From NCBI GenBank assembly GCA_964508365.1, contig CAZDTP010000075.1:1-15741 (forward strand): DNA of 15,741 nucleotides, read 5' to 3'. The translations under genes were made by a program, and so were the position numbers. This document shows positions 1 to 15,741 of the stretch, piece after piece. The number at the start of each line of letters is the position of its first letter. The first letter of the stretch is position 1. Below the pieces are notes generated by a model. It was given only the letters and a program-made list of their open reading frames with translations. It was not told where the DNA came from and did not search any database. The DNA comes from an uncultured archaeon. GTDB taxonomy: Archaea; Asgardarchaeota; Lokiarchaeia; Sigyniarchaeales; SOKP01.

Positions 1-1
1 A

Positions 2-721
2 ACTTAATGGTTCAGACCAACTTAAATCTTCTCGGAGAATGGCGGTTCTAAAATCATTCACACCTCCTAAAGTTGCATTCATAACTGAACATAAGGTAAT
101 TATATAAGTAATAAATTCAGCTCCTAATTTAGTTGAATTGATGGGCATTACCCGGAAGAAATATTTATATTTAGCATAATCATCTAAAATATTTTGACAA
201 AAAACATCCGATGAGAGACCAGTACCTAAAAAAGGGATTTTTGCGTCCATAAAAAGCTCAAGATATGCTGATACTGATTCAGTTCGATATCCACCTATAA
301 TGAAATGTGGATCATAAGATAGTATTCTATTTGCAGCGTCAATTCCCTTAGATATATCTAAAGTCTCGTTAGCTTCATCAGTGTCTTCTGCTGCTAAACC
401 TACATAAAATTGTGTTGCGTTAATGATAATACCACCAGCTTCGTTAATTTCTCTTGCTGCCAATAGTGCTCCTTTCCATGCATATTCACCCGTGATATCC
501 TTCAGGTCGTCAAGTAACCCAATTCTTATTGATTCATTTAAAGCAATCGAATCTGGAACTCCTGGAAATGTATAATTTCCCACAATAATATCAGATATCT
601 CTGGATCAAGACTCTCAACATCAATTCCCTCTCCAGCATTAAGATTAAAGTAGGTTAAACCTACTAAAAATGGAAGAGAGAATAAAAACAGAAAAGATAA
701 AGTGGCCGCTTTTTTTTTCAT
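2..721 (-). CDS. ABC transporter substrate-binding protein, branched-chain amino acid / periplasmic binding protein type 1 family (partial, runs off the window at its 3' end; absent from the ORF track)
   Basis: Manual translation from ATG at 721 gives 240 open codons: MKKKAATLSFLFLFSLPFLVG (basic N-terminus plus hydrophobic signal/anchor), IRIGLLDDL, GALLAAREINEAGG, FIIGGYRTE, KIPFLGTG, YKYFFRVMP. These blocks are typical of LivJ/LivK-like binding proteins. Confidence 0.85.
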   Translation of the reverse strand, partial: MKKKAATLSFLFLFSLPFLVGLTYFNLNAGEGIDVESLDPEISDIIVGNYTFPGVPDSIALNESIRIGLLDDLKDITGEYAWKGALLAAREINEAGGIIINATQFYVGLAAEDTDEANETLDISKGIDAANRILSYDPHFIIGGYRTESVSAYLELFMDAKIPFLGTGLSSDVFCQNILDDYAKYKYFFRVMPINSTKLGAEFITYIITLCSVMNATLGGVNDFRTAILREDLSWSEPLS

Positions 722-724
722 TAT

Positions 725-730
725 ATCACC
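725..730 (-). promoter_or_regulatory. Shine-Dalgarno site GGTGAT for the substrate-binding protein gene
   Basis: Minus strand reads GGTGAT-ATA-ATG, complementary to the archaeal 16S 3' end (AUCACC). Confidence 0.75.
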
Positions 731-949
731 ATTTAAAGATGATTAATACTCAAATAATAGGATGAATAAAAATTATCCAATGATTTCTTATATTATATAC
801 TAAAATGTCTAGCTATTTAAAATTTATAAATTTAAAAAATTTCAGTGCTACCTACCAAATGGAATTTTCTTATTTAATTTCCAATTAATGTGTTTATATA
901 AATTTGTTAAAATAAGTTTTATAAGGAGTTAAAATAAATTAGTATTATT

Positions 950-2329
<1,380 letters not shown>

Positions 2330-2416
2330 TTATTCACTAACACTTTCTTTCTTAGATCTAGAAATATATTGCCCTTCAAAAAGATTCTTGTGATGTGCTT
2401 CCCATCTTTTTCCCAT
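2330..2416 (-). CDS. Candidate upstream/leader ORF, 28 aa (MGKRWEAHHKNLFEGQYISRSKKESVSE)
   Basis: ATG at 2416 to TAA at 2332-2330, in the same frame as tpl and ending 3 nt (AAA) before the tpl ATG. No homology evidence. Confidence 0.3.
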   Translation of the reverse strand: MGKRWEAHHKNLFEGQYISRSKKESVSE

Positions 2417-2485
2417 TCAAGTGTAAATATTAAAGATTTATTACTTTCAGAGAATAAAATTAAAAATAACAGGAAAAATAAAGAA

Positions 2486-3310
2486 TCAATCCTTCTTTTT
2501 ATGTGCTTTTATTGAAAAAATCATCGGGACTGAATGCTTTAAAGTTTGAAATTCCCAATATTTATCGTCTCTTTGTTTCATATCGGGATGAATCTGAAAA
2601 AAACTAAATGGAAATTCGTGGAGAAATTCTAACTCAAAATTAACTTTTAATAATGAATTAATAACATCTCCCATTGGATGAAACCAATCGTAGGTTTCAA
2701 AATTTTGTAATTTAATATTAGGATCGGCGTATGCTCCATCATCTTCATTAAAATGATAAGGTTTTCCTTCGTTAAAGTAATCGTAGCCAACCTGAAAAGC
2801 ATCATCGTACTTTTCATCGATTAAATTGCCAAAAGGGTGATTATCAGTAATATAAAAAGTACCACCGGGTTTCAGACAATAATCGATTATTTTTGCCCAT
2901 TTATATAAATCTGGTAACCAACTGATAACGCCATTAGATGTGAAAACAACATCAAATTTATTGTCTAAGATATTTGGTATATCGTAAATATTAGCATTAA
3001 TAAAGTTAGCAGGGATATCTAATTCTTCGCTTAACTGTCGTGCAAAAGCTATAGCTTTATCTGAGAAATCTACACCAGTAGCTTTCGCCCCCATTCGCGC
3101 AAAAGAAAGCGTGTCCATACCAAAATGACACTGTAAATGTAATAATGTTTTTCCTTCTATATCTCCTATTTCTTTGCGCTCAATTGGAAAAAGAGAAGAT
3201 TTTCCCGATTTAAATCCATCTAAGTGATATGATCTCGATTTAGCATTGATCTCAACTAATTCGTTCCATCTTCTTAAATTTGTTTTAAAGTATTCCTCGT
3301 TATCTTTCAA
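2486..3310 (-). CDS. Class I SAM-dependent methyltransferase (substrate unknown)
   Basis: Motif I region LLHLQCHFGMDTL, ATGVDFS, FDVVFTS and CLKPGGTFY. TTG start with an SD-like AGTGAT at 3321-3316. Confidence 0.85.
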   Translation of the reverse strand: MKDNEEYFKTNLRRWNELVEINAKSRSYHLDGFKSGKSSLFPIERKEIGDIEGKTLLHLQCHFGMDTLSFARMGAKATGVDFSDKAIAFARQLSEELDIPANFINANIYDIPNILDNKFDVVFTSNGVISWLPDLYKWAKIIDYCLKPGGTFYITDNHPFGNLIDEKYDDAFQVGYDYFNEGKPYHFNEDDGAYADPNIKLQNFETYDWFHPMGDVINSLLKVNFELEFLHEFPFSFFQIHPDMKQRDDKYWEFQTLKHSVPMIFSIKAHKKKD

Positions 3311-3338
3311 ACAAAATCACTTATTTTATTCTGTTACT

Positions 3339-3758
3339 TTAAAACTCCATGCTCTGTAGTTCGTCTTTTGAATTAGTTGTTCCGATTAGCACGCTATTTT
3401 TCATATTCAGATTTTTAAAATTAAGAGAGCTATTCTTAGCAACAACGCAATTCTCCAGTTTAAAGTTCTCTCCAATCTTTACATTGTTAAAGATGATCGT
3501 GTTTGAAATCTCAACGTAGTCTTGAATCTCTGAATTGGCACCTATGTATACATTAGGTCCTAAAAGAACATCGTCTCCAATTTTTACATTGTCTTCTAAA
3601 TAGACGGGTTCAATAAAAGTGGGATAATCTCCCACATAATTTTCAAGACGGTTACTTAATTTTGTGAAGAACCTTTGCATTAATTCTTTAATATCTGATT
3701 TATCGATATCATCAAAATTCCTAATAAGCTCCTCAATCTTAACTAATTCTTCTTTCAT
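3339..3758 (-). CDS. Stand-alone left-handed beta-helix (hexapeptide repeat) protein resembling the C-terminal domain of NDP-sugar pyrophosphorylases
   Basis: Repeats VYLEDN-VKIGDD-VLLGPN-VYIGAN-SEIQDY-VEISNT-IIFNNVKIGEN. SD-like GAGGA at 3766-3762. No nucleotidyltransferase domain. Confidence 0.75.
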   Translation of the reverse strand: MKEELVKIEELIRNFDDIDKSDIKELMQRFFTKLSNRLENYVGDYPTFIEPVYLEDNVKIGDDVLLGPNVYIGANSEIQDYVEISNTIIFNNVKIGENFKLENCVVAKNSSLNFKNLNMKNSVLIGTTNSKDELQSMEF

Positions 3759-3778
3759 AATTCCTCAATAACTTTGGT

Positions 3779-4495
3779 TTATAATCCCATTAAATTCATT
3801 AATTTATCAATATTCTCCCCAGTTTTTGCGCTTGTTGTAATTACTTCTATTTTGGGGTTAATTTTTTTTGCATCAGAGATCATTTTATCGACATCAGTTC
3901 CAAGGCGTTCCTTTAAATCGAACTTATTAATTACGGCAATATCTGACATTTTAAAGAGCATTGGATGCTTTTCAACAACCCATTCTCCTTCAGTTGTTGA
4001 TACTACAATTAATCTCTTATCAGTTCCTAAAATAAAATCTGATGGGCATATCAAATTTCCTACATTCTCAATAAAGACAACGTCATAATTTTTTAAATCT
4101 TTGTTTTTGATTATTTTGTGAATATGATAAGCGTTTAAGGCGCATTCTCGACCTGTATTGATCTGAATGGTTTCAGCATTGTGTTTTTCAATACGATCAG
4201 CATCCAATCGAGTTGTAATATCCCCACAAATCACTAATATTCGGTATTGTGAGGACAATTTCGCGGTTATCTTTTCTAATAAAGCAGTTTTCCCTGATCC
4301 GATAGCCCCTACAATATCAAATGATTTTATATTATTATCTATAAAACTCTGATGAACTTTATTAGCTAATAAATCGTTATCTCTTTCTACTGCTTTCTTG
4401 GTCTCGATTACTTCGTCTCTTATATCATCTCGAGCTAAATTAATACTTTCGATTTCTTTAATTCTTGATATTGTTTTATCTTCCTTATCTGACAT
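3779..4495 (-). CDS. hypB: HypB-like nickel-insertion GTPase (SIMIBI G3E family), archaeal type
   Basis: P-loop GAIGSGKT, GD..T..DA.RI, INTGREC, FIENVGNLICP, VSTTEG, EKHP, INKFD. The ORF track starts at GTG 4504; ATG at 4495 is preferred. Confidence 0.85.
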   Translation of the reverse strand: MSDKEDKTISRIKEIESINLARDDIRDEVIETKKAVERDNDLLANKVHQSFIDNNIKSFDIVGAIGSGKTALLEKITAKLSSQYRILVICGDITTRLDADRIEKHNAETIQINTGRECALNAYHIHKIIKNKDLKNYDVVFIENVGNLICPSDFILGTDKRLIVVSTTEGEWVVEKHPMLFKMSDIAVINKFDLKERLGTDVDKMISDAKKINPKIEVITTSAKTGENIDKLMNLMGL

Positions 4496-4689
4496 TGAAA
4501 ACACATTGTTGTTTTTATGTTATTAATATTAGAAATAATTTCAATTTTTTGATATTCCATATTCCTTCCATATTTGGTGCTAATTACTTTTGGGATTAAA
4601 TTTCCCGTTCTTTATTATCTGTTATTTGACATCATAATAAGTTTTTTAAAAATTTATTAAATCTGATTAGAAATCCTTAATTTTAGATT

Positions 4690-4698
4690 AAAAAAAAA
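4690..4698 (-). terminator. Oligo-T (T9) putative archaeal terminator after the EamA gene
   Basis: T9 run on the minus strand about 20 nt after the stop codon at 4718. Confidence 0.4.
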
Positions 4699-4717
4699 TC
4701 AAAATAAGGATCTTCAT

Positions 4718-5629
4718 TTATTTTAAATATTTTAGCGTAATATAATTAGCTAATAGAAGAAAAAAACCTCCTATGATAGTGAAAATAGAGAGATTCTTTA
4801 AAAAAATTGCGGTATTAATAGTTGCCATAACAGGTTCAAAATACGATAAAATTATAATATTACCTCCTTTATCTTTTTTCACTCCAACATTATACAAAGT
4901 AAACGCTAAAGCAGTAGGGATAAGCCCTAGCATTAAAATAAATATTAAATCCAAAATTGTGATTCTAAATAAATCTGTAATACTAAATGGTAGAAATGGA
5001 AAAATTAAGAATACAGTTGACCATAAAGTTAAAAATGTATCAAAATTTCCATTCGAATTAATTTTTCCTCTAATTTTATAAATTTTTTTTTTAGAAAAAA
5101 TCAATATACCTAAGCAAAAACCTGAAAAAATCCCAATAACTATTCCCAAAATTAAAATTTGACCGGTCCAAAATTCCATTATAATGGATATTCCCACAAT
5201 TGCTAAAATGAAACTAATAAAGTTGATTTTTGATACTTTATCTTCTTTCGTTATTACTAAAAAGATTAATAGAAAAACACCACTAGTATATAATAAGAAA
5301 GCTGCAAAAGCATAACTAGTGAATGTTATATTCAGAAAGTAAAGATATACTACTAATGGATTAGAAATTGCTATTATAATTAAATATTTCCAGTGCATTT
5401 TGAAACACTCTTTAAAGAAAGAAATAGAAAAAGATCTTGTTATTAGCATAAATATAGTTAGAAAAGCCGCTCCAAAAATACCTCTGAACAAGACTATTGA
5501 ATAAATTGGATACCCACTTAATAAAGAAATAAATATCCCCACATTTCCCATTAAAATTCCTGATAAGAACATGCTTATTTTGGAAACTGTTAGATTAAAA
5601 TGAGCGTCATTTAATTCCTCTATGGTCAT
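4718..5629 (-). CDS. EamA/DMT family transporter
   Basis: About 300 aa with about 10 hydrophobic segments in two similar halves. VLFRGIFG, FLLYTSGVF, GLIPTALAFTLY and SYFEPVMA match DMT patterns. Confidence 0.85.
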   Translation of the reverse strand: MTIEELNDAHFNLTVSKISMFLSGILMGNVGIFISLLSGYPIYSIVLFRGIFGAAFLTIFMLITRSFSISFFKECFKMHWKYLIIIAISNPLVVYLYFLNITFTSYAFAAFLLYTSGVFLLIFLVITKEDKVSKINFISFILAIVGISIIMEFWTGQILILGIVIGIFSGFCLGILIFSKKKIYKIRGKINSNGNFDTFLTLWSTVFLIFPFLPFSITDLFRITILDLIFILMLGLIPTALAFTLYNVGVKKDKGGNIIILSYFEPVMATINTAIFLKNLSIFTIIGGFFLLLANYITLKYLK

Positions 5630-5800
5630 TGTATTGTAGAAGTTAATAATGTTTTAATTCTATTGGAATTTAATAATTCATAAACAAAATTGGTGTAAAT
5701 CTAAAAATTATCTGGTATTAATAGGCTACTTATCAACTTCATATTAATTGGGAGGAAAAGGAATAAAATTCCATTAAAAACATACCTATCTATTAATTGA

Positions 5801-7168
5801 TTAATTTTTAAATCCGCACTTAGGACAATTAGAAGTACCTCTTAAAGTGAAACCACATATCTTGCATAATTTAATAGTACTTTTTCTTGGGGGTTTCAGG
5901 GTAGTTATAGAAATCGTTTCTTTAACTTGAGTGGAACCTTCTGCTTCGCTTATTATTGTTTCAGTTGGAGATGAAAGCAGATTTCCGATTGATTCCTTCT
6001 CTTTAACTGTTATATCCTGCCCAAAATACCCTCCAACTCTGATTTTTTTAGCTGGAGGGGATTCTTGTGGAATATTGTGTAAGCTTGGAGGGGTTTTAAG
6101 AATTTCAGGATTTAGGATTCTTTCGCCAATCGTTATTTTTTGGTCTTCTTCATCAGAGGTAATTTCGTTGATCGTTTGAACCTCAGAGATATCTTCTTCA
6201 ACTTCTTCCTCCGTGATCTCTTCAATTTCTCTATCTTGCTCTACTTCTTCTACATGTTCTTCTTCATAAATCATCTTCACATAGTCTTCGTCGAGTTTTA
6301 AGAGTGTATCGCATTGGATGCATCTAAATAAGTGTTTAAAGCCTATATTATTCGATATTGAATAATCTGCAGCGCAACACGCATGATACTTAGCACCACA
6401 ATTAAAACATTTATGAACTTCGTCTGAATAAGCGCTGCAAATGGGACATACTTCTTTTTCGCAAATATCGCACTTTTCTTCATCATCAGGATCAAGCGAA
6501 ATCAAATCTACTGCTAATTTTTCATAAAAGATCTTATCTTCATTAAGCATTTGATTATCTAATTCAGGTTGTACTACAATAAATTCTGACTTACTCTGGA
6601 GTAAAGATGTGAGTATGTTTAAGAAAGATTTTTCTTCGTCACAATAGAGAACTCCTCCATGTGTTTCGCTTGTAACCACTTTCAATTTTACATCGTCGTT
6701 GTAGAACTTTTGATCTCCTACGCGGATGATGTCAATAAACGTATCAAATTTTTTCGCTTTGATTAGTAGATCGTAAAGAGCATTGTGATAATCATCAGAT
6801 AACGTACTAGGTGTGTCTGAAATTAATATTACCCTATAATTTTTTCGAGCTTCTCGACTTTTTCTGAATATATAAGCTAATATTTCGAATAACCCATTTT
6901 CAAACAAACTTCTTTCAGTTTCTCGAGTTTCCCATTTTTCGTTTAATAACTTTTCATACGATTCAAAATCACTTTCATCATAAAAAGTCACTGGATTATC
7001 CTCTTTTTGAAATAGTAAAAGACCATAAGAAGTTTGAGTATTGAATTTAGCTTTTTCTTTCATGAAAGTACTAATACTCTTGATAAGATTCTTTTTCTTT
7101 AAAAAATCTGTTATGAGATCAACGTAAAAGATAAATTCTTCAGAATTCACTGACTTTTTCTTAAACAT
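5801..7168 (-). CDS. vWA domain + PHD-like Cys/His zinc finger + acidic linker + C-terminal zinc ribbon protein (paralogue A)
   Basis: vWA elements FIFYVD, YGLLLF, SLFENGL, RVILISD, FIDIIRVG and ETHGGVLY. C-x2-C-x4-C-x2-C-x9-C-x2-C-x4-H-x-C-C-x13-H-x3-C-x2-C at about 6311-6472. Terminal CKIC..CPKC. The track starts at TTG 7180; ATG 7168 is preferred. Confidence 0.75.
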   Translation of the reverse strand: MFKKKSVNSEEFIFYVDLITDFLKKKNLIKSISTFMKEKAKFNTQTSYGLLLFQKEDNPVTFYDESDFESYEKLLNEKWETRETERSLFENGLFEILAYIFRKSREARKNYRVILISDTPSTLSDDYHNALYDLLIKAKKFDTFIDIIRVGDQKFYNDDVKLKVVTSETHGGVLYCDEEKSFLNILTSLLQSKSEFIVVQPELDNQMLNEDKIFYEKLAVDLISLDPDDEEKCDICEKEVCPICSAYSDEVHKCFNCGAKYHACCAADYSISNNIGFKHLFRCIQCDTLLKLDEDYVKMIYEEEHVEEVEQDREIEEITEEEVEEDISEVQTINEITSDEEDQKITIGERILNPEILKTPPSLHNIPQESPPAKKIRVGGYFGQDITVKEKESIGNLLSSPTETIISEAEGSTQVKETISITTLKPPRKSTIKLCKICGFTLRGTSNCPKCGFKN

Positions 7169-7269
7169 CTTACGTTCCAAGTGAAATATAAATTATATCC
7201 AAAATAAAAGTAATTTTATATACAATAATAAGAGAATTTTTATTTATTTTTATGGATTAAAATTCGAAA

Positions 7270-8649
7270 TTAAACATCAAGTTTGAATCCGCAGTAAGAA
7301 CAGGATTTTTTATTAATGTCACTCTCTTTTAATTGCGTTCCGCATCCAGGACAAGTTATAAAAGTCGATCTTTTTCGATCTTCGGAAGAACTCCAATATT
7401 TTGGAATTTCCGGTTTTTTAAGATTAATTGGTGTTGTCGAATCGATCTTATTAACATCTAACTGGCGAGATTCTTTATCTTTATCGAGACGGGTCACTTT
7501 TTCATACACTAATTTATCACCTTCTTTTTTAATAGTGTACGTCTTTCCAAAAAACCCTCCAAGCCTTACTCTTTGAACGCCTTGTTTTGATAATTCTGAA
7601 TTTGTAGTCTCAAGTGATTTTTCAGCATTTATTGAAGAATCTTCAATATCAATAGAGTCAGGTTCAGAAATAATAGTGTACTCGTTTACATCCATGCTTT
7701 CTTCTTCAGATTCTAAATATTCATCAATATTTTTAGCTGAATCCTCGAAAGGTACTACGATTTCTTCTTGTCTAATTTTTAAGAGAATCTCACATTTTGG
7801 ACACCTAAAAAGATGCGGAATGCCTATATTATTCTGAATCGTGTAATTAGTCACACAGCAATTATGAAATGCCGCTCCACATCCTTCACAAAGTTGCAAT
7901 GTATCATTTATATCAGCACAACATGGACAAATTTCTTCTTGGCATATATAACATTTCAAACCAACATCATTGGTGGGTGAAGGTTTTAAACTCTTAGCTA
8001 GACGAGAATAAAAATCATAATCATCTTTACTTATTTTAATTTTTTCTGAATTATCTCCTAATAAATTAACGATTTGTTTAGTTTCGGATAATTGTTTAAT
8101 AATCGGAAGGATATCTTTTCTATCTGAGAGATAAAATATCCCACCATTCGTGTCGCTAGCGAGTATGTTTAATTTAACATCATCTTTAAAAAATCGTTCT
8201 TCTTTCTCTGAAACTCGTATAATATCTATAAATGTAGGTATAGCTTTTATTTTAGAAACCAATCCGAATAGTGCTTCCGTATAATCTTCAGATAGATCGC
8301 TTGGTGTATCAGTAATTATGATTATTCTGTTATGTCTTGATTTTTTCTTTATACTTTCAGCGATATACGAGAAGATATAAAATAAACCATTTTCAAAAAA
8401 GGATCGCTTTTTTGGGCGAGATTTCCAATTTTCTTCAATAGCATTTTCTATAATGCTAGAATCTTTTTTACCAGTTATAAAAATTGGATTTCCTTCTTCT
8501 TGAAATATCAGTAAACCATAATGCCCTTTAATATTCGTTTTATTTTTTTGAGATATAAAATACTTAATACCTTTGATAACTTCTTTCTTCTTTAAGATGT
8601 CTTTCGTTAAATCTAAATAAAAAAAAATATCTTCGTAAGGAGAACTCAT
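7270..8649 (-). CDS. vWA domain + PHD-like Cys/His zinc finger + acidic linker + C-terminal zinc ribbon protein (paralogue B)
   Basis: Same blocks as paralogue A (IFFYLD, YGLLIF, SFFENGL, RIIIITD, TFIDIIRV, DTNGGIFY). Identical finger spacing at about 7792-7953. Terminal CPGC..CSYC. The track starts at TTG 8667; ATG 8649 is preferred. Confidence 0.75.
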   Translation of the reverse strand: MSSPYEDIFFYLDLTKDILKKKEVIKGIKYFISQKNKTNIKGHYGLLIFQEEGNPIFITGKKDSSIIENAIEENWKSRPKKRSFFENGLFYIFSYIAESIKKKSRHNRIIIITDTPSDLSEDYTEALFGLVSKIKAIPTFIDIIRVSEKEERFFKDDVKLNILASDTNGGIFYLSDRKDILPIIKQLSETKQIVNLLGDNSEKIKISKDDYDFYSRLAKSLKPSPTNDVGLKCYICQEEICPCCADINDTLQLCEGCGAAFHNCCVTNYTIQNNIGIPHLFRCPKCEILLKIRQEEIVVPFEDSAKNIDEYLESEEESMDVNEYTIISEPDSIDIEDSSINAEKSLETTNSELSKQGVQRVRLGGFFGKTYTIKKEGDKLVYEKVTRLDKDKESRQLDVNKIDSTTPINLKKPEIPKYWSSSEDRKRSTFITCPGCGTQLKESDINKKSCSYCGFKLDV

Positions 8650-8784
8650 AATGATTTTGAGTACCAATAAGATTTATAATTTAGTGTAGAAAGTTATTCT
8701 TTAAATATTTTTTTTATCTAAAAAACTTTAAAAAATAAATATTTATTGTACATATTATTAAAAAGAAAAAGGAATGAGCTTAAA

Positions 8785-10770
8785 ATGGAAGAATTTTTAA
8801 AAAACTTTCAACTTTCAGATAACGCTATTAAATTATACATTAAATGCATTGGTCAACAACCCTTATCATCTCTTGAACTCTATTCAATTTTACCAAATAT
8901 GGCTCAAGAAGATTTTAATAAAGTATTAGAAGACCTCATTGATAATGGCTTATTCGTTTCAAATTCCAATCAAAACCAAGATGTAATTTTGCAATACTTA
9001 GCAATCCCTCCAATAAAACCTATATTAAATTATTATGCAAACATTAACAATAATCTAAATAACATTAAAAGCCAATTACAACTTCTGCTCTCAAACTCTT
9101 TAGCAAAAATTTTCCAGGATAATCAGATAATTGAATTGAATACGGTGTATAACGCAGCACAAGAATTAAGAAAAGATGTCGAAGAAGATATTATCATCCA
9201 GAAACAAGATATTGATGATATTGTACAAGGAATGGAAAATTTAAACATCATAAAAGATGTTTTGGAGAACTTACGTCAAACAATCAAGGGAGTAACTCAA
9301 ACTCAATTTTCATCGCTAATCAAACTAATTGCCAATATTAAAAATGAAATTTACAGTAAAATCGAGAGTTTAGAATTAAAAAAATCAGAGAATGTTGTAA
9401 AAGAAATAGTCGAAGAAGCCTTCAAGGAAAATTTTAATAAATTGCTTGGAGATTTTACTGCCAACTTACATAAATTGATTGGAGACGAGTTTGACAATAC
9501 AATCGAATCGCTTAATAATATTCTGGATTCAACATTTCAATTTCGAGACGATTTTAAGATGGTACTACTTAATATGCTGTCTACAAATGAAAAAAAGATT
9601 AAAAATATAATTGAACAGATCCAAACTAAGAAAACACTCTTAGAAAAGGACCTTAAAGAGTTCGAAAAAATAATAGTCGATAATTTCACCGAAATAATAG
9701 AAAAATCCGTCGATTCGGTAGCATCCTTAAATGAACCAATTAATAATACTTTAGACAACTATTTTAATACAATTATAAAATCAAATGAGCTAGAAACCGA
9801 TAACATTTGGCGAATCAAAAGTAAAGCAAGAGTAAAAGAAGAAATAAGTAATATTATCTCTCATTCTACTCAAAATTTATTGTTAGTTGTCCCAAAACTA
9901 GAAGAAAATTTATCATTTGATGATTTTAAAGATATTCCAAGTAGCATTAAAATTCAAATTGCTTCCTCAGAAGCTCATACTAATAGTCTCGTTAAAAAAT
10001 ATAAAGATTTAAAGAACTTCGAATACAGAATCCTTAAAAACGAAAATGTTATCATTTGTAGAGGGGACGAAGAAAACCTTTTAATTGGTATCATAGATAC
10101 GGAATCAAAAAATTCTTCAGATAATTTTATTGGTTTCGCGTCAAGAAATAAATCTCTAATAAAATTGTTCCATTTTGTTGTTAAAGCGATATGGGATATT
10201 AGTAGCTCGAGTTTGCATGAAAAGCCTAGAACTCTTAATATAACGGTTTCAAAAACAAGTAACGTTTTAAAAACTCCTATAACCACAAAAATATCTGAAC
10301 CTATTGGACCATCTCCGATTGAAACAACGATAAAAACTACTCCTACTCCTATAACTAAAAAACCGGTTATTATTCAAGAAAAAAAACAAAAGGCTGAATC
10401 CTCGGAAGGTAAAATTGCACATTTAGCTGAAAAACTCAATAACAAAATCAAAGAACCTAAAGAAGTACAGGAATCCGATCAAATACCTAAACATACTAAA
10501 GAGCCAAAGATACTTGATGAATCTGGAATTGTAATAAATAACGCGTTTAAGAATTTAATCAATAACCTACATAAGCTTAAGGGCGATGAAGTCAGTAAAG
10601 AAATGGCGATTATCGCAGATTTGATTTTAGAGAAAAAAGGATTTAGTGTTACCCTTCACAAGATTAGAAGCAAAATAAACCAATATAAAAATCGCCTAAG
10701 TCATTTAAACGATGCTGATATTAATAGCATTATTGAAAGTATTGAAGAATGGAAGGAACACATTCTATAA
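8785..10770 (+). CDS. TrmB-like protein: N-terminal winged HTH, long helical/coiled-coil insert, TrmB effector-binding-like (PLD-like) domain, Thr/Pro-rich linker, C-terminal helical domain
   Basis: N-terminal FQLSDNAIKLY..PLSSLEL..VLEDLIDNGL..YLAIPP matches the TrmB HTH pattern. IWRIKSK..EEISNII...LLLVVP and ICRGDEENLLIG..IGF..N..LIKLF..IW match the TrmB C-terminal pattern. The track starts at TTG 8746; ATG 8785 is preferred. Confidence 0.6.
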   Translation: MEEFLKNFQLSDNAIKLYIKCIGQQPLSSLELYSILPNMAQEDFNKVLEDLIDNGLFVSNSNQNQDVILQYLAIPPIKPILNYYANINNNLNNIKSQLQLLLSNSLAKIFQDNQIIELNTVYNAAQELRKDVEEDIIIQKQDIDDIVQGMENLNIIKDVLENLRQTIKGVTQTQFSSLIKLIANIKNEIYSKIESLELKKSENVVKEIVEEAFKENFNKLLGDFTANLHKLIGDEFDNTIESLNNILDSTFQFRDDFKMVLLNMLSTNEKKIKNIIEQIQTKKTLLEKDLKEFEKIIVDNFTEIIEKSVDSVASLNEPINNTLDNYFNTIIKSNELETDNIWRIKSKARVKEEISNIISHSTQNLLLVVPKLEENLSFDDFKDIPSSIKIQIASSEAHTNSLVKKYKDLKNFEYRILKNENVIICRGDEENLLIGIIDTESKNSSDNFIGFASRNKSLIKLFHFVVKAIWDISSSSLHEKPRTLNITVSKTSNVLKTPITTKISEPIGPSPIETTIKTTPTPITKKPVIIQEKKQKAESSEGKIAHLAEKLNNKIKEPKEVQESDQIPKHTKEPKILDESGIVINNAFKNLINNLHKLKGDEVSKEMAIIADLILEKKGFSVTLHKIRSKINQYKNRLSHLNDADINSIIESIEEWKEHIL

Positions 10771-10810
10771 CTCGCATAAGTTTGAACCTTTTAAAAAATT
10801 CCTATAATAA

Positions 10811-11596
10811 TTAATCTGGTTTTGTATCTTTCCCTTTTGCGAGTAAGTTCAACAAAAAAGAGTGAAAGGTTACCCAAACAAGCAATGTAATAAATGCTAT
10901 CAAAAAAATAATTGCTACAGTCATTGATACTATAAAATTGGGATTTAATATACCAATGAGCCCAAAAATAGGAGAAAGTGGAGCGAAAAGAATAAAAAGA
11001 TAATACACACTTTTACCTTTTTCACCAAATTTAATGTAAGTAGTTATATTTAACCACCCAATAAAAGCTAATAGAAAGGGCACAATATAATAAGCTATAT
11101 CCAAGAAAGGATAAGTTAAACCACCAAATGCAAACGCGTAAAAATAATTTGTATAGAAGAATCCTATTATTAAAAGACAACTTACAGGTGTAGGTACACC
11201 TGTATATCCAGGATTTTCGAGGATATTAAATCTAGCTAACCTTAATACTGCACCTAAGGCGAAACATATGCATCCAATTACTAGGATAAAATCGTAGACT
11301 GTTCCAGTTTTGAATGCTTGAAATGACAAAATTGCTGGGACAATACCGAACGTTAAAGAATCGCTTAGAGAATCTAATTCTCTGCCCATATCGTTTACAG
11401 TTCCCGTTTTTCTTGCAATATAGCCATCAATAAGATCGGTACCTAAAGTAATTGTGATTAAAAAAAAACCTAAGGAAACAGCATCCCTGGTTCCAAATGA
11501 ACCACAAATCAACGCAATAATTCCTATCGTGGTCCCTATAAGCGTTATGTAATCTTTAAATTTTAATAAGCTTGGTATCGTTGATTTTAGTGACAT
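10811..11596 (-). CDS. pssA: CDP-alcohol phosphatidyltransferase, PssA-like (probable archaetidylserine/phosphatidylserine synthase)
   Basis: Family motif DLIDGYIAR-x8-G-x2-LDSLSD, plus PssA-type SLTFGIVPA, LRLARFN and GVPTP. Multiple TM segments. Confidence 0.8.
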   Translation of the reverse strand: MSLKSTIPSLLKFKDYITLIGTTIGIIALICGSFGTRDAVSLGFFLITITLGTDLIDGYIARKTGTVNDMGRELDSLSDSLTFGIVPAILSFQAFKTGTVYDFILVIGCICFALGAVLRLARFNILENPGYTGVPTPVSCLLIIGFFYTNYFYAFAFGGLTYPFLDIAYYIVPFLLAFIGWLNITTYIKFGEKGKSVYYLFILFAPLSPIFGLIGILNPNFIVSMTVAIIFLIAFITLLVWVTFHSFLLNLLAKGKDTKPD

Positions 11597-11666
11597 TTTT
11601 TTCCCACTTCTTTTTTATATTATAATTAAAATTTTAGTTTAATTAAAACATTTCTTTATAATGCAA

Positions 11667-11690
11667 GTAGGGATTCCAAACTATCCTTAC
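11667..11690. promoter_or_regulatory. Imperfect inverted repeat GTAGGGAT-N8-ATCCTTAC in the divergent pssA / LURP-one intergenic region (possible operator)
   Basis: 8-bp arms with one mismatch, GC-richer than the surrounding AT-rich spacer. Confidence 0.3.
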
Positions 11691-11760
11691 ATTTATTAGA
11701 CTAAATTGATTATTCATGATTAAACTAAAATATTGATAAATTATAGAAAAGGTTTATTTT

Positions 11761-12543
11761 ATGAAGTGCCCAAATTGTGGAGACCCTGCTAGTGAAGATC
11801 AGAAATTTTGTGAAAAATGTGGTTCTGAACTACGATCTATTAAGAGCCAACCCAAAAATCAAAATCAAATTAGTTTAACTTCAACTCCAAAACAAACACC
11901 TCTAGAAAGTGCTAGTTTGTTTAATATAAACCGTAATTATTATATAATTAAAGAACGCATGTGGGATATGGGATACGGCGATATTATGGATGAAGAGGGA
12001 AAGCTCATCGGAAGAATGAATAGAATTCTTTTTAGCATAAGGAGAAGAGTTGAACTTCAAGAACTTGATGGAACGGTTGTTGCCACCATTCATAGTAAAA
12101 TAGTTTCTGCTCGTGGGGCCCAAGATTTGAAAACCCCAGATGGAGAACTTATCGCAAGAATTAAAAAGAAAATATTAACATTCTTTAGATCGAAATTCTT
12201 TTTAGAAGATCCTCTCGGTACACGCTGGTTTGAAGCTGATGGGGACTTTTTTGGTTGGTCGTTTAAAATCTACGATTTAACTACGGGAAAATTAGTTGCC
12301 GAAATAGAAAAAGCAGATAGATGGAGAGATGTCTTCTTAGGTGGAATCTTTGACTTTGCAGATAGATACGCCCTAAGAATTTTAGACAATGAGACTGATA
12401 GAAGGATTTTAGTAGGTTTTGTTTTGTCCATTGATAATGTGATGCACGATAGTGGTGGAATGGGGCCAATGATTGGTGGAATGGGGCCAGGCCGCCGTGG
12501 AAGGTTTCCAGGTCCTTTTGGAGGCCCTCGTCGTAGAATGTGA
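11761..12543 (+). CDS. Zinc ribbon + LURP-one-related/scramblase (Tubby-like barrel) protein with a Gly/Pro/Arg-rich tail
   Basis: N-terminal CPNCG-x9-CEKCG. Repeated beta-hairpin units (D.EG.LIG, ELDGTVVA.I, TPDGELIA.IKKK, FEADGDFFGWSFKI, LVAEIEK). Terminal hydrophobic helix RRILVGFVLSID. Confidence 0.75.
   Translation: MKCPNCGDPASEDQKFCEKCGSELRSIKSQPKNQNQISLTSTPKQTPLESASLFNINRNYYIIKERMWDMGYGDIMDEEGKLIGRMNRILFSIRRRVELQELDGTVVATIHSKIVSARGAQDLKTPDGELIARIKKKILTFFRSKFFLEDPLGTRWFEADGDFFGWSFKIYDLTTGKLVAEIEKADRWRDVFLGGIFDFADRYALRILDNETDRRILVGFVLSIDNVMHDSGGMGPMIGGMGPGRRGRFPGPFGGPRRRM
12453..12489 (+). repeat. 16-bp direct repeat (TGGTGGAATGGGGCCA x2, 21-nt period) encoding GGMGP twice
   Basis: Exact copies at 12453-12468 and 12474-12489. 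Confidence 0.9.
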
Positions 12544-12552
12544 TTCAAGAAG

Positions 12553-12566
12553 TTTTTATATAAAAA
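12553..12566. terminator. Putative bidirectional terminator between convergent genes
   Basis: Palindrome TTTTTATATAAAAA gives a T5 on each strand; a further T-run lies near 12578-12584. Confidence 0.35.
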
Positions 12567-12589
12567 TAATTCCCATCTTTTTTTAATTC

Positions 12590-13081
12590 TTATAACTCTC
12601 TTCCACAATTCTTACAAAATTTCCAAATATGAGAAATCTCTTCCCCACAATTAAAACATCTATTAGTTAAAGGTATTACCTCAAAATCGCCAACATTCTG
12701 TGTGTTTTTATTTGCTTTAATTGCGAGTAATATTGTAGAATTGATTATTTCACTTAAATTAATACTTTCTTGGCGTCCACTACTTCTTTCATTCGCCATA
12801 GTTATAGAAAACGAAAGACCATCCCTGGTTTCAATTACTACAACATAGATTTTTTGGATTGTTGCAACATACGCTTTTTCAATTTGCGTTAAAGGAATTA
12901 CAAAGCCTTCTTTGTAATTATCAACCGAGGAACCTATTTCAGTAAGTTTTATATTTGATTTTTTTACGAGTGATAGTTCCAATGCTGATAAAATGATTCT
13001 TCCATATTCCATCTTGAACTTCCAATCCTTTTCTACTTCCCCTTCGCAAAAATAACCCTTGGTACTATAAACCAATGCCAT
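12590..13081 (-). CDS. PH/GRAM-like fold protein with C-terminal zinc ribbon
   Basis: YGRIILSALELSLV (G-x-h-x-L-T/S-x3-L-x-h), FVIPLTQIEKA (IPL..I), VVIETRDGLSFSI (I.T.DG..F) and a closing helix INLSEIINSTIL follow the PH-superfold pattern. Ends with CFNCG-x9-CKNCG. Confidence 0.6.
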   Translation of the reverse strand: MALVYSTKGYFCEGEVEKDWKFKMEYGRIILSALELSLVKKSNIKLTEIGSSVDNYKEGFVIPLTQIEKAYVATIQKIYVVVIETRDGLSFSITMANERSSGRQESINLSEIINSTILLAIKANKNTQNVGDFEVIPLTNRCFNCGEEISHIWKFCKNCGREL

Positions 13082-13260
13082 TTTTTTTGACTTTTTCCTA
13101 TTTTTAATAATATAAATTTATTTCTTAGTTTCTTATTCTATATGTGTACTACCGTCTTAATAAGTTCTAGTAGTCCAATTTTTAAAAAGAGCAAAAATTT
13201 TTATAGATATAATTTGATTATACTTTAAAAACCTTAATATAAAGAAAAAGAGAGAAAAAA

Positions 13261-13794
13261 ATGTCGCTTCAAAAGACTAGAGAATTTATGCTTCGTGAGA
13301 AAATGATTTCTTTAACAGATAAAGGCGAAATCAGGAATATAGAAAACGAATTACTTGGAACATTTAGAGGAAAATTAATTAAGATTGGTAATACCTACCG
13401 GATAAGAGATCTTGATGAAGTTCCTATATTAACGATTCAAGAAAAATTAATCTCCTTACGTGCTATTTACAAGTTTTATAAGGGAGGGGAAAAAGAGGAC
13501 GATAAATTAATTGGGCAACTTAAAAGAAAGATCGTAGCCATTAAGCCAAGTTATTGGTTTGAGGATCCTAATGAGAATAGAGTTTTCACGATGAAAGGAA
13601 ACATCTTGACGCTTAAATTCAAAATTTTTAAAGATGGTCAAGAGGTTGCCGAAATACGAAAAAAATTATGGAAAAGTCTTCTAAAGAATACTTTTGGAAT
13701 AAAAATGTCTCCAGACCTTGACGACGATTCTGCAATGCTTATTCTTGGGATAGTCATTATGCTCCACCACGAGAAAGAGGAAAATAGAAATTAA
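13261..13794 (+). CDS. LURP-one-related/scramblase (Tubby-like barrel) protein, second copy, without zinc ribbon or tail
   Basis: FMLREKMISL, YRIRD.DE.PIL.IQEKLIS, IGQLKRKI, FTMKGNIL..KFKI..DGQEVAEIRKK and terminal helix AMLILGIVIML. Confidence 0.75.
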   Translation: MSLQKTREFMLREKMISLTDKGEIRNIENELLGTFRGKLIKIGNTYRIRDLDEVPILTIQEKLISLRAIYKFYKGGEKEDDKLIGQLKRKIVAIKPSYWFEDPNENRVFTMKGNILTLKFKIFKDGQEVAEIRKKLWKSLLKNTFGIKMSPDLDDDSAMLILGIVIMLHHEKEENRN

Positions 13795-13813
13795 GCGTTA
13801 TAAGATTAGGCTG

Positions 13814-13857
13814 TTTGTTTGTTTTTCTTATTTTATTTTTTTTATTCTATTATTTTT
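13814..13857 (+). terminator. T-rich putative terminator after the second LURP-one gene
   Basis: Several T-tracts, including T8 at 13836-13843, starting about 20 nt after the stop. Confidence 0.45.
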
Positions 13858-13987
13858 AACGAAAGCAAGTGAGTTTTTGAATAGATTTTAATATCGGAAA
13901 TTTTATATTTTGGTAAAAAGACTATTTCGTTAAATAGCCCTTTTTTAAATCAATTCTATAAATTTAAATATGTTCTAAAAATAACTT

Positions 13988-14914
13988 ATGACCGAAATTT
14001 ACGAAGAATTCATAGTTTATGATTTACAGAACACGGGAGAACGCACGAAATTAAATATTAAGCCAGAAGAGCTTCAAAATCATTTAAATCCTGAACAAGT
14101 GCTAATAATAATACGTGAGGACCTTAGGAGGATTTACATTTGGAAAGGCTCGAAATCTCCTGTAAGAAAAAGGTTCATAAGCTCTCGAGTAGCACAGGAT
14201 TTGCAAAAAAATTTAATTGATGACTCTCGGTATCATAGATGTAAAATAATCTCCATAGATCAAGGAGATGAACTGCAAGAATTTTTAAACGCGTTCAGGT
14301 TGGAATCTATGGAAGTAATAGAACGGCTTCCCGATATGCGCTATATAAGAAACATTGAGCGCGACAGATTGCTCGAGCAAGAACGCCTTGCGAAAGAAAA
14401 GAAAGAGGGGAAGGTGAAACTTGATGACGATTATTATTCTCCAGCTTTAGAAGATACAACTGATGATGTGGTAATGTCATCAATTGGAATAGGGATCCCT
14501 TTGAATAAGGAAAGAGATCGATTGGTACGACATTCAAAAATTAGCGCAACTATTGGATTAGCAGACGAGGAAAAAGAAAAAATCAAAGAAAAAATATTAA
14601 AGATTAGCATCCCCGAAAATATGGAGCGACAAAACTTAATTCTTGGACATAACTTATATGGTGCTGTTTCGAAAGTAACAGATGTTTTTGGAAAGAATGT
14701 CGTAGAAGTTGTTTGGGAGGAAGTTAAAAAGGTTCCGAAAGGTGTACTTGAATTGGATGAGAACGTCTTTAGAGTTTATTTTGATGATAAAAAAGGGATA
14801 GTCGAAGCAGTAGAAGTACTCAAGAAAAGTGAAGAGTTATCCGAAGGTAATATTGAAAAACCTAAGCCCACTACTAGAAGAGAACTGCCAAAAATCCCTA
14901 GTAGCGAAGATTAA
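13988..14914 (+). CDS. Single gelsolin-domain protein with C-terminal extension (Asgard 1DGelX-like actin regulator)
   Basis: Residues about 5-105 show the gelsolin repeat pattern LNPEQVLIII..D.RRIYIWKG.KS...KRF.SSR.A..L...IISIDQGDE.QEFL..F. A charged helical segment and a C-terminal alpha/beta region follow. Confidence 0.8.
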   Translation: MTEIYEEFIVYDLQNTGERTKLNIKPEELQNHLNPEQVLIIIREDLRRIYIWKGSKSPVRKRFISSRVAQDLQKNLIDDSRYHRCKIISIDQGDELQEFLNAFRLESMEVIERLPDMRYIRNIERDRLLEQERLAKEKKEGKVKLDDDYYSPALEDTTDDVVMSSIGIGIPLNKERDRLVRHSKISATIGLADEEKEKIKEKILKISIPENMERQNLILGHNLYGAVSKVTDVFGKNVVEVVWEEVKKVPKGVLELDENVFRVYFDDKKGIVEAVEVLKKSEELSEGNIEKPKPTTRRELPKIPSSED

Positions 14915-14944
14915 GGATTAGATAATCTTTATTAATTAATATTT

Positions 14945-14953
14945 AAAAAAAAA
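14945..14953 (-). terminator. Oligo-T (T9) putative terminator after the HEAT gene
   Basis: A9 run on the plus strand, about 28 nt beyond the minus-strand stop at 14981, in a convergent gap. Confidence 0.4.
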
Positions 14954-14980
14954 GTAAATTAAATGAGATTCTCGTTAATT

Positions 14981-15655
14981 TTATAGTTCGTACGAATCTT
15001 CGTCTTCTACATCAATCTCTCTGAGGGTATCCTCTTCTTCATCTTTCAAGTCATCGTGATCAGCAATTTTTTGTTCGGTTTCAACTGGTTTTGATACTTT
15101 TTCTTCCTCTTCCTCTTTTTTCGCTTCTACTTTTTTCTCGGGTTTGTTTTTCTTTTTAATTTTCTTTAAACCCTCTATTGCCTCTTTTCGCACTATAGGA
15201 CTTGGATCTTTTAGAGCTTTCGCTAGCACATCAAGAGAGTAAGGGTGATGAAAATCGCCCAATTCATCAGCAGCTTCTTGTCGAACAATTTCGTCTCTGT
15301 CGTTTAATAGGATGTAAGCAAAAACTCCCAAAACCTCGTTTTCTCCTAAATCTCCTAATGTGTCTACAGCGTCTTTCCTAACGCCGGGATTAGGATCTGT
15401 TAAAGCCGTGTTGGCTAATTCCTTTAATGTTCTATCCGAATATCCAAGCGGTTGAATACCGCTTAAATCAACTCCGCAAAATTTGCAAAAATTATGCCCA
15501 ATTTTAATGACTTTTCCGCACGCAAGGCAAATACGCTGGGTTTCAAAATCAATTATAGGATTTGTAAAACTCGTGGGAGTTGGCTCACGTACAGGTTCTC
15601 TATTTACCCTATAAGGATTGTTCGTACGATCTTGATTATACCTATCGTTTCCCAT
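14981..15655 (-). CDS. Zinc ribbon + PBS-lyase-type HEAT repeat protein with acidic tail
   Basis: CLACG-x9-CKFCG followed by three HEAT-like repeats (DPNPGVRKDAVDTLG, DRDEIVRQEAADELG, DPSPIVRKEAIEGL) and a K/E/D-rich tail. Confidence 0.8.
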   Translation of the reverse strand: MGNDRYNQDRTNNPYRVNREPVREPTPTSFTNPIIDFETQRICLACGKVIKIGHNFCKFCGVDLSGIQPLGYSDRTLKELANTALTDPNPGVRKDAVDTLGDLGENEVLGVFAYILLNDRDEIVRQEAADELGDFHHPYSLDVLAKALKDPSPIVRKEAIEGLKKIKKKNKPEKKVEAKKEEEEEKVSKPVETEQKIADHDDLKDEEEDTLREIDVEDEDSYEL

Positions 15656-15741
15656 TTTATATACTCTTTTTTTTATTTCTCTAGATTACTCCTTTTACCT
15701 TATGATTATAATAGAATTTAGTTTTAATTAACTTAATGGAG

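Follow-up and report, generated by a model that had tools for sequence, protein, structure and literature searches.

The DNA considered here, a window of 15,741 nucleotides that is the whole stretch analysed (contig CAZDTP010000075.1 of assembly GCA_964508365.1, from an uncultured archaeon of the class Lokiarchaeia), carries two adjacent minus-strand genes, here called A (5801..7168, 455 aa) and B (7270..8649, 459 aa), which are paralogues built on the same four-part plan: a vWA domain, a three-zinc finger, an acidic linker and a terminal zinc ribbon. Their probable start codons are the ATGs at 7168 and 8649, in agreement with an identical 455-aa database entry for A and a 459-aa entry for B. 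The initial annotation had described two neighbouring genes with a common layout, and the open reading frames, the alignments and BLASTP (35% identity along the entire length, E 1e-85) bear this out, as does the occurrence in both A and B of each of the blocks it had picked out (YGLL.FQ.E.NP, FENGLF, DTPS.LS.DY, TFIDIIRV and DDVKL). It had also called the linkers diverged, and alignment there is possible only over a GG(F/Y)FG island and over the ribbon at the C-terminus. More than 120 orthologues were recovered for A and more than 120 for B.

Between B and A lies an AT-rich spacer of 101 nt (7169..7269, minus strand), in which TATA-like runs can be read, so A may have a promoter of its own; equivalent spacers at related loci measure about 90-230 nt by ORF coordinates. 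Given this spacer, A and B are possibly transcribed separately. On the other side of B, a divergent AT-rich intergenic region of 135 nt (8650..8784) leads to a plus-strand gene (8785..10770) for a 661-aa TrmB/TrmBL2-like protein. This gene sits beside the A/B gene or pair at 12/12 sampled loci of the window's taxonomic family, spanning at least 10 genera, and is head-to-head at 11 of them and 2.4 kb away at one.

Beyond its finger, A continues into an acidic linker (residues 300-375; 6056..6283, minus strand) that is unalignable among orthologues and predicted to be disordered, with pLDDT below 50 at residues 308-390 in the AF2 model. The island reads K-K-(I/V)-R-V-G-G-Y-F-G in A (residues 378-388; 6017..6049, minus strand; G383, G384, F386 and G387 invariant) and (R/K)-(V/I)-R-(I/L)-G-G-F-F-G-K in the orthologue alignment of B (7543..7575, minus strand), and its common form, K(V/I)(R/K)(V/I)GG(F/Y)FG, occurs in 120 orthologues of A and as many of B. 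Two identities were considered for this region and set aside: an Agenet/Tudor domain, dropped as unsupported (the Agenet-like match in the PDB profile search is weak, E 0.5-7), and, for the RxGG within it, a ubiquitin-like C-terminus, which the AF2 model contradicts, as the residues ahead of RxGG are disordered and form no beta-grasp fold. Both proteins end in a C4 zinc ribbon, made up of C439, C442, C452 and C455 in A (5813..5866, minus strand; invariant cysteines, weak generic zinc-ribbon matches) and of C439, C442, C456 and C459 in the orthologue alignment of B (7288..7353, minus strand).

The vWA domain and its structural neighbours

The N-terminal domain of A (residues 14-198 of its product, P0001; 6587..7141, minus strand) adopts, as had been anticipated, the beta-alpha-beta topology of a vWA domain in the AF2 model (pLDDT 75-93), and that of B (residues 12-198 of P0002; 8074..8634, minus strand) is colinear with it. 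The MIDAS, DLITD in A and DLTKD in B, had been recognised as degenerate at the outset, and motif counts confirm this: DxSxS occurs in 0/118 A and 0/118 B orthologues, with two positions further along, a Ser (S91 in A, S89 in B) and an Asp (D122 in A, D120 in B), kept invariant, again as first described. Rpn10 lacks a MIDAS too, so an intact one is not needed for membership of the vWA superfamily, and by the fold modelled for A and the colinearity of B with it, A and B are members of it, of the cytosolic p44/Rpn10 type. Left without a MIDAS, the domain is predicted to be able to act only as a protein-docking surface.

Among the folds that had been put forward for comparison, p44/Ssl1 and p34/Tfb4 rank above Rpn10, MERIT40 and Sec23/24 in Foldseek and VIA, with Rpn10 nearly tied. 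They are the top structural matches of the A domain (Foldseek E 1e-10 to 1e-7), and VIA gives p44 a Z of 18.2 (rmsd 2.7-3.0 over 175-181 residues); the runners-up, ArnB (Z 17.7) and Rpn10 (Z 16.9), lie within about one Z unit of p44 and are effectively tied with it, all three falling at Z 16-18 and an rmsd of about 3 Å over 175-185 residues. VIA also places the finger on p44, aligning 233-235 residues across p44 55-387 (vWA plus C-terminal RING), at a Z that is no higher. A shape search of the ESM Atlas returned generic vWA rows only and did not discriminate, and the named cluster closest by language-model features, which serve as leads only, is Promethearchaeota VWA/Ssl1 (0.94), followed by eukaryotic p44 (0.87-0.89) and Tfb4 (0.84). 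Searches of A and B against Pfam and NCBIfam profiles, including the RING, PHD and vWA models, gave nothing significant: Pfam VWA reaches a non-significant E of 0.12 for A and has no match for B.

Two of these structural neighbours are instructive in what they share with A and B and in what they lack. Rpn10 (PSMD4), the proteasome ubiquitin receptor, has a MIDAS-degenerate cytosolic docking vWA as well, but it carries UIM helices in place of zinc fingers and forms no tandem pair. ArnB, the Sulfolobus archaellum regulator (ArnA-ArnB, PDB 8s05), likewise has an archaeal cytosolic vWA and a zinc-finger partner, whereas a beta-sandwich and a helical domain follow its vWA and it has no finger of its own. 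The regulation of ArnB is phosphorylation-driven, and WAV3 has been named as an ArnB look-alike (PMC12852372).

Distribution, duplication and the comparison with TFIIH

The family is confined to a single Asgard class, Lokiarchaeia (156/399 genomes sampled), with no match in the sampled genomes of other Asgard classes (0/243), and no description of it was found in the literature searched. A pan-Asgard family, as the NCBI labels given to close homologues would suggest (Thor-, Hod-, Hermod- and Odinarchaeota), was considered and rejected, and these labels are treated with caution because the survey found none outside Lokiarchaeia. In the tree, the A clade (SH-aLRT 99-100) and the B clade (100) group together as sisters (96-99), and both fall inside lineages of Lokiarchaeia that have a single copy; the A/B split is therefore independent of that of p44 and p34, and on this tree the gene was duplicated in one taxonomic family of Lokiarchaeia only. 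The claim of an old retained duplication consequently holds at the level of that one family, and fails for an age as great as that of the Asgard phylum.

Adjacency in related genomes, which had also been expected, is borne out: the order B then A, with B upstream, is listed for 28 genomes and was found at 10/12 sampled loci of the window's taxonomic family (one copy only at 2/12). It is conceivable that the adjacency is simply the trace of a tandem duplication and that A and B are subfunctionalised duplicates that do not interact, working alone or as homo-oligomers, in keeping with the single-copy relatives that act alone in other Lokiarchaeia, the two sampled loci with one copy and the spacer's hint of separate promoters. 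We find this distinctly unlikely, since at least 10 genera, at 45-60% identity, strictly keep both copies in the one arrangement, and since the copies differ in a complementary manner at the residue after Cys7 of the finger.

More distant relatives are encoded in the source genome itself. The gene that other Lokiarchaeia carry in single copy is matched by A and B at E 1e-59 to 1e-74 and in turn matches P0395 at E 4e-13. P0395 and P0394 (about 400 aa each, their genes unlinked to one another and to A/B) score 33.8 and 36.6 bits with Pfam Ssl1, above its cut-off of 27, and among PDB chains they hit those of Rpn10 and p44/Ssl1 at E 8e-7 to 4e-5. For P0394 the best PDB sequence match is Rpn10 (E 8e-7), and its score against Pfam Tfb4 is 21.4 bits, below the threshold of 27. 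It is only transitively, via P0395, P0263 and P0269, that sequence models link A and B to vWA domains. P0394 and P0395 belong to one superfamily with A and B, sharing a homologous vWA and first finger, an R-C-P-x-C-x2-L-L-K motif and an equal restriction to Lokiarchaeia; they differ in having an intact DxSxS MIDAS, in clearing Pfam VWA_2, VWA and Ssl1, in carrying a second RING/C1-like finger that replaces the linker and ribbon, and in having no third zinc site.

The presence of same-genome paralogues above the Ssl1 cut-off, together with the top structural matches and the nearest eukaryotic language-model neighbours, could be taken to mean that A and B are what archaea have in place of TFIIH p44 (GTF2H2, Ssl1) and p34 (GTF2H3, Tfb4), forming a scaffold that regulates XPD-/XPB-type helicases in repair or transcription. 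Like A and B, p44 and p34 have an N-terminal cytosolic vWA followed by zinc modules that include a cross-brace finger, and are likewise two paired vWA paralogues; a C4 finger stands at the end of p34 too, and the source genome does encode an XPD-like helicase (on a different contig). However, the order of the zinc modules is unlike that of p44, in which a C4 finger is followed by a RING/C1-like domain, whereas A and B have a single three-zinc finger with a ribbon far behind it, and neither p44 nor p34 has the long acidic linker with its GG(F/Y)FG island. Moreover, neither A nor B is hit by Pfam Ssl1 (PF04056; E up to 1), Tfb4 (PF03850) or C1_4 (PF07975), ArnB and Rpn10 come within that single Z unit of p44, helicase genes are unlinked to A/B with none in the conserved neighbourhood, and the duplication is an independent one, limited to one family of a single Asgard class (0/243 elsewhere). 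Because they stem from a duplication that is recent and internal to one archaeal family, A and B are not the ancestor of the p44/p34 pair. An equivalence of A and B with p44 and p34 is not supported, both being placed as sister clades in single-copy lineages and both missing the Pfam thresholds, and we consider it very unlikely.

RING-like and PHD-like features of the finger

The finger of A (residues 237-295; 6296..6472, minus strand; pLDDT about 70-80) has a C4HC3 core of C237, C240, C258, C261, H266, C269, C287 and C290 and extra ligands at C245, C248, C268 and H283, and that of B (7774..7953, minus strand) comprises C239, C242, C247, C250, C260, C263, H268, C270, C271, H285, C289 and C292, both in invariant columns. 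The eight core ligands are near-invariant over the whole superfamily and the extra ligands are clade-specific: an extra Cys before ligand 6 is present in 35/39 representatives with the extra CxxC against 7/69 without the CxxC pair, and the two occur together in all 230 A and B orthologues. On this ligand pattern, the finger of A and B is an eight-ligand cross-brace of the C4HC3 kind with an added third zinc site.

RING-like and PHD-like features meet in this cross-brace. At the positions through which RING fingers contact an E2, the hydrophobic residue at Cys1+2 is Ile in A (115/121) and Leu, Phe or Ile in B, the aromatic at ligand 6+4 is Tyr in A and B and Trp in more basal members, and a Pro follows Cys7 in 109/109 B orthologues against 0/121 A orthologues. 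The PHD-type aromatic two residues ahead of Cys7 (F285 in A, F287 in B) is invariant in both. Ligands 3 to 6 are spaced C-x2-C-x4-H-x2-C, which is PHD-like and unlike a canonical RING. Profile searches were similarly divided: the relative P0166 clears the Pfam PHD threshold (26.8 bits against 24), basal superfamily members match Prok-RING_1 and zf-RING_2 below threshold, and the family profile run against PDB sequences gives weak RING-box, NSE1 and PHD matches on the finger (E 0.5-7).

Most PHD fingers are readers, not ligases. A and B might accordingly be imagined as chromatin or transcription co-factors that operate without ubiquitin, their finger reading a protein tail or DNA and their vWA domains bridging to the TrmBL2-like protein, and the PHD-type spacing, the score of P0166, the weak PHD matches in the PDB profile search and the TrmBL2-like linkage (head-to-head at 11/12 loci) are all in its favour; with the RING-like contacts retained at Cys1+2, at ligand 6+4 and in B's Pro, and with the sub-threshold RING matches of basal members, we nevertheless judge it unlikely. 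Plant RGLG and WAV3-family E3 ligases unite vWA and RING in one chain and thereby substrate docking and E2 recruitment. RGLG is likened to A and B by description only and is unlike them in that its vWA keeps the MIDAS, its finger is a canonical RING-HC and it is eukaryotic.

The conserved neighbourhood and a possible role for the pair

In its AF2 model (mean pLDDT 72.5) the TrmBL2-like neighbour consists of a winged helix (1-73), a helical rod (77-332), a PLD-like alpha/beta domain (341-472), a disordered segment (485-576) and a helical end domain (579-660). It has no match in Pfam, the TrmB model included, or among PDB sequences, and was identified by fold search only (Foldseek E 6.8e-8 to TrmBL2, 1.6e-5 to TrmB and 1.3e-6 to the PLD-fold NucT). 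It resembles TrmBL2 and TrmB in its winged helix and PLD-like C-terminal domain, and is unlike them in its inserted helical rod of ~250 residues, its extra disordered linker and its C-terminal helical domain. The linkage is not ancestral, because the neighbour is absent beside the single-copy relatives in three closed genomes.

The gene is part of a block (gelsolin-like, LOR and CDP-OH_P_transf, which have Pfam matches, then TrmB-like, B and A) retained at 12/12 sampled loci. Retention of the whole block might suggest a membrane-lipid/cytoskeleton module in which A and B join the CDP-alcohol phosphatidyltransferase, the LURP-one/scramblase-like proteins and the gelsolin-like protein, a reading that seems scarcely probable at all when the genes alternate in orientation and are transcribed as separate units, neither A nor B shows a membrane or lipid-binding feature, and the block is absent around single-copy relatives elsewhere.

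The reading we prefer, and to which we would give an even chance, is that A and B are a docking pair or an asymmetric E3-ligase-like adaptor pair, of an apparently undescribed family. The two would work jointly: B, which keeps the RING-type Pro after Cys7, would engage an E2-like protein; A, which has lost it, would be the scaffolding partner, in the manner of RING pairs of the BRCA1/BARD1 type; and recruitment of clients would fall to the vWA domains, the linker island and the ribbons. The likeliest functional partner or target would be the TrmBL2-like protein, a DNA-binding protein whose gene lies head-to-head with that of B, and such a partner would put the module at chromatin or transcription. 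The source genome holds three E2 genes and four ubiquitin-like genes, all on contigs other than that of A/B, and a complex prediction of A 5-305 with B 7-308 from unpaired alignments gave ipSAE values of 0.05 and 0.03 (mark 0.32), which speak neither for nor against the heterodimer that had first been proposed. Counting against the adaptor-pair reading are the PHD-type ligand spacing, the lack of a significant Pfam RING, PHD or vWA match for A or B, the location of the ubiquitin and E2 genes on other contigs, the non-ancestral TrmBL2-like link, the hint of separate transcription in the AT-rich spacer and a conservation of gene order that, inside one taxonomic family, common ancestry could partly explain.

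What this family means is bounded by its restriction to one class, by the recency of the A/B split and by a function that is inferred only. Closed genomes of 4.36, 6.04 and 4.32 Mb, cultivated strains possibly among them, contain single-copy relatives, and the family would therefore be testable at the bench. To our knowledge the non-helicase TFIIH core subunits p44 and p34 have no accepted prokaryotic relatives, and no description of Asgard counterparts was found in the literature searched. Here is an abundant and strongly conserved Lokiarchaeial family whose vWA and cross-brace finger have their nearest fold in p44 and whose less derived paralogues pass the Ssl1 threshold, and it is therefore a concrete candidate for the origin of this architecture. 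A bolder reading, unlikely as we see it, makes the vWA-RING superfamily of Lokiarchaeia, A/B and the Ssl1-matching members of about 400 aa included, the archaeal sister group of eukaryotic p44/p34 (perhaps of Rpn10 as well), with the A/B pair drawn, in the window's taxonomic family, into a DNA-associated E3-like complex together with the TrmBL2-like protein; if true, the vWA/zinc-finger scaffolds on which eukaryotic transcription and repair machines are built would have a precedent in prokaryotes. Separately, a RING/PHD pair tied to a TrmBL2-like protein would, if true, be archaeal machinery of a new kind, regulatory or of the ubiquitin type.

Two retained paralogues with a multi-zinc finger

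Genes A and B lie in tandem on the minus strand, A as an open reading frame listed at 5801-7180 with a likely ATG start at 7168 (455 aa) and B as one listed at 7270-8667 with a likely ATG at 8649 (459 aa), these lengths being those of identical database entries. The initial annotation had described paired, co-oriented paralogues with diverged linkers and a degenerate MIDAS, and all of this holds: both frames are on the minus strand and contain every block it quoted, BLASTP aligns A with B over their full length (E 1e-85, 35% identity), the linkers are alignable only at a GG(F/Y)FG island and the terminal ribbon, and at the MIDAS position A has DLITD and B has DLTKD, with DxSxS in 0 of 118 A and 0 of 118 B orthologues. 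Both copies have been kept, and each combines a vWA domain that lacks the metal site with a multi-zinc cross-brace finger, a single conserved island in the linker and a ribbon. Neither matched Pfam or NCBIfam significantly (best, VWA at E 0.12). An AlphaFold2 model of A, built on a 17-row alignment, has the classical vWA order of strands and helices at residues 15-195 (pLDDT 75-93), a compact finger at 237-295 (pLDDT ~70-80), a disordered linker at 308-433 and a small ribbon at the chain end.

Eight finger ligands (numbered as in A: C237, C240, C258, C261, H266, C269, C287 and C290) are near-invariant when orthologues of A, those of B and remote relatives are aligned; they form a C4HC3 array spaced as in PHD fingers. 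A second CxxC (C245, C248), an extra cysteine (C268) before ligand 6 and H283 are present in 121/121 A and 109/109 B orthologues scored. In representatives of the family, the additional cysteine occurs with the extra CxxC in 35 of 39 and without that pair in 7 of 69, counts drawn from related sequences and hence not independent observations. Because the two features co-occur, I read them, together with H283, as a putative third zinc site. Canonical RING ligases (c-Cbl, BRCA1-type RINGs) contact their E2 at Cys1+2, at ligand 6+4 and at the residue after Cys7. The corresponding finger positions are hydrophobic throughout at Cys1+2, Tyr in A and B and Trp in basal members at ligand 6+4, and, after Cys7, Pro in 109/109 B and 0/121 A orthologues, the latter having Ile, Val, Leu or Thr. 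The PHD-type spacing would suit a ubiquitin-independent chromatin co-factor, a reading that seems rather unlikely beside these RING-like positions.

Relationship to p44 and Rpn10

A fold comparison with p44/Ssl1, p34/Tfb4, Rpn10, MERIT40 and Sec23/24 upheld the vWA assignment, with Foldseek ranking chains of TFIIH Tfb4/p34 and Ssl1/p44 first (E 1e-10 to 1e-7, 300-360 alignment columns) and Rpn10, ITIH1 and MERIT40 below them. VIA-align placed model residues 10-292 on p44 55-387 (Z 18.2, 233-235 residues aligned), an alignment spanning the vWA domain and the C-terminal RING of p44 whose Z is no higher than those of vWA-only alignments; ArnB (17.7) and Rpn10 (16.9) both fall within about one unit of it, and Sec23/24 reaches 15.9. 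By its predicted fold A belongs with the cytosolic vWA domains of the p44/Rpn10/ArnB group, and p44 is not singled out, since the RING does not raise Z and ArnB and Rpn10 lie so near. The nearest language-model clusters, which serve as leads only, are Promethearchaeota VWA/Ssl1 (0.94), eukaryotic p44 (0.87-0.89) and Tfb4 (0.84). A literature search found no publication describing the A/B family; vWA-plus-RING architectures are already known from p44 and plant RGLG/WAV3.

The family profile extends to remote members with canonical vWA domains and PHD/RING fingers. The window's genome encodes two unlinked proteins of ~400 aa, P0394 (L004:814-2013, contig C9) and P0395 (L005:769-1944, contig C12), both on the minus strand, with an intact DxSxS and two RING/PHD/C1-like fingers, a p44-like architecture. 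They exceed the thresholds of Pfam VWA_2, VWA and Ssl1 (36.6 and 33.8 bits for Ssl1, cut-off 27), and their best PDB sequence matches are Rpn10 (8e-7) and p44/Ssl1 (1e-5 to 4e-5). The single-copy A/B homologue of other Lokiarchaeia matches P0395 at E 4e-13 over vWA and finger (BLASTP), so that a chain of sequence matches, from A/B through this homologue and P0395 to p44/Rpn10, supports the view that the vWA-finger unit of A/B is homologous to a p44/Rpn10-type vWA. As candidate relatives of p44, P0394 and P0395 are stronger than A and B, which are derived rather than p44-like members of the superfamily. Head-to-head with P0394 is a gene for a 402-aa Arf/Gtr1-RagA-like small GTPase (L004:2191-3399, plus strand). 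Six Lokiarchaeial proteins of ~1090-1120 aa (P0233, P0241, P0245, P0246, P0247 and P0252) match only the vWA end and finger (profile ~177-350 on residues ~220-400), so the finger module is reused in much larger proteins.

Distribution and duplication history

Searched against 399 species-level genomes from its phylum, A has matches at E 1e-5 in 156, all in the window's class and including 131 of the 134 in its own family, f1, with 0 of 243 genomes matching in other classes; Pfam Ssl1 matches are likewise class-restricted (151/399, mostly two genes each). Close homologues (55-60% identity) carry NCBI labels of Thor-, Hod-, Hermod- and Odinarchaeota although the survey finds the family in the window's class only, and the names that submitters gave to those assembled genomes may not be reliable. 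Three closed genomes of the sister family f3 encode either a single full-length member or two that are unlinked. In trees rooted on MIDAS-intact members, A (SH-aLRT 99-100) and B (100) form clades that are sisters (96-99), with the f3 single-copy genes in a clade of their own, which places the duplication at the base of one Lokiarchaeia family. This topology rules out that A and B stem from the p44/p34 duplication, and that they are true TFIIH-like helicase scaffolds, as the Foldseek ranking might invite, is very unlikely.

Genomic neighbours and a possible adaptor role

In 28 genomes among the matches listed, B directly precedes A in the same orientation; beside this arrangement, that the two are duplicates without interaction, adjacent as a mere trace of the tandem duplication, is improbable. 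In 12 of 12 f1 loci sampled from at least 10 genera, the pair (a single copy in two loci) adjoins a gene for a ~650-aa protein, head-to-head in 11 and ~2.4 kb off in one. In the window this gene (8785-10770, plus strand) has no sequence-family match; its protein models well (pLDDT 72.5), with a winged helix, a ~250-residue helical rod, a PLD-like domain and, after a disordered linker, a helical end domain, and in structure it comes closest to the archaeal chromatin protein TrmBL2 (E 6.8e-8) and TrmB (1.6e-5), from which it differs by the rod between winged helix and PLD-like domain and by the extra C-terminal helical domain. At least three paralogues are encoded elsewhere in the window's genome (contigs C64, C96 and C115), and f3 genomes have homologues unlinked to a vWA-finger gene.

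Beyond this gene, a conserved block (10811-14914) encodes a CDP-alcohol phosphatidyltransferase, two LURP-one/scramblase-like proteins (one of them carries a zinc ribbon at its N-terminus), a small zinc-ribbon protein and a gelsolin-like protein. It accompanies the other genes in the 12 sampled loci, with LURP-one/scramblase-like genes in 9, and a joint lipid and cytoskeleton module, which such company could suggest, is the most improbable reading of A and B. On the other side of the pair, 950-2326 (minus strand) encodes a beta-eliminating lyase of tryptophanase/tyrosine phenol-lyase type (Pfam E 7e-75); after it come genes for a class I methyltransferase, a hexapeptide transferase and a CobW/HypB-type GTPase. 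Three E2 genes, four ubiquitin-like genes and one XPD-like gene of the window's genome are all on other contigs.

A/B is closely linked to the TrmBL2-like gene, and I hold at roughly even confidence that the pair would form an asymmetric docking or E3-ligase-like adaptor in which B would be the partner able to contact an E2, probably with the TrmBL2-like DNA-binding protein as the adaptor's target or partner.

Follow-up and report, generated by a model that had tools for sequence, protein, structure and literature searches.

The closest known counterparts of the gelsolin-like protein considered here are the Asgard 1DGelX proteins, which carry one gelsolin/cofilin-type domain at the N terminus and an uncharacterised 'X' part at the C terminus. 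For 1DGelX of Thor, Akil et al. (2020, PMC7444086) reported severing and nucleation of actin that are independent of calcium. In human U2OS cells a GFP fusion of the Thor protein was concentrated at the ER and in nuclear-membrane regions, which hints at membrane affinity. PIP2 is never mentioned by Akil et al. B35_GelX of L. ossiferum groups with Thor 1DGelX (10.1101/2025.11.30.690169). Neither of these two papers describes a lipid effect on an Asgard gelsolin or discusses gene neighbourhoods. LURP-one-related (LOR) proteins belong to the Tubby-C/phospholipid-scramblase superfamily (Bateman et al. 2009, PMC2639001). Genes for both kinds of protein lie in a 15,741-nt Lokiarchaeial stretch of DNA, here called the window. 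We read the cluster, with a probability of about 60%, as a composite of two units that would lie together mostly because gene order was inherited, not because they share a mechanism.

Five adjacent genes and their products

The sequence-only reading had placed five genes of defined fold and family types side by side. This was borne out by the ORFs, by Pfam/NCBIfam and PDB sequence matches and by two structure models (Table 1). The successive ORFs are 164, 46, 179 and 193 nt apart, with only small overlapping, spurious-looking ORFs between them. These 4.1 kb hold both LOR genes of the genome, its sole PssA-type gene and, out of three Gel+X genes, one; chance scatter does not account for this co-location.

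Table 1. Position of the five genes, their spacers and neighbouring features in the window
Feature	Coordinates	Strand	Characteristics
Upstream block	5801..10770		Two vWA-zinc-finger paralogues and TrmB-like protein
vWA-zinc-finger paralogue 1	5801-7180	-	
vWA-zinc-finger paralogue 2	7270-8667	-	
TrmB-like protein	8746-10770	+	674 aa; weak winged-helix match only (Pfam scan)
pssA	10811..11596	-	PssA-type CDP-alcohol phosphatidyltransferase, 261 aa, candidate archaetidylserine synthase; PF01066, E 1.6e-14
pssA/ZnR-LOR divergent spacer	11597..11760		164 nt
ZnR-LOR	11761..12543	+	260 aa; zinc ribbon at 3e-7, PF04525 LOR at 1.7e-11
PH-like-ZnR	12590..13081	-	163 aa; PH superfold, zinc ribbon at the C terminus; model pLDDT 79
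PH-like/LOR divergent spacer	13082..13260		179 nt
Stand-alone LOR	13261..13794	+	LURP-one/Tubby-like barrel, 177 aa, pI 9.45; PF04525 at 3.5e-13
Promoter-like element AAATTTTATATTTTGG	13898..13913	+	A/T-rich; precedes the start of GelX by 75 nt
GelX	13988..14914	+	1DGelX-type, 308 aa; PF00626 at 1.8e-5; PDB matches 7c2f, 7whg, 7whf
Zinc-ribbon HEAT-repeat protein	14981..15655	-	HEAT_2 at 1.7e-19; convergent on GelX

In the pssA product the DxxDGxxARx8Gx3Dx3D signature is intact, and the best PDB match is the phosphatidylserine synthase of M. jannaschii (7pow/7b1k, E 1e-20), whereas matches to PgsA or AIP-synthase are far weaker. The best NCBIfam match, TIGR00473 pssA, reaches 95.6 bits and thus stays slightly below its cut-off of 107 bits; the cut-offs of the archaeal models (200-240 bits) are not reached either. 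Compared with known serine-type enzymes the C-terminal membrane part is longer. Judged from these matches, the protein is a candidate serine-type enzyme. The other four of the genome's five CDP-alcohol transferases resemble archaetidylinositol-phosphate synthases. Since PssA is therefore the only serine-type synthase of the genome, its role is probably housekeeping.

Both LOR proteins exceed the Pfam cut-off for LURP-one/DUF567 (PF04525). Matches to the Tubby_C_like and PLSCR models are weak and stay below the cut-offs (Tubby_C_like 1.6e-4 and Scramblase 3.4e-4 for the stand-alone LOR). The ZnR-LOR family profile matched At5g01750 (1zxu) at 3e-4 over its whole barrel. No mapping of the PI(4,5)P2 site of Tubby onto the window proteins was possible. 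ZnR-LOR comprises a zinc ribbon (aa 2-24), a linker, the LURP-one/Tubby-like barrel (aa 72-222) and a basic Gly/Pro/Arg tail (aa 233-260, pI 12), and it differs from the LURP-one family by ribbon and tail. This architecture is common to several Asgard families, while the tail is specific to the family of the window, f1 (alignment A6).

GelX consists of a gelsolin domain (aa 8-104), a helix with a disordered linker and domain X (aa 193-280). The model of the gelsolin domain superimposes on ProGel of Thor (7c2f) with Z 12.3 and rmsd 1.9 over 87 residues. The X part is predicted to be coiled coil or disordered in the literature, whereas domain X of the window was modelled as a compact unit of one helix and five strands (pLDDT 81-87), for which structure and sequence comparisons gave no convincing match. 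A further difference from Asgard 1DGelX is a conserved C-terminal motif of the RxLPxIP type, RRELPKIPSSED (aa 297-308). The shared architecture suggests orthology with Thor 1DGelX, and by analogy the most likely action of GelX on Lokiactin filaments is to sever or nucleate them. Its likeness to the eukaryotic gelsolin/PI(4,5)P2 system is confined to the idea of anionic-lipid control over a gelsolin-domain protein; no PIP2-binding segment like the gelsolin G1-G2 linker was identifiable. The element AAATTTTATATTTTGG, a single exact match in the window, is kept whether LOR or ZnR-LOR precedes GelX (alignment A8) and may be the GelX promoter.

Gene order in the family of the window and beyond

Gene order was compared across about 130 related genomes, and counts for f1 refer to 71 informative species-level loci. 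In all 71, GelX has ZnR-LOR upstream of it, whether or not inserts separate the two, at a median gap of 217 nt. In 68 loci pssA stands head-to-head with ZnR-LOR across a spacer of about 170 nt (median about 172 nt). The complete five-gene order was found in six species loci and in three more with an additional ZnR-LOR copy. The arrangement is inherited; therefore, the real question is one of selection versus inertia. The same f1 loci keep their gene order over at least another 8 kb, which takes in DeoC aldolase, DUF711 and HdrA/MvhD-like genes. As these unrelated metabolic neighbours are collinear to a similar extent, the conservation in f1 is generic. In a wide scan of 80 loci (L031-L110) the upstream block is collinear with the trio of pssA, ZnR-LOR and GelX in 56-62; the examined loci of the sister family f2 lack it. 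GelX is followed by the ZnR-HEAT gene at nearly every f1 locus, but not at the f2 loci.

Only the trio, out of about 15 genes collinear in f1, remains together in f2, a pattern expected under selection for linkage. Genus g24 keeps the three genes within 5.5 kb in unchanged orientation; here ZnR-LOR overlaps a macro-domain gene by 20 nt and GelX follows about 90 nt later, an arrangement that looks operon-like. Genus g8 has ZnR-LOR-macro-GelX with pssA 19.5 kb off, and in g2 pssA accompanies TM220-macro-GelX. Hence the proposal of an anionic-lipid/actin locus was right in part: the trio linkage extends beyond close relatives, to the whole of f1 and three genera of f2, but the occurrence of LOR and GelX is uncoupled across Asgard families and the five genes do not make up one conserved unit.

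This persistence could indicate a three-gene association. PssA would supply archaetidylserine, either locally or through shared regulation; at the membrane the ZnR-LOR barrel would bind this lipid or some other anionic one; and ZnR-LOR would recruit or modulate GelX for actin severing or nucleation there. The remaining two genes would be a later add-on in one sub-lineage. The shared pssA/ZnR-LOR spacer and the co-directionality of ZnR-LOR and GelX everywhere are consistent with such an association, as is the localisation of Thor 1DGelX (PMC7444086). A precedent for lipid control is the reversal of an Odin profilin effect by PIP lipids, as cited in 10.1101/2025.11.30.690169. However, the trio genes lie on separate contigs in g5 (G030) and in g23 (G169, a fragmented assembly where adjacency at contig ends is possible), and the trio is dispersed in at least one f2 genus. 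In G032, a closed f2 genome, pssA and GelX are retained but no ZnR-LOR match was obtained, and ZnR-LOR was likewise not found in family f4, where GelX persists. The promoter-like element of GelX, its distance from ZnR-LOR and the uniqueness of the synthase in the genome also argue against the association, and we know of no prokaryotic LOR protein with an established ligand or lipid. Furthermore, LOR and GelX, a family that is Asgard-wide, occur uncoupled across Asgard families. In f4, f5-f7, f16, f19 and f27 domain X is present in 4/4, 7/7, 20/22, 17/19 and 4/4 genomes and LOR in 0/4, 0/7, 0/22, 1/19 and 0/4, while f13 and f18 have LOR and lack domain X. At 20 LOR loci, including 17 in eight further Asgard families, no gelsolin or pssA gene was found within about 9 kb. 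We consider the three-gene association unlikely, and the trio a testable lead on lipid and actin.

In the composite reading that we prefer, pssA(-)/ZnR-LOR(+)>GelX(+) would be an ancestral Lokiarchaeial neighbourhood. Here the single PssA-type (archaetidylserine) synthase gene diverges from ZnR-LOR, which is succeeded in its own direction by the gene of the 1DGelX-type gelsolin, presumably read from a promoter of its own.

The divergent PH-like and LOR pair

The PH-like-ZnR protein is built from a PH core (aa 1-127) and a ribbon (aa 139-163), the only match in the Pfam scan, and shows no sequence similarity to PH families in Pfam or PDB. Its AlphaFold model, a sandwich of seven strands with a C-terminal helix as its cap, resembles PH and PTB domains with Z 12-13.4 and rmsd 2.1-3.0 over 100-118 residues. 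The matches comprise the PH domains of GRK2, IQSEC1 and TAPP1, the PTB domains of CCM2 and Fe65 and the GRAM-like Lam6 and MTMR6. Of the earlier PH/GRAM assignment the PH superfold was confirmed (Z 13.4), but the evidence does not favour a GRAM-specific label over a plain PH or PTB one. In PH domains that bind phosphoinositides the b1-b2 loop is basic. In the window protein this loop is conserved and acidic (FCEGEV) and the core near-neutral (pI 7.8, net charge about zero), which speaks against the reader of anionic lipids that had been suggested.

All 116 PH-like homologues are Lokiarchaeial. Most lack the zinc ribbon, including short forms of 119-126 aa; the ribbon fusion is confined to the sub-lineage of the window and, among the loci sampled, was seen at the GelX site only. 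In all seven places examined from the PH side the short gene stands head-to-head with a 176-aa LOR gene across 179-186 nt (179 nt at the unrelated locations L136-L139, 185-186 nt in L170-L172). The same arrangement was found at 11 of 20 sampled stand-alone LOR loci. The pair lies between ZnR-LOR and GelX in only 9 of 71 informative loci. Most relatives carry it elsewhere and without the ribbon, in at least two other contexts; one is that of FGGY kinase/acyl-CoA synthetase, and genus g1 has another. This distribution shows that the pair is mobile, and since the window's genome has only two LOR genes, both located here, it was moved rather than copied. The pairing is our firmest new point, and the two proteins probably act together as a two-protein unit. 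On the composite reading this self-contained pair would have moved in between ZnR-LOR and GelX within a single sub-lineage of the window's genus; at this site the PH protein bears the ribbon.

The claim that all five genes form one conserved unit failed on this distribution. A membrane-to-actin module of five genes, leading from anionic lipid synthesis through sensing or transfer to gelsolin-driven actin remodelling, is weakly supported and in our view very improbable. Its genes are consecutive, every fold call holds and the order recurs in the nine loci mentioned, and the ribbon form at the GelX site could mark functional adaptation. However, besides the other contexts of the pair and the charge of the PH core, GelX has a promoter-like element of its own downstream of the insertion, and the best PH-superfold matches include protein-binding modules such as PTB and Exo84.

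Zinc ribbons around the cluster

Archaeal proteins very commonly carry small terminal zinc ribbons, whose presence says little about function. Ribbons or fingers occur in five genes within or beside the block: ZnR-LOR, PH-like-ZnR, ZnR-HEAT and the two vWA-zinc-finger genes. They might serve transcription-related or other protein-nucleic-acid complexes, so that the neighbourhood would concern nucleic acids or regulation instead of lipids. We regard this as highly improbable, as the Pfam scan detected no DNA-binding domain in the LOR or PH proteins and, like most PH-like homologues, the stand-alone LOR is ribbon-free. The idea follows PMC2639001, where a role as membrane-tethered transcription factors is proposed for Tubby/PLSCR/LOR proteins, and would suit the basic tail of ZnR-LOR and the TrmB-like protein between the vWA pair and pssA. 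In language-model features the vWA-finger pair resembles TFIIH p44/Ssl1 and p34/Tfb4, with values of 0.94 against Asgard VWA/Ssl1 clusters and of 0.89 against eukaryotic TF2H2.

Gene order around GelX in Lokiarchaeia

The window, which is one entire 15.7-kb contig of a 4.07-Mb genome with about 30% G+C, carries the five genes as consecutive ORFs (coordinates of all features are collected in the table). The sequence-only reading described them as adjacent and assigned their folds, and family profiles, PDB matches and models agree with this description. It also cautioned that they are not one operon. This is borne out by the strand order - + - + +, the promoter-like element of GelX itself, the mobility of the PH-like/LOR pair and flanks that are similarly collinear within the window's family f1. 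As a single membrane-to-actin module, however, the five genes are unsupported as a unit, given the mobile pair and the similar collinearity of the f1 flanks.

The surroundings of GelX orthologues were compared in 30 relatives and, by pattern scan, in 80 species-level genomes, the relatives being deposited as Promethearchaeota/Lokiarchaeota MAGs, and every window gene was mapped onto the fetched loci. For f1 the sample comprised 134 genomes from 13 genera. ZnR-LOR was found upstream of GelX in 71 of 71 loci with enough upstream DNA, at a median gap of about 217 nt, and stands head-to-head with pssA in 68 loci. The conserved order in f1 is vWA-finger A, vWA-finger B, TrmB-like, pssA, ZnR-LOR, GelX and ZnR-HEAT, and collinearity runs at least 8 kb further through a DeoC-type aldolase, two small ORFs, DUF711 and an HdrA/MvhD-like gene. 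Since these unrelated flanking genes are retained similarly to the trio of pssA, ZnR-LOR and GelX, conservation in f1 is general collinearity and not specific to the five genes. The exact window order ZnR-LOR, PH-like-ZnR, LOR, GelX occurs in six of the 71 loci, and in three more with an additional ZnR-LOR copy. Such tandem copies, 61-65% identical to the window's ZnR-LOR, lie directly upstream of GelX in some relatives (loci L044, L047, L039, L040 and L050).

Most likely, the locus reflects inherited gene order plus one relocated PH-like/LOR pair, with GelX an independent actin regulator of the 1DGelX type; we put the probability of this reading at roughly 0.6. The pattern in the sister family f2 is that of a shared ancestral order decaying. 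The closed 6.0-Mb genome G170 of genus g24 has the order PIN-ATPase, pssA(-), MFS, a 218-aa membrane protein(+), ZnR-LOR(+), macro(+) and GelX(+), with a 20-nt overlap of the macro gene and ZnR-LOR. In G170 coordinates, pssA spans 813148-813888 and ZnR-LOR 816175-816897, and GelX starts at 817598. Genus g8 keeps ZnR-LOR, macro and GelX together, but has pssA 19.5 kb distant, and in g2 pssA adjoins a 220-aa membrane protein, macro and GelX, with no ZnR-LOR match in the closed genome. The trio genes lie on separate contigs in g5 and g23, the latter assembly being fragmented. Besides, the intervening macro-domain gene of f2 is of the ADP-ribose-binding or hydrolase type, and a membrane protein of 218-220 aa without a Pfam family precedes it. 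The g5 locus L111 has lost GelX to another place, but ZnR-LOR still has an HdrA/MvhD-like gene at a distance of about 5 kb; the f1 counterpart of that gene is found about 4-5 kb downstream of GelX. This proximity of ZnR-LOR and the HdrA-like gene in both g5 and f1 suggests that parts of a larger ancestral segment have survived.

What speaks most for a degree of selection on the linkage of the trio comes from the same comparison: no other gene of the f1 block was found beside it in f2. A narrower lipid-actin link of pssA, ZnR-LOR and GelX is nevertheless unlikely in our view, and the clustering is mostly explained by inherited order. The comparison of neighbourhoods across Asgards supports the earlier proposal in part, with the trio partly linked in f2 and the exact five-gene order seen in few of the f1 loci. 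Among 17 sampled LOR loci of eight further Asgard families, no gelsolin or pssA was found within about 9 kb, and family f4 has GelX alone of the trio. LOR is present in 192 of 399 Asgard genomes and domain X of GelX in 297, with three copies of the latter in the window's genome. Family f16 has domain X in 20/22 genomes and LOR in 0/22, and f13 has domain X in 0/31 and LOR in 5/31. Presence of LOR and GelX is uncoupled across Asgards, many families having only one of them.

At present the locus is a lead and not a finding. The connection of actin to membranes in Asgards is an open question for eukaryogenesis, and we know of no membrane adaptor of Lokiactin regulators. The products of GelX, ZnR-LOR and pssA form a concrete and cheap test set with orthologues in the closed genome G170, and a lipid-actin link among them is testable in cultured Lokiarchaea. 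The best matches of a literature search included no paper on this Asgard neighbourhood.

Features of the window and of related loci
Feature	Location	Strand	Remark
Five-gene stretch	window 10811-14914		
pssA	window 10811-11596	-	
ZnR-LOR	window 11761-12543	+	
ZnR-LOR basic tail	window 12457-12540	+	aa 233-260
PH-like-ZnR	window 12590-13081	-	
LOR	window 13261-13794	+	
A/T-rich element	window 13898-13913		exact
GelX	window 13988-14914	+	
Domain X	window 14564-14827	+	
GelX tail motif	window 14876-14911	+	aa 297-308
vWA-zinc-finger paralogues, tandem	window 5801-7180 and 7270-8667	-	
Macro-domain gene, f2	L145:10882-11496		20-nt overlap with ZnR-LOR
Macro-domain gene, f2	L029:8897-9472		
Macro-domain gene, f2	L028:10949-11521		
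Macro-domain gene, f2	L113:3631-4167		
Genes of the ZnR-LOR/HdrA-like segment, g5	L111:1605-3941 and 8788-9438		

The divergent PH-like and LOR pair

The best-supported functional unit of the stretch is the divergent pair of the PH-like gene and the stand-alone LOR gene. A database search returned 116 PH-like homologues, every one from Lokiarchaeial assemblies. The protein comes in two forms, one of 163 aa with a zinc ribbon, found only at the GelX locus among the sampled loci, and one of 119-126 aa without it. For four short-form proteins that were looked up, the gene stands head-to-head with a 176-aa LOR gene in 7/7 places across a spacer of 179-186 nt, which is also the spacer length of the window's pair. 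The genes around these short-form pairs are unrelated (FGGY kinase, acyl-CoA synthetase, TYW2). Moreover, a PH-like partner stands beside the stand-alone LOR in 11 of 20 sampled family loci, and the sampled stand-alone LOR loci of the window's own genus show yet another genomic context. Because the only two LOR genes of the window's genome both sit in the window, the pair has moved and was not duplicated. No clean empty site was found in this genome; one homologue of a flanking gene was recovered, and the context varies by genus. A PH fold and a Tubby-like LOR protein as a tightly conserved, mobile divergent pair in Lokiarchaeia is a result standing on its own, and a functional partnership of the two is a better-founded candidate than the lipid-actin link of the trio.

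The only Pfam match of the PH-like protein is its C-terminal zinc ribbon. Its model, built on 49 homologues (pLDDT 79), shows a seven-stranded fold closed by a helix; against PH and PTB domains it scores Z 12-13.4, and all best Foldseek matches are of the PH type. Phosphoinositide-binding PH domains carry a basic β1-β2 motif Kx(n)(K/R)xR and a positive electrostatic face. In contrast, the β1-β2 loop of the window's protein is acidic with a conserved FCEGEV..W, the basic motif is missing, and the core is close to neutral (16 K+R versus 15 D+E, pI 7.8). The best structural matches include the protein-binding PTB and Exo84-type modules. Of the earlier view of a PH/GRAM reader of anionic lipids, the PH superfold stands.

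LOR barrels and the serine-type synthase

ZnR-LOR consists of an N-terminal zinc ribbon, a LURP-one-related barrel and a Gly/Pro/Arg-rich basic tail, and the fourth gene of the five encodes the LOR domain with no fused part. The tail has a pI of 12 and is restricted to f1 orthologues, being found neither in f2 nor in other Asgard families. Both LOR genes pass PF04525 (44.6 and 50 bits, gathering cut-off 24.5), but miss PF23728 Tubby_C_like (22.1 versus 24.4 bits) and PF03803 Scramblase (18.9-20.5 versus 25.4). By these profiles they group as members of the superfamily outside the Tubby_C_like and Scramblase families, so the Tubby/scramblase identity proposed earlier holds at the superfamily level and fails at those two cut-offs. 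The literature search found no prokaryotic precedent for LOR-type binding or scrambling of anionic lipids.

PssA carries the signature DxxDGxxARx8Gx3Dx3D at about aa 53-78, as read in translation, and matches PF01066 with 55 bits. It scores below the curated equivalog cut-offs of TIGR00473 (95.6 versus 107), NF038087 (64.9 versus 240) and TIGR04217 (61.6 versus 200). Despite this, the serine type is its best match by far, both in TIGR00473 and in the PSS of M. jannaschii (7pow/7b1k, E 1e-20), and from these closest relatives we infer serine as the alcohol acceptor. Of the genome's five CDP-alcohol transferases, PssA alone is of the serine type, and the other four are archaetidylinositol-phosphate synthase-like; PssA is probably the general archaetidylserine synthase of the cell. 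The four (contigs C16, C7, C8 and C23; loci L141-L144) are an unusually large set, each below its equivalog cut-off.

It is quite improbable that the linkage of the trio, which persists in two Lokiarchaeial families, represents a pre-eukaryotic coupling with the PH-like/LOR pair as a second lipid-reading unit. By this scheme archaetidylserine or inositol lipids would be recognised by a Tubby-like barrel, which would place a severing protein of the gelsolin type at the membrane, and the pair would be an exchangeable second lipid reader recruited to the locus in one lineage.

GelX, domain X and the vWA-finger neighbours

In GelX the gelsolin domain is followed by a helix, then by a disordered linker and finally by a compact domain X. 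The gelsolin repeat reaches 24.9 bits with PF00626 (cut-off 21), and there is no second match. In PDB searches GelX matched Thor, Loki and Heimdall gelsolins (E 4e-5 to 4e-3), and the model of the gelsolin domain superimposes on Thor ProGel (7c2f) with Z 12.3 and rmsd 1.9 over 87/88 residues (Foldseek E 9.5e-6). The Thor protein 1DGelX severs and nucleates actin independently of calcium, the evidence for binding and severing by this type coming from the Thor protein with rabbit actin only, and in human cells GFP-1DGelX was enriched around the membranes of ER and nucleus (PMC7444086). B35_GelX of L. ossiferum clusters with Thor GelX, and Lokiactin co-precipitates gelsolins (10.1101/2025.11.30.690169). 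Neither paper discusses the gene neighbours of GelX.

Domain X was described in these studies as a predicted coiled coil or as disordered (PMC7444086; 10.1101/2025.11.30.690169). Our model, one helix and five strands at pLDDT 81-87, instead predicts a folded pan-Asgard domain. A degenerate second gelsolin domain was rejected, with an hhalign probability of 0.1 against the gelsolin domain. There was no PDB sequence match, the best structure matches were unconvincing at Z of about 4 (dCache/GPR158), and a feature search of a protein atlas returned unnamed Asgard clusters only (0.80).

The C-terminal motif RRELPKIPSxxD, kept in f1 and f2 orthologues, fits the class I SH3-ligand-like pattern RxLPxxP. 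A conserved A/T-rich element lies 75 nt upstream of GelX. Because it is kept whichever gene precedes, LOR or ZnR-LOR, GelX is probably served by a promoter of its own, upstream of which the PH-like/LOR pair probably landed.

Two tandem vWA-zinc-finger paralogues lie upstream of the five genes. Pfam gave no vWA match for them. A Sec23/Sec24 reading, likening this pair and the gelsolin to the trunk, finger and gelsolin domains of COPII, was rejected: the PDB profile search yielded zinc-finger noise only, and the Sec23/24 gelsolin domains were merely ordinary fold matches. The language-model features favour a TFIIH-like pair. TFIIH p44/Ssl1 and p34/Tfb4 are paralogous, heterodimerising vWA-plus-finger proteins. 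By these features the two genes resemble them, with scores of 0.94 against Asgard VWA/Ssl1 clusters and 0.89 against eukaryotic TF2H2.
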